Made by a program: the position numbers and the translations under genes | In this document: positions 1 to 64,000 of the stretch, piece by piece | Layout of the letters: each line of letters starts with the position of its first letter | Position numbering within the stretch: position 1 is the stretch's first letter | Notes under the pieces: model-generated | Seen by the model: the letters and a program-made list of their open reading frames with translations, nothing else | What the model was told of the DNA's origin: nothing | Databases searched by the model: none | DNA from: a virus | Lineage: Duplodnaviria; Caudoviricetes | DNA length: 64,000 bases | Direction: 5' to 3' (one strand) | IMG/VR virus record: IMGVR_UViG_2675903334_000001

Positions 1-411
1 AACATCATTGCCACGATCATCGTTCCGGGGCAACCGCTGCCGTACTACCCCGACTTCGACGGGCACATTCGGTGGAAGCGCAGCGGCCTGTTCAACAGCG
101 CCCAAATCGAAGTGCAGGTCCGAGCACTGCCGCAAGGGTCGACGAGTGCGCCGGAAACCGGAACCCTGTGTGCACGTGCCCTGTACGACCCGAGCACCCT
201 GGACGCCGAAACGATCGCGCACATCCGCGAACAGTGGTCCGATACCGGTCATCCTGCCCGAGCCATAGCCCCGGACTCGGGTGAAGGCCGCGTGCCGGCC
301 AACACGTCCATGGTCTATTACGTGCTGCTGTACCGGATCGGCGGAAGCGGCTCGGTCGTGTTTTCCACCCCCGGTGCGCACCTGTCGCTGACGCTGTTTC
401 CGGTGAGCTGA
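1..411 (+). CDS. Minor tail protein, C-terminal part (5' truncated by window)
   Basis: Frame 1 open from base 1 to TGA at 409-411, overlapping ATG of the next tail gene. Confidence 0.6.
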   Translation, partial: NIIATIIVPGQPLPYYPDFDGHIRWKRSGLFNSAQIEVQVRALPQGSTSAPETGTLCARALYDPSTLDAETIAHIREQWSDTGHPARAIAPDSGEGRVPANTSMVYYVLLYRIGGSGSVVFSTPGAHLSLTLFPVS

Positions 412-2537
412 TGCCTCGCAGTATCGACAAATTCCCAGAGAAGCGGGGCGCCGGTGCCGCCTCCCTTAATAATCCACTGCGCTCGCAATTGGACTACGAA
501 TCGGCGCTCGCAGACACAGCCAAGCAAGCCGGTGACAAGATACGTGACGCGATCTCCGGGGCGCTCGACGACATCGTCGATGTCATCCACGAATTCACCG
601 GTCTTGATCTTGACGAACTGAAAAGCGCGCTCGATGGGATTGACCTTGGCAACCCCGGCGCGATCTTGGCCAAGATCGTTGAGTTGGCCGGTAATGCGCT
701 CGGGTTCAATGGCCTGCTGCCGTCGTCGTGGATCGCCGATGTCGTCGAGGATTTGACGCGCGGGGCCGGGGAATTCCTGACCGCGGACAGCATCGCCGGA
801 AACCCCTTCATGCAGTGGGATCCGGGCGCCGCTGGCTGGGAATCCGGCGGCGCCGGCAAGGTGACAGCCAACGGCACACAGCAGTCGGTGCGCGGCGAAA
901 TCTTCGACGTCGTACCCGGTAACGTCGTGAAACTGCCCGCAGGCACACGCTGGTCGGGCCTCACCGCGACACCAGGTTCGAATCCGATCAAGGTCGGGTT
1001 CGCGGTGTGGGACGCGGCCGGCAATGTGCTGCCTGATGTGATCCGAGGACAGATTCAGCCGTCGACACCGTCCTCATCATGGCAAGGGATCCCCACCACG
1101 GATTGGATCGTGCCGACTGGGGTAGCACGGGCTGCGGCGCTGATCGAGCTTGATTCGGGCGCCCTGTCCGGGGACGTGTGGTTCTCGAATGTGACCCCGC
1201 ACAAGACGAACAAGATCCCTCCGGACTTACTGAAAAGCCTGGTCGAGGGCGGGCAGGACTTCGCCGAGGATGTACAGAAGACTTGGGACGCGTTCTGGAA
1301 CGGGGTTTTTGGCGCCAACGCCACCGGCAAGACCCCCGATGATGTGAAAACCGCTTCGGCACATGTTACGGCGGTCGCCAGCGATGCGAACGCTGCGGCA
1401 CAGTTCGCCTCGTCGATGGTGATCCGGCCCCGCCGCAGCCCGCGGTGGGTTTCCACTGGAACCCACGACGACGTGTCGTTCGCGATTGCCATGGCGCAAA
1501 CAATGTTCACCCCGGCTTTGGGGGACATCACCTACATTCCGATCACACCGGACACCGACCGGGTGTACAAGGCGCTCAAGTTCGGGCTGGTCGGCAACGC
1601 GATGACCAACCTGTATGTCGGCGTGTACAAGATCGAGTACGACGGAACACTGACTCGCACAGTGGATCTCGGCGACAAGAAGTCTGCGCTGACCGCGTCG
1701 AAAGTGCAGACATTCGCAATCCCCGGCGGGGTGGCGGTCGGCCGCGGTGAAACGGTGTTCATCGCCGTACGCCAGGTTGGCGGCACCGCTGGGCAGATGT
1801 TCACCACGCCATCGCTGCTGCAGGTGACCGAGGTGGTGCAGCCGGTGCCGACCTACATCACCGAGAAGAACAACACGGGGACAGGGCTTCCGGCGACGAT
1901 CTCGGGGGCTATCGTGCGGTCCGAGTCCGCACCGGCGTGGGGTGCGCTCGGTGAAACGCTGCTCGATTCGCCGTGGACGGACTACACCGCGCCGGGCTGG
2001 TACACCTACCTGTTCGGCACCGATTCGAGGTTCGTCTACATCGCCGGTAGCAGTGCCGGTGGCGGTGGTGGTGGCGGCGACGGCGGCTTCAACAAGCCCG
2101 GCGAGGGCGGACGGCGCGGCACCTGGTCGGCACTGAGCCTTGAGCGTGGTGTGGGAATCCCGTGGGATGTACCGGGACTCGATGTGTACGTTCCAGCGCC
2201 GGGCGCGGGCTCGCCGAGCCGTGAAACCAACGGCAGCCCAGGTGAAGCCCTGATCGTGCGCCTATCAACCGCGCCGGGCACTGTCCTGTTGAACATCCCC
2301 GGCGGTGCGGGCGGGCGCCTGGCCTACGGCGGGTTCTTCAACCGCGACCCCGTCGGTCAAGCGCAAGTGAACTACCCCTTCTTTGGCCGCCTGTTCGTTG
2401 GTGGCCTGGCTGCAGAACAAGACGCCAATGGCAACAGCCCCGGCGGTGGCGGCGGCGGAGGCGGTGGCGGCTTCGTTGGCAACGCCAACGCGGGGCGTCC
2501 GGGTGGCGCCGGGTTCTGCGCGATAAGGACGGCGTGA
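411..2537 (+). CDS. Minor tail / receptor-binding protein with C-terminal glycine-rich domain
   Basis: 708 aa; PSSWIADV...GAG segment mirrors PAAWIADV...GAG of 55154-57679; C-terminal GGGGGGGDGG domain mirrors 57865-59019. Confidence 0.8.
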   Translation: MPRSIDKFPEKRGAGAASLNNPLRSQLDYESALADTAKQAGDKIRDAISGALDDIVDVIHEFTGLDLDELKSALDGIDLGNPGAILAKIVELAGNALGFNGLLPSSWIADVVEDLTRGAGEFLTADSIAGNPFMQWDPGAAGWESGGAGKVTANGTQQSVRGEIFDVVPGNVVKLPAGTRWSGLTATPGSNPIKVGFAVWDAAGNVLPDVIRGQIQPSTPSSSWQGIPTTDWIVPTGVARAAALIELDSGALSGDVWFSNVTPHKTNKIPPDLLKSLVEGGQDFAEDVQKTWDAFWNGVFGANATGKTPDDVKTASAHVTAVASDANAAAQFASSMVIRPRRSPRWVSTGTHDDVSFAIAMAQTMFTPALGDITYIPITPDTDRVYKALKFGLVGNAMTNLYVGVYKIEYDGTLTRTVDLGDKKSALTASKVQTFAIPGGVAVGRGETVFIAVRQVGGTAGQMFTTPSLLQVTEVVQPVPTYITEKNNTGTGLPATISGAIVRSESAPAWGALGETLLDSPWTDYTAPGWYTYLFGTDSRFVYIAGSSAGGGGGGGDGGFNKPGEGGRRGTWSALSLERGVGIPWDVPGLDVYVPAPGAGSPSRETNGSPGEALIVRLSTAPGTVLLNIPGGAGGRLAYGGFFNRDPVGQAQVNYPFFGRLFVGGLAAEQDANGNSPGGGGGGGGGGFVGNANAGRPGGAGFCAIRTA

Positions 2538-4291
2538 TGACAACTCCAGTGGCGACGCGCACGGGCGGCAAATGGTACGGCCGGTTCCGGGCATCGGTGC
2601 CTGGTATCGCCTCGGGTGAAGCGTTCGGGGTGCCCGAAGTGGACCGAGGCCCCTTGACGTTGCGGCCTTCCGGGATCCCGTCGGCGGAAGTGTTCGGCAC
2701 GCAGCTGATCACCTACCCGCAGGACGTTGTAGCCAGCGGTATCGCCTCGGCGGAGGCGTTCGGCACTGCGCAGATCGGATTCCGGGTTGCGGTGCCGGGT
2801 ATCGCGTCGGCCGAGGCGTTCGGTGCCCCCACAGTTTCGGTGGGGCCGGTCACCGTCGCGCCGACTGGCATTGGTTCGGCCGAGGCGTTCGGCGCCGCGC
2901 AGGTCGGTCAACGCGTGGCCCCGAGCTCCATTGCGCCGGCGGAAGCGTTCGGCAACCCGAAGGTGAACATGGCCTTGACCGCTGTGGGTATCGCCTCGGC
3001 GGAGGCGTTCGGAACGCCCGCGGTGGGCCGAGGCGCGGTCGGTGTCGCACCTGCAGGTATCGCGTCGGCCGAGGCGTTCGGTGCCGCGGCGATCACGCAA
3101 ACGGCGACCATCTACTACAACACGCAGGGCGTGGGCAGCGAAAACAACGGCACACCGCTGACATGCACCATCAACCCAAACACGGGCGATGACGTGCTCG
3201 TATTCGCCATGCTCGGAGCATCCTCGGGTGCCACCGACTTCTACAAGGCAACGTACGGGCCGAGCAATCTGCCGATGATCTGCGCAGGGCAAGAGCTTTC
3301 GGGCGGTGTTGTCATCGCGGCCTACATCATCCGGGGCGCGCCTTCGGGTAGTGCAACGGTCAACATCACCCGAGGCACCAGCCCGGCACCGTGGGGCCAA
3401 GCGGTCGCGGTGTCGTATTCAGGCGCGGCCGGGTTCGACCCCGCCACGGCAGCAGCGGGAACCGGAACATCGTTCTCGCATCCGGTGACAGTGCCGACCA
3501 ACAGCCGCACGGTGCAAGCCATCACGACCGGGGACGCCGGCGCCACCCTGTCGAGCTTGACAGGTGGTGTGAGCCGCTACCTCGATAACGCGGGATTCTG
3601 CATTCAGTCGATCCGAGACTCGGACGCTTCCACGGCGTTCACCGGCACGTTGAGCAGCTCCCGTGCCTGGGCCTCGATCGCGGTGCCGCTGCGCACCAGC
3701 GCGCCGGGCGGGGTGCGCGCCGGTTACAGCTACGGCTCCACCAGCGTATTGGGCGCCACGACAACAACATTCGATATCTACGCCGCCGCCGGAGAATACG
3801 TCTATGTTCCGGTGATTCAGGACCGTGCCGGTGACCCGTCGTCGGTGACCTGTGACGGTTCGGCGATGACGCTCATCGACACCGCGCCATGGTCGTCGGG
3901 CTCGGGGGCGGCGTACATCAAGATCTACCGCAGCGCGGCGGCGATGAGTTCAGCTGGCCTTAAGACGGTTTCCGTTGTGACATCCGGTAGCGGATGGAGC
4001 CGCAGCGGCGGCGTCGCGGTCTCCGGTGTCACCAGCCCGTCGGGAACCGTCACCAAAACATCGGGCACCAGCTCGCAACCCACACAGGCCGTCACCTGCT
4101 CGGCCGGGCAGATGATCCTGCAAATACTGGCCAGTGCAGCGGCCCCCACGGGCACCGAGGGCGGCACAACGCTGGTCGTTTCCTCAGCTGGCCAAGTGTT
4201 CTGGTCGATCAACATCGCCCTGGAATCAACAACATTCAAGCTGGCCAACACCTCCACCAACTGGGGTGCGCTGGCCTTGGTCCTCAGTTAG
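2534..4291 (+). CDS. Tail fibre-like minor tail protein with GIASAEAFG repeats
   Basis: 585 aa, Ser/Thr/Gly rich, 8 imperfect GIASAEAFG repeats; located in tail-tip cluster. Confidence 0.7.
   Translation: MMTTPVATRTGGKWYGRFRASVPGIASGEAFGVPEVDRGPLTLRPSGIPSAEVFGTQLITYPQDVVASGIASAEAFGTAQIGFRVAVPGIASAEAFGAPTVSVGPVTVAPTGIGSAEAFGAAQVGQRVAPSSIAPAEAFGNPKVNMALTAVGIASAEAFGTPAVGRGAVGVAPAGIASAEAFGAAAITQTATIYYNTQGVGSENNGTPLTCTINPNTGDDVLVFAMLGASSGATDFYKATYGPSNLPMICAGQELSGGVVIAAYIIRGAPSGSATVNITRGTSPAPWGQAVAVSYSGAAGFDPATAAAGTGTSFSHPVTVPTNSRTVQAITTGDAGATLSSLTGGVSRYLDNAGFCIQSIRDSDASTAFTGTLSSSRAWASIAVPLRTSAPGGVRAGYSYGSTSVLGATTTTFDIYAAAGEYVYVPVIQDRAGDPSSVTCDGSAMTLIDTAPWSSGSGAAYIKIYRSAAAMSSAGLKTVSVVTSGSGWSRSGGVAVSGVTSPSGTVTKTSGTSSQPTQAVTCSAGQMILQILASAAAPTGTEGGTTLVVSSAGQVFWSINIALESTTFKLANTSTNWGALALVLS
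2603..3082 (+). repeat. Eight spaced imperfect 27-bp repeats encoding GIASAEAFG
   Basis: Recurring ggtatcgc(c/g)tcggc(g/c)gaggcgttcgg units separated by 11-14 codons. Confidence 0.9.
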
Positions 4292-4325
4292 ACCCCCACC
4301 CGAAAGAGAAAGTAGGTAACCACCA

Positions 4326-4733
4326 ATGGCAAACGCACTGTACGACAAGGGCCGCGAAGCATTCGCCACCGGCGCCGTCAACTGGACCGGCGACACCATC
4401 AAGGTAGCGCTTGTGGACACCGGCGCGTACACGCCGAACCTCGCGACACACCAGTTCCTTTCCGACATCGCGGCCGGTGCCCGCATCGCCACATCGGCCG
4501 CGCTGACCGGGAAGACGGCCACCGCGGGTGTCTGCAACGCCGCCAACGTCAACTTCTCCGCCGTGAGCGGTGCGAGCGTCGAGGCGCTGGTGATCTACAA
4601 GGACACCGGTACCGCCGGCACGTCCCCGCTGATCGCGTACATCGACACCGCAACCGGTCTTCCCGTGTCACCCAACGGCGGCGACATCAACATCGCATGG
4701 GACACCGGCACTAACCGGATATTCAAGCTGTGA
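4326..4733 (+). CDS. Small tail-associated protein
   Basis: 135 aa MANALYDKGREAF..., positional analogue of 59034-59417. Confidence 0.65.
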   Translation: MANALYDKGREAFATGAVNWTGDTIKVALVDTGAYTPNLATHQFLSDIAAGARIATSAALTGKTATAGVCNAANVNFSAVSGASVEALVIYKDTGTAGTSPLIAYIDTATGLPVSPNGGDINIAWDTGTNRIFKL

Positions 4734-4882
4734 CCAGACACATCGCCGCCGTGGGCGCGGTGTGCGCAGCTCTGGCCGCAGCGACAGCCCTGCTCACCTA
4801 CACGGTTGTCATGCACATTGCGCCCGGTGAACACCCTCGGGATCCGCGAATCACCGAGCCGCACGGCCGGTTCGGCTGGTGA
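4730..4882 (+). CDS. Small membrane protein (50 aa)
   Basis: GTG overlaps upstream TGA; hydrophobic IAAVGAVCAALAAATALLTYTVV; ends GW like 59769-59915. Confidence 0.55.
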   Translation: MTRHIAAVGAVCAALAAATALLTYTVVMHIAPGEHPRDPRITEPHGRFGW

Positions 4883-4940
4883 CGCTGCGCGGCATCAGCC
4901 CTTGCGCGGCGCTACCTTCCGAAATGGAAAGCGAGACATC

Positions 4941-5204
4941 ATGAAAACCATCGTCAAATGGCTCATCAAGACAGCCATCGAAGCCACCCGCGAATACTTG
5001 AAAGAGCATCCCGAGGTCGGCGACGAAGCTGCCGCGGCTGTCGCGACGAAGATCGGTAGCGCACTGCCCAAATTCGTCGACTCGTTGACGAATGCCACGC
5101 CGTGGCAGTGGGACGACAAGGCGCTCGACGGCCTCGCTGAACGCGTCGCGAAGCTGCTGCCCGATCTGGTGCGCCAATTCCTGGGATTCGGTAAGCAGTC
5201 ATGA
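4941..5204 (+). CDS. Hypothetical protein preceding lysin A
   Basis: MKTIVKWLIK...; stop overlaps lysin A start; DDKALDGL resembles DDKLFDGL of 59909-60208. Confidence 0.65.
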   Translation: MKTIVKWLIKTAIEATREYLKEHPEVGDEAAAAVATKIGSALPKFVDSLTNATPWQWDDKALDGLAERVAKLLPDLVRQFLGFGKQS

Positions 5205-6466
5205 GTTTCGTGTGGCAGGCCGACAAGCCCATGCGCACGCGGGAGCAGGTCGCCCGCGAGGTTCACGCCGTGTCACTGGCGCGTGGCCTCGATGACCTCG
5301 CCACGGTTATGGCGCTCATGTGCATCAGCGTCGAATCCAACTTTTGGTGCCCAGGAAACGACAAGGATCCGTGCTTCCGCGACCACCCGGACGATTACCC
5401 GCATGACTCACTCAGCGATGACGGCTACTCATCGGGGTACTACCAGCAGCAGATGTCGGCGCCAGAGGTCAGCCCGCCGTGGGGGTGGGGTGGACTGTGG
5501 GGCGACCCGGAAGGCACCCGTAAGCGCATGGATCTTCGGGCATCCACCGACATGTTCCTAGCGGCCCTGCCCGGCGATTACGTCAACGCCAACAACGCGT
5601 CGGCAGCCGGCCAGGTCGTCGCGGACGTGCAGAAACCAAACCCCTTGTACCGCAGCCGGTACGCCGAGAAGTGGGACGAAGCGTGGGATCTGTTCGACCG
5701 CGCTCTCGCCGGCGGGCCGGTTGCGCCACCGTCGAACAATGGAGGAACCGAAGTGGGATTCACAGGCGACCCGGTCTGGCTTGAAGACGTACTACGCGAA
5801 GCGCTCGGTGACCGGCTGCACGTCGTCGACGGATGGAAAACCCGCGGTACAGGTGCGGGGGAGAACGGATCAGATCAGATGGGGCCGCTGTGGGGTGTGA
5901 TGATCCACCACACGGGCAACCGCAACGAGAGTATCGACACCATCAAGAATGGGCGCCCGGGCCTCGCCGGGCCGCTGTCGCAGTGCCTGATCACACCGGA
6001 CGGGATCTGCCATTTGATCGCGATCGGGCCGTGCAACCATGCCGGTATCGGCCAATACCCCGGCATATCAAAGAACATGGGCAACACCAGGCTTATCGGG
6101 TTCGAATGCGCGTGGCCCACGATCCGGCCCGACGGCAGCTACGACGAACGTGAACGCTGGCCCGACGCGCAGATCATCACCATGCGAGACGCGGCGGCAG
6201 CGGTCGTCAAGAAACTCGGGTATGGCGCAGATCGCGTGATCGGCCACAAGGAGTACGCGACGGCCCCACCCAACGTGAAGTGGGATCCGGGCAACATCGA
6301 CATGAACTGGTTCCGTGGCGAAGTCGCCAAGGATCTGCGCGGCGACTTCGACGGCCCGCCGATCGTAATCCCGCCCGTGTTGACCGATCGGCAACTGCTG
6401 GAACGGATCGACGCGGGTGTCGCTGACCTAAACCGCAAGCTCAACGGAATCGGAGCAACGAAATGA
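5201..6466 (+). CDS. Lysin A: lysozyme-like N-terminal domain plus N-acetylmuramoyl-L-alanine amidase (Amidase_2)
   Basis: GVMIHHTG, IGHKEY, KWDPG amidase motifs; N-terminal DDGYSSGYYQQQ...WG...RMD motif. Confidence 0.9.
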   Translation: MSFVWQADKPMRTREQVAREVHAVSLARGLDDLATVMALMCISVESNFWCPGNDKDPCFRDHPDDYPHDSLSDDGYSSGYYQQQMSAPEVSPPWGWGGLWGDPEGTRKRMDLRASTDMFLAALPGDYVNANNASAAGQVVADVQKPNPLYRSRYAEKWDEAWDLFDRALAGGPVAPPSNNGGTEVGFTGDPVWLEDVLREALGDRLHVVDGWKTRGTGAGENGSDQMGPLWGVMIHHTGNRNESIDTIKNGRPGLAGPLSQCLITPDGICHLIAIGPCNHAGIGQYPGISKNMGNTRLIGFECAWPTIRPDGSYDERERWPDAQIITMRDAAAAVVKKLGYGADRVIGHKEYATAPPNVKWDPGNIDMNWFRGEVAKDLRGDFDGPPIVIPPVLTDRQLLERIDAGVADLNRKLNGIGATK

Positions 6467-6576
6467 GTGGACATATGCAACCTGAGGGCGAGACGTTTGT
6501 GACGTTCGGATGCTTCGTGATCGCGCAGAACGTGCAGATCATCGGCAAGCCCCGCCAGGACGGCATCCAGCCATGA
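6463..6576 (+). CDS. Small hypothetical protein (37 aa) between lysin A and lysin B
   Basis: ATGA overlaps at both ends. Confidence 0.4.
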   Translation: MSGHMQPEGETFVTFGCFVIAQNVQIIGKPRQDGIQP

Positions 6577-7739
6577 ACGGGCCTGACGGGAAGTGGATCG
6601 GCTACGGCGAAGGCGACGAATCCGACGCGGTGACCGCGATCGAACGCCGCCTCGTCAACGCCTACCCGAGAAACAGCCACGCCATCGAGCACGGCGTCGC
6701 GGTGGACCGCAGATACACCGTTGGCACAGCGCAAGCGGTGCGGGATCTTACGGCGTTCATGAACAACGATCCCCGCGAGCTGGAACGCCTACGGCGCATG
6801 GGGCTGGCCACGCCGCTGCGAAGCGACGGTGTCGCGAATCTGGACGTTCGCAAGGCCATCGGCGCGTACGTCGAGGCGCCGGCCAACCCGCTGCCGTCCA
6901 AGTACCCGATTCAGGGTGTGTGGGCCGATTCGCGCGCCTTCCTGAACCCGCCGACTGCGCACAGTTTCGTCAAGGCCACCAACGATTTCCGTGACGAAGC
7001 CATGCGCCTCTACCGGCCGATGGCGGGCACCCGCATCTGGCCGATCGGATACAGCATGGGCGGTGTGTCGGTCCAGAAGTTCCTGACCGCGCTGCCGCCC
7101 GAATGGCGCAACTACGTTGCCGGCGTCACCACGTTCGGTGACCCGTCGATGCCCGCCGAGGGCAGCCTGCTCGGCGATGATCCCGGCGAAGGCATCTCCA
7201 AATTGCCGCAGCCACAGTGGGTGCGGGACCGGTACTGGTCATACTCGATTGACGGCGACTGGTACCCGCGAGCACGTGGGCTGCTGTTCCTGCTCTACCA
7301 GGTACTCACCCGCGCAGAGTTGACCATGGAATTCGCGATGTACCTGTTCACTGAATTCCCGAAGCAAGCATTTCAGCAGCTCATCGGGCAAGCCGACAGT
7401 GCCGACCCGCTGGCCGGCGCACTGTCGGGGCTCGCTGGACTCATGACCTCCGGGCCGCTCGGCGTCATCGGGTCCCCGCTGAACCCGTTGCAGCTGTTCG
7501 CGATCCTGCCGGACCTTGTGCGGCTGCTGTTCGACGCCATCAAGTTCGTGGCCACCAACGCGCACGGCATGTACGGCGATCCCGGATATGCACTGTGGGA
7601 CGGCATGACGGCCGTCGATCACGCGGTAGCCAACATCCGGCGCGTGGCCCCCGACGGCTGCACCCTGTTCCTGCTGCCCGGAACGTGGGCGAACTGGAAC
7701 CAAGGCTTTCCGTTCGACGTGGCTGCACAACTGCAATAG
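6573..7739 (+). CDS. Lysin B (cutinase-like mycolylarabinogalactan esterase)
   Basis: GYSMG nucleophile elbow, TFGDP, DGDWY motifs; follows lysin A. Confidence 0.88.
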   Translation: MNGPDGKWIGYGEGDESDAVTAIERRLVNAYPRNSHAIEHGVAVDRRYTVGTAQAVRDLTAFMNNDPRELERLRRMGLATPLRSDGVANLDVRKAIGAYVEAPANPLPSKYPIQGVWADSRAFLNPPTAHSFVKATNDFRDEAMRLYRPMAGTRIWPIGYSMGGVSVQKFLTALPPEWRNYVAGVTTFGDPSMPAEGSLLGDDPGEGISKLPQPQWVRDRYWSYSIDGDWYPRARGLLFLLYQVLTRAELTMEFAMYLFTEFPKQAFQQLIGQADSADPLAGALSGLAGLMTSGPLGVIGSPLNPLQLFAILPDLVRLLFDAIKFVATNAHGMYGDPGYALWDGMTAVDHAVANIRRVAPDGCTLFLLPGTWANWNQGFPFDVAAQLQ

Positions 7740-7754
7740 GAAAAGGGAATCATC

Positions 7755-7994
7755 ATGTACACCTGGGCATTCTGGAGAGAGCTGGGCGAACGGGCGGTGC
7801 GCGCCGCAGCGGCGGCGCTGATGGGCGTGTTCGTGGGCGACAAGACCGTCGCGACTGTCGATTGGCGGTTCACGGCGGCAGCGGTCGCGACAGCGGTTCT
7901 GGTGTCGGTGTGTTCGTCGCTGCTGGCCAGCCGCCGCGTCGAGGACGCCGACGGACCTCGCACAGCGTCGTTCCTGACCGGAGGCCGCGGGTAG
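7755..7994 (+). CDS. Holin (r1t-like)
   Basis: 79 aa, FWRELGERAVR motif, two hydrophobic segments, follows lysins. Confidence 0.8.
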   Translation: MYTWAFWRELGERAVRAAAAALMGVFVGDKTVATVDWRFTAAAVATAVLVSVCSSLLASRRVEDADGPRTASFLTGGRG

Positions 7995-8261
7995 ATGTCT
8001 CCGCTGTCGCCGCTGCTGAATAGCCCCGACGACTTTTTCTTCGCGGTCGCGTTCATGGGTTTGGCAACGCACCAGGTATGGATGGTGGTCTCGGGGCGCC
8101 TTGTGCCTCGCCGAACCCATGAACGCGAACTCGCCAGCAGAGACAACGAAATCGTTTTCCTGCGTGAGACAAACGGGAAACAGGGCGAGACGATCCACGC
8201 GTACGCAACACCTGCTCAACTCGCGGTGCGCGCGGTTACCGCATTGCAGGAGCAGACATGA
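7995..8261 (+). CDS. Lysis-cassette membrane protein
   Basis: One N-terminal TM segment followed by a coiled segment. Confidence 0.6.
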   Translation: MSPLSPLLNSPDDFFFAVAFMGLATHQVWMVVSGRLVPRRTHERELASRDNEIVFLRETNGKQGETIHAYATPAQLAVRAVTALQEQT

Positions 8262-8452
8262 GATGGCCATTCTCAAGACGAGGCCGGCCCGCATGTGAAG
8301 ACGACGCCACACGCAACGCCGAAGCCGAACGTGACCTTGCCCAACAACAGCTTGACGAGGCGATCGAGCTTGCCGCGCAAGCACAATTGCTACTTGATCG
8401 GAACGGGTTCGCCGAAGCGGTTGAACGTTCCATGCGACGGAGGTTTGCGTGA
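8258..8452 (+). CDS. Small hypothetical protein in lysis cassette
   Basis: 64 aa MRWPFSRR..., 4-bp overlaps at both ends. Confidence 0.6.
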   Translation: MRWPFSRRGRPACEDDATRNAEAERDLAQQQLDEAIELAAQAQLLLDRNGFAEAVERSMRRRFA

Positions 8453-8817
8453 AGACGATTCGAAATGCTGCGATCGTTGCCGCTTTGGCGTTCGTGCCCG
8501 CGGTATGGATGGCCCCCGGCACAGTTGCCGATGTGTTGCTGACCTTCGCAGCTGTGCTGTCGTGGGTGTTCGCGGTGCTGTATCTGACGGGGTCGATGTG
8601 GTGGCTTGAACGCGTAGGCCGGGCAACGATTTCCATGATGTTCGCGCTGGCTTTCGTGCTCACACAGAACGCGATGTCGGTCTGGTGGGGGGAGAACTAT
8701 CCCGGCCGCGACCAGGTGCGCGGCCTACTGTATGCCTCTCTCGCCTACGCCCTGGCACGCCTGGTGTTGACCCTGCACCACATTCAGCGCACCGACAAGG
8801 ACACCCAAAATGGCTGA
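8449..8817 (+). CDS. Multi-TM lysis-cassette protein (holin-like)
   Basis: 122 aa with about four hydrophobic segments. Confidence 0.65.
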   Translation: MKTIRNAAIVAALAFVPAVWMAPGTVADVLLTFAAVLSWVFAVLYLTGSMWWLERVGRATISMMFALAFVLTQNAMSVWWGENYPGRDQVRGLLYASLAYALARLVLTLHHIQRTDKDTQNG

Positions 8818-9358
8818 CATCGCTGACATTCCGTGGTTCAAATGCGTTGGCCTGTACGGCAACATCGTGCCCGACACGCTCGATACAGGCTATCGTCCCG
8901 ACCATTTCAAGCCGTGGGGTTCGGTCACGTTCACACCCCGGATCGCAGGCCCCGGCGACAAGCTGGAGCCGCCAGAGCCGCAGTTCCGGCTGACCGGACA
9001 CACCCCGCCGATGACGCTGCTGCTGGTGCCGTTCGACGCACGCATCGAAAACGGGGTGTTGAAACTGCCGCGCCTCGACGCGCCGGCCGGGGAGAACCCG
9101 ACACCGACCGAGATAGATCAGCAGCGTGCCAGCGCAGGCCTGGACATGCTGGCCAATTCGACTGCCCTGCAACTGGCATCGGGCTACAAACTGGTCTACC
9201 AAGTGCAGTTCGGGACCATGAAGGTATTGGGCAAGGAACACACCTTCGATTCGTTCTGGTTCGAGGCCCCGACCGTCAGCGACTTCACGACCGCACCGAC
9301 ATGGGTGCCGCCCACGATCGACCTGACCGTCGTCGAACGATTCACACCGGTGACGTAG
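8810..9358 (+). CDS. Phage protein, probable virion/tail component
   Basis: 182 aa, last rightward gene of the late operon. Confidence 0.5.
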   Translation: MADIADIPWFKCVGLYGNIVPDTLDTGYRPDHFKPWGSVTFTPRIAGPGDKLEPPEPQFRLTGHTPPMTLLLVPFDARIENGVLKLPRLDAPAGENPTPTEIDQQRASAGLDMLANSTALQLASGYKLVYQVQFGTMKVLGKEHTFDSFWFEAPTVSDFTTAPTWVPPTIDLTVVERFTPVT

Positions 9359-9371
9359 TCCGCCCCGTTTC

Positions 9372-9899
9372 CTACTTGGGAATCTTCGGCACTGTCGCGG
9401 TGGCGATTTCCATGGCCTTGGCGCACAAATCAATGCCGCCCTTTCCCGTGCCGGCACCGATATTCACGCTCACGGTTGACCGCTGGGCGGGCAGGCTAAC
9501 GATGCACATATCAGGCTCTTGATGCAGCGAAGCATCGACCCCTGCAACGGAAATCTTCTTCTCACCCTTGTCCCACATACGCTGAATGGCAACGTTACTG
9601 ACGAGCAGATTCAGATTCCATATCTCGGTGTTACTCGCAGACTCCCATTCGCACCCGCGCACACCCTTGTTTACGCCGCCGATCGCGAACACCTGCTGAG
9701 GTGTTAGCCCCCAGGTACGTAGCTCGGTGGGCGTGAACGCGTGGCAGGGATCGAACGTTGTGCCGTCACTACGCCCAGAGTCCAGCGGAGCCAGCGAAGA
9801 AGGCGCCGGGGACGCCGGGATTTCAGGACGGTCTGGTTGCCCGCAACTTGCGCAGGTGACCGCTAGTGCCAACGCGAATGCGGCTCGAAGTAGTGACAT
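9372..9899 (-). CDS. DUF3558-like lipoprotein
   Basis: Signal peptide with lipobox-like TCASCG, FDPC motif, conserved Cys pattern, GGGG SD. Confidence 0.7.
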   Translation of the reverse strand: MSLLRAAFALALAVTCASCGQPDRPEIPASPAPSSLAPLDSGRSDGTTFDPCHAFTPTELRTWGLTPQQVFAIGGVNKGVRGCEWESASNTEIWNLNLLVSNVAIQRMWDKGEKKISVAGVDASLHQEPDMCIVSLPAQRSTVSVNIGAGTGKGGIDLCAKAMEIATATVPKIPK

Positions 9900-10012
9900 T
9901 TGGTTTCCCCCTCATTTGGTTTGAATTCAATTTTGTTCACCCCCGTGAAGCTGCATAAACGCTAACACCGAGCGGCGGTAAATGGGGGGATGCGAATCGC
10001 CGTGCTGACCTG

Positions 10013-10204
10013 CTATTCCTCGGCTGGTTCGACGGGGTGTGGGTTGTCGACCCAGTCGGCGGGATCGAGGTGTGTCCATTGGCCGCTGGGGTTGTCGCCC
10101 TCGGCGATGGCCTGTTCGTCGGTCACCGGCGCAGGGTAGAAGTGGATCGCACCCGAGCACGTGCCGCATGTGCCGGTCTTCTGAAAACGCTTGATCACGG
10201 TCAT
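10013..10204 (-). CDS. Small hypothetical protein (CxxC)
   Basis: 63 aa, co-oriented downstream of the immunity gene. Confidence 0.5.
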   Translation of the reverse strand: MTVIKRFQKTGTCGTCSGAIHFYPAPVTDEQAIAEGDNPSGQWTHLDPADWVDNPHPVEPAEE

Positions 10205-10244
10205 CGCTCAATGGTCGCTGACTTGGACCGTGCATCCCGCGCAG

Positions 10245-10964
10245 CTAGTGCGGCACCTCGTCGAGCCCGTTTTCCCGCAGTGTCGCGGTCATCGCCTCTA
10301 CTACCCGTGCTGCTGGCCAGTCGTCCGGCGCGGAAATCAGTGTGCCCCCGGCTAATTTGACGGCGGTCAGTCTGTCAACGAGGTGGGTGATAGACCCGAC
10401 TTCGGTGCTGATCCATGTGCGGTAGCCGACGCCGATTTTCCAGTTTCCGCGCCGGGCGAGCTGCCGTACAGCCAGGTCGGCGAATTCCGACGTCGCCGGG
10501 TTCCACGTCTGGGCGACGGCTGCGCAAACGGCGTCAGCGTCGTTAGTAGTTAGCGCGCCTTGATGCATCTCCCGTAACTGGACAGCCAATCGGCGTGCCG
10601 GAAGACGGCGCCCGACCGCCACGCTGCCCGCCGAGATTCGAACGAGTGGGGCGATACGCGGACCAGTACCTGAGATTGAGAAGCTGTACCCGCTCTCGGG
10701 TTCAGGTTCTCCGTCGATGCCCCTGACGACATTGGCTAGGACGAAGTCGGTCAGCGAATCGGGAAGCTCTGCCCATTCATCGCCAACCGAAACATTCCAT
10801 CCGGTCACGGCGTAGTCGGACTGCAGCGAGTTCAACAGCGCGCCGGTGCGGTCCGCGATCCACTCGGGAGCCTCGCCCGAATCCACCCGAATCGCAAGCA
10901 ACGACGGACGGGCAGCGCCCCACACGGGTCGGTCGACGTCGTTCACAGTGAGCACCTCGCTCAT
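10245..10964 (-). CDS. Cognate immunity protein (Imm52-like)
   Basis: Start overlaps toxin stop by 4 bp; AVAQTWNP...VGYRTW...KLAGGTLI pattern; Imm52 is the established partner of Tox-REase-5. Confidence 0.7.
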   Translation of the reverse strand: MSEVLTVNDVDRPVWGAARPSLLAIRVDSGEAPEWIADRTGALLNSLQSDYAVTGWNVSVGDEWAELPDSLTDFVLANVVRGIDGEPEPESGYSFSISGTGPRIAPLVRISAGSVAVGRRLPARRLAVQLREMHQGALTTNDADAVCAAVAQTWNPATSEFADLAVRQLARRGNWKIGVGYRTWISTEVGSITHLVDRLTAVKLAGGTLISAPDDWPAARVVEAMTATLRENGLDEVPH

Positions 10965-12841
10965 GATTTCGGAGTGTAGATGACGTCGATGTCGTAGATA
11001 CCGTTCCCGATGAACAGTTCACGCAGTGCGCTGGCGCCGTAGGGGTCCGACACGTGCCATTCCAGCCTCGCGCCCGGTGGTAGAGCGGCTAGCTGGCTGT
11101 CGGCCTGCGCGAGTGCCTTTTCAGCTCTGCCTGTCCAGTACGAGTTATCGGGTGCAAACGCCAGCCCGCGCATCCCGTCTTTGGCTTCAAGGAACACCTC
11201 TTGCGGACCACGGAAGGTGTGCCCGTCGTAGTCGATCGTTTTCCCGGTGTCTGGGTTCGTGCTCGTGTACTCGGGAATGTGGCCCTCGGGTGTGCGTTCC
11301 ACACCGCCGATTTGGCCTTGATAGTCCATCCACGGTTTTTCGGGTCCGCGGTTAACGTGGCGCCATCCTGGGTCGGTGTCGCCTTTGGTCCATGTTGATT
11401 CAGGGGTGTGGGGTGGCCATCCGCCGGGGTGGTGCGGGTCGCCGGATGTGTAGTGCTGTCCGCCGCTCGGATCGAAAGTGTCCGGCGCGGGCGGGTGGTA
11501 CTGGGGTGGTGGCGCCGGGTGGTCGGCAGCGGGTGGTGGCGGCGCGGGATGGTCTACAGACGGGGCGGGGTGATCGACGGCTGGCGGCGAGTGGTCGGCC
11601 ACGGGGCCGGGGTGGGCGGCGCTCGGCGCTTCGACTGTTGCGTGGCCCGGTGTTGGGGGTGCGTCGTGTGGAAGGCCCGGCATGTCGAGAAGTCCGCCGC
11701 GGCCTGCGATGGTGGCGTCGCCGAGCAGTCCTCGCGCGCCGGCGGCGGCTTCCCCGGCCAGCGGCCCGGTTACCGCGACGGTACTCGCCTCGGCGAAGCC
11801 GGTCCCTATGTTCTTCGGGATGACCTCGGGATGCTGATAGGACGTGACCGCCTGGTCGATCATGTGCTTGGCGTCTTCGGCCATCCCGAGACCTGGGAAC
11901 AACGTTCTGACGGTCTCGTTCTGCAGGTCCTTGGCGGTACCGATCCACGCGTCTTTGAACTTGTCGACCCCGTTAAGGCCCACCTTGCTTTTGGCGTTGT
12001 CGATCATTCCGTCGAAGGCTTCGTTGACCCCTTTGCCGAACTGGCGGGCAACACCGGTGCCGAAACCATCCGGCGGCTTGGGGGTTCCGGGCAGTTTCTG
12101 CAATGCACCGACGGTTCCGCTGAAACTGCCCGCCTTACTGGGATCGATCGTGACCTTGTCGCTGGTCGGGGGAGTCTTCGGGTACCACTCTTTGTAGTTG
12201 GCCTGAGCGTCGCCGCCGACAGCAGCCGCGGCCTTGGTCGCGCCAGGATCACCGTCATGGTTGGGTGCCGCCGCCACGTTCTGTAGCGCTCCCAGTGCGC
12301 CGTTCGGTTTGATGGCTGAGCCCGGTGCCAGCGGCAGCCCCTGGGCAGCAGCGCCGGACGGGTCCGGAAGGCTTTGGGCGGCTTTGACCGCGGCCTCAAG
12401 GTCAGTGTTCGCGGCGTCCCCGGCTGCCCGGATCTGCCGCAGCGTGTTGGTCAGGTAGTCCAGCTCGTTTTTGTCGTACTTACCGTTGGGTGGGGTGACT
12501 TCACCGGTGTCGTAGTTGATCGTGAATTTGCCGCTGGTGGCATCGTTTTCGATCTTTTTCAGCAGCTGTTGCACGCCCTCGAATTCATCGGCGGCGCGCC
12601 GGATCTTGGCTGCCGCGCCCTGCTGTGCTTGGGCGTGCGCGTCGAGGTACTTGCCGTGCGTGTCGATCTCATGGTGAGCAGCGTCCCCGGAGACGCCTTT
12701 CCAGCCATCACCCATGATGGGCAGCTGCTCGACGCCGCGTTTCATGTCCCGGTTCGCCCCGGCCATCGCGTCGAGGCCGTCTGCGACATCGCGGAACGCC
12801 TGGACCTTGGCGCGCTTGATATCGGCCAGCGACAGCGACAT
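10961..12841 (-). CDS. ESX-secreted polymorphic toxin with C-terminal Tox-REase-5-like nuclease
   Basis: N-terminal WxG (GWKG) helical region, Pro/His linker, C-terminal YQ..I.G...DYDG...FLEAK...QA..Q...LEWHV PD-(D/E)xK motifs. Confidence 0.85.
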   Translation of the reverse strand: MSLSLADIKRAKVQAFRDVADGLDAMAGANRDMKRGVEQLPIMGDGWKGVSGDAAHHEIDTHGKYLDAHAQAQQGAAAKIRRAADEFEGVQQLLKKIENDATSGKFTINYDTGEVTPPNGKYDKNELDYLTNTLRQIRAAGDAANTDLEAAVKAAQSLPDPSGAAAQGLPLAPGSAIKPNGALGALQNVAAAPNHDGDPGATKAAAAVGGDAQANYKEWYPKTPPTSDKVTIDPSKAGSFSGTVGALQKLPGTPKPPDGFGTGVARQFGKGVNEAFDGMIDNAKSKVGLNGVDKFKDAWIGTAKDLQNETVRTLFPGLGMAEDAKHMIDQAVTSYQHPEVIPKNIGTGFAEASTVAVTGPLAGEAAAGARGLLGDATIAGRGGLLDMPGLPHDAPPTPGHATVEAPSAAHPGPVADHSPPAVDHPAPSVDHPAPPPPAADHPAPPPQYHPPAPDTFDPSGGQHYTSGDPHHPGGWPPHTPESTWTKGDTDPGWRHVNRGPEKPWMDYQGQIGGVERTPEGHIPEYTSTNPDTGKTIDYDGHTFRGPQEVFLEAKDGMRGLAFAPDNSYWTGRAEKALAQADSQLAALPPGARLEWHVSDPYGASALRELFIGNGIYDIDVIYTPKS

Positions 12842-12847
12842 GACGGG

Positions 12848-13162
12848 TTACGCCTTGGCCTGCGGTCGGCTGCCCAGGATGTTCACGGCGTTCTGTTCTT
12901 CCATCCCGGCGAAGGCGTACCCGATCTGATCGAACGCGTCGCGGTAATGGGTGGCCTCGTTCTCGACATGCTTGGAATGGCCCTGCCATCCAGTCGACTC
13001 ACTACTGAGCGCCGAGGCCGCACCACCAACCCACCCGGACATGGCCGCACTGATCGCCGCGTGTGCCTTGGCGTGGGCGGCGCGGTGCGCGGCCAGCAGC
13101 CGATCCATCTCGTCGGCGGAACGGTGCAGCAACTCGGGATTGACTTGTAGATGTCCGGTCAT
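12848..13162 (-). CDS. WXG100 (ESAT-6-like) protein
   Basis: 104 aa, central WQG motif, directly upstream of the toxin. Confidence 0.88.
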   Translation of the reverse strand: MTGHLQVNPELLHRSADEMDRLLAAHRAAHAKAHAAISAAMSGWVGGAASALSSESTGWQGHSKHVENEATHYRDAFDQIGYAFAGMEEQNAVNILGSRPQAKA

Positions 13163-13308
13163 CGCACCCCCAGCGGCCCCTAGCTAAAAGATAGGCAGAA
13201 CGTTACACCGAGGTCTAGCAACATGCTTGGGTGCCTTGCTGGTCGGTACGTACCGCCGTTCCGTGGTGCCGTGAGGGGAGTCGGGCCGGTAGTGAGCGGT
13301 GCGCCGGT

Positions 13309-13325
13309 TGTTGACGTGGTCAACA
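13309..13325. promoter_or_regulatory. Inverted repeat TGTTGAC-gtg-GTCAACA, candidate integrase arm-type site
   Basis: Perfect 7-3-7 palindrome about 90 bp left of the att core. Confidence 0.5.
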
Positions 13326-13416
13326 CTGCCCCGGACAACCGCAGGTGGCGAGAGTCAGCGAAAACGTCCGAGAATCGCCAAAACCCTGGTCGGGGTGCAT
13401 AACCGCAGGTCACGGG

Positions 13417-13441
13417 CGGGTTCAATTCCCGGCAGCTCCAC
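13417..13441 (+). other. att core: duplicate of tmRNA (ssrA) 3' end (T-arm and acceptor strand), junction of the two prophages
   Basis: CGGGTTCAATTCCCGGCAGCTCCAC matches the known mycobacterial ssrA 3' end; rest of tmRNA absent; immediately upstream of integrase. Confidence 0.85.
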
Positions 13442-13485
13442 AATTAAATACGCCTTGAACAGCAGTAATGCAATCACGCGACGCC

Positions 13486-13531
13486 ATGCAACGCCATATG
13501 CAACACCTTTCGGTGATATGGTCCGTTGCAT
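13486..13531. promoter_or_regulatory. ATGCAAC repeats (13486, 13498, inverted near 13524) and extended -10 TGaTATGGT of a leaderless integrase promoter
   Basis: Direct reading; -10 ends 7 nt before ATG 13530 and no SD is present. Confidence 0.5.
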
Positions 13532-14615
13532 GGCGTCGATTCGTACGCGGTCGCTCAAGTCCGGCGAATGCTGGGACGTGCTCTACCGCATGGGCGGCCG
13601 CCAGTTCTCGCTGACTTTTGAGAGCTCAGGGGCCGCCGATGCGTTCCGAACGCTCGTTGACGCCCACGGCGCAGAGCGGGCACTCCAGATGCACAACATT
13701 GCGCTACCCGAACCACGCTCAGGCCTGACTGTCGGGAAGTGGGTGACGCATCACATCGAGCACCTGACCGGTGTGGATCAACGGACCGTTCAGGACTACC
13801 TCGGGTATCTCAAGAACGACATCGAGCCCGCATTCGGTGCGATGCCTCTAGAGGCACTGTCGCGGGAGGACGTCTCGCTGTGGGTGCAATCGTTGGGAGA
13901 TAAGCACGCCGCCAAGACCGTCGCCAATAAGCACGGCTTCCTCTCGGCCGCGCTGGCGACGGCGGTGGCTGCGGGGAAGATCGCCAGCAATCCGGCCGAC
14001 CGGACCCGCCTGCCGCGCGGCATTGGTCACGAAATGGTCTTCCTCACCAAGAGCGAATTCGCCCATCTCAACGAGCAGGTCACCGAGCCATGGCGCCCAC
14101 TGCCCGAGTTCCTGGTCACCTCCGGAGCCCGTTGGGGTGAGGTAAGTGCCCTCAAGCCCTCGGACGTGGACCGCGACGCTGGAACCGTCCGCATCACGCG
14201 GGCGTGGAGGCGCGACAACCACGGATACCGCATCGGACCACCGAAGACGAAGCGGTCGGTCCGCACGATCAACGTTCCCGGGTCGGTGCTTGAGAAACTC
14301 GACTACTCAGGGGAGTGGCTGTTCACCAACCCCGGGCGAGGTCGACGTGCCGAGGGTGGCCCGGTGCGTGCTGTGAACTTCCGCGCAAACGTCTGGACGC
14401 CGGCCGTCGAGCGAGCTGAGCTTGACCCGCGGCCAAGGATTCACGATATGCGGCACACCTGCGCGTCGTGGCTCATCGCGGCCGGCGTTCCGCTGCCGGT
14501 CATCCAGCGGCACCTCGGGCATGAGTCCATCACCACAACGGTCAATACGTATGGGCACCTTGATCGGTCCTCGATGCGGGCTGCGGCCGAGGTGATGGAG
14601 AGGGCGCTGGCTTAA
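13530..14615 (+). CDS. int: Tyrosine integrase
   Basis: SGARWGE (R), RIHDMRH (HxxR), LGHESITTTVNTYGH (H/Y) catalytic boxes; adjacent to att. Confidence 0.97.
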   Translation: MASIRTRSLKSGECWDVLYRMGGRQFSLTFESSGAADAFRTLVDAHGAERALQMHNIALPEPRSGLTVGKWVTHHIEHLTGVDQRTVQDYLGYLKNDIEPAFGAMPLEALSREDVSLWVQSLGDKHAAKTVANKHGFLSAALATAVAAGKIASNPADRTRLPRGIGHEMVFLTKSEFAHLNEQVTEPWRPLPEFLVTSGARWGEVSALKPSDVDRDAGTVRITRAWRRDNHGYRIGPPKTKRSVRTINVPGSVLEKLDYSGEWLFTNPGRGRRAEGGPVRAVNFRANVWTPAVERAELDPRPRIHDMRHTCASWLIAAGVPLPVIQRHLGHESITTTVNTYGHLDRSSMRAAAEVMERALA

Positions 14616-14672
14616 CTGACCTTCGCGGGTAATCGGCACCACAAGAGGCGCGTCGTAGGGCAGACTTGCCCG

Positions 14673-15452
14673 GTGCCGAACATCGATGTGAATGGGCAGT
14701 CCATCCACTACACCGACAACGGGGCAGATGGCCCCGTGATCCTGGCGACGCATGCGACGCTGATGGATGTCGTTTCGTTGGACAAGCTGACGAAGCGCTT
14801 GCCAGGCAGAGTGATCGCGTTCGATCTGCGCGGCCACGGTCAAACCGTCTACGACCGGCAGCCCTATGACTACCTTGACGTGGCGCAAGACGCCCTCGGC
14901 TTGATGGATCAGCTTGGCGTTGAACACTTCACGTTCCTAGGCGAGGGCCAGGGCGCCGTGGTTGCCCTGCGTACCGCGCTCGCTGCGCCGGAGCGTGTCG
15001 ACCGACTGATCCTGATCGGACCGACCGCAGATGCCGCTTCCGACAGCGAGAATGCCGCACTGGATGCGTCCATGGACGTTTGGTGCACACTAGGTCCGGA
15101 CCCGGAGGTCTATCACCTCGTCGCGCAGTATGCGACCGGTGGCAGCCCGGAGGACGCCGCCGATCTGCTGCGGCGGTGGCAGTCGTCCGCGTGGCGTGAC
15201 TATCGCCCTGCCGCGACCGCCCTCGCAACCCGCCCCAGATTCGTAGATCAACTGCACGAAATCACCTGCCCGACTCTCATCGTTCATGGCACCGGCGACT
15301 TCTACGTGTCCATCGATTTCGGGCGGGAGGTTTCCGAAAATTTAGGTGGACCAACGGAATTCGTGGAGCTGCCCACTGAGCGTCAGGCGATCACCGTCGC
15401 GTTTGATCCGCGTGTAGGCGACGCTGTGCTCAGCTGGCTTGGCGATCGATAA
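14673..15452 (+). CDS. Alpha/beta-hydrolase-fold protein lacking catalytic Ser and His (pseudoenzyme)
   Basis: DLRGHG, PERVDRLILIG, CPTLIVHGTGD fold motifs; elbow reads GEGQG instead of GxSxG; RQ where GH is expected. Confidence 0.85.
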   Translation: MPNIDVNGQSIHYTDNGADGPVILATHATLMDVVSLDKLTKRLPGRVIAFDLRGHGQTVYDRQPYDYLDVAQDALGLMDQLGVEHFTFLGEGQGAVVALRTALAAPERVDRLILIGPTADAASDSENAALDASMDVWCTLGPDPEVYHLVAQYATGGSPEDAADLLRRWQSSAWRDYRPAATALATRPRFVDQLHEITCPTLIVHGTGDFYVSIDFGREVSENLGGPTEFVELPTERQAITVAFDPRVGDAVLSWLGDR

Positions 15453-16143
15453 CTGCCCCGAACAGTAGAACGCCATCATGCATCGATGAGCGCCACGCCC
15501 TCATATCGACCGTCACGATATCTTCGGTGTCGAGGTCGCGCAGAACCCACGGTCGCGTCGCGGGGTCGATCGGTATTATCTGCGAATCCCATTGCCGCTT
15601 AAATACTTTGATCGGCATGAGGCTACGCACAACCGACTGTAACCCAAGGTCGCTCGGTGCTGCGGCCAGTCCGAAACGCAACAGGCCGACGCACCATTCC
15701 GAGGTCTCGTCCCAGTTCTGGATTACATCGAGCGCCTTGGTTGAGTGGTAATGCCAGTGCACCAGGTTGGGCGTGATCCACACACCCTTGAACAGGCGCA
15801 TGAATTCATCATTTGCTTCCTCGACCGTCCACCCCGCGCTCATCCATGCCGCGGGATGCGGGTTGACTGCCTGTATGTACCTGCGGATATCCGGCATTGG
15901 CATTGCGGTCTCCGTAGCCATCTTGCCCCCGAGTGCATGTAAGTAGTGCGATTCCCATGACGATAACCCCAGCGCGCGCGAAATGGCGGCGAGTGCTGTT
16001 GCTGGCGGTACGTGACTGTTGGACTCGACCTGCCGCACCCAAGATGCCGAGTAGCCGGTCAGGTCCGCGAGCTCCCGCTGGCTTGTACCACGTCGACCGC
16101 GCGCAGCACGCAAGAATGACCCAAGATCATTGCCTGCGAACAT
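15430..16143 (-). CDS. XRE-family HTH regulator with MmyB-like (MLTR) ligand-binding domain
   Basis: LGSFLRAAR...SQRELADLTGYSASWVRQVE HTH, then PAAW...EAN...F...PNLV...W pattern of MLTR_LBD. Confidence 0.8.
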   Translation of the reverse strand: MFAGNDLGSFLRAARGRRGTSQRELADLTGYSASWVRQVESNSHVPPATALAAISRALGLSSWESHYLHALGGKMATETAMPMPDIRRYIQAVNPHPAAWMSAGWTVEEANDEFMRLFKGVWITPNLVHWHYHSTKALDVIQNWDETSEWCVGLLRFGLAAAPSDLGLQSVVRSLMPIKVFKRQWDSQIIPIDPATRPWVLRDLDTEDIVTVDMRAWRSSMHDGVLLFGAVIDRQAS

Positions 16144-16160
16144 ACAACAAACGTAAACAC

Positions 16161-16172
16161 TCAAGAGCTTGA
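16161..16172. promoter_or_regulatory. Palindrome TCAAG-AG-CTTGA in divergent regulator/membrane-gene promoter region
   Basis: Perfect inverted repeat just upstream of -10-like TACGTT (minus strand) that lies 6 nt before ATG 16143. Confidence 0.45.
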
Positions 16173-16342
16173 CCGATACCTCAGCCTGATGATTGGCTGT
16201 AAATCCGAATCTCGCACGACTCAGGGGGGAACCGAGAGATGTTGAGCACCTGAATAATTGGCTTGCTGAGCGAGCCCACACCCTCCGGTTTCCGGTGATT
16301 CGTTAGAACCTCTCCCATCCGCTCCGTTCAGGAGGTATGTCA

Positions 16343-17122
16343 ATGCACGCTGCCCTCATCACGTTCACCGTGGCGACCATCTGCTGGTCGCTATGGATAC
16401 GGAGGGTGACATGGACCCGGCGAATGGAAGTTGCTGCCACCCTCAACATTGCCCTACAGGCCGCAGCACTATTCCTGATGTCTCCGCTGGCCTCAAGTAC
16501 TATCGGCCTCGCCCCACACGCGCTCACCGGCTGCTGGAATCTTGAGGATTTGTTAGCGCATGACCTCTATATCGTGGCCGCCTCGGCCATCGTGTACCAC
16601 ATGCTCCTGCGGCTAGATCGGCAGCAGTTAACGCGCCGATTCCGGTTGCACATCGAATTACCTGCGACGATAAGCCTTCCGATCATGTTGGCGCTATTCA
16701 CATTCGGGCCAGGTGCGCAGGAATACCGTGCCGACTTTTTTCGCGCCCCGACTGACTGGTGGCTCAATGCCTACTGGTGGGTGATATGCGGCACCTTGAT
16801 TTACCTGCTGGGGTACAGCGTGCTCGCCCTCATACCGATGTGGCACGAGCCATCAATCCGCGGACTATCTGCGGCGTACATGCTGGCGGCTGGCGCGGGG
16901 ATCGTTGCCTGCCTCGCCCGGATTGCGACGACCCTGCTACCAGCGGCAATGCAGGACACCTCGGGAGCGTCGCTTGCCGTATGGGTGCCGGCCTGCCTGT
17001 GCGGGGCTGGATATGCGGCGATCTTGGCCCAGTCTTGGCTAACGAAGAATCGGGTTACGGGGCGTCAGTCGCAGGGTCGTATACGTCCCGATGGACAGGA
17101 GTTTTCCGGGGCCGCGTCTTAG
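16343..17122 (+). CDS. Polytopic membrane protein (MAB_1171c-like family)
   Basis: GGAGG SD 7 nt before ATG 16343; about 7 hydrophobic segments; WNLEDLLAH, DFF...W motifs. Confidence 0.7.
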   Translation: MHAALITFTVATICWSLWIRRVTWTRRMEVAATLNIALQAAALFLMSPLASSTIGLAPHALTGCWNLEDLLAHDLYIVAASAIVYHMLLRLDRQQLTRRFRLHIELPATISLPIMLALFTFGPGAQEYRADFFRAPTDWWLNAYWWVICGTLIYLLGYSVLALIPMWHEPSIRGLSAAYMLAAGAGIVACLARIATTLLPAAMQDTSGASLAVWVPACLCGAGYAAILAQSWLTKNRVTGRQSQGRIRPDGQEFSGAAS

Positions 17123-17450
17123 TCGTGGTGCGGCCCTGCGCTTTTGGGGCACTCTCGGTACCCCCAGTGAATCCGGGGAAGCCTGGCTGTGGTCCGATGA
17201 TCCCGAATTCAACCTGCAGGTTGATGAAGCCGTCGTCTCCGAGCTTGTAGTAAGCGGCGATCTGCCGCAACTCCTCTGCGTTCGGAAAGTCTTCGGCGTC
17301 TCTGCGGCCCGTTGTCCGGTTGTCTCCGCGATATTGAAATGGGCTGAGTCCTGCGGCTTCGTGCACTTCGGTGACACGAACGTCAGCGCCGACGATCTCG
17401 GCTTGCAAGAACGTCTTGAGGTCGCGCCCTCTGCGATCGGTTCTCGGCAC
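17055..17450 (-). CDS. Immunity repressor (XRE-like), probably leaderless
   Basis: Divergent from Cro-like gene; FPNAEELRQIAAYY motif; SigA promoter ends 6 nt before GTG. Confidence 0.7.
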   Translation of the reverse strand: MPRTDRRGRDLKTFLQAEIVGADVRVTEVHEAAGLSPFQYRGDNRTTGRRDAEDFPNAEELRQIAAYYKLGDDGFINLQVEFGIIGPQPGFPGFTGGTESAPKAQGRTTTKTRPRKTPVHRDVYDPATDAP

Positions 17451-17456
17451 GCCCGA

Positions 17457-17486
17457 ATGCTATCCCGGATTTCCGGAACTCGTCAA
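17457..17486 (-). promoter_or_regulatory. SigA-type promoter of repressor (TTGACG-18-TAGCAT)
   Basis: Consensus -35/-10 read on the minus strand. Confidence 0.75.
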
Positions 17487-17599
17487 TCGAGCTGACGTGC
17501 TGAAATGCGGCAAACGGCGCTCTCCAAATCGTGACTTTCCGCAAAATAGTGCTGGAATTCCGTAACGCGATGCTAGTCTTCCAGCTGTGAGTTACGGAC
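17471..17599. promoter_or_regulatory. Candidate operators TTCCGNAA (17471, 17537, 17558; variant 17592) and extended -10 TGCTAGTCT for cro
   Basis: Repeated quasi-palindromic octamer overlapping both divergent promoters. Confidence 0.55.
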
Positions 17600-17868
17600 T
17601 GGAGTGGCTCCCCCAGGGAGTCCAAAACACATTGGCCGTCAACGGAATTGAGACGGCCGCCCAACTGTCCCGAGCCATCAAAGTCAGCAACTCGGTTGTT
17701 TACGACGCGTTCGACAAAGACTGGAAGGGGCGGGCCACGCCCACCCTGATTGACGCGATGTGCCGGACGTTCGGCGTCCCGATGCATCAGCTTGTCGTGG
17801 AGCCGATGACCAAGGTCAAGAGAATCCCCGCCGTCACTAGCGGCCGGAAGCGCCGGGCTACCGCATGA
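17587..17868 (+). CDS. Cro-like HTH protein
   Basis: ETAAQLSRAIKVSNSVVY HTH; first gene of early lytic operon. Confidence 0.7.
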   Translation: MSYGLEWLPQGVQNTLAVNGIETAAQLSRAIKVSNSVVYDAFDKDWKGRATPTLIDAMCRTFGVPMHQLVVEPMTKVKRIPAVTSGRKRRATA

Positions 17869-18164
17869 ACGTCGAGACATTCTCACTGGCCGAAGTCGCA
17901 GCCGCAGCGCTCCCCAAGCACTGGAAGCACCCCGAGCGGTGGCTCCGTGAGCGGCTGAACCGTGGTGAACTTGTCGGCTACCGTGTCGGACGCGAATGGC
18001 GGCTCACTCGCGACCAGCTCGACGCGTTGATCGCGAAGTGCACCAACGTGGCCGCACCCATCGCTGACCCCGCACCGGCCGCTGATCCTGCACCTGCGCC
18101 GGTGGCGGATCCGTCAGCACTCGGTCTGTCTGCGCGGTCCCGTCGAAAGCTGATCAGCGCATGA
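17865..18164 (+). CDS. Excisionase-like winged-helix DNA-binding protein
   Basis: FSLAEVA...WLRERLNRGELVGYRVGREWRL pattern of Xis/HTH_17. Confidence 0.7.
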   Translation: MNVETFSLAEVAAAALPKHWKHPERWLRERLNRGELVGYRVGREWRLTRDQLDALIAKCTNVAAPIADPAPAADPAPAPVADPSALGLSARSRRKLISA

Positions 18165-18931
18165 GCGGGAGCCTGGCGGTATCGGTCGCCCCATTCGATG
18201 CCCTACGCCACGTCACCCCAAACGGCCGCGAGTACTGGTCGGCGCGCGATCTGATGGCGCCATTTGGATACGGTGCGGACTGGCGCAACTTCGTTGCCGC
18301 GATCAGCCGCGCAAAGATGTCCTGCAATAACTCGGGCACAGACCCGGTGGTGAATTTCGTTGGCGCCACCAAAATCACTGGTACAAAGCCTGCCGAGGAC
18401 TATCACCTGTCGCGATACGCCTGCTATCTCGTAGCGCTCAATGGCGACCCACGCAAGCCTGAGATTGCCGCCGCACAGACCTATTTCGTCATCAAGACGC
18501 GAGAGGCCGAGACCGCAACCGCTGCTCCTGCGCTCTCGGGCCCCGACTTGCTCGCGGCCGCCGTGCTCGAAGCTCAGCGGATGATCGAGGCCAAGGATGC
18601 CCTGATCGCCGAGCTGGAGCCGAAGGCCGACCTTGCGGACACCTACCTCACCGCCCAGGGTGGGGCTCGGCTGATCCGAGAAGCGGCCAAGCTGCTCGGT
18701 ATGCGCGAGCGTGAGTTGCGCCAGTGGCTCGTCGACGAACGGCTGCTCTTCGCCAAGCATGCCCCGTGCGGGGCCATGCAGTACGACCACTACGCACAGT
18801 TCGCTCACTATTTCCAAGCGCACGAGCACGTCGTGGCTCATTCATGGGGCAGTTGTGCCCACTACACCCTGCGCATCTTGCCCCGTGGAATGGAACTCAT
18901 CACCAAACGCCTGGGCGGCAAGCCCAAGTAA
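18161..18931 (+). CDS. Antirepressor (DinD/BRO-like N-terminus, KilAC/ANT C-terminus)
   Basis: EYWSARDL...LSRYACYLVALNGDPRKPEIAAAQTYF and LEPKA...IREAAKLLG motifs. Confidence 0.9.
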   Translation: MSGSLAVSVAPFDALRHVTPNGREYWSARDLMAPFGYGADWRNFVAAISRAKMSCNNSGTDPVVNFVGATKITGTKPAEDYHLSRYACYLVALNGDPRKPEIAAAQTYFVIKTREAETATAAPALSGPDLLAAAVLEAQRMIEAKDALIAELEPKADLADTYLTAQGGARLIREAAKLLGMRERELRQWLVDERLLFAKHAPCGAMQYDHYAQFAHYFQAHEHVVAHSWGSCAHYTLRILPRGMELITKRLGGKPK

Positions 18932-18959
18932 TCGCAAGTCTCACAACTGAATAAGTAAA

Positions 18960-19000
18960 GACGCTGGCGGTCACGTCGCCAAACAGAAACCGCCAGCGTC
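18960..19000 (+). other. Intergenic hairpin, 12-bp perfect stem, 17-nt loop
   Basis: GACGCTGGCGGT / ACCGCCAGCGTC. Confidence 0.7.
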
Positions 19001-19033
19001 CCCTACCAACCAATCCCACTGAGAGGACTTGGC

Positions 19034-19420
19034 ATGACCCAACATATCCCGAGCAGGCCACGCGTGCGCCGACGGCGCCGCGTAAGCGGCTACGACAAGA
19101 TCACCGTGGCCCTGGCTGCTATCGCAGCGCTCGCGGCGATGCTGCTGGCCTCACCACCCTCGCACGCCGACCCGGTGACTGATGACTTCGTGGCCACCAG
19201 CGGTTGGCGGGTGTGCAACGAGCTGGACGCGCAGCCCACTTTCGGGGGTATCCGGTACTCATACCGGGCGCTCTTGGCACGCGGCTACAGCCTCGATCAG
19301 TCCTCGCAGATCATCGTGGGCTCGGTGTCAGTGTGGTGCAAACGCCATGCGCCACTGCTCAAGTCATACATCGACACCTACACCTCGACGCCGCAGCAGA
19401 GCGGAGGTCGGGCGGCATGA
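19034..19420 (+). CDS. Exported DUF732-like protein
   Basis: Signal-like segment ending PSHAD; VC...L...SV..WC pattern. Confidence 0.6.
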   Translation: MTQHIPSRPRVRRRRRVSGYDKITVALAAIAALAAMLLASPPSHADPVTDDFVATSGWRVCNELDAQPTFGGIRYSYRALLARGYSLDQSSQIIVGSVSVWCKRHAPLLKSYIDTYTSTPQQSGGRAA

Positions 19421-19740
19421 CCATCACATTCGACCCCGCGCTGGCATTCGCCGACGCCATGGCCGCGTTCGACGAGGCCGAGCGCGCATGCTCCCCGAGC
19501 GTCGTCGACATCGTGCTGGATCTGGAAATCGCCGACCTGTTTGAGGCCTTGGCCGACAAGGGGATTGCCGTTTTGGTCGCCGATCAGAAGGCCTGGCGTG
19601 AGTCAGTCAAGGTATCGGGGACGGACCCGCGATGTGCCTGGAGTGCCGACGGTGGCGCCGAGGTTGCGCTCGTCGGGTTCTTCACTGATCGCGAGAACCG
19701 TGATGAGGCCAGCGCCGCACTCAAGGCGGGTGCGCGATGA
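19417..19740 (+). CDS. Hypothetical phage protein
   Basis: ATGA-coupled in early operon. Confidence 0.65.
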   Translation: MTITFDPALAFADAMAAFDEAERACSPSVVDIVLDLEIADLFEALADKGIAVLVADQKAWRESVKVSGTDPRCAWSADGGAEVALVGFFTDRENRDEASAALKAGAR

Positions 19741-20147
19741 CCACCCTCCAGTACACCGAGCAGCTGGTGGTCGAGTACTGCTGCGCCTGCAGCATGGCGT
19801 TTGCGGTGCCGGCAGATTTTCAGCGGCGCCGCATGGAAGACCACAAGAGCTACCACTGCCCGGCCGGCCATGGTCAGCACTACTACGGCAAGACCGAGGC
19901 CGAGAAGCAGCGGGAGCGCGCCGAGCGGCTCCAGCGGCAGGTGGAGGCCCGCGAGGCTGACATCCGTTTCGAGCAGCGGCGTCTGGAGTCCGAGCGGCGC
20001 GCGCACGCCGCCACCAAGGGCACGCTGACCAAGACCAAGAAGCGTATCGCCAACGGTGTATGCCCTTGCTGCAACCGCTCATTCGCCAACGTAGCGCGCC
20101 ACGTGGCGGGCCAGCATCCCGACTATCAACCGGGGGGCAACGCGTGA
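19737..20147 (+). CDS. Zinc-binding phage protein (CCxC, CPxGH, C2H2-like CPCC...H...H)
   Basis: Motifs visible in translation. Confidence 0.7.
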   Translation: MTTLQYTEQLVVEYCCACSMAFAVPADFQRRRMEDHKSYHCPAGHGQHYYGKTEAEKQRERAERLQRQVEAREADIRFEQRRLESERRAHAATKGTLTKTKKRIANGVCPCCNRSFANVARHVAGQHPDYQPGGNA

Positions 20148-20404
20148 CCGCCATGACCATCGACGTAGACGAGAGCTACGAGACGAACATGCGCGTTCTC
20201 AAGGGCATGCTGTACCGCCTTGCCGAGGCCGTCCGCGAGATGGACCCCCGCCAGGTGCACCGAGAGCTGGTCTCGATGTGGTTGCGCCATCCGGTCAAGG
20301 CTGCGCAGCTGATGATGGCGCTGGCCATCGGATTCGATCCGGACACCGTGACAACCAAGGTGCTGGACGAGCGCGCCGAGGAAATCGCGGGGGTGGCCGC
20401 GTGA
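20144..20404 (+). CDS. Hypothetical phage protein
   Basis: GTGA-coupled at both ends. Confidence 0.65.
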   Translation: MTAMTIDVDESYETNMRVLKGMLYRLAEAVREMDPRQVHRELVSMWLRHPVKAAQLMMALAIGFDPDTVTTKVLDERAEEIAGVAA

Positions 20405-21321
20405 TCGAGCCCGGATCGGCCGAGTGGCTGAAGGCCATCACCCCATCGAAAGTACCTTCGATCCTTGGCATTTCACGCTGGAAATCGCAGTACACCTTGT
20501 GGCATGAAATGGCCGGAATCATTGAGCCCGCACCGATCTCCGAGGCTCGGCAGGATGACTTCGACTACGGGCACGCGTGCGAGCTGGCGGCGCGCGAGTA
20601 CTGGAAATTCAAGAATCCGGGCTGGCGGATCTCGCAGGGGGAGGTGCAGTGCAGCAACGATGATCTACCGTTTGCGAACCTGGCGACGATCGACTTGCGC
20701 GGTTCTCGGGGCAGCTTGCGCCGCGTTGTCGAGGTCAAGACCGCCAGGGATCTAAGCGAATTCGGCGACGACGGTAGCGGCGAGCTGCCCCGCGACTACG
20801 CCGCCCAGATTCTGGCGCAGATGTTGATCACCGGGTGGCATGAGACCGCCGACCTGGTGTGTTGGGCGCAGTACGGCAAACCGCGCATCTACCACGTGCA
20901 ATGGGACGCCCAAGTTGCCGGTGTCATCGCCGAGCGCTGCCTGCAGTGGGAGCGCTCAATCGTCAGCGGTTCCCGGCCGGCACTGGATAACACGATCTCG
21001 ACCTACGAGACCGTCAAGGCGCTGCACCCGGATATCGACGGCAGCACAGTCGAACTGGCGCCCGAACTTGCCCGCCAGGTGCTCGATTGGTCCAAAGAGC
21101 TCAAGGCTACCGAGAAGACCGTGCTTGGCCTCAAAACGCAGGTGCTCGACGCGATGGGCAATGCGCAGACGGCCGTGGTCGGGGACATCAAGGTCGCCGA
21201 TCGGCGACCCCATGGCCGCGGCGGTGTGGCGTTGGCGCTTGCGCATAAGAACTACGACCAGCTCATGGCCACACACCCGTATCCAGAGCTCGCATCCACA
21301 ACAGAAAGGCAACCCGCATGA
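20401..21321 (+). CDS. YqaJ-like (lambda Exo/RecE-type) recombination exonuclease
   Basis: ITPSKVPSILG...SQY, ATID, VEVKT, Y..Q..Q motifs; upstream of Bet. Confidence 0.88.
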   Translation: MIEPGSAEWLKAITPSKVPSILGISRWKSQYTLWHEMAGIIEPAPISEARQDDFDYGHACELAAREYWKFKNPGWRISQGEVQCSNDDLPFANLATIDLRGSRGSLRRVVEVKTARDLSEFGDDGSGELPRDYAAQILAQMLITGWHETADLVCWAQYGKPRIYHVQWDAQVAGVIAERCLQWERSIVSGSRPALDNTISTYETVKALHPDIDGSTVELAPELARQVLDWSKELKATEKTVLGLKTQVLDAMGNAQTAVVGDIKVADRRPHGRGGVALALAHKNYDQLMATHPYPELASTTERQPA

Positions 21322-22349
21322 CCACCGAAATCGCCACCACAGACACAGGGGCTGATGTCGTTTCGGCCACCGAGACCGCGCTCGTTATCGCCGACAACCA
21401 GATTGAGTTCACGCCGGCTCAGATCGCGGCGCTCAAGCAGCTCGGCGTCGATGATGCCCCGCGCGGGGATCTGGACGTGTTCTTTCACACCGCCAAGCGC
21501 ACCGGCCTGGACCCCTTTAGCAAGCAGATCTACATGATCGGCCGCAACACCAAGGTCGGCGGTTACCGGGGCGAACCGGAGCGCTGGGAGACCAAGTACA
21601 CGATCCAAACCGGCATCGAGGGATACCGCGTGGTCGGTCACCGCATCGCGCGCCGCGAGGCCATCGCCCGCCCCTTGGCCCGCCGCCTGTTCTGCGGACG
21701 TGACGGCATCTGGCGCGACGTTCTGATCGAGGACGGACCCCCGGTGGCCGCCAAGGCAGAAATCACCTGCGATGGCGTGCTCGTCGGGGAGGCGGTCGTC
21801 AAGTTCATCGAGTACGCGCAGACCACGCGGGCAGGCGAGCTGGCGGGCCAGTGGCGCGACAAGCCGACCGTGATGATCGGCAAGTGCGCCGAGGCCGCAG
21901 CGTGGCGCGCCGCCTTCCCGCAGGACTTCGCAGGCGTCTACGAGGCCGCCGAGTTCGACCGCCATCAAGTCATCGATGGCGAAGTTGAACCCGTCCGCGT
22001 CCGTGCCGAGCGTGCCGACCGTGGCGTCCAGGGTGTCGCCGCCGCACTCGGCATCAAGACCGAGACAGTCGACGCCGACACAGCTGCGCCCACCGAACCC
22101 ACGCCCGAGGCGCCGGCCGTCGAGATGATCACTCCGGCCCAATCCAAAAAGCTGTACGCCCTACTGCGCGAGAACGGCCTCGAAGACAAAGAGGCCGCCC
22201 TGGATTGGATCTCGGCGGCGCTACAGCGTCCAGCCGACAACCCGGTTACCAGCACCAAGCACCTCACCAAAGACGATGCGTCGAAACTGATCGCCGCCCT
22301 CGAAAACCGTCCCGACGAAATACCCACCACAACAGAAGGGAATGAATAA
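21318..22349 (+). CDS. Bet/RecT-like single-strand annealing protein
   Basis: AKRTGLDPFSKQIY, QTGIEGYR, W..KP.VMIGKCAEAAAWR.AFP. Confidence 0.92.
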   Translation: MTTEIATTDTGADVVSATETALVIADNQIEFTPAQIAALKQLGVDDAPRGDLDVFFHTAKRTGLDPFSKQIYMIGRNTKVGGYRGEPERWETKYTIQTGIEGYRVVGHRIARREAIARPLARRLFCGRDGIWRDVLIEDGPPVAAKAEITCDGVLVGEAVVKFIEYAQTTRAGELAGQWRDKPTVMIGKCAEAAAWRAAFPQDFAGVYEAAEFDRHQVIDGEVEPVRVRAERADRGVQGVAAALGIKTETVDADTAAPTEPTPEAPAVEMITPAQSKKLYALLRENGLEDKEAALDWISAALQRPADNPVTSTKHLTKDDASKLIAALENRPDEIPTTTEGNE

Positions 22350-22351
22350 CC

Positions 22352-22693
22352 ATGTCCGAGAACGAAACCGAGAAGGCCGAGGAAGGCACCGAGCTAGCGC
22401 CGGGCGACATCACCGAGTTCATCGTCGTCTTCACTCAACTCAACAAGGGCCGCACGCAGGTCGAAGCGACCAAGGCTCTGCATGAGGTCGTTGAGGCTGC
22501 GCTGGCCACCGGCAAGAAGAACGGCAGCCTGACGATCAAGATCAAGGTTGAGCCACTGGAATCCGGCGCGGTAAGTCTGATTCCGGATGTCGTGAGCAGC
22601 CCCGCCAAGGATCCGGCCGGAACGATCTTCTTCGCCGACGGCGAAGGCAGCCTGTCCCGCGATAACGCCGCCATGTACCACGGCCTCAAGTAA
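22352..22693 (+). CDS. Conserved phage protein paired with DUF2303
   Basis: GSLTIKIKVEP...IFFADGEGSLSR motif. Confidence 0.7.
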   Translation: MSENETEKAEEGTELAPGDITEFIVVFTQLNKGRTQVEATKALHEVVEAALATGKKNGSLTIKIKVEPLESGAVSLIPDVVSSPAKDPAGTIFFADGEGSLSRDNAAMYHGLK

Positions 22694-22720
22694 CCCACCA
22701 CCATTGAAGGAGTAATACCC

Positions 22721-23557
22721 ATGTCCGACAACGCTATTGCACTGCCAAAGCACGACACCGATCTGATCGACGAACCCGATGCCGACACCGCGCTGTACCT
22801 CGTCACCGCCAACGGCGAGTCTGGCCTCCAGGCCGAGGTTGTCGACATCCGCGGCAAGGTGCCTGCCGCCTTCCCGCCGCGCGCACCCGAGCGCCGCACC
22901 GTCACCGACACCGCCTCATTCCTGGCCGAGGTCGGCCGTCGCCCGCTGCTCCAAGGGCTCTCGACCGTCTGGGGCAACCGCGACAAGGGCCAAGTCAGCG
23001 TCATCTACAACGAGCTGCCCGCCGACGCGACCGCCGATTACACCCGCCGCAGCGATGCGCTCACCTTGCAGTTCGTCGCCGACCCCGACTGGGCCACCCT
23101 GTTCAACGCCGCCGACGGCAGGTTCCACAGCCAGCTGGAGTTCGGCGATCTGATCGAGCAGGCCGGGCATCTGATCACCAGCCATCCGGCCGCCGATGTC
23201 ATGGAGATCGTCGACAGTATCCGGGCATCGAGTAAGGGGTCGTTTCAGTCTCAGATCAAGCGCGACACCGGAAGCGTGAACCTGACCTACAGCGAGGAAG
23301 TATCGGCCAAGGCGGGCACCGCGACGCGGCAACTGGAGGTGCCGCGCGAAATCACGCTGGCAGCGCGGCCCTTCGAGGACTATCCGCTCATTGAGATCAG
23401 GTGCTGGCTGCGGATCAACGTCTCGCAGGGACAGCTGGGCCTCGGACTATTCCCGCAGCCATACCAGCACCTGGTGCGCGACGCCTGGACGCACAAGACC
23501 GGCGAGCTGGCCGAGGCCCTCAAGGTGCCGGTGTACGCCGCGAACCTGGGCAAGTAG
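22721..23557 (+). CDS. DUF2303 family protein
   Basis: SQLEFGDLIE, SSKGSFQS, PFE motifs. Confidence 0.75.
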   Translation: MSDNAIALPKHDTDLIDEPDADTALYLVTANGESGLQAEVVDIRGKVPAAFPPRAPERRTVTDTASFLAEVGRRPLLQGLSTVWGNRDKGQVSVIYNELPADATADYTRRSDALTLQFVADPDWATLFNAADGRFHSQLEFGDLIEQAGHLITSHPAADVMEIVDSIRASSKGSFQSQIKRDTGSVNLTYSEEVSAKAGTATRQLEVPREITLAARPFEDYPLIEIRCWLRINVSQGQLGLGLFPQPYQHLVRDAWTHKTGELAEALKVPVYAANLGK

Positions 23558-23567
23558 AGGAGACCTG

Positions 23568-24080
23568 ATGTCCCGCAACCTCATCGTCGTAGACCTGGCG
23601 TGCGGATTCTGCGCCAGTCCCACCAAGGGCGGGAATAGGTTCTGCAGCAAGGCCTGCGCGGCACGGCACATGACCAAGGTAAGGAGGGCTGATCCTGACA
23701 CACTGCGCCGTGTCGCGGCTGACCGCCGCAGCTATAGCGGTGCGGACAATCCAAACTATCGCGGTGGCAAGAGTTCTCACCCGCTGTACTACACCTATCG
23801 CGACATGGTCGCCAGGTGCACGCGGCCCACACATCACCGTTGGGCCAGCTATGGCGGGCGGGGCATCACCGTCTGCGACAGATGGCGCAGCGACTTCTGG
23901 ACTTTCGTGCACGACATGGGCGAACGGCCACCCGGCCTCTCGCTCGACCGGATTAATAACGACGGACCGTACTCGCCAGATAACTGCCGGTGGGCCACGA
24001 ATTCGCAGCAATCCAAGAATCGCCGAGCCAGCGCGTACGCCGGTAACCGCAACCGCGCCAAGGCTGGGAGCTTGGCATGA
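23568..24080 (+). CDS. HNH homing-endonuclease-like protein
   Basis: YGGRGITVCDRW...F..DMGERP.GLSLDRINNDGPYSPDNCRWAT. Confidence 0.85.
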   Translation: MSRNLIVVDLACGFCASPTKGGNRFCSKACAARHMTKVRRADPDTLRRVAADRRSYSGADNPNYRGGKSSHPLYYTYRDMVARCTRPTHHRWASYGGRGITVCDRWRSDFWTFVHDMGERPPGLSLDRINNDGPYSPDNCRWATNSQQSKNRRASAYAGNRNRAKAGSLA

Positions 24081-24607
24081 GTCGTCAGCTTGTGGTGTGC
24101 GACATCGAAACCACCGGCCTCGGTCCGCAGTGCGCGCCGATTGAGGTTGCGGCCATCAACGTCGACACCGGCCAAACACTGGCATTCGTCCCGTACATAG
24201 ACTTCAAGGACTACGCCGTCGCGATCGAACCCGGAGCATTCAAGACAAACCGATACTTCGAACGCGGCGTATACGAGGCGATGCTCACCCCCGAGGAGAC
24301 CGGCAAGCATTGGGGGCAATTCGAGGACATGCTGCGCGGCAACACATTCGCAGGCTGCAACCCGGCCTTCGACGCCCGAGTCGCCGCCAGGGCATGCGCA
24401 CCGTCATGGCACTACCGGCTCGCCGACCTGGCCGCCTACGCGGCCCCGGCGCTCGGGCGTGACCCGTCCGGGTTGCCGGGACTGGCCGACGTACTTACCG
24501 CGCTCAACGTCGAGAACCGTTGCCCGCATTCGGCGCTCGGTGACGCCGAGGCCACAGCCAAGGCGTTCGTGAAGCTGCGCGACTTCTACGCGGATATGAC
24601 CCTATGA
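24077..24607 (+). CDS. DnaQ-like DEDDh 3'-5' exonuclease
   Basis: DIETTG, GCNPAFD, HSALGDA. Confidence 0.92.
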   Translation: MSRQLVVCDIETTGLGPQCAPIEVAAINVDTGQTLAFVPYIDFKDYAVAIEPGAFKTNRYFERGVYEAMLTPEETGKHWGQFEDMLRGNTFAGCNPAFDARVAARACAPSWHYRLADLAAYAAPALGRDPSGLPGLADVLTALNVENRCPHSALGDAEATAKAFVKLRDFYADMTL

Positions 24608-25020
24608 GCGCCCCGACAATCGCCCGCTACATCGACGCCACCCCCGTGCGCCAGCACCTGGAGAAGCTGCTGGCGATCGGCTGGACCATCAACGCCGTCG
24701 CGGACGCCAACGGCAGCCCTGGAAGGTTGAATGCTTCGTTGCGCCGGATCCTTCGCGGTCAACAGCGCACATGCGCCCCGCTCACACGCGACCTCGTGAT
24801 GTGGATGGACCCGGAGTTGCCGCCGGAGACCGGAAAGCCGTTCGCACGCAAATGGTCCGAGTACCAGTTCATCGGCGTACCCGACCACGAGGCCGCCCGC
24901 CGCATGGGCATCACCTACGTGTCCATGGTCGAGATGTTGACTCGCAACGGATTCGGCCGTTCAGAACTCCTGATCGAGTTGGCCCGCGAGGAACGCGAGA
25001 AAGCGAAGACCGCCGCGTGA
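24604..25020 (+). CDS. Hypothetical protein, possible HTH
   Basis: Coupled ORF; EAARRMGITYVSM helix-turn-helix-like segment. Confidence 0.6.
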   Translation: MSAPTIARYIDATPVRQHLEKLLAIGWTINAVADANGSPGRLNASLRRILRGQQRTCAPLTRDLVMWMDPELPPETGKPFARKWSEYQFIGVPDHEAARRMGITYVSMVEMLTRNGFGRSELLIELAREEREKAKTAA

Positions 25021-25541
25021 CACTGACCGATGATCAGCGCTGGCTGTTGCGGATGGTGGGCGGGTGGGCCATGCGGGACTGTCTCATCGGCCCCGAGGGC
25101 GTCGCGCATCTGATGCAGTCCTGCTACGGCGGCACCCGTGGCCTAAGCGATGAATACCCTCCTCACCTCAAGGGATTTGAGTGCGGACACGGCAAAATCG
25201 TGTCCAGGGGCATCCCCGTCGTCACCGTGACCACCGCCCAGCTGAACAAGTACGCGCGTTCCCTGCCGGCCGATCTGATCGCCGAGATGCGCGAGTGCGC
25301 CACCGCCGCTCAGCGCAATAACTTACTTCGTCACCAGTTCTGCCACTGCGGGAGCGACCCGTGCGGGTACGCCTACATGGGCGATCGCATCTGCCCGCCG
25401 ACCGAGCAACAAGAGCTCGACGCCCGCACCGAGTACTGGCGCTGCAACGACTGGACCGAGGATCTGCTCGACCGCGCCTTCGGGTTCACCACCGAAGTTG
25501 AGCCGGTCGGACAGCTGGAGTTGTTCGAGGTGCCCGCATGA
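25017..25541 (+). CDS. Hypothetical phage protein
   Basis: GTGA-coupled ORF. Confidence 0.65.
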   Translation: MTLTDDQRWLLRMVGGWAMRDCLIGPEGVAHLMQSCYGGTRGLSDEYPPHLKGFECGHGKIVSRGIPVVTVTTAQLNKYARSLPADLIAEMRECATAAQRNNLLRHQFCHCGSDPCGYAYMGDRICPPTEQQELDARTEYWRCNDWTEDLLDRAFGFTTEVEPVGQLELFEVPA

Positions 25542-25732
25542 AGCATGCGTTCTGCGACCGATGCGTGCGCTACTGCGTCGTGCGCAATCATCGGGACTGC
25601 ATGTGCCACGACTGCGAGTGCGGCATGAATTCCATAGCGGCAATGCTCAATCCGCGTTGGGCACGCCCGATGACGAGCGCCGAGGTCCGACTCGCATATG
25701 CCTGGCTGATGATCGAGAAGGGCGCAGCATGA
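25538..25732 (+). CDS. Small Cys-rich protein
   Basis: CDRC...CMCHDC. Confidence 0.55.
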   Translation: MKHAFCDRCVRYCVVRNHRDCMCHDCECGMNSIAAMLNPRWARPMTSAEVRLAYAWLMIEKGAA

Positions 25733-25899
25733 GCATGCCCGCGCCGGTCGAGACTCCCGAGCCGATCTACCGCTACTACGCACCACAGCGCGAGAAGTGC
25801 CACGGCGGCTGTGGGATTCAGATTCAGCCAGGCGACCTCGTTACCCGACGAGGCGCTGAATTCCGTTGCAACACATGTGCAGAAAGGTGGAGGAAATGA
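25729..25899 (+). CDS. Small Cys-rich protein
   Basis: CHGGC...CNTC; ATGA-coupled. Confidence 0.5.
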   Translation: MSMPAPVETPEPIYRYYAPQREKCHGGCGIQIQPGDLVTRRGAEFRCNTCAERWRK

Positions 25900-26033
25900 T
25901 GGGTGACGACCAAGACGACGAGTTCGTGCTGTGCCGATGCTTCGGTGAGCTCACCCCGGCCGACAAGGCGCGGCGCCTCGGCTGCGACCAGCGCGGCGGA
26001 TGCCCCGAGCTGCGCGACGCGATGGAGTTCTGA
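25896..26033 (+). CDS. Small hypothetical protein
   Basis: GGAGG SD, coupled at both ends. Confidence 0.45.
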   Translation: MMGDDQDDEFVLCRCFGELTPADKARRLGCDQRGGCPELRDAMEF

Positions 26034-26200
26034 TGAATTGGCCCGCATTCGCCCTCACGCTCACCGTGATCGCCACATGGCTGTCCTGGCATGCGTTCGT
26101 ACAAGCACTTCGATACAGCTGGGCTGAGATCGTCTGGCTCGTCACTACCCATGCGCTCGTGCTTGTGGATGCCGCGCTAGTGGGGCTGGTCATTCAATGA
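26033..26200 (+). CDS. Small membrane protein
   Basis: Two hydrophobic segments, TGATG overlap. Confidence 0.5.
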   Translation: MNWPAFALTLTVIATWLSWHAFVQALRYSWAEIVWLVTTHALVLVDAALVGLVIQ

Positions 26201-26325
26201 CCCGCACCCGTGAGAGCTCAGCCGCCTACCGCGACGGCCGGTGCATCGACTGCCTGACCAAGCCGCACAGCCCCGGTCGGCCGCGGTGCGACGAATGCCA
26301 TACGAAATACAGAAGGGGTGAGTGA
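26197..26325 (+). CDS. 42-aa Cys-rich mini-protein, copy 1
   Basis: MTRTRESSAAYRDGRCIDC...CDECH; near-identical copy at 28311. Confidence 0.6.
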   Translation: MTRTRESSAAYRDGRCIDCLTKPHSPGRPRCDECHTKYRRGE

Positions 26326-27380
26326 TGGGCGACAAGACCGGCATCGAATGGACAGATGCGACCTGGAATCCAGTTACAGGCTGCGACAAGGTATCTCCCG
26401 GCTGCGATCACTGCTACGCCGAAACATTCGCCGAACGCTGGCGCGGAACCGAGGGCCACTACTTCGCCACCGGGTTCGACGTGCAGCTGCGACCCGACAA
26501 GCTCGACTTGCCGCTGCGCTGGACCAAACCGCGCAAGGTGTTCGTTAACTCGATGTCAGACCTGTTCCACGACAGGGTTCCTGACGAGTATGTCGCGTCC
26601 GTTTGGGCGATAATGGCGCTCGCGCCGCACCACACGTTCCAGCTGCTCACCAAGCGTCACGGACGCATGCACTCACTCGTAGGATCGTCGAGATTTGCAG
26701 GCCTGGTGTACATGGCCATCAACTCGATGCTGGACCACGGCAACCCGCTCCGTATCAACGACATTGCGATCATGGCCGCACTCGACGGTTTCGCACGTGG
26801 GCAGTTCAAGGTGCTGGACAACGTGCAACTGATTGTGAGCGTCGAAGACCAGAAACGGGCGGAGCTGCGTATCCCCGTGCTGCTAGATACCCCAGCAGCA
26901 GTGCGCGGAATTAGCGGCGAGCCTTTGCTCGGACCGGTTGTAATGAAACAGCATTGGCTACATCCGGTCATGCGTGAGCCGTCCCCAGAGAACAACGCGA
27001 TCGGTCGTCGCATCGGCAAGTCCAACGGCGTCGGTTTCATCGACTGGGTGATCGTCGGCGGCGAGTCTGGGCCCGGCGCAAGGCCGATGCATCCCGACTG
27101 GGTGCGGTCGCTGCGCGATCAGTGCGTGGCGGCTGACGTGCCGTTCCTGTTCAAGCAGTGGGGCGAGCACGAGCCGACCAGCCGTGGCATACGCGGATAC
27201 TCCACCACCGCAGACCGATTCGTGTACACGGACGGCAGTGGATCTATTGCCCTCGCGGATGCGGCCAGCGAGCACAAGGAATCGGGTGCCACCATGCAGC
27301 GCGTCGGCAAGAAGCGCGCCGGCCGCGAGCTGGACGGGCGCACATGGGACCAGTATCCAGAGGCGGTGACCAATGCCTGA
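26325..27380 (+). CDS. DUF5131 (phage Gp37/Gp68) radical-SAM-like protein
   Basis: IEWTDATWNPVTGCDKVSPGCDHCYA, FVNSMSDLFH, DWVIVGGESG, FLFKQWG. Confidence 0.92.
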   Translation: MGDKTGIEWTDATWNPVTGCDKVSPGCDHCYAETFAERWRGTEGHYFATGFDVQLRPDKLDLPLRWTKPRKVFVNSMSDLFHDRVPDEYVASVWAIMALAPHHTFQLLTKRHGRMHSLVGSSRFAGLVYMAINSMLDHGNPLRINDIAIMAALDGFARGQFKVLDNVQLIVSVEDQKRAELRIPVLLDTPAAVRGISGEPLLGPVVMKQHWLHPVMREPSPENNAIGRRIGKSNGVGFIDWVIVGGESGPGARPMHPDWVRSLRDQCVAADVPFLFKQWGEHEPTSRGIRGYSTTADRFVYTDGSGSIALADAASEHKESGATMQRVGKKRAGRELDGRTWDQYPEAVTNA

Positions 27381-27705
27381 CCGCATTGACTGTATCGCCG
27401 CGATCTTGCGCTGCGCTGGCGTTCTACTCCCGAACGACTACACGCCGACATGGGATTACGAACACGCGATTGACGAGCTCGCCGCCAAGATCGACACCGA
27501 ACTGCATCCCCGCATCGAAACCCCCTCGCAGCTGGACTCGCTGCCGTCCTGCACCGTCATACAACGAGATGCGCCGCGCAGCTTGCCGCTCTGGAAGGCC
27601 GACCACTTCTGGTGCCTGGGCGAGCGATTGCTAACCGACCGCGCCGAGGTGAAGTCGCAGCTCCCAGCTCGCGTGCTCTACACCCCGGGAGACGACCATG
27701 CCTGA
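27373..27705 (+). CDS. Hypothetical phage protein
   Basis: Coupled ORF. Confidence 0.6.
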   Translation: MPDRIDCIAAILRCAGVLLPNDYTPTWDYEHAIDELAAKIDTELHPRIETPSQLDSLPSCTVIQRDAPRSLPLWKADHFWCLGERLLTDRAEVKSQLPARVLYTPGDDHA

Positions 27706-28036
27706 GCGTATCCAGTTGCGGCGCACGAAGGGCTGGCGCAAGCCCGAAGGCGCCGTGACCGTCACGCGTGGAACCGACTGGGGCAACCCATTCCGCGTCG
27801 GCGACCAGTTCAGGATCGAGGCGCAGGGCACCCCGTTCTCGCCGGGCCAGTGGTACGCGTACGGCCACGACATCACGCCCGAGATCGCCGTGCTGTTGTT
27901 CCGTATCTGGGTGATCGGACGACCCGGGCTCATTGAGCAGATTCGGGTGGAGCTTGGTGGCCGCGACCTCGCGTGCTGGTGCTCGCCGGATTCGCCGTGT
28001 CATGCCGACGTGTTACTGGAGCTTGCCAACCGATGA
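27698..28036 (+). CDS. DUF4326 family protein
   Basis: VTRGTDWGNPF, LGGRDLACWC, CHADVLLELAN. Confidence 0.88.
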   Translation: MPERIQLRRTKGWRKPEGAVTVTRGTDWGNPFRVGDQFRIEAQGTPFSPGQWYAYGHDITPEIAVLLFRIWVIGRPGLIEQIRVELGGRDLACWCSPDSPCHADVLLELANR

Positions 28037-28314
28037 AGCAACCCCCCGAGCCCCTGGTCGTCGTGTGGCGCAACCGGATACCGCACCGCTGCGCGCTCAT
28101 CTATTGGGGTCGCCGGTGGACGTCCATCGGGCGGATGTGTCGCCTAATGCCAACGTGGAGTGCACATGCGCCTGTCAACGGTGCTGAGTACACCTGCATC
28201 CGTCGCAACGGCTGGAGTGCGATCGCCATGTACAACGCGGACGGTTCGCCACTGATGTTCGGTGCGAAGACGAACGACCCCGAGATCTCGATCGACGACT
28301 GGCCGATGCCATGA
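28033..28314 (+). CDS. Hypothetical protein
   Basis: ATGA-coupled at both ends. Confidence 0.5.
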   Translation: MKQPPEPLVVVWRNRIPHRCALIYWGRRWTSIGRMCRLMPTWSAHAPVNGAEYTCIRRNGWSAIAMYNADGSPLMFGAKTNDPEISIDDWPMP

Positions 28315-28439
28315 CCCGCACCCGTGAGAGCTCAGCCGCCTACCGCGCCGGTCTGTGCATCGACTGCCTGACCAAGCCGCACAGCCCCGGTCGGCCGCGG
28401 TGCGACGAATGCCATACGAAGTATCGGAGGGGTGCGTGA
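28311..28439 (+). CDS. 42-aa Cys-rich mini-protein, copy 2
   Basis: MTRTRESSAAYRAGLCIDC...CDECH. Confidence 0.6.
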   Translation: MTRTRESSAAYRAGLCIDCLTKPHSPGRPRCDECHTKYRRGA

Positions 28440-28599
28440 TGTCAAGCGAACTGACCGATTTCGCACCCGTACGGCGCGTCATCCCAAGGAATCCATTTCT
28501 GAGCGACAGTAGGCGGAGCGGTCCGAAATTGAGGTGAGAAAGGGCATCTGCGGTGTCCCAGGCTGGGTACATGCACGAAATCGTGAATCAGGAGAGGTA

Positions 28600-29430
28600 A
28601 TGCGTATCCGTTCCATCAAGCCCGAGTTCTGGCGCTCACAGGACATCAGCGCTATCGAGGACTGGGCCACGCGGCTGTTGTTCATCGGCTTGTGGTCGTA
28701 CGTCGACGACAACGGGGTCGGTGTCGATCGGGTGTCGAACATCGCCGCGGACTTGTTCGCCGACGACTTGGAGCGAGACCCTAGCGAGACATTCGCGAGG
28801 GTTTCGCGAGGGTTGCAGCAACTTGCCGAACGGTTTTCCATTGTTCGTTATGAGGTCGCCGGGCGGTCATTTCTGTTCGTCAACGGGTGGGCGGAGCATC
28901 AACGCATCGATCACCCGAATGTTCCTCGGTATCCGTTGCCTGACGGCACGATTGCCCATCCGACCAGCGAAAAGCCTTCCCGTTCGCGAAGTTCGGCGAA
29001 ATCCTCGCGAAAGTCTCGCGAGACCCTAGCGCCTGGAACAGGGGAACAGGGGAACAGGGGAACAGAACAAAAGAGAGAGAACGCGCGCGAGCGCGACGCC
29101 GATCCGCTCACGCCCGTCGAGCCGATCGCCCCACCGCTGTCGGTGATCCCGGACGACTGGGAGCCGAACCTGGTTCACCGATCCAAAGCCAAGGCGCTCG
29201 GCATCACCGATCTCGACGGCGCCGCCGAGTCGTTCCGGAACCACGCCCTGATGCAGGGCCGCATCGTGGCCAACTGGGACGCCGCGTTCGCATCCTGGCT
29301 CGCATCGCCGAAAACCGCGGCTGCCGAACGAGACCGCAAGGCGGCCAACGGTCCCGCCCAGTCGACCTCCGACCTGCGCGTTGCCCAAGCCCAAGCACTC
29401 AAGTCGAACGGTCGATTGGAGCTGGAATGA
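28600..29430 (+). CDS. Replication initiator / replisome organizer
   Basis: GGAG SD; MRIRSIKPEFW...RLLFIGLWSYVDDNG N-terminus; C-terminal F..H...NWDAAF..W DnaT-like motif. Confidence 0.8.
   Translation: MRIRSIKPEFWRSQDISAIEDWATRLLFIGLWSYVDDNGVGVDRVSNIAADLFADDLERDPSETFARVSRGLQQLAERFSIVRYEVAGRSFLFVNGWAEHQRIDHPNVPRYPLPDGTIAHPTSEKPSRSRSSAKSSRKSRETLAPGTGEQGNRGTEQKRENARERDADPLTPVEPIAPPLSVIPDDWEPNLVHRSKAKALGITDLDGAAESFRNHALMQGRIVANWDAAFASWLASPKTAAAERDRKAANGPAQSTSDLRVAQAQALKSNGRLELE
28773..29066. repeat. Candidate origin iterons in the replication gene: 4x GGAACAG(G/A) at 8-bp period, 2x GCGAGACCCTAGCG, 5x TCGCGA
   Basis: GGAACAG at 29035, 29043, 29051, 29059; 14-mer at 28773 and 29018. Confidence 0.55.
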
Positions 29431-29960
29431 CCCGCGACGAGGTGATCGACGTGCTGACCGCCGTCGTGGCCGCAGACCGGCGCACGGTGGGCAAGGCCGA
29501 TGTCGACGTGTGGCAGGCCGTGATTGGCGATCTGCCGTTCGACATGGCGGTCAACGCCGTGCGAGATCACCTGCGCGAGTGCCCGGATGTCTGGCTGCAG
29601 CCCGGCCACATCTACGCCCGCGTCAAGGCCAAGCGCCGCGACGAGCTCGCCCGCGAAAGTGCCGACGACCGCCGGGCCCGCGAGGACCAGCGCGACCTCG
29701 CCCTGGAAGCACGCAACCGTGAGCGGCTCGGCGAGCTCGTCGAAGCCGTTGGCAAGCCCCTGCGCCAGTTCGTCCGTCCGAGTGTGGGATCCGGCCCGGC
29801 GCACCCCGAGATGGCCATCAGGTGCCCGTGGGTGTCGTGTCGTGCGAAGGCTGGCCACCCGTGCGTCAACCACGACGGCAAGCCCCTCAAGGGCGGCGCG
29901 TTCCACCCCTCACGAACCGAGGCTGTAGAGCCCGCAGAACATCCACCCCTTACCGGATAG
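29427..29960 (+). CDS. Helicase loader/inhibitor-like (G39P-like) protein
   Basis: MTRDEVIDVL...DRRTVG..DV.VW...IGDLPFD.A..AVR.H pattern; follows initiator. Confidence 0.65.
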   Translation: MTRDEVIDVLTAVVAADRRTVGKADVDVWQAVIGDLPFDMAVNAVRDHLRECPDVWLQPGHIYARVKAKRRDELARESADDRRAREDQRDLALEARNRERLGELVEAVGKPLRQFVRPSVGSGPAHPEMAIRCPWVSCRAKAGHPCVNHDGKPLKGGAFHPSRTEAVEPAEHPPLTG

Positions 29961-30029
29961 TCACCAACCCCCCGAACGCCCACCAGCGTTCACCACAGCC
30001 CCAGGAATCGATATGCGAACGGAGACACG

Positions 30030-30395
30030 ATGACCCAGAAAGCAAGCCCCGAGTGGTTCACCTGCCCCGGACTGACGGACGGCGACCGCGTGGCCGTGCA
30101 GCTCGACGACGGCACGCTGGCCGAGGGCTACTGGTACGACGACGCGGTGCACGACGAGCCGCGAGCTGGCAGGTCGGCCAACCCACACTTCGGACGCGGC
30201 GACAGCACCGAGCCCTGGCGCATCGAGTTCGCCAGGGCGTTCTGGCCGAACCGTCCACCGGCGCCGTGGCGGATCCGCAAGCGCGATGGGGAGTGGCGCA
30301 TCGAGAAGCGTCAGACGCACGGATATGAGACCTGGTGCCGATTCGACACCAGCACCGAAGCGTTCGCGGCATTCGCGGCCGGGTGTGTGCGATGA
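30030..30395 (+). CDS. Hypothetical phage protein
   Basis: GGAG SD, 121 aa. Confidence 0.6.
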   Translation: MTQKASPEWFTCPGLTDGDRVAVQLDDGTLAEGYWYDDAVHDEPRAGRSANPHFGRGDSTEPWRIEFARAFWPNRPPAPWRIRKRDGEWRIEKRQTHGYETWCRFDTSTEAFAAFAAGCVR

Positions 30396-30562
30396 ACACT
30401 CTGGTAATCCTTTGGCACGAACTGGTTCTCCGTCACGGAGCGATATGGGTCGAGTTCGGGAAGTCGAACACCTCCAGAAGGCACGGTGTTGTCGTCGAAT
30501 GCCCCTGCGGTAAGCGCTGGCTGGCCCGCGCACCGTGGTTTAGGTCGGGCGGTGCGCGTTGA
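30392..30562 (+). CDS. Small hypothetical protein
   Basis: ATGA-coupled; CPCGKRW. Confidence 0.5.
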   Translation: MNTLVILWHELVLRHGAIWVEFGKSNTSRRHGVVVECPCGKRWLARAPWFRSGGAR

Positions 30563-30708
30563 GGCACGGCGACGCTGACCGGATGGTGCAGATGTGTGTG
30601 CACCTCGGTATGCCGCTACAGCCCTGGCAGCGCCGCCTACTCCAGCAGATCGAACAGATCGATATCGATGTCCAATTCACCGAAATGGTAAGGGGATTCA
30701 ACCGTTGA
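30559..30708 (+). CDS. Small hypothetical protein
   Basis: TTGA-coupled at both ends. Confidence 0.45.
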   Translation: MRHGDADRMVQMCVHLGMPLQPWQRRLLQQIEQIDIDVQFTEMVRGFNR

Positions 30709-31907
30709 CCAAGTGCAAGCGTTGTGAGCGCGCAACCGATCTGTTTGTATGCAAGGCCTGCATATCGGAGCTGCGCAAGCGGCTGGCCGACCTGCCATGG
30801 TGGCTCGATCGACTCACGGAGACCGCCGTCGGGCAGGCGAACCTTGGGGATGGGGCCCGCAAGGGCGAGGGTCGGGACGTGCTGCATGGCGACGACACGC
30901 TCGTGAGCCACGTCGAGCCGTTTCCGCGCGACAAGGACACCACCCCAACTCCGAGGGACCACCGGGACCGGCACCAGGCCGCACTCTGGCATGCCCTGGC
31001 GCTCGGCCGCGTCAACGGACGCGCCAGCGACGAGCTGGACAGGATCGGCAACGCGTTGTCGACCACGATCCGAGACATGTGCGAAACACGCGGGATCGAG
31101 GTGCCCGAGTTCCGCACGAGGCCAACGCCGTTGCCAATCGGCGAGCTGGAGAGCACGCCGCCGGTTGAGTTCAACGTCGATTCCGCGCCGCCCGCCCGGG
31201 CCGGCGCATGTCGGCGTTGCTTCGTGACACTGCCGACCTCGGTGTCAGGGCCCTTGTGTGACGACTGCGACGGCGCCCCGGAGCTGCAGACGCCGGACGA
31301 AGCCCCCGCGGCCAAGCTGCGCGTGACCTACGCCGGAAGGCGCGGAGAGGACACACTCTCGATCGCGACGACCGCGCGAATGGCCAAGTGGCTGTACAAC
31401 CACGCCGCCGATATTGCCCTGCAGGAGAACGGCGCCGAGATCTGCGACGAGATCGAGCACGTGTACCGAGCTGCGGCCCGGGTGGTCAACCGGCCACCAG
31501 AGCCAATGACCCTGGGGCCGTGTATCACCGACCCGGCGCCCGGCAAGGTGCTAAAGGAGCGAGCCGAGAAGGGCGACAGCACGACCCGGTGCGGGTATGC
31601 ACTCATGGCGCCAAGTCACAGCGGCACGATCGTGTGCCCGCAATGCGACACCGCGCATGTCGTGGCCGATGTGCTGGCCCGCAACCTCGGCGAGCTCGAC
31701 GATCGCAATGCCACCGTGCGCGAGCTCGTCGACGTGGTGCTGCCTCGCCTCGACGAGCACGTGCCGCAGCGGACGATCGAACGCTGGATACAGAACGGGC
31801 AGGTGCCGGTCCGCGGATACGACGCCCACGGTCACCAGATGGTTCGCATAGGCGACGTACGCACGGTGCGTGCCGAGCGGCCCCGCAACGCCAGGGAGCG
31901 TGGGTGA
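30705..31907 (+). CDS. Zn-ribbon and HTH protein, probable late-gene regulator
   Basis: TTG start; several CxxC pairs; C-terminal QRTIERWIQNG HTH-like; last gene of the early operon. Confidence 0.6.
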   Translation: MTKCKRCERATDLFVCKACISELRKRLADLPWWLDRLTETAVGQANLGDGARKGEGRDVLHGDDTLVSHVEPFPRDKDTTPTPRDHRDRHQAALWHALALGRVNGRASDELDRIGNALSTTIRDMCETRGIEVPEFRTRPTPLPIGELESTPPVEFNVDSAPPARAGACRRCFVTLPTSVSGPLCDDCDGAPELQTPDEAPAAKLRVTYAGRRGEDTLSIATTARMAKWLYNHAADIALQENGAEICDEIEHVYRAAARVVNRPPEPMTLGPCITDPAPGKVLKERAEKGDSTTRCGYALMAPSHSGTIVCPQCDTAHVVADVLARNLGELDDRNATVRELVDVVLPRLDEHVPQRTIERWIQNGQVPVRGYDAHGHQMVRIGDVRTVRAERPRNARERG

Positions 31908-32000
31908 ACTGAAGAAGTCGAAGTGTCGGACCCAACCCGCATACTTCGGCCAAGCGCACTCCAACACCGTTAGGAGGACGCATAACCCACGGGAGCACGC

Positions 32001-33041
32001 ATGGAGTTACCGGCCAATTCAATCGACAGTGCAGGAAAAGGCCCCCACTCGCCACTGGAGCGATTCATGCTCAGCGTCCGAAGCTTGGTAGACACAGCTA
32101 AGACCTACTACCGGTGGCAGAAGGAGGTCGGCGATCACCTGAGGGCACAAGGCCAGGCCGCCAAGTTCTACCGTGCTTTACCGCTGCTTTTATTTAGCTA
32201 TTTACTTTTGATCGCCTCGCCCTGGATGCTAAACGTGACCGCGATGAAGATTGCCGAACTTGAGGTGATTCACATTCCTCGTCTGTTCGCGCGGGTTAGT
32301 GGCGACCTGGCATTCTATCCGAATGGTTATTCCTTACTGGGGGCGATAATATATCTGCCAGTTCTCGTAGTATTCGCGCGGAAGAAAATCTCACCGCATA
32401 TCCGAGATTCATCTGGCTGGCGCAAAGCGGGGTATTGCATAGCCCTGCTTCTTTACACCGTATGGTCCGCCCTACTGCTATTCGCCGTCGCACGAATGGG
32501 GCTGCTGTTCGGCATCCAGTTCATGCTATCCACAGTACTTTGGATACTGATACTGTGCTTCTGGCTCACTCAGATCGGAATATACTTACTCACATTCACT
32601 ACATGGTTCTGGATTATGAAGATTGTTTCAATCTATAAACCATGGCTTGGCCTAGCAATAACTGGGCTGGCTTTCTATTATGGTGTGAACATAGCCCGCT
32701 TTCTCGCGGATGCTTCAAAGTTTGCATACCCCGCCAATCTCCACCACCTGTTCGGTGTTATTAGCGTCAGTGTGGTAGCTATCCAGTGGTATGCGACTGT
32801 CTGTAATTCCGTGGCCACGGCTATACCGTGGATTGTTAAATTCCGCATTGTTCTAGGGCTGCGGCGCGAGGGAGATTCATTCCGTGAAGGCTCCTACTAC
32901 CAGCGATGGTGCAACCAGGACCGGGACGAGTGGCCAACGGTTCGACAGGCTGTTATCGATGGGTGGAGGACGCGAGGCGAAAAATCAGACTCCAACCTCT
33001 GGCAGGTGACCCGTGAGGCATTTCGGGAGGTATTCCACTAA
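32001..33041 (+). CDS. AT-richer multi-TM membrane protein (moron)
   Basis: 346 aa, about 7 hydrophobic segments; visibly lower GC3 than neighbours. Confidence 0.75.
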   Translation: MELPANSIDSAGKGPHSPLERFMLSVRSLVDTAKTYYRWQKEVGDHLRAQGQAAKFYRALPLLLFSYLLLIASPWMLNVTAMKIAELEVIHIPRLFARVSGDLAFYPNGYSLLGAIIYLPVLVVFARKKISPHIRDSSGWRKAGYCIALLLYTVWSALLLFAVARMGLLFGIQFMLSTVLWILILCFWLTQIGIYLLTFTTWFWIMKIVSIYKPWLGLAITGLAFYYGVNIARFLADASKFAYPANLHHLFGVISVSVVAIQWYATVCNSVATAIPWIVKFRIVLGLRREGDSFREGSYYQRWCNQDRDEWPTVRQAVIDGWRTRGEKSDSNLWQVTREAFREVFH

Positions 33042-33086
33042 ACGTGCATCAGGGCGATTTCGGCCCCCTGGCGTAGAACCAGCCCC

Positions 33087-33409
33087 ATGGACGCGCGCAA
33101 GGCCATCGGCGAGATCATCGAGAGGCATCCCGAACCTGTTCAGCCTCACGCGCAAGGTGACCGTCGGTGCCGAATGTCGGCAACCTGCGCCTGCGCGTAG
33201 ACGATGGTCGCGATCTAGCCTTGTCCGTGTACCGATCACCGCGCGACCGTGGGCTGACGGCGAAGTGCGTATCTTCGCCACGGGGCGACGAGGTGGCCAT
33301 AGCCAACGTCCCGTCCATCCTTCCCATGCAGGATGCCCCCGCCCTAGCCTCGGCGCTCGCGGCCGCACACACTGCATGGCAGCGCAACAAGCGCGGTGAT
33401 GCTCACTGA
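33087..33409 (+). pseudogene. Frameshifted phage gene remnant
   Basis: MDARKAIGEIIE, then IPNLFSLTRKV...VPITARPWADGEVRI, then SPRGDEVAIANVPSILPMQDAP in three successive frames. Confidence 0.5.
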
Positions 33410-34353
33410 TTACGGGGCGTTAGCTTGTTCGATTTGGTTCGGTTGCAGCGCCAGCACAGCGTCTGCAGGTTCTCCACGGCTGTCATGCCGCCCTTGGATA
33501 CCGGAATGATGTGGTCCACCTCAAGAAGGAGGTGCGGCTCAGCGGCGAGGGACACCGAACAAGATTGGCACGTGTAGTTGTCTCGGGACTTGATGGTTGC
33601 GCGCAGTCTGGAGGTCATCATGGCGCGCTGCCCGGCGACGCTCTTTCGCCATCGGATCTTCTGCGAAAGGGTTTCTACGAGCACGTCGATCGTTGGGGCA
33701 TTCAACGTGATGGTGGCTCGCTGAGAGCTATTTCCGCCCGCGCTGACGTACTCAAAAATGTACACGGGGTACGGAACGGTAATCGTTGACAGGTTCACCC
33801 CCACATGCCGCATGAACGCATCCTTGTAGAGCCAGAGAATAAACGCCGGCGGGTTGATCGATTCGGTGATGACCTGCTCGCGCTGTTGAAGGTTGGCGAG
33901 GGCGGCTTCGAGTCGGGTGATGCTATTACCTAGATCTTCGGCCTGGGCGAGTTGGGTCTCATTTGGCTTGATGTTGAAGTACTTCATCAAGTACTTGAGG
34001 GGGTCGGCGCTAGCGTTGCGCACGACTTGCAGCGAGCAGTTGTGCACGTTAGGTGCTTGATAGCTCGCCATATTTCGGTCGCGGTGGTAGTTCCAATGGC
34101 TAGTGTTCTGGAACGATGCGAGGTGCGCATGCATGCCCGTGGGCGAGAAGCCGAGTTGGAATAATCCCTTGCTGCGAATTTCCTGGGTGTAGGCGGCAAG
34201 TTCGTTGTGCTCTGCGACGAATGTCGCGATGTTGTTCTTGTGCGCCAAGAACTCTGGGCTACGGAAGTACACCTCTCTGAGGATGAACGTAACAGCCCAG
34301 AACAAGCCGAATGCCCCCACGAGGACAGCGGCAATCGTAATAATGGCATCCAT
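33403..34353 (-). CDS. Membrane-anchored HNH endonuclease
   Basis: N-terminal TM; C-terminal RDNYTCQSC...EVDHIIPVSKGG...NLQTLCWRCNRTKS. Confidence 0.88.
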   Translation of the reverse strand: MDAIITIAAVLVGAFGLFWAVTFILREVYFRSPEFLAHKNNIATFVAEHNELAAYTQEIRSKGLFQLGFSPTGMHAHLASFQNTSHWNYHRDRNMASYQAPNVHNCSLQVVRNASADPLKYLMKYFNIKPNETQLAQAEDLGNSITRLEAALANLQQREQVITESINPPAFILWLYKDAFMRHVGVNLSTITVPYPVYIFEYVSAGGNSSQRATITLNAPTIDVLVETLSQKIRWRKSVAGQRAMMTSRLRATIKSRDNYTCQSCSVSLAAEPHLLLEVDHIIPVSKGGMTAVENLQTLCWRCNRTKSNKLTPRNQ

Positions 34354-34577
34354 ACCCGTCCGCGATCCTCACATGCGTTCCGTTGAACGCTTGGAACTGT
34401 AGCGACGCACGGCGCTAATTTCCGGGCCTTCCTGAAATCAAGCTTTTGATCAGGCCGGGAGTGCCGGCGGCCCAGCGCCTCGCGTGCGACACGCTGGGCC
34501 TTGGATAGCCCTCCCGACCTGCGCGTATGGCAAAATGGCGCTCAACATGTCGGTGGGACCACTATGTCCGCTGCATG

Positions 34578-34605
34578 AAAACCCCGGCCTAGCTGGGGTT
34601 TCTTC
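34578..34605. terminator. Probable bidirectional intrinsic terminator
   Basis: AAAACCCCGG-CCTAG-CTGGGGTTTCTTC. Confidence 0.6.
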
Positions 34606-34624
34606 GTTGTACGGGGTGGCCTCG

Positions 34625-34864
34625 CTAGCCCTTTGACCGGCGCGGGTCATTCCCCGGCGGCACGGTGTTCTTCTCGCGGACCTTGCCCTTCTTGTCGTGG
34701 ATCAAAAGCTCGCCGCCACCGAGGTTCCCGACAATCTCCTTGGCGCGTTTCTCCGCGTCGACCTGACGGTCGAAATGTCCGCTGGACCTCTCCGCGTCGG
34801 CCTTCTTGACATCCCAGCCGCCATCCGGGTTGGGCACGACATGTCGATCGTTTGGATTGCTCAC
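34625..34864 (-). CDS. DUF2188 family protein
   Basis: HVVPNPDGGWDVKK...F..Q..A...AKEI...ELLIH...GKVRE. Confidence 0.85.
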   Translation of the reverse strand: MSNPNDRHVVPNPDGGWDVKKADAERSSGHFDRQVDAEKRAKEIVGNLGGGELLIHDKKGKVREKNTVPPGNDPRRSKG

Positions 34865-34899
34865 CGCACGGCCTCCCTCTGCTGATCTTGATCGGTGAG

Positions 34900-34977
34900 C
34901 GGAGCGTACGCAGGCGGGCTGCCACGTCGAGGCGAATTCGCACAACCAAATGCGCACGTTCCGCCGTGCGTGCTCCG
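34900..34977 (+). other. Predicted long structured RNA in late-operon leader
   Basis: CGGAGC/GCTCCG, ACGCA/TGCGT, GGCGG/CCGCC nested pairings. Confidence 0.4.
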
Positions 34978-34995
34978 ACAGCCCGGGAGATCACC

Positions 34996-35205
34996 ATGAA
35001 ACGCACCATTGCCCGCGCACTGCGCAGGCTTGCCGACAAGCTTGATCCGGCAGGCCAGCGCACCAGCGTCACGAACATCACCGTCAACAGCACTCACTGC
35101 ACCATCGATGACGCAGAGCGCCGCCTAAGGGATGCGTACGCGAGGATGTCCGCCGCAGGGAAGGCTGACGGCGAACAGCTCTCGCGGCGCATGCGGGATC
35201 TCTGA
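34996..35205 (+). CDS. Hypothetical protein
   Basis: GGAG SD; first late-operon ORF. Confidence 0.55.
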   Translation: MKRTIARALRRLADKLDPAGQRTSVTNITVNSTHCTIDDAERRLRDAYARMSAAGKADGEQLSRRMRDL

Positions 35206-35606
35206 TGACCAACCAGCTGTTGGTGGATCTGCTCACCCGCACGTTGGCATCCGGTGCACTACCGCATCCCGGCGATGCGAATTCGGGCCCGCGGACTATC
35301 CCAATTCCCGGGTTCCGCACAACCGGGATGTCCGATGAGCAAGCCGAGGAAATGGTCGGCCAGGCCGCCAAGATGTGGGCCGAGGCACTGGAGTCGGTCA
35401 TCACCGCCGAGTTCGTGACGCTCACGAAAGCCGATGCGGCGCAGCTGCGCCAGGACGCCGCAGAAGCGCCGGACGGCACACGCATCGTCACGCTGTGGGA
35501 CCGCGCCGACCATCAGCGCACCAATCCCCTGCTGGTGCTCACCGTCGGCAAGACCAATGACGTGACGATCGATGCCCGCCTTCTGAGAAAGATTGCAGCC
35601 CCATGA
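35205..35606 (+). CDS. Hypothetical phage protein
   Basis: TGATG-coupled. Confidence 0.65.
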   Translation: MTNQLLVDLLTRTLASGALPHPGDANSGPRTIPIPGFRTTGMSDEQAEEMVGQAAKMWAEALESVITAEFVTLTKADAAQLRQDAAEAPDGTRIVTLWDRADHQRTNPLLVLTVGKTNDVTIDARLLRKIAAP

Positions 35607-36001
35607 GTCATATCAAGATCACCGTTGACGGCAAGACCCTGATGGACGCCGACCCTGGCACCTGGCGCGCGACGCCGCCCAACCTCCCCGACCTCAAGCG
35701 TCAATCAGGCGGGCAGGGTTGGGGTCTGGCTGTCATGGCCACCCTTGCCCAGACGGCGACGCTCGCCGGGCTGGGACAGCCCACCGGCAACACCACGATG
35801 ACCATCACCACCCACGCCAAGGGTTGGACGCTCGATGTCGAGCAGGACGGCAGCGAGCCATCCGTCGTACCCGCGCAGGTCATGCCATCGCCGACCGCCC
35901 CGCCTGCCCGCGCCGAGGCCGACACAAGCCCCGGGCGCCAAGGGTTCTCGCCGGATGTGCTGACCATGGATGAGCCCTATGTCGCCGAGGCCCGGCCGTA
36001 A
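35603..36001 (+). CDS. Hypothetical phage protein
   Basis: ATGA-coupled. Confidence 0.6.
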   Translation: MSHIKITVDGKTLMDADPGTWRATPPNLPDLKRQSGGQGWGLAVMATLAQTATLAGLGQPTGNTTMTITTHAKGWTLDVEQDGSEPSVVPAQVMPSPTAPPARAEADTSPGRQGFSPDVLTMDEPYVAEARP

Positions 36002-36374
36002 GGCCAGCACCACCGATCGCGGTCTGGGCTGGAAACACCAACAGCACGCCGAGGGCCTGCTACGTCGCCACGTCGACGGCACGCTGTGCTGGTGGTGCGC
36101 ACTGCCCATGTTCAAAGCGCCCTTGCTGGAACGCAACTGGGACCGCAAGCAGCTGGCCGCTGACCATAGCCAGGCTCGGGCATTCGGTGGGCAACGCGCC
36201 GATCGGCTGCTGCACGGCGTATGCAACAGCCAACGCCAAGACGGCCGCCACGACGCCCACCGGCCCGCGGTACTCGACGTTCACCCCTCGCAGTGGTCGA
36301 CAGCCCTTGCGACACTGGGCATCACCACCGCCGCGGCCATCGTCACTGCCGACAACCTGGCGATGGACTGGTGA
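35970..36374 (+). CDS. Packaging-associated HNH-like protein
   Basis: TTDRGLGWKHQ...CWWC...LAADH...RLLHGVCNSQR; upstream of terminase. Confidence 0.75.
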   Translation: MSPMSPRPGRKASTTDRGLGWKHQQHAEGLLRRHVDGTLCWWCALPMFKAPLLERNWDRKQLAADHSQARAFGGQRADRLLHGVCNSQRQDGRHDAHRPAVLDVHPSQWSTALATLGITTAAAIVTADNLAMDW

Positions 36375-36823
36375 CCCTGTATCTGGTGACTGGCCCGCCG
36401 GCGGCCGGCAAGTCCACCTGGGTGCGCCAGAACGCCCGCCACGGCGACATCACCATCGACTACGACGCCATCGCTTCGGTGCTCACCCCGGCGGGCGGCG
36501 ACCCGCACGACCCGCCGCAGCACATCCGCGCGGTCACCAAGGCCGCACGGCTAGCCGCGATCGACACCGCGCTAATGCTGGCCGATCAGTGCGACGTGTA
36601 CCTGATCCATTCGATGCCCGGCGAGGGCCTGCTCGCGCGCTACCGGGCTGCTGGCGCGCAGGTCATCACCATCGATCCAGGTCAGGGCGTGGTCATGGCC
36701 CGGTGCAAGGCCGAGCGACCCTGGCGCATGGCGCAGGCAGCAAAACACTGGTACGCCGAGCAGTCCCACAGCAAACATACCGACCCTGCCAGCAAACATG
36801 ATGGAGGTGTGATGTCGTGGTGA
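36371..36823 (+). CDS. Small P-loop (AAA-like) ATPase
   Basis: LVTGPPAAGKST Walker A. Confidence 0.8.
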   Translation: MTLYLVTGPPAAGKSTWVRQNARHGDITIDYDAIASVLTPAGGDPHDPPQHIRAVTKAARLAAIDTALMLADQCDVYLIHSMPGEGLLARYRAAGAQVITIDPGQGVVMARCKAERPWRMAQAAKHWYAEQSHSKHTDPASKHDGGVMSW

Positions 36824-36850
36824 TGGCCAGCCGAAAGGCTGAAAACGTAC

Positions 36851-36969
36851 TGACCTGCACCGATACACACGCCCCGAAGGGTCATAACCGCAGGTCAGGG
36901 CCCCTCCCCCCGAAAATGTCCGGGTGGGGGGCCTTCCTGACCCCCGGAGGCTCCCGTCAGGTTTTTTTT
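36851..36969. other. Probable cos/packaging initiation region
   Basis: Between HNH/ATPase and terS; inverted TGACCTGC/GCAGGTCA, C-tract/G-tract pair, CCTGAC/GTCAGG, T8. Confidence 0.55.
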
Positions 36970-36983
36970 GAACGCGGCGCGCG

Positions 36984-37385
36984 ATGACCGTGACAGCCAA
37001 GCCAGCGAAGGCCACCGCGAAGTCAGCAAAGTCTCCAGCTAAACGGGCAACGTGTCGGCCACCGGTCCCGCAGAAGACCGTCGGGCAGCGGCTCATCGAG
37101 GAACTCTCGCAAGACGACGACCCGTACCCGCTACAGCTCATCATTGAGCAGGCCGGGTACGCCGCCGACTACCTGGCCCGGCTCAACGCCCTGCTGGACG
37201 GCGACCGGGAGGCCTGGCTACAGCTCAAGATCGGCGCTAAGACCGTCGAGGTTGTGGTGAACAACGTGCTGGTGCAACAGCGCCAGCAGGCCGAGCAGAT
37301 GCGCAAGCTGATCACCGAGGTCTATCGTCAGCGCGCCGCGCTGCCGGCTGATCCTGATGATGACGACGTGCTTGCCGGTATCTGA
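36984..37385 (+). CDS. Terminase small subunit
   Basis: 133 aa directly upstream of and overlapping terL. Confidence 0.75.
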   Translation: MTVTAKPAKATAKSAKSPAKRATCRPPVPQKTVGQRLIEELSQDDDPYPLQLIIEQAGYAADYLARLNALLDGDREAWLQLKIGAKTVEVVVNNVLVQQRQQAEQMRKLITEVYRQRAALPADPDDDDVLAGI

Positions 37386-38946
37386 CCCGGCGGCGCGCCA
37401 GTGGCCAGAGTTCATCGGCTTGTGGCCACGCCTGAAGGGCAGTCAGACACCACGTTTCGAGTCCCGCCACCCTGGCGATGAGTCGTGGGGTGATCGCGCG
37501 GCGCGCTTGGGGTCGCGGATCGGTGTGCGCTGCATGCCCTGGCAGTGGCTCACCTTGCGTGCGGTGCTCTCGCTGCAGGAGCCCAACGAGTGGGGCGATC
37601 GGGTCTGGACGCACCGCGATGTGTGCATCGAGTGCCCGCGCCAGAACGGCAAGACCCTGATTGTGGTGCTACGCATCATCTTCGGAATGCTGGTGCTGGG
37701 GGAGAAGATCGCCTACACCGCCCAGGAGTGGGAGACGGCCAAGGATGTGTTTGGCCGATGCGTCGATGTCATCGAGCGCATCCCGTCTTTGAAGAAGCGT
37801 CTGCGATCCGAGCCAACCTCGGCCGGCAACCGCGGCCTGATCAAGCTCGGCAACGGCGAAGCCAAGTTCGGGCCGCGCACCGCCAAGTTCGGGCGCGGCC
37901 TGACCGAGGTGGATCTGCTGATCCTCGATGAGGCCTACGACCTCACCGCCCAAGCCGAGGCCAGCTTGACCGGCGCGACCCGCGCCTCGACCAAGTCGAC
38001 CGGCCCGCAGATCTGGTATGTCTCAACGCCTCCGGTGGCCGCGGTGCACCCGAACTGCCAGATCCTCACCGGGATGCACAACCTGGGGCACAAGCGGTCC
38101 CCGGATCTGTACTACGCCCTGTATGCGGTACCGGAGGGCACCGAGCTCGGCGATATCGACGCCTACCGCCTGGCACACCCGTCTTTGGGCGTTGTGGGTG
38201 ATGAGCAGGAGCTGGAAGCCAAGCGGCGCAAGGCCCGTACCGCCGAACAGCGGGCGATCTTCACCGCCGACTACCTCGGGATTGGCGACTATCCGCCCGA
38301 TGGGGACGAGGTCGGCTCGCCGATTCCGAACTGGAGCGACATGGCGAACGCCGAGGCCAAGCTCACGGGGGCACGCACCATCGCGGTGCGGCGGTCCTGG
38401 AATCGTCAGGTGTGGTCGATCAGCGCCGCGCAGATGGCCCAGGACGGCAATATCCACGTCGAGGTGGCACCGCTGCGCACCGGGACCCATTCGCAGATCG
38501 CCGAATATCTGGTCGCCAAGGTCACCGCGTGGAACCCGGTAGCGCTGGTGATCGACCGTAAGAACACCGCGCAGGTACTTGAGCCGCTGCTCATCGCGGC
38601 CGGTATCGAACCGCTGATGATCGGCACGTCCGAGATCGCCCAGTCCTGCAGCGGTTTTCTGGCCGACGCCGATGCCGTCAGGTTGTCGCACAGCGATCAA
38701 GCGGTACTCAACGACGAGGTGGCCACCGCCAGCATGCGCGAGCTGCCCGGCGGCGATTTCGTCTGGACCGAGGAACCGGGCGGTGCGGGCATGCCGCTGA
38801 TGAACGTGTCCATGGCGCACTGGGCCCTACGTAAGTACGGAACCAAGGCACCCGCCAAGACCGTCGGTGCACGCACCGGGGCCACGCGAGAGCACCAATC
38901 ACACCGGAATAGCGCCGATTTCGACGCGATGAGCGCCGCATTCTAG
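37357..38946 (+). CDS. terL: Terminase large subunit
   Basis: CPRQNGKT Walker A, LLILDEAY Walker B. Confidence 0.95.
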   Translation: MMTTCLPVSDPAARQWPEFIGLWPRLKGSQTPRFESRHPGDESWGDRAARLGSRIGVRCMPWQWLTLRAVLSLQEPNEWGDRVWTHRDVCIECPRQNGKTLIVVLRIIFGMLVLGEKIAYTAQEWETAKDVFGRCVDVIERIPSLKKRLRSEPTSAGNRGLIKLGNGEAKFGPRTAKFGRGLTEVDLLILDEAYDLTAQAEASLTGATRASTKSTGPQIWYVSTPPVAAVHPNCQILTGMHNLGHKRSPDLYYALYAVPEGTELGDIDAYRLAHPSLGVVGDEQELEAKRRKARTAEQRAIFTADYLGIGDYPPDGDEVGSPIPNWSDMANAEAKLTGARTIAVRRSWNRQVWSISAAQMAQDGNIHVEVAPLRTGTHSQIAEYLVAKVTAWNPVALVIDRKNTAQVLEPLLIAAGIEPLMIGTSEIAQSCSGFLADADAVRLSHSDQAVLNDEVATASMRELPGGDFVWTEEPGGAGMPLMNVSMAHWALRKYGTKAPAKTVGARTGATREHQSHRNSADFDAMSAAF

Positions 38947-38960
38947 GAAAGGGGGCGAGC

Positions 38961-40352
38961 ATGGCTGATCAGACAGCACCGAAGAAGACCGCCGCCCCGC
39001 GCTCTGAACAGGGTTACGTGCTGAGCTCGGCCGGCGCGACGGGCTGGGGTGGGCCTACCGACCAATTCGAGCAGACCACCGACCTGATCTGGCCGCTATC
39101 GGTGTGGACCTACACACGCATGGTCCGCGAGGACGCGCGAATTGCGTCGGTGCTGAGGGCGATTGGGCTGCCGATCCGGCGCACCGCGTGGCGCATCCGT
39201 CAAAACGGCGCCACCGATGAGGTCACCGAGTTCATCGCCCGCAATCTGGGCCTGCCCATCGAGGGCGCCACCGAGCAGGACGAACCCCAGGCGCGGACCC
39301 GTGGCCGGTTCTCCTGGGATAAACACCTACAGCAGGCCCTCATGGCATTGCGGTATGGGCATGCGGTGTTCGAGCAGGTCTACCGCCTCGACGGCGAAGG
39401 CGCAGGTGCCCGTGCGGTGCTGCGCAAGCTCGCCCCGCGCCCCCAGGCCACCATCGCCAAGTGGAACGTCGACCGCGACGGCGGCCTGGTCTCGATCGAA
39501 CAACAGCCCTCCAGCGCGTTCACCGTGACCTCGCGCGGGTTGGCGATACCGGTTGGTGGACCGCTGGATTCGACTATTCCCGTCAACCGGCTCGTCGTGT
39601 ATGCGCACGAACCCGATCCGGGGGTGTGGATCGGCAACAGCCTGCTACGGCCCGCCTACAAGCATTGGAAGCTCAAAGACGAGCTGATGCGCATCGAGGC
39701 CGCCGCTGCCCGACGCCACGGCATCGGCGTGCCGTGGATCAAGGGCAACGAAACCGATTCGCAAGACGACGACCGCATGGATGCGCTGCTGGACATAGCC
39801 TCGAAGTACAGCGGCGGCGAATCAGCCGGTCTGGCCCTGACCGAGGGCGAAGAGGCCGGCATCATGTCGCCGCAGGGCACCCCGATGGACCCGCGGCGTG
39901 CGATCGAGTACCACGACCACCAGATGGCCCTGGTTGCGTTGGCGCACTTCCTGAATCTGGATGGCAAGGGCGGCTCGTACGCGCTGGCCAGCGTGCAAGC
40001 CGACACGTTTGTGCAGTCCGTGCAGACCGTCGCCGACGACATCCGCGACACCGCGCAGGCGCATGTGGTCGAGGATCTGGTCGACCTCAATTTCGGCGAA
40101 GACGAACCAGCCCCGCTGCTGGTGTTCGACGAGATCGGGTCACGCCAGGACGCCACCGCCGCCGCGCTGCAAATGCTCGTCAACGCAGGACTACTGACGC
40201 CCGACCCGCGTCTTGAGGCCTTCATCCGCTCGGCCACGGGCCTGCCCGGGCCCGACCCCAACGCACCCGAGACCGACACGGACCCCGCCGCCGAACCGGG
40301 CGATGAGCCCGGCAGCGCCGCGGACAGCACGAACGGAGATCGCACACAGTGA
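38961..40352 (+). CDS. Portal protein (DUF935/Mu gp29-like)
   Basis: Follows terL; YGHAVFEQVY, GNSLLRPAY..W..K, G.GSYALA motifs. Confidence 0.9.
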   Translation: MADQTAPKKTAAPRSEQGYVLSSAGATGWGGPTDQFEQTTDLIWPLSVWTYTRMVREDARIASVLRAIGLPIRRTAWRIRQNGATDEVTEFIARNLGLPIEGATEQDEPQARTRGRFSWDKHLQQALMALRYGHAVFEQVYRLDGEGAGARAVLRKLAPRPQATIAKWNVDRDGGLVSIEQQPSSAFTVTSRGLAIPVGGPLDSTIPVNRLVVYAHEPDPGVWIGNSLLRPAYKHWKLKDELMRIEAAAARRHGIGVPWIKGNETDSQDDDRMDALLDIASKYSGGESAGLALTEGEEAGIMSPQGTPMDPRRAIEYHDHQMALVALAHFLNLDGKGGSYALASVQADTFVQSVQTVADDIRDTAQAHVVEDLVDLNFGEDEPAPLLVFDEIGSRQDATAAALQMLVNAGLLTPDPRLEAFIRSATGLPGPDPNAPETDTDPAAEPGDEPGSAADSTNGDRTQ

Positions 40353-41602
40353 TGACCAGGAAGCCCAAGGCAGGCCAGCGCCCGCCCTGGTACAGCATCC
40401 GAGGCGCGGCCACCAGCGATGACGGACCGGCCGAGCTGCTGATCTACGACGAAATCGATTCGTGGTACGGCATTTCCGCCGAACAGTTCGTCCGCGACCT
40501 GGCCGGGATCGACAACGACGCCATCACGGTGCGCATCAACAGCCCCGGCGGCTCGGTGTTCGACGGCATCGCCATCCTCAACGCGCTTCGTGATCACCGG
40601 GCCACGGTGACCGTCGTGGTCGATAGCCTCGCGGCCTCGATCGCATCGGTGATCGCGATGGCAGGCGATGAGATCGTGATGAACCGGGGCAGCCAGATGA
40701 TGGTGCACAACGCGTGGGCGGTGTGTGTCGGCGATGCCCGCGACATGGAGAAGAGTGCGGCGCGACTTGCCCAGCACAACAGCAACATTGCGCAGATCTA
40801 CGCCGACCGCGCAGGCGGCACCGTGCAGGACTGGTTGGCGGTGATGGCCGAGGAAACCTGGCTGCTCGCCGACGAAGCGGTCGCGGCCGGTCTGGCCGAT
40901 CGCGTCATCGAGCTCCCCGATCCTGATGCGAAGTCGGCTACCGCGCGCGCCTCGGTGTTCGATCTGTCGGCGTTCCGCTATGCCGGCCGCCAGTGCGCCC
41001 CCGTGCCACGAATACCGCTGGTGCACAACAAGACCCCTCAGCCCGAAGCGGGCGAGGTTCACAGAGGAAAGGAGCCACTTGTGGCAACCCTGAATGAGGG
41101 CCTCGCCAAGCTGCTCGGTATCGACGCCGACGCTTCTGACGAGACCATCCTGTCCGCCGCCGCCGAAGCGCTCGACGAGCGCGCCGACGACGGCCAGGAA
41201 AACCAGGAAACCCCGCCTGCCGCGCCGACTTTGGAGCAGGCCACCGCGTTGGTGACCAAGGCAGGTTTGACGGTGGTTGAGAAGGCGCAGTACGAGGCCA
41301 CCGTCGCTGCCGCGCAGGCGGGCGCCGAGGCGCGGGCACAGCAGCTGCGCGAGGGCGACGAGCGCGTGGTCGATGCGGCCATCGCCGACGGCAAGATCGC
41401 CCCGGCACGCCGCGCCCACCACCTGCAGGCGCTGGCCGCTGACCGCGAGGGCCACGGCGCCGTGCTGGCCGCACTGGCACCCGGCCTGATCCCGTACGCC
41501 GAGGCAGGCCATTCCACACAGCCTGTCGATGGCCCGGTGCCCAACGATCTGAGCTGGTTTGACTCCGCGCCCGTCGCGCCGAGTTCGGAAGGAAAGGAAT
41601 AG
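40349..41602 (+). CDS. ClpP-like head maturation protease fused to scaffold
   Basis: RINSPGGSVFDG, AASIAS, MMVHNAW, ETWL. Confidence 0.92.
   Translation: MMTRKPKAGQRPPWYSIRGAATSDDGPAELLIYDEIDSWYGISAEQFVRDLAGIDNDAITVRINSPGGSVFDGIAILNALRDHRATVTVVVDSLAASIASVIAMAGDEIVMNRGSQMMVHNAWAVCVGDARDMEKSAARLAQHNSNIAQIYADRAGGTVQDWLAVMAEETWLLADEAVAAGLADRVIELPDPDAKSATARASVFDLSAFRYAGRQCAPVPRIPLVHNKTPQPEAGEVHRGKEPLVATLNEGLAKLLGIDADASDETILSAAAEALDERADDGQENQETPPAAPTLEQATALVTKAGLTVVEKAQYEATVAAAQAGAEARAQQLREGDERVVDAAIADGKIAPARRAHHLQALAADREGHGAVLAALAPGLIPYAEAGHSTQPVDGPVPNDLSWFDSAPVAPSSEGKE
41081..41602 (+). CDS. Nested in-frame scaffold protein (internal start)
   Basis: AAAGGAG SD then GTG at 41081, in frame with the protease. 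Confidence 0.6.
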   Translation: MATLNEGLAKLLGIDADASDETILSAAAEALDERADDGQENQETPPAAPTLEQATALVTKAGLTVVEKAQYEATVAAAQAGAEARAQQLREGDERVVDAAIADGKIAPARRAHHLQALAADREGHGAVLAALAPGLIPYAEAGHSTQPVDGPVPNDLSWFDSAPVAPSSEGKE

Positions 41603-41605
41603 ATC

Positions 41606-41983
41606 ATGACCAACGACAACGTAGGCGTCTACGAGCCCGGCCGGGACATCACCGGCCGCGCAACAGCGGCCGTCACCGGTAAGCGGTTCCTCAAGATCAG
41701 CGGCAACCGCACCGCCACCGGAAACATCGCCGTGGCGCACGCGGACGCGGCGGGCCGGGTATGCGGGGTCTCCAAGTACGACACCGCCAGCGGCGACATC
41801 GTCGGTGTGGCACGCGGCAATTCGCGCGTCACCCACGTGACCGCGGACGGCGCTATCGCCGCCTTCGCGGAGATCGAAGTCGGCACCGCGGGCAAGGCCA
41901 AGACCAAAGCCAGCGGTATCGCCGTCGGCTACGCACTGACCGCGGCGGCCGATGGCGCCGACGCCGAAATCAGCCTCTACTAG
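41606..41983 (+). CDS. Capsid decoration protein (DUF2190-like)
   Basis: 125 aa Ala/Gly-rich between scaffold and capsid. Confidence 0.75.
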   Translation: MTNDNVGVYEPGRDITGRATAAVTGKRFLKISGNRTATGNIAVAHADAAGRVCGVSKYDTASGDIVGVARGNSRVTHVTADGAIAAFAEIEVGTAGKAKTKASGIAVGYALTAAADGADAEISLY

Positions 41984-41998
41984 GAAAGGGCTACCACC

Positions 41999-42904
41999 AT
42001 GGCAACATCTCCCGTCGCGTACCCGCTGGGTGCGCCGGTCATCAACGACAACAAGATCTCGGTCGACCTGGCGTATAAGTCGCCGGGCCGGATCACCAAG
42101 CGGCTCTCGGATCTGACGCTGCAGAAGTTCATTGCCCCGGAGCTGTTTTCGTCCTCCGGGGCGAGCACCACGACCGGGGCGATCATCTACGACGTGATCC
42201 GGATCAACGAGCTGTACACCAAGAACGACGTGGAACAGCGCGGGCCGTCCGATGAGTACACGATCGTTCAGGGTGAGCGCTCCCAGCCCGAGGTCGCCAA
42301 GTCCGAGGACTGGGGTGGCAAGTTCTGGATGTCCGATGAGGCCATCCGGCGCAACGACACCGCGCAGATGGACCGCCTGACCACCCAGCTGGCCAATACC
42401 CTGGTACGCAAGATCAATCAGCGCACCGTGGCCGTGCTGGAGGCCGTGATCGCAAGCCTGGGTGGCGCTGGTGTGGTGCCCGGTCACGACTGGGGCAATG
42501 TCACCTTGTCCGGCAACACCCCGACGCCGAACAACGAACGCCCGTTCGCCGACATCATCGGGGCACAGCTGGCCGCCGATGTCGAAGAACTCGGCTACGT
42601 CTACAACGTGTGGGTGCTCAACCCCGTGCAGTACGCGGATCTGCGCATCGCCTACGGCCCCGAGCTTGACGCAGTGCTACGCGATGGCGATATCTCAACC
42701 TTCGTCTCCAATCGCGTGACACCCGGAACCGCCTATGCCGCAGTGCGTGGTGGTGTCGGGTTCCTGGACTACGAGCAGATGCTCTCCACCGAGACCTGGC
42801 GCACCCCGGAGAACAAGAAGAACTGGGTGCAGACCTCGGTGCTGCCCATCATGGGCGTCACCGATCCGTACGCCGTCAAGAAGGTCACCGGACTGGCGGG
42901 CTAG
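41999..42904 (+). CDS. Major capsid protein
   Basis: 301 aa, strong SD, canonical position. Confidence 0.88.
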   Translation: MATSPVAYPLGAPVINDNKISVDLAYKSPGRITKRLSDLTLQKFIAPELFSSSGASTTTGAIIYDVIRINELYTKNDVEQRGPSDEYTIVQGERSQPEVAKSEDWGGKFWMSDEAIRRNDTAQMDRLTTQLANTLVRKINQRTVAVLEAVIASLGGAGVVPGHDWGNVTLSGNTPTPNNERPFADIIGAQLAADVEELGYVYNVWVLNPVQYADLRIAYGPELDAVLRDGDISTFVSNRVTPGTAYAAVRGGVGFLDYEQMLSTETWRTPENKKNWVQTSVLPIMGVTDPYAVKKVTGLAG

Positions 42905-42950
42905 CCCCCGCCAGTTTTGGCTCAGCCCAACAGGTAAGGAGTTTGTTGAC

Positions 42951-43415
42951 ATGGCACAACATGTGGTGACGGCGGCGATGTGGGAGTACCGCACACCCGA
43001 GGGGAAACGCCGGCGCGCGTTTTTCGGCGATACCGTCGAGCTCACCGACCGGGAAGCCGAGCGCGGGTTCAGCGTGGGCGCGCTCGGCGTCGAGCTGCCG
43101 GCCGAATCGACCGATGACGACAGCGATCCGGCCGACGCGACCACCACCGGTGACGGCGAGGACGGCGCGGACGGTGGTGGGAGTGATGGTGGGGATGGCG
43201 ATCCCGACCCCACCGCAGGCGCAGCCGGTGACCCGGTTGATGCCACCAGCACCGAGACCGGCACCGAGGGTGATGCACCGCGAAAGAGGCCGCTCAAGGC
43301 TGCGACCAAGCCCGTCCTGGTCGACTGGCTGATGGCCAACGGCACCTACGACCGCGGCGAGCTGGAGGATCAGGACAAGGACGACCTGTGGGCCTTGATC
43401 GAGGCCACGGACTAG
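42951..43415 (+). CDS. Head-associated protein with acidic linker
   Basis: AAGGAG SD; C-terminal KPVLVDWL...DKDDLW. Confidence 0.65.
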   Translation: MAQHVVTAAMWEYRTPEGKRRRAFFGDTVELTDREAERGFSVGALGVELPAESTDDDSDPADATTTGDGEDGADGGGSDGGDGDPDPTAGAAGDPVDATSTETGTEGDAPRKRPLKAATKPVLVDWLMANGTYDRGELEDQDKDDLWALIEATD

Positions 43416-43419
43416 CACC

Positions 43420-43782
43420 GTGGCCGAATTCCTTGACGTAGAGGCGTTCGCCGCCATGTATCAGCCGCTGACGGCTGCTGAGAAACTGGTGGCGGCGCCT
43501 CTACTGACGGTTGTCTCCGATTGGATCCGCGATAAGAAGCCCAACATTGCCGACGACGATCCGGCCGCCAAGATCGTCACCTTCGAAGTCACCCGAGAGG
43601 CGCTGATCTACGGCGAATTCGGCCCGGTGTCTTCATTCACCAAGACGGTCGCCCACCGCACCAAACAGGCCGCGATCGACCGCGAAGCCGTCGAGAAGTT
43701 CATCGCGCGCCGTCACTACCGCATGCTCGGTATCGCGGTACAGGCCAAGGCGCGCGGCCACTTCCCGAAGGGTGACTACTGA
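43420..43782 (+). CDS. Head-to-tail adaptor
   Basis: Position and size. Confidence 0.65.
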   Translation: MAEFLDVEAFAAMYQPLTAAEKLVAAPLLTVVSDWIRDKKPNIADDDPAAKIVTFEVTREALIYGEFGPVSSFTKTVAHRTKQAAIDREAVEKFIARRHYRMLGIAVQAKARGHFPKGDY

Positions 43783-44189
43783 TGGACACCCTGGGCGGGC
43801 AGCGGCTCGGCATCGTGTGGGATGTGCCGGTGCTCGACGGGCAGGGCAATCCGGTCCTCGATGAGTACCGCAAGCCGCAGACCGCCGAACACGTTGTGTG
43901 GGTGGATAACTGCCTATTCGAGGTGCAATCGACGTCTGAGGACAATCAGGCCATCACCACCACGACCAGCGAGCAAGCGTGGGCGTTCCTGCCGGTCATC
44001 GATGGCCATATCCCCGCCGTCGATGGCAGTGGCGCCGCCGCGCCGGTCGCCGTTGTCGATATCGGTTCGGCGCACCGGATTCGCCACCTGGGCCGCGATC
44101 ACGGCATGGTCGGTGACGCGGTGCTCGAGTTCGACCTCGACGGCCGCGAAGATCACGTGTTCTGTATCTGTGAGCGCAGGGTCGGCTGA
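43782..44189 (+). CDS. Head-to-tail stopper
   Basis: Position and size. Confidence 0.6.
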   Translation: MDTLGGQRLGIVWDVPVLDGQGNPVLDEYRKPQTAEHVVWVDNCLFEVQSTSEDNQAITTTTSEQAWAFLPVIDGHIPAVDGSGAAAPVAVVDIGSAHRIRHLGRDHGMVGDAVLEFDLDGREDHVFCICERRVG

Positions 44190-44551
44190 TGGCCACGGAG
44201 CGCAGACCCAACCCGCTGGTGGCGTTGGGTGTGCCGCAGTCGGTGATCGACAAGGCGATCCACACCTCGGCGCAAGCCAAGGCCGAGAAGGCGCGCGTCG
44301 GCAAGCAGATGGCCGCACACGCCAAGTCCATCTCGCCGGCCGATCACGGCGACTACGGCGCGGCATGGAAAGTGCAGCAGGGCAAGGGCCGCGACGATGA
44401 CACCAAGGTCGTCAACGACAACTTCAAAGCCCACTGGATTGAGGACGGCACCGGGGGCACCAGCCCGACACCGGAATTCGCCGTCGCGGCCAAGACCGCC
44501 ATAGCGTTCGGCGGCACCGCCGCCGATGTCATCAATAGGCCCGAGCGATGA
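44189..44551 (+). CDS. Neck protein (HK97 gp10-like)
   Basis: SPADHGDY...AHWIEDGT motif. Confidence 0.7.
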   Translation: MATERRPNPLVALGVPQSVIDKAIHTSAQAKAEKARVGKQMAAHAKSISPADHGDYGAAWKVQQGKGRDDDTKVVNDNFKAHWIEDGTGGTSPTPEFAVAAKTAIAFGGTAADVINRPER

Positions 44552-44958
44552 GCGTCGCGCTGCATGAGCAGATGCCCCCCAACGCGATCGTGATGATGCT
44601 CGCCCATCTGGCACCGCTGGGGCCGTGCGAGATGGAACGTAACCCCGACGATCCGCTGCCGTTTCGTCAGGTGAACATGATCGACGGCACCTACGACGCC
44701 AACCTGTTCTACTGCACCGCCGTCCTGTCGATCCACACCTTCGGTGCGACCATCACCGAAGCCCAACGCGAGGGCGCCAAGACCGACCAGCGCATCATGC
44801 TGCTCGGCAGCCAGATCGTGGATGTGCCCATGCCCGATGGCACCGTGGCCAACATCGACTACCTCGACTTCCAGCAGCTCTCAACGCTGCGCGAGTACAA
44901 GGCCGACAACGCATTTCGCCTCAAGGCGATCTGCGAACTCGGCCTGTCGTTCATCTAA
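44548..44958 (+). CDS. Tail terminator
   Basis: Position before major tail gene. Confidence 0.65.
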   Translation: MSVALHEQMPPNAIVMMLAHLAPLGPCEMERNPDDPLPFRQVNMIDGTYDANLFYCTAVLSIHTFGATITEAQREGAKTDQRIMLLGSQIVDVPMPDGTVANIDYLDFQQLSTLREYKADNAFRLKAICELGLSFI

Positions 44959-45050
44959 TCGTCGCGATCAACTGATCGCGTCGCGGCCTATGCCGCACCT
45001 CAATCGCCGGAACCCTTTCCGGTTCATCACCTCTGAAAGGAGAGCGTCAC

Positions 45051-46136
45051 ATGACGCAACCCACACCCGGCGTTGGCTGGAGCGACGGCGGATTCAGTGA
45101 CACCGACAACCGGTTCGCCATCCGCGGCCCACTGGTAGCAGTGCTGATTCGCGACTACCGGGGTGCGCTGACGGACATCAGCCCCCACGTGTTCAATCCC
45201 CTGACCCCCGATGGCGGACTCCGCCCGGACCTGTTCGCGCAGCGCAAGATCGGCGGCAACTGGATCAACAACCCCGAGCCCAACGAGGGCTGGCTGTTCA
45301 TGGGTGCCAACACCAAGACCGGCGGCCCCGAGCGCGAGCCGAACATCGACGTGAGTCCGCTGGAGATCCTGCAGTCGAACTACCCGATCGAAAAGGACAT
45401 CACCAAGATCGAAAAGACGGTGAAGTTCACACCGATCGAATCGCTCAAGCCGCTGGTGAAGCGGGTGCGCAACAACCTGCCGCTACAGGACGACGACGGC
45501 AACCTGCTGGTCGAGGACGCCGGTCAGAAGGACTTCTTTGTCGGAACCCCGCTGGAAGCCGATTTCGTGCCCCGACAGCTGCTCTTGGTGCGCGCACGCT
45601 CGCGCGCGGGCGGCAAGCTGTACACCGTCGAGCCGATCCCGCTGTGCAAGCTCACCAAGATCGGCGCGGCCAAGATGGACAAGGAAGACCCCGACGCCGC
45701 CGAGCTGGAGTTCTCCCTGGAACCTGACCCGTTCTTCCTGATCCCCGACCCGCGCAACTCGGCCATCCTGATCCCCGGCCTGGATGGTGAATGGGTTGGC
45801 GGCAAGGGGTGGACCACGATCGGCGGCGTTCCCAAGGTGTCCAATACCGCGCCGACGGTCACCGCCGGTGCCGCCGGTAAGGCCTCGATCGTGCTCGCCG
45901 ATCCCACCGGCGCCGGTGATCCGTTCACCATCGAGGCCGAAAGCACCGTCGATGACGGGACGACCTGGCTGGAGGCCGTACTGGACAACCCGGGTGCTGT
46001 CGCCTCGGCGGGCGGCAACACCACGGTCAAGGTCAAGTCCGTGGCAGCCGGTGCGACCAAGTTCCGCGTGAAGGTGACCGGCACCAACGGCGCTTCGGTC
46101 TACACCCCGAAGTCCGCGGCCGTGACCATCACCTAG
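45051..46136 (+). CDS. Major tail protein with C-terminal Ig/Fn3-like extension
   Basis: AAAGGAG SD, 361 aa, upstream of chaperones and TMP. Confidence 0.85.
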   Translation: MTQPTPGVGWSDGGFSDTDNRFAIRGPLVAVLIRDYRGALTDISPHVFNPLTPDGGLRPDLFAQRKIGGNWINNPEPNEGWLFMGANTKTGGPEREPNIDVSPLEILQSNYPIEKDITKIEKTVKFTPIESLKPLVKRVRNNLPLQDDDGNLLVEDAGQKDFFVGTPLEADFVPRQLLLVRARSRAGGKLYTVEPIPLCKLTKIGAAKMDKEDPDAAELEFSLEPDPFFLIPDPRNSAILIPGLDGEWVGGKGWTTIGGVPKVSNTAPTVTAGAAGKASIVLADPTGAGDPFTIEAESTVDDGTTWLEAVLDNPGAVASAGGNTTVKVKSVAAGATKFRVKVTGTNGASVYTPKSAAVTIT

Positions 46137-46142
46137 AGATCT

Positions 46143-46176
46143 CACCTGGCGGGCGTTGGGCTGCGCCCGCCAGGTG
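46143..46176 (+). other. 13-bp stem hairpin after the major tail gene (terminator/stability element)
   Basis: CACCTGGCGGGCG-TTGGGCTG-CGCCCGCCAGGTG. Confidence 0.7.
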
Positions 46177-46232
46177 GGCCTCACTGTTTCCCAGCCCGAA
46201 AGCCCAAGCCCAACAGCCCGAAAGGAACAGTC

Positions 46233-46688
46233 ATGAGCACCAAGCACACCGAAGACACCCAGGACGTTCTGCACCCCGTTGATCCCCGCAAGGCCCGCGA
46301 GCAGGCCGCCGATCATCTGGGGTTCATGGCCGGTGTGTTGTTCGATCTCGGCGGCGGCGCAACGTGGGAGCTGCCCAATCCCGCGTTTCTTGATACCGAG
46401 CAGCGCAAGCGGTACCGCGACTACCAGCGGGACATGAAAAACCTCGACACCGAGCTGGTCGATCACCCGCTTGTTGAGGGCAAGCAGGTCGAACGCACCA
46501 TCTACCCATATCTCAAGGACGGCAAAGACTTCGACCCCGACGAGCAGCTGTGCATCGCGCTCATGGGCCAGGACACCTACACCAAGTTCCTGGCGGCGGG
46601 CGGTGTGCCCGGCCAGATCGATACGCACTGGAAGCTGATGCAGCGCCAGCTCGAGGAGCGGACAAAGATCGACTCCAAAAGTAATTGA
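46233..46688 (+). CDS. Tail assembly chaperone (gpG-like)
   Basis: Between major tail and TMP. Confidence 0.85.
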   Translation: MSTKHTEDTQDVLHPVDPRKAREQAADHLGFMAGVLFDLGGGATWELPNPAFLDTEQRKRYRDYQRDMKNLDTELVDHPLVEGKQVERTIYPYLKDGKDFDPDEQLCIALMGQDTYTKFLAAGGVPGQIDTHWKLMQRQLEERTKIDSKSN

Positions 46689-47112
46689 GGCAGTAGCGCT
46701 GTGGTGCCGCTGGCCCAATGCGATCGAAGCTGATCTGCGTTTTCGTGGTGTGCGCATCGCCGATTGGCACCAGGGCACCCGTGATGAGCGCGGCGCCCTG
46801 GTCCTGTCCAGCCGTCAACTGCTGGTGCTGATCCACCAGCTGCCCGAAGACTCGGAGTTCAAAACCCATGCGCCACCGCCGTTTGGGCGTGACGGCGACT
46901 GGACGGTCATGCAGAAGATCACCGCCGAAACGCACAACGAGCTGGCCGCCTACCGCGCCAGCAAGTACGCCGGCACCCCGCACGAGTACATGTACACCAA
47001 GTACTCATCGCCGCTGCAATCGCGCAGGCAGCACGAACTTGATTGCGCTGAAACCGAATTCGTCGAGTCGGCGCGCGATGAGTTGCTCGATGACGTGTTC
47101 GGCGATCAATGA
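46678..47112 (+). CDS. Tail assembly chaperone extension (gpGT-like) reached by programmed frameshift
   Basis: Frame +1 relative to gpG, open 46639-47112, no SD; candidate shift site TCC AAA AGT. Confidence 0.7.
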   Translation, partial: KVIEAVALWCRWPNAIEADLRFRGVRIADWHQGTRDERGALVLSSRQLLVLIHQLPEDSEFKTHAPPPFGRDGDWTVMQKITAETHNELAAYRASKYAGTPHEYMYTKYSSPLQSRRQHELDCAETEFVESARDELLDDVFGDQ

Positions 47113-47126
47113 ACTGGAGGTGAGTG

Positions 47127-50100
47127 ATGTCCGTCGAGATCCCTATCGGTGCCGCCGCTGATCACCGGTCGTGGAAGCGGGTCGCTGATGATGCCACCCG
47201 CACGTTCGGCAACGCGGGCAAGGACGCCGGCCGCGAGTTCGCCAACGCTCTCTCGGGCAGCTCCAAAGAGGTTGAGCAGTCCCTTAAGCGCATGGGCGAT
47301 AGGGCATCGGATGCCTACGACAAGGCATCCGATGCTGTGGGTCGACTCAAATCCGAAGAGGCGCAGCTGCAGCGTCTACGCGACAGCGACGCCGACGGCG
47401 CCCGCGTTATCCGCCAGGCCGAGAAGGTGGAAACCGCCCGCCGCGCCGAATCACGCGCAGTGCGCGACGCCACAGCGGCATACAAGGAGTACCAACAGGC
47501 GGCCGACGAGGCTAGCCGCCGCAACAACACGAATGTCACCGGCGGGATGCGTGCCCAGGCCGGCCAGGCCGCCCAGCTTGGCCGTGACATGGCTGACGGG
47601 TTTTCGGGCGGGTTCGTCAGCGGCGTAAGCGGTGCGGCATCGATCGCTCGTCTCGGCGCGGCCGGTGGGCCGATCGGCATGGCCCTGATGGGCCTTGCCG
47701 CCGTGGGCGTTCTTGCGGGCCGTCAGCTGGCCGACGGTATCGCCGATGGCATGGCCCAGCTGCGGGTCGAGGATGTGTTCCGCACCCGCATGGGTATCGA
47801 CCCCGCCACCATGAGCAAGCTCAGCGACGCGGCAGGTAGCGCGTGGGCCAAGGGATTCGGGCAGTCAGCGCAAGAGAACCTCTCGATCCTCGACCTCGGG
47901 TTCCAGGCACGGTTGATCGGCGCCAACACCAACGAACAGGATGCCCGCAAGTTCGTCGAGCGGATGGCGACCACGCAGTCGGTCACCGGAGAGGACCCGC
48001 GCTCCCTGGCCCTGGGTGCGCGCGGTTTGGTGTCCGGCGGCATGGTCAAAAGCTATGTCGACGCCTTCGATCTGATCATCGCCGCCCAGCAAAAGGGCCT
48101 CAACCTCTCGGGCGACATGATGGACACCCTCAATGAGTACGCCATCAACTTCAAAAACCTCGGACTATCCGGGTCTGAAACCCTCGGCCTGATCAACCAG
48201 ATGTTCGAAGCCAACATCCGCAACACCGATCTGGCCGCTGATTCGTTGCGCGAGTTCGCGATCAGCGCCAACGACGGCTCCACCACCACCCGGGCGGCAT
48301 TCAAGGCTCTCGGATTCGACTCGGAGGCCATGTCGAAGTCGTTCGCCGCGGGCGGCCAAGAGGCCAAGAGTGCGTTTGACGCCATCCTGGTCGCGATGGC
48401 GGCGATCGAGGATCCGCAGCAGCGCACCAACATCGGTCTGGCACTGTTCAAGACGCGATGGGAAGAGGCCAACACCGCGATTGCGGCCATGGACCTCAAG
48501 AAGGCCGGTGAGCAGTTCGAGGACATCACAGGTAAGACCGACAAGGCCTCTGAAGCGCTGGGGGAGCACGCCAACGGGTGGACCAAGCTCGGCGACACCA
48601 TCTCCAATGAGATAGACCGCATCGGCAAGAAGCTCGCCGACTCCGGTCTGGGTCGCTGGATCGGCCAGGGCCTTCCCGGCTGGATCTCTGACCGGCTCAC
48701 CGAGAACGATTTCGACAAGCAGGTCCAACGCGGCAACGTCAACTTCGATGAGCGTCTTGCTCAGTCCCCGTTCAAGACTGGGGCACCGATGCCCGCGTCG
48801 GGAACCCCGGCATGGAATGAGCTGCTCGATCTGGCGAGTACCGGCCGCATCCCGGGCATTTCGGCGCGCGACGGCAAGATCACCGATGCTGGCGGCAACC
48901 CGATCCCGGAGTTCAACCCGCCCGCCGAACCGGCCCCCAACTTCTACAAGGACTGGTACCCGGGCGCCGCCGCGGTCCGTGGCATCGGTCCCGGGATGCC
49001 GTTCGAGGAGGCCAAGAAGCAGGTCGAGGCCGCCGACAAGGGCGACAAAACCAAGGCGCCGATCGACCCGAAGCTGTGGTCGGTGCAATCCCTTCCGGTT
49101 TCTATGCCGCCGGGATTGGCCGCCGCGCCCCCCGGTGTCCCTGGGGCGCTGGTGCCCTCGCCCAAGGGCGGTGCCGGTCTGGGGCGCTACGAGGTTGACC
49201 CGATGCGCGTGTATGACGCTGAGTCGTCGGCCATTCGCGCCAAGAACTCCCTGGAGCAGGACCGCATTGCGCTGATCCGCCTGGAGCAGCAGGGCACCGC
49301 CGATCAGGATGGGTTGCTGCGCGCACGCAATCAGGTCGCCGACGCCGAGCGTTCCTATGTCTCGGCGCAGATGAAACTGGCCGAGGCCCAGCAAGGTACA
49401 TGGAAAAAGATGGAAGGTTCGGCCAAGGATCTTTCCGATGGCATGGGGCAGATCGGCGCCGCCCTCGACAAGGACTTCGGGATCTCCAAGGGCCTGCCCG
49501 GCATGGCAGAGAACCTCGTGAAGTTCCTGGCCAACATGGCCGCCGCACCGCTACTGGGGCAACTCGGTGCGATCAGCGCCGTCAACCCGTCCAAGGGCGG
49601 CTACGGCGCGATGGGCATCCTGGCCGCCCAAGGCGCGTTCGGGCCGCAGTACACCGGTGTGGCGCCGTCGGCCGGATCTGCCGGAGGCGGCGGATACGCA
49701 GCGCGCGGCGGGTACGCGCCGTACCCGGGCGATGCGGCGCTGATGTCGAACGTCAAGGCGGGCAGGTATGTATCGGAGGCCGGCGTCGGTGATCTCACGC
49801 GGGGGATAGGCGATTGCTCCAGCGCCGTCGAGGATCTGGTCGACATCCTCGATGGTCGCCCCACGTCGGGCCGCAACCTCTCGACGGGCAATGCCGCCGA
49901 ATGGTTGACGGGGCGCGGCTTCCTGCCGGGTATGGGCGGGGATGGTGACTTCCGCGTCGGGTTCAACCCCGCGCATATGCAAGCGACGTTGCCTGGCGGC
50001 ACCAACATCAACTGGGGTAGCGACGCCTCGGCCGCCCAGCGCGGTATGGATGGCAGCCAGGGCGCTTACGATCCGGCGTTTACCTCGCACTACTACCGGC

Positions 50101-50828
50101 CCGCAGGCAGCGGGGGCGCACCGGCACCGGCTGTGGCGTCATCACCCGCCTCGGGCGCACCCTCCCCGGCTGCCGGTTTGACCGTTACAGGCAACCCGGC
50201 CTTGGGCGGATACGACCCGGTAATGAGTGACCCGGCGCTGACCAATCCCGGTCTGACTACGGGCATGCCGGCAGCTGGCGGCGGCTGGGGTGGCGGCACC
50301 GGGCCCGCGCAAGCCTGGAGCCCGTCCTCAACGCGCATCGGCGGGGTGGAACCGGCGACCGGCAGCGGTGCGGGCGGGATCGGCATCACCCCCGGCGGAA
50401 CGATCGATACCGCAATCGGGATGGCCGCAAGCGTGGGCGACATGTTCGCCCCCGGTGCCGGGCAAGCGGCGCAGACCGGAATCAAGCTGGCCAACAGGGC
50501 AATCCAGTTCGGCGCCCAGGCCGCCGGCATCGGCGTGCAGGGCGCCATGGACACGTTCTTGCCCACGGGCGGCTCGGAGCTGGCCAACAAGAGTTGGGTG
50601 AGCAAGATTCTCGGCGGCGTCGCCGGGGCCGCACCGGCGATACCGAACGTGGCAGGAAAGGCCAGCGCGCCACCGAACCCGAACCAGGGCGACCCGAACG
50701 CACAAGGCGGGCAAGGCAAAGCGGGGGACACGCACATCAGCGTCACCAACAACCGCGCCACCGAGGACGGCACCGGACGCGATATCGCTTTCCATCAGCA
50801 GGCCCGCAACTCTGGGCCGGGGATGTGA
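47127..50828 (+). CDS. Tape measure protein with embedded NlpC/P60-like motif
   Basis: 1233 aa Ala/Gly-rich, longest ORF; GDCSS...AHMQAT. Confidence 0.93.
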   Translation: MSVEIPIGAAADHRSWKRVADDATRTFGNAGKDAGREFANALSGSSKEVEQSLKRMGDRASDAYDKASDAVGRLKSEEAQLQRLRDSDADGARVIRQAEKVETARRAESRAVRDATAAYKEYQQAADEASRRNNTNVTGGMRAQAGQAAQLGRDMADGFSGGFVSGVSGAASIARLGAAGGPIGMALMGLAAVGVLAGRQLADGIADGMAQLRVEDVFRTRMGIDPATMSKLSDAAGSAWAKGFGQSAQENLSILDLGFQARLIGANTNEQDARKFVERMATTQSVTGEDPRSLALGARGLVSGGMVKSYVDAFDLIIAAQQKGLNLSGDMMDTLNEYAINFKNLGLSGSETLGLINQMFEANIRNTDLAADSLREFAISANDGSTTTRAAFKALGFDSEAMSKSFAAGGQEAKSAFDAILVAMAAIEDPQQRTNIGLALFKTRWEEANTAIAAMDLKKAGEQFEDITGKTDKASEALGEHANGWTKLGDTISNEIDRIGKKLADSGLGRWIGQGLPGWISDRLTENDFDKQVQRGNVNFDERLAQSPFKTGAPMPASGTPAWNELLDLASTGRIPGISARDGKITDAGGNPIPEFNPPAEPAPNFYKDWYPGAAAVRGIGPGMPFEEAKKQVEAADKGDKTKAPIDPKLWSVQSLPVSMPPGLAAAPPGVPGALVPSPKGGAGLGRYEVDPMRVYDAESSAIRAKNSLEQDRIALIRLEQQGTADQDGLLRARNQVADAERSYVSAQMKLAEAQQGTWKKMEGSAKDLSDGMGQIGAALDKDFGISKGLPGMAENLVKFLANMAAAPLLGQLGAISAVNPSKGGYGAMGILAAQGAFGPQYTGVAPSAGSAGGGGYAARGGYAPYPGDAALMSNVKAGRYVSEAGVGDLTRGIGDCSSAVEDLVDILDGRPTSGRNLSTGNAAEWLTGRGFLPGMGGDGDFRVGFNPAHMQATLPGGTNINWGSDASAAQRGMDGSQGAYDPAFTSHYYRPAGSGGAPAPAVASSPASGAPSPAAGLTVTGNPALGGYDPVMSDPALTNPGLTTGMPAAGGGWGGGTGPAQAWSPSSTRIGGVEPATGSGAGGIGITPGGTIDTAIGMAASVGDMFAPGAGQAAQTGIKLANRAIQFGAQAAGIGVQGAMDTFLPTGGSELANKSWVSKILGGVAGAAPAIPNVAGKASAPPNPNQGDPNAQGGQGKAGDTHISVTNNRATEDGTGRDIAFHQQARNSGPGM

Positions 50829-52555
50829 GCGTGACAATCCGCTATCCGGCCAACCCGGTTACCCCGCACGGCTGGTATCACCTCGTCAACGGTGAAAAAC
50901 CGATGATGCGCCTGACCGCGTATGACGGGTCGGTCGAGATGTTCATGCTCGGCGGCTACGCAATACCCGACCCGCACCTGGCGCCCGAAGCGGTGCATGT
51001 CGTCGACCTCGAGGGCTTGATCGCGCCGTGGAAGCACGTCACCCAGAAGGGCGCCACCGAAGACGGTGTACTGCACGTCGATGCGTTCCTGGATCCGGTC
51101 GAGGTCAAGCTCACCGTCAAATGCCGGGGCCGCAACGCCCGCGCGACGCGCCGGGTGTATCGGCATCTGATCGATTCCCTCGATGCCATCAAGTGCTCGC
51201 GGTTGGACTTCTTCGACCAGGAGGCCGGCTACTGGTGGGCAGATGTGCGCTGGTTCCAAGGCGGGCAACCCGATCCGGTGTCGGGTATGCGCAAGGGCAC
51301 CGCACAAAAGGCCACGCTGCGGCTACAGGCCGACACCGGCACCTGGAAGAGCTTCGATCACGCCGACGCGTTCACCTTCACCTACGACGCGATGACCGAC
51401 ACCTTCGCTGTTGATCACCGAGACACCAAGAACCTCGGGAACGTTCCGCAGCACTACAGCGGCACCGGCGGGGGCTACTGCACCGCCAACGGCGATCAGA
51501 TGATCTGGGTCGATGACCCCGACGATCTGCTGCTGACCACCTCACGGCGGGTCATCAACGGGCCCTGGCCCGATTTCGACACCGACACCGACAACCAGGT
51601 CATCTCCCAAGTACACGGCGGTTTTCAGGAATGGTCGCTGCCCGATTCGGCGCGCAACATTTTGGGCGGCCGCATGAACCGCAACCCCGATGGCAGCTGG
51701 GCCGGCGACGGGGTGTTCGTCGAGTACGGCGCGGGATATCTGCGCCTGTACTACACGATCAATTTCGTTGAGACCACGCTGCGTGTGTGGCCGCTGGCGA
51801 TGGTGATCCCGCCGATGCTGGGGGAGAAGTTCACGCTGGTGTGCGGCTACACCGGCAATCTGCGCACGTTCAAATTCCTGCGCAACGGATTAGAGATCCT
51901 GTCGGTCACCGAACCGGGCACCGGCTCACCACTAGGGCCCGATCACCGAGGCATCGGCAACGGTGCGTTCGCCGCCTCGGCGGTGCTCACCCAGGCCACC
52001 CCCGCCCCGATCCGCAAGATTTCCGCGGGCGATAACGCCGAGATCGCACAAACCGGTTTCCTCAAGCGCATCAACATCGGCGATCAGGACATGTACGACG
52101 ACTACACCCTGTTTGGGCCGTTCACGAAGGTCAAGATCTACGACGGGCCCGGCTCGGGCGAGTACGTCGAGTTCGGTCCGCTACTGCCCAATCAGGTGGT
52201 GTTGTTGCGCACCGATCCGCGCGTGCACACCACCCTCGTGCAAGACCTGACCTCGGTGCCGCCCTCACCACAGGAACTCGACATCTTCCAGGACGCCATC
52301 GACAAGTTCATGAGTTTTGCCGGGATGAACGGCTCGGCGTTCGCCGAACAAATCGAATCACTGTTCGGCATCCGGGCCCCACAAGGCCCGCTGTACAAGT
52401 ACCTCACGGGGCGTTTCTCGAAAAACGCTGCGATACCGGCGAAGTCACCAGGCAACCCGGCGCAGCCGTATTTCGTGAAGGTCTCGATCGAGGGCGGCAA
52501 CGCCGACTCCAAGATCATCGCCTCGGGCACCCCGCGACGGAGATACCCGCTCTAA
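50825..52555 (+). CDS. Minor tail protein (distal tail-like)
   Basis: GTG overlapping TMP stop; first gene after TMP. Confidence 0.85.
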   Translation: MSVTIRYPANPVTPHGWYHLVNGEKPMMRLTAYDGSVEMFMLGGYAIPDPHLAPEAVHVVDLEGLIAPWKHVTQKGATEDGVLHVDAFLDPVEVKLTVKCRGRNARATRRVYRHLIDSLDAIKCSRLDFFDQEAGYWWADVRWFQGGQPDPVSGMRKGTAQKATLRLQADTGTWKSFDHADAFTFTYDAMTDTFAVDHRDTKNLGNVPQHYSGTGGGYCTANGDQMIWVDDPDDLLLTTSRRVINGPWPDFDTDTDNQVISQVHGGFQEWSLPDSARNILGGRMNRNPDGSWAGDGVFVEYGAGYLRLYYTINFVETTLRVWPLAMVIPPMLGEKFTLVCGYTGNLRTFKFLRNGLEILSVTEPGTGSPLGPDHRGIGNGAFAASAVLTQATPAPIRKISAGDNAEIAQTGFLKRINIGDQDMYDDYTLFGPFTKVKIYDGPGSGEYVEFGPLLPNQVVLLRTDPRVHTTLVQDLTSVPPSPQELDIFQDAIDKFMSFAGMNGSAFAEQIESLFGIRAPQGPLYKYLTGRFSKNAAIPAKSPGNPAQPYFVKVSIEGGNADSKIIASGTPRRRYPL

Positions 52556-52595
52556 TGCGTCATGGCTTGCGCCCCTGCGATCCAGGGGCCATCTC

Positions 52596-54302
52596 GTGAT
52601 GGGTCTATCCGACGAGCAGCTCTGGGAAGCGGCCAAACGCTCGGGCGATATCGCGCGCATCGCCGCCACCGCGCGAGCCTTGACCGAGAAAAAGTCCAAG
52701 GTAGACACCAGCTATCGGTTCACCGTCTGCGACAAGATGTGGACCCCGATGGCCTCGGTGGGCTCAGATCTCATCGAGGGCACGGGCGCCAAGCCCCGTA
52801 ACGATTGCCCCACCGGAAAGCTGACCCTCAAGGGCAGCTCACCGCTGATTCAGATGTTCATGGACTGCCGCAAAACCCTGGTCGGTGTCGAGATGGAAAC
52901 CGCCGGGGGCCGCACCAACTTTTACACCAAGGTCCACCGCTACCGCTACGAACGCGGCACGTGGACGGGAAACGTTGAGATGCGCGGTATTTGGGACATC
53001 CTCAACTATTACGTCATCTGGCCGACATGGTGGCTTCCGTTGGCGGCCCAGCCCGTTTCGCATGCGATCTTCATGTGGGCACTGCAGACCTGCGTGGAGA
53101 ACATGGTCGCCGAGTGCGCCATGCGCATCCAGTCCGGCTGGCTGGAATTCGTCAACAACGGCCTCTCGCTGAACGGCGATACCCGGGCATGGTTCGGCAC
53201 CATCTTGCAGGCCCTCAAGCGCGACGGGCTCACGCCGCAGACATTCGGGCGGATGCTGCGCACCCCCACCTACGTCACGCGCACCAACCCTTTCCTGGAC
53301 ACATCACCGATGTGCGCCAAGACCGTTCGCATGGAAACCTGCGGCACGGTCATCAAGGATGTCACCCGCGCCTACGGCGTCGACACCCGCATGGACCTGT
53401 TCCGGCCGGGCGACCCGCAGCCGGACAAGTGGGCCAACCTGGATTCACCGACCTACGTGTTTTCCACCCGGGACCGCCAACAAATCTCTGGCCCCACCAA
53501 GACCGTCGCCGATTCGGTCATCAAGACCGTCATCGACCTGGGTGGATCCCTTGGCGGGATTTTCGCCCCGGTCATCAAGCAGGTGCCGGGCATGGATGGG
53601 GTGTTCTACGCCCCCACGCTCGGTGTGGATTTCGAGCAGCCCTACGCCTACATCGTGGCCCCCGAAGAGGGCGAAGACTCCAATATCATCAGCGCCGAGA
53701 TCGCCGATCACACCCCCGAGGGCTGGCAGCACATCATCGGAGGGCGTAGCCCAAAGTGGCTGAACGACTTGATGAATGCCACGTTTGCGTGGTTGATCGA
53801 TTCGCTGATGATCGTGGTGGGGTTCTCCGGGATCCCCTCGGATCTGCTCTCGGGGTTCCTGAACAACAGCTTCTTGGCGTTCCAGCTGGTGCAGGTGTAC
53901 GAGGTCCGCGACGAGGTGGGCCCGTTCCATCCGGCGATCGAGCGGTTCTATCCCACCGCGAGTGCCCCGTACAACATCGAAACCATGTTTGCGTTCATCA
54001 ACGCGATCTTCGATGCCCAAGGCGCGACCACGGCGCAGGTCACGTTCCGTAACGGTGACCAATACGCCTTGGACAGAGACATTTTCGAGGGTGGCTTGAT
54101 GTCGCTGGTGTATCACCGCCGCACCAAGATGGTCACCGACTACATCGAAAACACCATGTGGCGCATCACTGCTACTGAGCAGACGCTGCTGGTGCAGCTC
54201 GGCGATGGCCGCCGCGACGAAGCCCCGCTGGGCAGGATCCAGCGCTTCATTACCGGCGCCTTCGAAGCCATCAACGTCATCACCCTGGCCCCCCAGTCCT
54301 GA
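52596..54302 (+). CDS. Minor tail protein (tail hub/Gp37-like)
   Basis: 568 aa, second gene after TMP. Confidence 0.85.
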   Translation: MMGLSDEQLWEAAKRSGDIARIAATARALTEKKSKVDTSYRFTVCDKMWTPMASVGSDLIEGTGAKPRNDCPTGKLTLKGSSPLIQMFMDCRKTLVGVEMETAGGRTNFYTKVHRYRYERGTWTGNVEMRGIWDILNYYVIWPTWWLPLAAQPVSHAIFMWALQTCVENMVAECAMRIQSGWLEFVNNGLSLNGDTRAWFGTILQALKRDGLTPQTFGRMLRTPTYVTRTNPFLDTSPMCAKTVRMETCGTVIKDVTRAYGVDTRMDLFRPGDPQPDKWANLDSPTYVFSTRDRQQISGPTKTVADSVIKTVIDLGGSLGGIFAPVIKQVPGMDGVFYAPTLGVDFEQPYAYIVAPEEGEDSNIISAEIADHTPEGWQHIIGGRSPKWLNDLMNATFAWLIDSLMIVVGFSGIPSDLLSGFLNNSFLAFQLVQVYEVRDEVGPFHPAIERFYPTASAPYNIETMFAFINAIFDAQGATTAQVTFRNGDQYALDRDIFEGGLMSLVYHRRTKMVTDYIENTMWRITATEQTLLVQLGDGRRDEAPLGRIQRFITGAFEAINVITLAPQS

Positions 54303-54317
54303 CCGGAGGTATCTCAT

Positions 54318-55157
54318 ATGGCTTGGCCGATAGTCGATTTCAACGGTGCCCGCTACTACCAGGGCCAGGGAATCACCCTGGTTCCTGTCGATGGCACCGG
54401 TGTGGCGCATGTGCTGTTGCGCGAAGACGGCGGCATCGTCGGCGGTGTCTCGGCCGTCGAACAGGGCCCACCCGGACAACCCGCGGGCTTGGACCCTGCT
54501 ATCGCGCTCACCCCACTGGCGTTCGGGGACACGACGCCGGATTCGGCGTTCTTCGAACTCATCTCGCCACCGACTTCCACCGCGCCCGGGGTGTGGAAGA
54601 TGCACCTGGCGCTGCACGTGGGCAAGGACGGCGAACCGGGCACGATGGTGTGGAACCCGGCTGATCTGTCAGCGACCCCAAAGGCGGGGTGGCTCCCGGC
54701 GGTCGAGGCCGGCGCCGATGGTTTCGAGCTTGTCCCGTACAAGCTGCCCGAGGTGTTCTATCCCGGATCGATCAGCAATATCGGCTCGGGCAATGTCAAC
54801 GCCACCCACGCGCAGATCAACATCCCGGCCCGGCCGTGGGCCAGGCGCATCCGTGCGCAGGGCTTCACCGTCATCACCGGTGAAGCCGCTGATGTGCGGG
54901 TGAACCTGCTGGCGCGGCTCAATGGTGAGGCCGACGGCAACATCGTGGGCCGCTGCGTCGGCATCGCCCAAGTTGATCGGCTGGCGTTCTCGCCCGGCAA
55001 GCCCATCCAAGAGGGCACCTCCGCGGACGGGTACGACACCATCGCCGCAGGCGCTTCGGCGACCGTGCACATCCGCTGTGAACGCCAAGCAGGCTCCAGC
55101 ACCTACACCGCTGCCGCGGCGATGGCTCACTTCAACGTCGAGGCGTGGCCGCTGTGA
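54318..55157 (+). CDS. Minor tail protein
   Basis: GGAGG SD, tail cluster. Confidence 0.8.
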   Translation: MAWPIVDFNGARYYQGQGITLVPVDGTGVAHVLLREDGGIVGGVSAVEQGPPGQPAGLDPAIALTPLAFGDTTPDSAFFELISPPTSTAPGVWKMHLALHVGKDGEPGTMVWNPADLSATPKAGWLPAVEAGADGFELVPYKLPEVFYPGSISNIGSGNVNATHAQINIPARPWARRIRAQGFTVITGEAADVRVNLLARLNGEADGNIVGRCVGIAQVDRLAFSPGKPIQEGTSADGYDTIAAGASATVHIRCERQAGSSTYTAAAAMAHFNVEAWPL

Positions 55158-57679
55158 CATCGCAGGACCCCGAGGTGCCCGACTGGGCGATCGACATACC
55201 TTCGGCTCCCGTTCACCAGCAACGCGGTAGCGAGCTCAAGCGGCCTTTTACTGCACAGGAGCTGCAGGAATTCGGCAAGCAATTCATTGAGCAGTTCCTC
55301 GGCCGCGTCGTGCTCGCGGTCGTAGGCCACCTGATTCCCGGGGTGGGTTCGTTTGATCAGCTGCGTGAATGGGCTGCCGACAAGCCCGGCCTGGGTGATC
55401 TGGTCGAGCTACTCACGGGCATCGAAGACGGCGACCTGACCGATCTCGGTACCTGGGCGCTCGGGATCCGCAACGCCCTGGCGGGCATCGACCTCGCGCA
55501 CCCCGAATCCATCCTCACCGCCATCGCGAAGGTGGCGGGGCAGTTCTTCAAGGGCGTCATACCGGCGGCGTGGATTGCCGATGTCGCCCACGACTTGACC
55601 GACGGCGCGGGCGGTTTCACCGATCCGTCGGTGGTCGAGGACAACCCGGACTGGCACTACGACCCGGCCCAAAACGGGCATCTGTCGGGCAAGTCGATCT
55701 ACGTCAACGCCGACGGTCACCTGCATGCGATCAGTACGGACCCGTTCGATGTCGCACCCGGTCAGATCGTGGATATGGCGGCGTCCGCGATGTGGCAGGG
55801 CCTCACTGCGGCGAGTGGTTCCAGCCCGATCCGGTTGTGCATCACACCGTTTGGCCCGGATGGCACCAAGCTCCCTGATGTCGTGGTCAAGCAGCTGCAG
55901 CCGGTGGCCGCCGATTCCGCGTGGGTGCGTGCCAGCTTGAGCGGATCGTGGACCGTGCCGGCTGATGGGTCGATCACCGCGGCGACCGTGACCCTGATCG
56001 TGACAGCCGGGGCCTCGGGCGGGCCGGTGCACTTCTCGAATGTCACCTCGGCGATGTCGAACCTCGGGCCGGTGCTGGGCAAGTTCCGCGCATTCTTTGA
56101 CGCCATTGGCGGTCAGGCTAATTCGGGTATCGCCGAGTTTGAACAGCGATTCGCGGCCATCACCGCCGACGGCAAGATCACCGCATCGGAGATTCTCGGG
56201 CTGATCGGGTTGGGGAACATCCCGACATTGCCGCAGATCAAAGTCGAAGACCTACAAACCACGTTCAACCAACTGGGCGACATCTACGACGGCCTGGTGG
56301 TGACGCCGATCAACGGGTTTGTCGCTGCCATCGCGTCCTGGTTCCAGGGCAACAAGAACAAGACACAAGGGCTCAACAGCTCGGGGCAGCTCGCCGGTTC
56401 GGCGATCACTGGCGCGGTAGCCAACGGTGCAGTCCCGGGATTGCAGCAGATCACTGATGCGATCAACGCGGGCGCACAGCAAGCAGTAGGTCAGGCTATC
56501 GACACCGTCGAAGACGCCATTGGGTTGATCTTCGGGCCGGGGCGCGATGCCCTCAAGGCGGCTATCGCCGCGCAGACCACCCTGCAGGAGCAGGAGACAG
56601 AGCAGAACACCGGCGGTGGTAACAGCTACAGCTTCACCTTCTCCGGTGCCGATGGCGCCGCGCTCAACGGAGCGGACTGGACCACCGGTCCCAATCCGGG
56701 CGATATCACCATTCGTGGGGACTCGGGATACGCGGGGGTTAAGAACGGCAACCCCGACGGGTATTTCTTCGCCAGCCCGAACTACACCTACGCCACCGAC
56801 GGGCAATCGGCCTCATTTGTGTTGGGCGACACCCAGAATGGTAACTACTACTCGGGCGTGTACATTCGCTGTGACTCGGCCCGCACGCAGGGCGCCTACT
56901 GCTTGGCCAAAGAGGGCGAGATCCGTATCGGCAAGTTCACCCGCTCGGGTGCTAGCTGGTCGTTCAGTGCACCGCTGACCCTGCAAACCGGTCTCTCTGC
57001 GGTCAAGCAGGGCGCCCGTATCGAGATCCGCTGCTCGGGCACCAACTACTTCGTACGCGTCAACGGCCGCCAGATCCTCTCGGCCACCGATGCGGGTAAC
57101 ACCATCAGTATTGGTGCGGCATACAGGTATTCGATGTTCAGCGTGCAGCGGGCGAGCCCGTTTTTCACCTATGACTCTTACCGGGTCGCAGCATTCGCGA
57201 TGTCCGACTACACCTCTGCGGGAGCAGGATTCTCGATGTCAAATTCGTGGAGCATCAGACGGGACAGCACCGCAGACGTCACCTACGGCCCCTACTCGTC
57301 CGGCGCGTTCCCCTCCGGGTTCTTCACATTCAACGACTACACCACCGACGTGACGCTCGACGACCTGGGCACGGCCCGCATCGAGATCGCCACCACCGGC
57401 CTGTACCGCATCAACACGACCTACCGATCGGTCACCGCCAAAGGCACGTCCGTGCCCTATTGGGTGGTGTACAAGAACGGCACCCGCATTACCGGCGCCA
57501 TCCCATCGGGCTGCCCGTTCGAAATCCCGCTCGTGGCGGGAGACGTCGTGCAGCCGGGATTTATCGCAGTCGACTACGACATACGGTCCAACGGCTCAAC
57601 GGGATCGGAAACCGTTGTCGCACGCAGCATCACCGCCCTATCAGGCATCGCCACATTCGACGGCCGCCGGATCGCATAA
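55154..57679 (+). CDS. Minor tail / receptor-binding protein
   Basis: 841 aa; N-terminal part homologous to 411-2537; beta-rich C-terminus. Confidence 0.82.
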   Translation: MTSQDPEVPDWAIDIPSAPVHQQRGSELKRPFTAQELQEFGKQFIEQFLGRVVLAVVGHLIPGVGSFDQLREWAADKPGLGDLVELLTGIEDGDLTDLGTWALGIRNALAGIDLAHPESILTAIAKVAGQFFKGVIPAAWIADVAHDLTDGAGGFTDPSVVEDNPDWHYDPAQNGHLSGKSIYVNADGHLHAISTDPFDVAPGQIVDMAASAMWQGLTAASGSSPIRLCITPFGPDGTKLPDVVVKQLQPVAADSAWVRASLSGSWTVPADGSITAATVTLIVTAGASGGPVHFSNVTSAMSNLGPVLGKFRAFFDAIGGQANSGIAEFEQRFAAITADGKITASEILGLIGLGNIPTLPQIKVEDLQTTFNQLGDIYDGLVVTPINGFVAAIASWFQGNKNKTQGLNSSGQLAGSAITGAVANGAVPGLQQITDAINAGAQQAVGQAIDTVEDAIGLIFGPGRDALKAAIAAQTTLQEQETEQNTGGGNSYSFTFSGADGAALNGADWTTGPNPGDITIRGDSGYAGVKNGNPDGYFFASPNYTYATDGQSASFVLGDTQNGNYYSGVYIRCDSARTQGAYCLAKEGEIRIGKFTRSGASWSFSAPLTLQTGLSAVKQGARIEIRCSGTNYFVRVNGRQILSATDAGNTISIGAAYRYSMFSVQRASPFFTYDSYRVAAFAMSDYTSAGAGFSMSNSWSIRRDSTADVTYGPYSSGAFPSGFFTFNDYTTDVTLDDLGTARIEIATTGLYRINTTYRSVTAKGTSVPYWVVYKNGTRITGAIPSGCPFEIPLVAGDVVQPGFIAVDYDIRSNGSTGSETVVARSITALSGIATFDGRRIA

Positions 57680-57701
57680 CCACCCCAGAGAGGCGTCAGC
57701 C

Positions 57702-57863
57702 ATGACCACATTCACCATGCCCGAACTGCCCGGGATCACCTTCACCGTCGTGCGCGGTGGCCTGGACGCCGAAGGGAAAACCAACCCGCCCAACTGGATA
57801 CAGATCACCGGTACAGATGGTGATGGTGCGATGGTGTCCTGCATAGGCTTCGCCGGGCCCTAA
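57702..57863 (+). CDS. Small hypothetical tail-region protein
   Basis: GAGAGG SD, 53 aa. Confidence 0.55.
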   Translation: MTTFTMPELPGITFTVVRGGLDAEGKTNPPNWIQITGTDGDGAMVSCIGFAGP

Positions 57864-57864
57864 C

Positions 57865-59019
57865 GTGCCCTGGTCCCCGAACCTGACCGTTCCGGCCGCG
57901 CGGTCGGACGGTAAGTGGTCGACCAATCCAGTCGCGCCAGCAAGCGCACCGGGAGGCCGGTGGCACGCCATCATCGGTATCGACGCGTCGATGGCGATCA
58001 TGTGCGTCGGCGAGGTCGAACTCTCGGCCATGCAGGCCATGGGCGTGGTGCTGTCCGTACACCTCGACCGCAACCTCGCACTGGCGGCGGTCTACCAGCT
58101 GGCCGTCGAACGTTCCATATTGGTCACCCGGAACCTCCAGTTACAGGCCACATTCCAACAGGATCTCGCCCTGGCCGTCACCATGGAACGGGCACTATTC
58201 TTGGCCAAGGTCGTCGGCTGCGACCTCGCACAAGCCGTGAGCATGACCGGCACCATCTCATTGGCCCGGGTCGCGCCGATCGATTTGACGTGCAACATGA
58301 CGGCGCCGCGCTCGATCAGCTTCGACAAACTACTGCCCGTCAACCTGACGCGCACAGTCTCCATGTCCTCGGCCCTGGTGATCGAACGGGTCGCCAAGAT
58401 CGACGCCGCACTGACGGTGACCATGGCACGCGCCTGCACCCTCGGCTACCCGCCGGGCGGACTGCCCGCTCTGGCCAACTACACGAACGCGGGCGGGTTC
58501 ACCCACAACATCGTGCGCAACTGCGACTACATGGACTGCGTGGGCTGTGGCGCCGGGGGTGGCGGTGGCGGCGGCGACGGAGGGCTCAACACCACCGGCC
58601 AGGGCGGGCGCAAGGGCGGATGGAACGCCGCCACAGTTCAGCGTGACGTACACATCCCCGGATCTGCACTGACTCTGACCGGCGTGGTGGGGGCAGCAGG
58701 AACCGCAGGCGCCAAAGAGAAGGACGGCGGCCCCGGCGGTGACACCACATTCCTGATCAACGGGGTCACCACAACCTGCCCCGGCGGGGCGGGCGGCAAA
58801 GGCGCCTACTCCGGTAACGGCCTGAATCAACCCGGCGAAGCCGCAGGCAACACCACCATCAATGGCCAGACCTACAGCGGTGGTGCGCAGGCAGGCACCA
58901 ACACCAACGGCAACGCACCGGGCGGTGGCGGCGGCCCCGGCTCTGGCGGATTCTTCGGCGGCGGCAATCCGGGACGTATCGGCGGCATCGGCCGCGCACA
59001 CATCCGGTCCTACCAATAG
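57865..59019 (+). CDS. Minor tail protein with glycine-rich C-terminal domain
   Basis: GAGGGGGGGDGG...GGAGG repeats. Confidence 0.78.
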   Translation: MPWSPNLTVPAARSDGKWSTNPVAPASAPGGRWHAIIGIDASMAIMCVGEVELSAMQAMGVVLSVHLDRNLALAAVYQLAVERSILVTRNLQLQATFQQDLALAVTMERALFLAKVVGCDLAQAVSMTGTISLARVAPIDLTCNMTAPRSISFDKLLPVNLTRTVSMSSALVIERVAKIDAALTVTMARACTLGYPPGGLPALANYTNAGGFTHNIVRNCDYMDCVGCGAGGGGGGGDGGLNTTGQGGRKGGWNAATVQRDVHIPGSALTLTGVVGAAGTAGAKEKDGGPGGDTTFLINGVTTTCPGGAGGKGAYSGNGLNQPGEAAGNTTINGQTYSGGAQAGTNTNGNAPGGGGGPGSGGFFGGGNPGRIGGIGRAHIRSYQ

Positions 59020-59033
59020 AAGGGAAATCCATT

Positions 59034-59417
59034 ATGGCGTGGGGTATGTCGTCATATCTGACGAACAAGATTCTCGATCACATCTGCCGCAACGTGGCCT
59101 ACACGCCACCGGCCGCCGTGTACGCCAAGATGCACACCGGCGACCCTGGTGCGGCCGGAACGGCCAACGCATCCTCAGTCGCCACCCGCTACGCGTGCAC
59201 GTTCGCTGCAGCAGCATCGGGATCGATCAGCCAATCGAACACCCCCGAGCACACCCTCGGTGCCACGGAAAGCATTGCCGGGGTGTCGTTCTGGGATCAC
59301 CCCACTGCCGGGAACTTTCTGTGGTCCTCGCAGGCCACCGTCTCGAAGTCGGGCGCCAGCGGCGACATCATCCGCATCAACTCCGACACCCTCTCACTCG
59401 CACCAATAGCCCTCTAG
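59034..59417 (+). CDS. Small tail fibre-associated protein
   Basis: YLTNKILDH...YAKMHTGDPG...FWD..TAGNFL. Confidence 0.7.
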   Translation: MAWGMSSYLTNKILDHICRNVAYTPPAAVYAKMHTGDPGAAGTANASSVATRYACTFAAAASGSISQSNTPEHTLGATESIAGVSFWDHPTAGNFLWSSQATVSKSGASGDIIRINSDTLSLAPIAL

Positions 59418-59427
59418 GAGAATCGTC

Positions 59428-59772
59428 ATGTCTGAACTCGATTGGGCCGTGCAATGGGAAGCCGCCACACCCGACCCCGAGATCCTCGCCAACAAACCTG
59501 AGCCGCCCGACTTGATTGGCAATGCTGGATCTGAAGCCGAAAATGCTTCGATCAGAGCGCAATACGTCGAGGCATTGAGTGCCCACGAGGCCCTGATCGA
59601 TGCCGACCTGGTCAACCCGCAACGCTGGCAGAGCGTGCGGTCGGTCGCCGCCGACGAGGACGACGCGCGTCGCCTTCTGGGCGAGCTGCGCCGACTGCAC
59701 GCGGCAAACCCCCTGACTCGGAACTTCCAGCTCGCAACTTCACCGCGTCGGGAATGGACGGTCACGGAATGA
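59428..59772 (+). CDS. Hypothetical protein
   Basis: AGGAG SD, 114 aa. Confidence 0.65.
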   Translation: MSELDWAVQWEAATPDPEILANKPEPPDLIGNAGSEAENASIRAQYVEALSAHEALIDADLVNPQRWQSVRSVAADEDDARRLLGELRRLHAANPLTRNFQLATSPRREWTVTE

Positions 59773-59915
59773 GCGGCCAATTAGGAAGGTATGCAGCATT
59801 TTACGCCGCGATAGCCGCCGCTTCTTTCCGGATCGGCTGGTGGGCCGCCCACTACGTGAGCGACCGCATGGACAAGTTCGAACCACGTATCGAGAAGGGG
59901 AAGCACGGATGGTGA
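59769..59915 (+). CDS. Small membrane protein (48 aa)
   Basis: ATGA overlap; hydrophobic N-half; ends GW. Confidence 0.5.
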   Translation: MSGQLGRYAAFYAAIAAASFRIGWWAAHYVSDRMDKFEPRIEKGKHGW

Positions 59916-60208
59916 AACTTCACAGCAGCTGGCGTGATCAGCTGTTCAATCTGATTGCGGACAAGGTCGCTGCCGCCGTAGACAGGCGAATTGGTGCCGT
60001 CATGGACCGGATCGAGGCTCGGCTCGTCGAGCGTCTGGATGGCGCCATCGATCGGCTGACCGATCAGATTCCGGGCAGCCTCGACGACAAACTGTTCGAC
60101 GGCCTGGTTGGCCGGATGGCGAAGCGGTTCCCGCTGCTCGACAGCCTGGCATCCCTGATCAACCTTCCGGGATCATTGATTGGCGACATCCTCAAGGGGC
60201 GCCAGTGA
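59909..60208 (+). CDS. Hypothetical protein preceding lysin A
   Basis: Analogue of 4941-5204. Confidence 0.6.
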   Translation: MVKLHSSWRDQLFNLIADKVAAAVDRRIGAVMDRIEARLVERLDGAIDRLTDQIPGSLDDKLFDGLVGRMAKRFPLLDSLASLINLPGSLIGDILKGRQ

Positions 60209-61818
60209 TTATCGCCCGGCGCAACGTCGAGAGCGCCAAGAACCTTGTGCGCGAACGCCTCGGCGCGCGCTATGTGTTTGGTGGCATGTTCGACCGGTAC
60301 AACCTTCAGCAGGGCACAGACTGCTCGGGTGTCTGGCAGGACGCGCTGGCCACCGCGCTCGGCCGCCTGATCTGGGGCCGCGAAGCTGAGGGCGCAACCA
60401 CCGAGTCCTACCGGCCCAAGACGATGGACGGGCCGATACCTATCGGCGGCACCGGACCATTCGGCACCATCGTGGTCGCACGCCCGCAGGACATCCCCGT
60501 CAACGCGGTGGCCAAACTCGCGTTCCACCACGGCCCGGGCGGCGGCGCCAACTCGCACATGTGGGGCGAGCTCGACGGCATGCGCATCGAGTCCGCCAGC
60601 TCCAAGGGCCTGGTGACCGCTCCGTCCGCGTGGCCGATAGACCACCCGTACGCGAACTCATGGGCGTACCTGCCGGGCCCGATCCTCGAAGATGGCCAGG
60701 CCCCGGTCACCGTCGAGGCGCCGGACACCCTGTACGCCGACGTGAGCGAATGGCAAGTACCAGTCACCGACGCCTACACCGACGCCGGATACCGGGTGCT
60801 GTGCATCCGATCCAACGACGGCACGTACCGAGACAAGGAATGGCCGACCAACTACCCGTGGTGCAAGCGGGCGGTCGACGACGGCCGGCTGGCGTTCTTC
60901 ATGGTCTATTTCGTGTGGCGCCCAAACTGGCGCGACGCGGTGGCCACACTCAAAACCCAAGTAGGCCAGCCACACCCGAAGATGGCCGTGATGATCGATG
61001 TCGAATCGTGGGGCGGCCAGATTCGCGGCGACCAATCGGCTGGCATCAACGCCGCATTCGAGGAGATCGCCGCATGGCTGGGGGATAGGCGCCGGGTCAT
61101 CGGCTACGGCAACACCGGGGATCTCAACTCGCTGTGGCCAACCAAACCCGACGGCGTGCGCCTGGTCGTCGCCGGATACGGCAAGTTGCCCACCTACCCC
61201 GGGATGATCGCCCACCAATACACCGACGGCCAAGGCTACGGCGGCGGATTGCCCGAAGGCGCACCACCTTTCGGGAACTGCGACATGAACGCAGCCAACG
61301 CACTTACCGCAACCGCATTCGCACAAGCCCTCGGTATCGAGGCATCAACGACAGGAGATGACGACATGGCAGGCGTAGACGTTGACCGACTCAACAAGGC
61401 AGTCGACAAGATCCTCGGCGGCCAAACCATGCCCGAGGCGTGGACCTCACGCGGCATGTTCGGCCCCGCGGCCGAACAAGCAGGAGGTGTCGACGACACC
61501 ATCGGGATGCTGCTCAACACCGACGGCAACGCCTGGAACGCCGTCATGATCCTGGGAGCTCTGCTCGGCGTCGAACGCGACGTGCAGGCCATCAAGGACA
61601 ATGCCGCAGGCAAGTTCCCCGCGGGCAGCTACGTCGCCGGTAACCCGTGGCTCAAGACGCGCGCACAGGAGTTCGCCCGCAAGCTGCTACCGCTGTGTGG
61701 ACTGCTCAACGCCGCGGCGCTCACCCCCGCCACCGGGACAACCGTCGTGAACGCCAGCGGTGCAGGGTGCGCCCTCTCCGGTGACACCTGCAGCCTGGTC
61801 GCGCAGGGGTCCAAGTGA
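60205..61818 (+). CDS. Lysin A: NlpC/P60-like peptidase plus GH25-like muramidase
   Basis: TDCSG...SHM peptidase motif; YADVSEWQ, MIDVE, HQYTDG, CDMN GH25 motifs. Confidence 0.88.
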   Translation: MIIARRNVESAKNLVRERLGARYVFGGMFDRYNLQQGTDCSGVWQDALATALGRLIWGREAEGATTESYRPKTMDGPIPIGGTGPFGTIVVARPQDIPVNAVAKLAFHHGPGGGANSHMWGELDGMRIESASSKGLVTAPSAWPIDHPYANSWAYLPGPILEDGQAPVTVEAPDTLYADVSEWQVPVTDAYTDAGYRVLCIRSNDGTYRDKEWPTNYPWCKRAVDDGRLAFFMVYFVWRPNWRDAVATLKTQVGQPHPKMAVMIDVESWGGQIRGDQSAGINAAFEEIAAWLGDRRRVIGYGNTGDLNSLWPTKPDGVRLVVAGYGKLPTYPGMIAHQYTDGQGYGGGLPEGAPPFGNCDMNAANALTATAFAQALGIEASTTGDDDMAGVDVDRLNKAVDKILGGQTMPEAWTSRGMFGPAAEQAGGVDDTIGMLLNTDGNAWNAVMILGALLGVERDVQAIKDNAAGKFPAGSYVAGNPWLKTRAQEFARKLLPLCGLLNAAALTPATGTTVVNASGAGCALSGDTCSLVAQGSK

Positions 61819-62681
61819 GCGCCGACGGATCAAAGCCGGTACTACTGACCGGATCTGGCACCGGCGCAGACATGTGGACCGGCTACCCCGCCGACGTAGC
61901 GCACGCGGTCGAGGACATCTGGTACTTCCAGCCGATCAACTACCGCGCAGCCATGTTTCCCATGGGCAGGAGCGTCGACGAAGGTGTCAACGAAGGTGTG
62001 CGCATCGTCAACGAAGAGATCCCGGTCGGCACACCCACGGCGGTATGCGGGTACTCCCAGGGCGGCATGCTGGTCTCCCGGCTGCTCGACGAGTACCGAT
62101 CCGGCCGACTCAAGCACCGGCAATCCGAGCTCGTCGCCGGGTTGACATTCGGCAATCCCGACCGCGAACTCGACGCAGGAGGCGGCCGCGGAATCTCGAA
62201 CAGCCGCATCAAGAACACACCGTCCTGGTGGATCGACCTGTTCGATCGCATGGACATCTACGCCAACGTTCCCAATAGCGATGTCGGCGAAGACATGACG
62301 GCGATCTTCCGGTTCGTGCAACTGCGCGACATTGACGACCTGATCGGCGAGGACTCCATCGGCGAACAGGTCATCGAACTCATCACCAGCTTCGCCACCG
62401 GCGGGGGACTGTTCGGGTCGGGGCTGGCGCTTCTGGAGCAGCTGCTCGGAACTCCGGGCTTCCTGCCCAAGATCGGGGTAACCGGACCGCTGTCGGGATT
62501 CCCTGCCGCGGTCATGGCGATCATCAAGGGAATTACGTTCTTCGGCGCCAAGCCCGCCACCGCCCCGCACATCGAGTACCACATCCGCGAAATCGCTCCC
62601 GGCGTCACCTATCTCGATCGAGGCGTTGCACACCTACGCGACGCGGGCCTGCGCGCCCGCGCACGCATGAACGCCGCCTGA
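61815..62681 (+). CDS. Lysin B (cutinase-like esterase)
   Basis: GYSQG elbow, TFGNP, DIYA, PHIEY. Confidence 0.88.
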   Translation: MSADGSKPVLLTGSGTGADMWTGYPADVAHAVEDIWYFQPINYRAAMFPMGRSVDEGVNEGVRIVNEEIPVGTPTAVCGYSQGGMLVSRLLDEYRSGRLKHRQSELVAGLTFGNPDRELDAGGGRGISNSRIKNTPSWWIDLFDRMDIYANVPNSDVGEDMTAIFRFVQLRDIDDLIGEDSIGEQVIELITSFATGGGLFGSGLALLEQLLGTPGFLPKIGVTGPLSGFPAAVMAIIKGITFFGAKPATAPHIEYHIREIAPGVTYLDRGVAHLRDAGLRARARMNAA

Positions 62682-62692
62682 CCACCAGACGG

Positions 62693-62717
62693 CCCCGCGC
62701 GAGGAGAGCGCGCGGGG
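62693..62717 (+). other. GC-rich hairpin between lysin B and holin
   Basis: CCCCGCGCG-AGGAGAG-CGCGCGGGG. Confidence 0.5.
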
Positions 62718-62831
62718 AACTCCGCTCACCGTAGACCCCACGGCTCGGAGAATATTCCAGAGTTTATACCGGCACACCCGCTGAACTGCGGGTTTATCTC
62801 TTAATCACAACCCGACCCGAGAGGATCCGTC

Positions 62832-63128
62832 ATGCACATCAGCATCCCGCCATGGTTCAAGGACGCCGCGATCGACACCGTCGAGCGTGCTGTCAAGACA
62901 TTTGCAGGCGGGTTCATCGTCGGCGCCAACCTGGCCGGTGCTGCTGTGAACGCGGCCCTGAGCGAGATCGACTGGCAGCGTGGCCTCGATGTGGGAGCGG
63001 GCACACTCGCGGTATCGCTGATCTTCTCGGCTGCGTCGATCAAGCTGGGCCGGTCCGGCACCGCGTCAGCGACGAAGGCGGTCGTGCCGTCCAGCGTGTT
63101 CAAGCTCGTGGCCGGCGGCGGCCGGTGA
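62832..63128 (+). CDS. Holin (r1t-like)
   Basis: WFKDAAIDTVERAVKTFAGG motif, two TM segments. Confidence 0.85.
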   Translation: MHISIPPWFKDAAIDTVERAVKTFAGGFIVGANLAGAAVNAALSEIDWQRGLDVGAGTLAVSLIFSAASIKLGRSGTASATKAVVPSSVFKLVAGGGR

Positions 63129-63559
63129 GGATTTTCACCGAGCTGGTGAACGTCACCGACATCGACACCCCCAAGGAATTCGCCGCCCTGGCAATGGTGT
63201 TGGTATCGCCGATCGCCGCCTCGGTCGCAGCCGCTTGGGGGACTGCGACATTCGCACACCGCAGGAAGGTGGGCAAAGCTCTCGGTGCCATCGCAGACGA
63301 CACCGGAGCTATCCGTGAGCAGACCGAGAATGATCACGACACCAACATGCGCGCCGATTTCGACAAGGCGCTCGTCGGCATCGCGAAAGCCCTCGACGGC
63401 ATCACCCGAATCGAAATACGGCAGAACCAACAGGCCAACGAACTACAGGAAGCCCGCCGCGACATCGGTGGTCTGCGCGAAGAAGTTCGCACTGAGCGCA
63501 CAGAGCGCGGCCGGGCCGACGAGCATATCCGCGAGTTAATCGAGCACTGGCCACGCTGA
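63125..63559 (+). CDS. Lysis-cassette membrane protein (DUF2746-like)
   Basis: N-terminal TM, IREQTENDH.TNMR.D.D, coiled coil. Confidence 0.7.
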   Translation: MRIFTELVNVTDIDTPKEFAALAMVLVSPIAASVAAAWGTATFAHRRKVGKALGAIADDTGAIREQTENDHDTNMRADFDKALVGIAKALDGITRIEIRQNQQANELQEARRDIGGLREEVRTERTERGRADEHIRELIEHWPR

Positions 63560-63577
63560 ACCGACGGCAGACGAAAG

Positions 63578-63621
63578 AACCGCCCTCGCCCCTAACCCGG
63601 GCGAGGGCGGTTTTGGCGTTT
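63578..63621 (+). terminator. Intrinsic terminator ending the late operon
   Basis: 14-bp stem AACCGCCCTCGCCC / GGGCGAGGGCGGTT followed by TTGGCGTTT. Confidence 0.8.
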
Positions 63622-63638
63622 CTCAGAAGTCCCGGGAC

Positions 63639-64000
63639 CTAGAACGGCATAACGCCCTCAACGCTCACGGTCATTCCGTGAGCCGTTGCATCATTCATGA
63701 AGGTCGTCCCGTCGGGGGTTGGGGTGATCGTCCACCCGAAGGCTCGGTAGACAGTCCCGTAGTTCAAGGGGCGGTACGTCTGCTGCCCGGTGTCACCGAT
63801 GCCCCAAACGAAGTTGCCCACGGCCGAGATCGTGACGACGTTGGCGTGCGTGCCGTACCGGATCGGTGTGCTGACCACAAACTGCACATTGCAGGTGACG
63901 GAGCCTGGCGTGACTTCGCAGGCGGTCCTTCTGGATTGGGTGCCGACGTACACAATTCCCCCGCGTGTGGGCAACATGACCGGGGTGGGGGGTGGTGGAG
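63639..64000 (-). CDS. Putative exported protein, 5' end beyond window
   Basis: Reverse frame open to the window edge (PPPPTPVMLPT...), Cys pair; positional analogue of the 9372-9899 lipoprotein. Confidence 0.55.
   Translation of the reverse strand, partial: PPPPTPVMLPTRGGIVYVGTQSRRTACEVTPGSVTCNVQFVVSTPIRYGTHANVVTISAVGNFVWGIGDTGQQTYRPLNYGTVYRAFGWTITPTPDGTTFMNDATAHGMTVSVEGVMPF

Follow-up and report, generated by a model that had tools for sequence, protein, structure and literature searches.

An MLTR regulator and a Ser-less alpha/beta-hydrolase-fold protein in M. abscessus-group prophages: a convergent gene pair and candidate accessory regulatory cassette not described before

Three genes, encoding a hydrolase-like protein, a regulator and a membrane protein, lie between the integrase and the repressor-like gene in a 64,000-nucleotide stretch of phage DNA (IMG/VR record IMGVR_UViG_2675903334_000001, Caudoviricetes; hereafter the window). 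Do they form one prophage signalling system? The original prediction held that they could, with a dead alpha/beta-hydrolase, an XRE regulator and a polytopic membrane protein wired into the lysogeny control region. The coordinates it gave, the placement of the genes in the integrase–repressor accessory region and two tail-to-tail overlaps, 23 nt between the hydrolase-like gene and the regulator (15430-15452) and 68 nt between the 3' ends of the membrane gene and the repressor-like gene (17055-17122), were all present in the sequence. Its repressor call stands on identity to one annotated immunity repressor (Table 1).

The left prophage edge was placed at a fragment matching, at about 80% identity, the 136-bp end of several M. 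abscessus prophage records; ARAGORN and Rfam searches over the window revealed no complete tmRNA or tRNA. A consensus scan predicted a sigma-70-like promoter for the repressor-like gene (17486-17457) and detected no other sigma-70-like promoter and no terminator.

Table 1. Features of the integrase–immunity region, in window coordinates
Feature	Position	Strand	Details
tmRNA-3'-like attachment-site fragment, left prophage edge	13306-13441		similarity to prophage record ends
Tyrosine integrase	13518-14615	+	Pfam Phage_integrase 2.6e-21; phrog_1 integrase 3.9e-69
Non-catalytic alpha/beta-hydrolase-fold gene	14673-15452	+	259 aa
XRE-HTH + MmyB-like (MLTR) regulator	15430-16143	-	237 aa; open frame runs 15430-16281
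Divergent spacer, regulator/membrane gene	16144-16336		promoter, GTCAAG box, palindrome
7-TM 'Gp55'/phrog_950 membrane protein	16337-17122	+	261 aa
Immunity-repressor-like gene	17055-17450	-	70% identity to annotated prophiT49-1 immunity repressor
Cro-like regulator, excise, antirepressor genes (early lytic operon)	17587-18931	+	phrog_1702, phrog_1840, ANT/Bro-N

Anatomy, conservation and selection of the hydrolase-like gene

The alpha/beta-hydrolase fold of the hydrolase-like protein was confirmed by Pfam Abhydrolase_1 (54.8 bits vs. a cut-off of 25.8) and by an AF2 model (pLDDT 96) comprising the core strands and a helical cap at residues 124-196. The motifs listed in the original prediction (HA, GEGQG, HGTGD and Gln in place of His) were all found. 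Residues were assigned by alignment to solved and active relatives. The nucleophile position is occupied by Gly92 (GEGQG vs. G-x-S-x-G), which aligned to the Ser of 3om8 and of 87 active relatives, and the protein lacks the Sm-x-Nu-x-Sm-Sm pattern with a Ser, Cys or Asp nucleophile. Moreover, Gln238 stands at the catalytic-His position after strand 8, where 90% of active relatives have His, and Ala28 is found in the oxyanion HG motif. The acid after strand 7, Asp209, is kept.

The best Foldseek matches of the model were esterases and enol-lactonases (E 1e-18 to 1e-19). Among named single-domain families, 3-oxoadipate enol-lactonase PcaD (TIGR02427) scored best at 63.1 bits, far under its equivalog cut-off of 255.85, and the bifunctional PcaDC model scored higher. 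Searches of PADLOC, NCBIfam and PHROGs assigned no functional label past the fold. In PADLOC-DB, the hydrolase-like, membrane and repressor-like proteins had no match and the regulator matched through its HTH alone.

The distribution of the lost residues was evaluated in some 50 relatives with identities as low as 38%, drawn from prophages of the M. abscessus group, prophage contigs in IMG/VR and a few other mycobacteria, together with two chromosomal paralogues of the same genome. The nucleophile Ser was absent in all of them. GEGQG or GEL[FLY]S occupied the nucleophile position in six of six distinct prophage homologues and both chromosomal paralogues and, likewise without the Ser, in 27 database clusters, 16 full-length IMG/VR loci and the homologues of M. 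franklinii, Mycobacteroides sp. CBMA271, M. chelonae and M. ostraviense; one subclade carries Leu there. The oxyanion motif of the clade reads H-A, H-P or H-N, not H-G, and the acid is D or E in nearly all intact members. Thus, of the S-to-G and H-to-Q changes proposed for survey, the loss of Ser is clade-wide, with Leu in place of Gly in the one subclade, whereas His is replaced by Gln in most members and not in all, being kept only in M. marinum P0023 and P0024 and in the prophiGD03-1 type.

Selection on both genes was estimated from pairwise dN/dS, which was 0.08-0.12 for the hydrolase-like gene and 0.06-0.20 for the regulator. The hydrolase-like omega stays at about 0.1 over copies with dS reaching saturation, and an unsaturated pair gave an omega of 0.11 at a dS of 0.34. 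Because the loss of Ser is universal in the clade and omega is about 0.1, these sequence comparisons support a selected pseudoenzyme, not a decaying copy. The opposite case, named in advance as refuting, was that homologues keep an intact triad and the window copy is simply decaying; the clade proved uniformly Ser-less.

Individual copies are nevertheless broken, as would be expected if the genes were decaying passengers, functionless now. The hydrolase-like gene carries a nonsense codon in prophiGD02-2, GD90-1 and L111 and is deleted in L121, in M. chelonae S00154 a frameshift is combined with a deletion of the regulator, and both genes are damaged in M. ostraviense. However, most copies are intact, that of the window included, and the substitutions are conserved across paralogues only 38-42% identical. 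Decay is contradicted by the selection analysis and is considered very improbable. Since the regulator is retained in prophiGD02-2, GD90-1, L111 and L121 despite the truncated or missing partner, it may work alone in some copies.

Strong purifying selection would also be expected if the protein were still an enzyme with a non-canonical mechanism, for example one using Glu91 beside the lost Ser, or a cofactor-free reaction of the lyase or oxygenase type. Glu91 is invariant in the Ser-less clade and is Met in the active relatives, two clades of unequal depth. In addition, a 45%-identical relative with G-E-S-G-G could be an intermediate, and Gly occupies the nucleophile position in 13 of 124 related cluster representatives, many of which keep His. 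Against this, the nucleophile, the general base (His to Gln) and the oxyanion Gly are changed together in most members, and one subclade has Leu at the nucleophile position. Furthermore, in the nucleophile elbow of alpha/beta-hydrolases the residue preceding the nucleophile faces away from the pocket, which argues against Glu91. Retained catalysis of this kind therefore appears distinctly unlikely. Open frames of 800-900 aa around a Ser-to-Ala lineage were rejected as an artefact, the open antisense frame of guaA.

The regulator, its spacer and the membrane gene

The XRE regulator with a MmyB-like domain was recovered as described, with HTH_31 (50.1 bits) and MLTR_LBD (PF17765; 46.2 bits vs. 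a cut-off of 26.3) both above cut-off; homologues place its true start at the ATG at 16143. A profile search against the PDB returned MltR (3pxp) as the top match (7.7e-11) and the only one of full length, spanning both the HTH and the ligand-binding domain, and with the AF2 model (pLDDT 92) 3pxp was the sole full-length Foldseek match (5.6e-10 over 259 columns). The regulator thus shares with MltR/MmyB-like proteins an N-terminal XRE HTH followed by a PAS-like ligand-binding domain. MLTR ligand-binding domains are PAS-like, and a lipid-like ligand in the cavity is known for 3pxp only, with myristate bound in the crystal (PMC3406030).

Canonical MLTRs control their divergent neighbour, not a convergent one, and the described members lie divergent from SDR/MDR or antibiotic-cluster genes (PMC3406030). 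In the window and in many prophages the divergent neighbour is the membrane gene, which is not conserved in this position elsewhere; the conserved neighbour is the convergent hydrolase-like gene. The subfamily thus differs from described MLTRs in having a convergent, 3'-overlapping hydrolase-fold partner and in travelling on prophages and plasmids.

The predicted membrane topology of about seven segments held up: six hydrophobic segments are clear and a seventh is weaker, and the Atlas model is confident and 7-TM-like. The protein matched phrog_950 (8.1e-56 over 238 of 272 positions) and the Atlas 'Gp55 protein' clusters, and showed a structural TM score of 0.60 to HisKA_7TM proteins. This resemblance to sensor-kinase 7-TM domains would suit a three-part system in which the hydrolase-like protein, the regulator and the 7-TM protein feed a small-molecule signal into the lysis–lysogeny decision or lysogenic conversion. 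The three genes form an uninterrupted block from integrase to repressor, the regulator faces the membrane gene in the usual MLTR-target geometry (PMC3406030), and the same gene order is found in prophiGD02-2, GD90-1, GD91-2, GD03-1 and 13 of 16 IMG/VR loci. Moreover, the spacer between regulator and membrane gene is conserved between the window and L115.

The wider distribution of the genes argues otherwise. A phrog_950-type membrane gene was found in 221 phage records, mostly without the hydrolase–regulator pair, and in more than 200 mycobacteriophages lacking the pair, and with no such regulator, it adjoins the immunity repressor. It neighbours the repressor in prophiT49-1, Highbury and Patt as well as in the window, lies directly downstream of it in cluster E and F phages, and in prophiT49-1 the order is integrase–membrane gene–repressor with the pair absent. 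Conversely, the pair occurs without the membrane gene in six prophage loci (named examples are prophi62-2, GD05-3 and L105-107), in every chromosomal copy and on Rhodococcus plasmids. The pair subtype and the membrane/repressor subtype also reassort independently: L115 is 42% identical to the window in the hydrolase-like protein and 77% in the membrane protein. By these sequence comparisons the membrane gene is separable, a member of the immunity cassette and no obligate partner of the pair. Co-occurrence therefore held for the hydrolase-like gene and the regulator and failed for the membrane gene, and the proposal of one three-gene module is not sustained. Nor is a lysis–lysogeny input supported for the pair, which has no operator in common with the repressor/Cro region. 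The three-part system is accordingly judged unlikely; because the membrane gene is divergent from the regulator in 13 of the 16 IMG/VR loci, a functional link between these two genes may exist in prophages.

The spacer contains the predicted palindrome, TCAAGAGCTTGA, at 16161-16172. A 5+5 inverted repeat in 193 nt is within chance expectation, and the window holds two exact copies, one of them inside an HNH gene. Relatives share the GTCAAG arm, on the regulator strand, but not the second arm; the palindrome was consequently rejected as an operator. The conserved arm belongs to a pattern, GTCAAG-N11-13-TAC(G/T)TT, found upstream of the regulator in 7 of 11 cassettes inspected. In the window, the TACGTT forms the -10 element of a predicted leaderless-type regulator promoter and ends 6 nt before the ATG.

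Co-inheritance and ancestry of the pair

The coupling of hydrolase-like gene and regulator, one part of the predicted module, was borne out. Both genes were found in the same 8 phage records and in 16 of 16 full-length IMG/VR loci, and the source genome holds three pairs, that of the window and two chromosomal ones. Within the Ser-less clade the genes are always convergent with a 3' overlap of 23-59 nt. Pairwise identities of the two proteins were strongly correlated (r=0.94 over 17 pairs), a co-divergence that linkage alone explains. BLAST similarity between the contexts was limited to the cassette itself. Fused hydrolase–MLTR proteins were sought among longer homologues and none was found, which is weak evidence; the long hydrolase matches were tandem hydrolase repeats or rhodanese fusions without a DNA-binding domain.

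In the M. abscessus/chelonae group, Ser-less pairs were found both chromosomally and on prophages of at least five backbones. As the cassette is also carried by chromosomes and plasmids, it is not phage-specific. Its nearest outgroup consists of active-type hydrolases with GMSQGG, HG and His (31-40% identity), encoded on Rhodococcus plasmids and other Mycobacteriales chromosomes. At seven genome-search loci, in other Mycobacteriales genera and on the Rhodococcus plasmid pREL1, these hydrolases are convergent with an alignable MLTR, with a stop-to-stop gap of -35 to +12 nt. Active pairs such as that of pREL1 thus share with the window both families, the convergent abutting or overlapping layout and regulators that align end to end; they keep the Ser, the His and the HG oxyanion motif, whereas the window clade has lost all three, the His in most members. 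The convergent pairing in the active-type outgroup indicates that the cassette is old and that catalysis was lost later. On this sequence evidence, the cassette descends from Mycobacteriales pairs with an active hydrolase. A literature search returned no paper tying MmyB-like regulators to hydrolases and no described function for convergent pairs of active hydrolase and MLTR; the papers on M. abscessus prophages contain no discussion of the two genes.

The ancestral pairs have the appearance of an enzyme accompanied by its regulator, which would fit a reading of the hydrolase-like protein as regulated cargo. It would then have a stand-alone job that the MLTR merely switches on, with no protein partnership; it might, for example, sequester a toxic ester, lactone or antibiotic stoichiometrically, or block a superinfecting phage. 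The pseudoenzyme has its own predicted leaderless-type promoter on the cassette's outer edge, its family shows weak similarity to macrolide esterases and enol-lactonases, and the locus is a usual site of prophage defence and conversion genes (PMC7542560). However, the convergent geometry leaves the two genes without a common control region, and a k-mer comparison of their upstream regions detected no motif in common. Known defence families in PADLOC-DB were unmatched, and sequestration normally demands high expression. We retain cargo as a minority possibility.

A proposed role for the pair and its parallels

The hydrolase–regulator unit has the look of an accessory regulatory cassette that has not been described. 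Our preferred explanation, to which we give about an even chance, is a mobile, self-contained two-gene regulatory moron of ~1.5 kb, composed of an MLTR and a non-catalytic hydrolase-fold partner. We speculate that the ancestral enzyme was turned into a binding protein in mycobacteria of the M. abscessus/chelonae group and in their prophages. The hydrolase-like protein, predicted to be cytosolic, would hold its former substrate, of the lipid, ester or lactone type, without turnover, and would act with the regulator by presenting or sequestering this ligand. Alternatively, it may bind the PAS-like domain of the regulator, by analogy with the logic of RsbQ–RsbP. The regulator would control its own leaderless promoter and probably also the divergent membrane gene, where present, or host genes. 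Within the prophage, the pair would be an accessory moron, expressed during lysogeny, that has entered between integrase and immunity cassette and stays outside the lysis–lysogeny switch; mycobacterial prophages typically express the genes of this region in the lysogenic state (PMC7542560).

A more specific version has the Ser-less protein as a receptor or ligand chaperone that docks on the MLTR PAS-like domain, giving a two-protein sensor mobile on M. abscessus-group prophages. We regard it as rather doubtful. If true, a lipid or lactone cue in lysogens would reprogramme the divergent 7-TM gene or the regulons of host paralogues, and the sensor would be a bacterial or phage counterpart of RsbQ–RsbP or of D14-type perception. 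In Bacillus subtilis, the alpha/beta hydrolase RsbQ is required for activating its PAS-domain partner RsbP. The window resembles this system in encoding a small hydrolase-fold protein beside a PAS-like sensor, and by analogy a hand-over model is plausible. However, RsbQ has an intact catalytic triad and is transcribed together with RsbP, which is a phosphatase and not DNA-binding, and past the fold RsbQ has no sequence relationship to the window protein.

The original prediction also invoked D14, KAI2 and GID1, in which a capped alpha/beta-hydrolase fold perceives a small molecule, GID1 being non-catalytic. D14 and KAI2 were among the Foldseek matches with TM scores of 0.76-0.83, compared with 0.83-0.87 for ordinary esterases, so the fold search favours them no more than those enzymes and the receptor reading is an analogy only. 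Moreover, D14 and KAI2 keep an active triad, and a partner of the F-box/DELLA type is absent in the window.

By position, the pair resembles gp30/gp31 of Butters and gp30/gp31 of Sbash, which likewise lie in the variable stretch adjoining integrase and immunity cassette; these sets, like the window cassette, are small, self-contained and variable among otherwise related prophages (PMC7542560). The window pair shows no homology to the Butters and Sbash proteins or to any PADLOC family.

The active pairs of Rhodococcus and other Mycobacteriales and the Ser-less pairs of the M. abscessus/chelonae group form a natural series, and the fate of an enzyme after the loss of catalysis is therefore directly testable. 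Pseudoenzymes with a sensor or allosteric-partner role have been well documented in eukaryotes but seldom in bacteria or phages. To our knowledge, MLTR regulators are abundant in actinomycetes, yet a ligand or partner has been identified for hardly any of them; a conserved partner protein would offer a way to approach both. Accessory genes of M. abscessus prophages are also relevant to phage therapy and strain behaviour. In current annotation, the pair appears only as 'esterase/alpha-beta hydrolase' and 'HTH protein'.

Gene content and layout of the integrase-proximal region

The window belongs to a single-contig genome of 5.57 Mb from the M. abscessus/chelonae group. Genes of the window have their nearest relatives in Mycobacteroides. 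All elements listed in the original prediction were located where it had placed them (table below). The att fragment is read, from its sequence, as a tmRNA 3′ end, and no complete RNA gene was found there by ARAGORN or Rfam. Rightward of it lie a tyrosine integrase gene, the hydrolase-like, regulator and membrane genes, and then the repressor-like, Cro-like, excise and antirepressor genes. Homologues place the true start of the regulator at its ATG and not where the open frame begins. In the public gene call the product is 157 aa long and limited to the ligand-binding domain (P0181); a 237-aa protein that includes the HTH is favoured by both the open frame and homologues.

Coordinates of features in the window
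Feature	Position	Strand	Remark
WXG100 gene and 626-aa toxin with Tox-REase-5 tip	9372-13441		region; both genes left of att fragment
tmRNA-3′-like att fragment	13306-13441		similar to the last 136 bp in prophage records from M. abscessus
Hydrolase-like ORF	14673-15452	+	23-nt tail-to-tail overlap with regulator ORF
Regulator (MLTR) gene	15430-16143	-	start ATG at 16143
Palindrome TCAAGAGCTTGA	16161-16172		regulator/membrane-gene spacer
Membrane ORF	16337-17122	+	68-nt overlap with 3′ end of repressor gene
Repressor-like gene	17055-17450	-	
Low-GC island	32001-34353		GC 0.52-0.60

Because the toxin region lies to the left of the att fragment, it is outside the integrase side of the window prophage, a layout compatible with a stack of two prophages at a single tmRNA site. 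The low-GC island encodes a 346-aa ORF without a Pfam match and a 316-aa minus-strand ORF whose C-terminal part is an HNH endonuclease domain.

A hydrolase-fold protein that has lost its nucleophile

The first protein of the pair has an alpha/beta-hydrolase fold (Pfam, above the curated cut-off), and its AlphaFold model (pLDDT 96) shows a canonical core with a helical cap. In structure it is closest to ordinary esterases, enol-lactonases and haloperoxidases, which the plant receptors D14/KAI2 do not surpass as matches; among named enzyme families, enol-lactonases and esterases come nearest. Beyond the bare HTH of the regulator, no protein studied here matched a known defence family. Alignment to solved structures and 87 active relatives placed Gly92 at the nucleophile, His27-Ala28 at the oxyanion HG, Asp209 at the acid and Gln238 at the His position.

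The nucleophile Ser was absent in every clade member examined, with the motif GEGQG or, in one subclade, GEL[FLY]S. The sample comprised six distinct M. abscessus prophage homologues, two chromosomal paralogues of the window genome, 27 clusters from a 5.8-billion-protein collection, 16 full-length IMG/VR prophage loci, and M. franklinii, Mycobacteroides sp. CBMA271, M. chelonae S00154 and M. ostraviense, with identities down to ~38%. Most members also carry Gln for His; the His survives in the Ser-less M. marinum and prophiGD03-1 types, indicating that Ser was lost first. Residual, non-canonical catalysis is an unlikely rival reading.

A further rival, decay, would have the triad intact in homologues and this copy degenerating; the original prediction named this as a condition that would refute it. 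Broken copies do occur: prophiGD02-2, GD90-1 and L111 carry a nonsense codon, M. chelonae S00154 combines a frameshift with a regulator deletion, both genes are damaged in M. ostraviense, and the hydrolase gene is deleted in L121. However, pairwise dN/dS of the hydrolase-like gene was 0.08-0.12 (omega 0.11 in one unsaturated comparison, dS 0.34), and this constraint together with the clade-wide absence of Ser means that decay fails as an explanation inside the clade. These sequence data thus show a hydrolase-fold protein that is predicted to be non-catalytic yet is under selection.

A same-family lineage in six loci of genus g24 (L030, L033, L036, L039, L041 and L047) carries Ser to Ala (GGTAQGGF), HG to HE and His to Leu/Gln; its gene adjoins guaA, and it seems to have lost catalysis independently.

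An old, mobile hydrolase–MLTR cassette

The second protein is a bona fide MLTR: HTH_31 and MLTR_LBD both scored above Pfam curated cut-offs, the subfamily profile matched MltR (3pxp) best, and 3pxp was the sole full-length structural match of the AF2 model (pLDDT 92). The two genes are obligately co-inherited in a conserved, overlapping convergent geometry. Searches by tblastn with either protein returned an identical set of eight phage records, all 16 IMG/VR loci held both genes, and the pair was always convergent with a 3′ overlap of 23-59 nt. Moreover, pairwise identities of the two proteins correlated (r=0.94, 17 pairs), indicating that partners were not swapped. DNA similarity across genomic contexts runs from the hydrolase start through the regulator gene and ~30-60 nt past its start, which defines a mobile unit of ~1.5 kb. 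Judging by sequence, a separate leaderless-type promoter seems to serve each gene at an outer cassette edge. Several prophage backbones that are unrelated to one another carry the pair in their accessory region.

The host genome holds three such pairs. Two are chromosomal, Ser-less hydrolase plus MLTR (G000:C1:5506951-5508411 and 4679146-4680625); one of them is near dnaB/rplI and syntenic with M. franklinii, and the other is beside fadB2/icl. Cross-talk between the prophage copy and these pairs could occur.

The pair descends from pairs with active enzymes. A search of 1.84 billion representatives returned only 13 matches better than 1e-30, and the nearest Ser-bearing relatives (31-40% identity) have GMSQGG, HG and His. 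These active enzymes are convergent with an MLTR on plasmids of Rhodococcus, e.g. pREL1, and at seven loci from further genera of Mycobacteriales, with stop-codon gaps of -35 to +12 nt, and their MLTRs align end to end with the window regulator. These pairs share the layout of the window clade but, unlike it, retain the catalytic residues; the shared convergent pairing implies that the cassette is old and mobile. As judged from these alignments, the lineage that lost catalysis is the one present in the M. abscessus/chelonae group and in prophages of that group. Distribution of the Ser-less pair is patchy: with the regulator as query, it was not found in 60 further species sampled from the genus.

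The cassette is read as an MLTR regulator whose partner derives from an enzyme, and we found no paper discussing these genes. The hydrolase-like protein may now bind the ancestral substrate or product without converting it. It may cooperate with the regulator's PAS-like domain, whether by handing over a ligand, by sequestering it or through direct contact, and the cassette would serve as a lysogeny-expressed regulatory moron. A less likely alternative is that the hydrolase-like protein is stand-alone cargo. Given that the MltR ligand-binding domain was crystallised with a fatty acid (PMC3406030), and given the kinship with enol-lactonases and esterases, a lipid, ester or lactone is the most reasonable guess for the ligand. 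The loci offer a clean natural series for the study of a bacterial and phage pseudoenzyme.

The membrane gene and the regulator upstream region

The membrane protein matched phrog_950 (8e-56) and Atlas 'Gp55 protein' clusters, and its confident 7-TM-like model is similar to the 7-TM part of certain sensor proteins (TM 0.60). The original prediction joined it to the pair in one signalling system at the lysogeny control region. Its observations were confirmed and its interpretation was partly supported, but the three-gene system was not borne out. The membrane gene is present in 221 mycobacteriophage records, and the pair is missing from most of them. In clusters E (Highbury) and F (Patt) it immediately follows the immunity repressor and comes ahead of the integrase, and prophiT49-1, which has no pair, carries integrase, membrane gene and repressor in that order (70% identity to the window genes). 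Conversely, prophi62-2, GD08-3, GD11-3, GD05-3, L105-107, all chromosomal copies and the plasmids carry the pair without the membrane gene. This mutual independence assigns the membrane gene to the immunity cassette; the gene orders indicate that the pair is inserted between integrase and immunity cassette, and that the real unit is the two-gene cassette.

What speaks for a three-gene switch input, an unlikely reading, is the divergent layout of regulator and membrane gene in the window, prophiGD02-2, GD90-1, GD91-2, GD03-1 and 13 of the 16 IMG/VR loci. MLTR regulators and their targets usually have this geometry (PMC3406030), and the spacer is conserved between the window and L115. Control of the membrane gene by the regulator is therefore possible in prophages with this layout.

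The spacer palindrome noted originally is present and one of its arms is conserved, but not the palindrome as such. On the regulator strand, seven of 11 cassettes inspected, from two subtypes, have GTCAAG followed after 11-13 nt by a TAC(G/T)TT -10 element, and this half is probably part of the regulator promoter or operator. The second arm is not conserved among cassettes; the perfect palindrome is window-specific and alone not statistically remarkable. A second exact TCAAG-NN-CTTGA in the window falls inside the 316-aa HNH ORF of the low-GC island.

The same spacer in prophiGD02-2 and prophiGD91-2 (L003 ~4000-4030, L004 ~5090-5120) contains a 26-bp palindrome, GGGGGGCTACAGATCTGTAGCCCCCC, ~25 nt upstream of the regulator start, perfect in the former and one base shorter in the latter. 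As a candidate operator or hairpin it far surpasses the window palindrome. In three prophage backbones (L003, 1399-2421; L004, 2478-3500; L002, 4146-4667), a gene for an acyltransferase-3 membrane protein or annotated N-acetyltransferase directly precedes the hydrolase-like gene and may be a further accessory gene of the same region.
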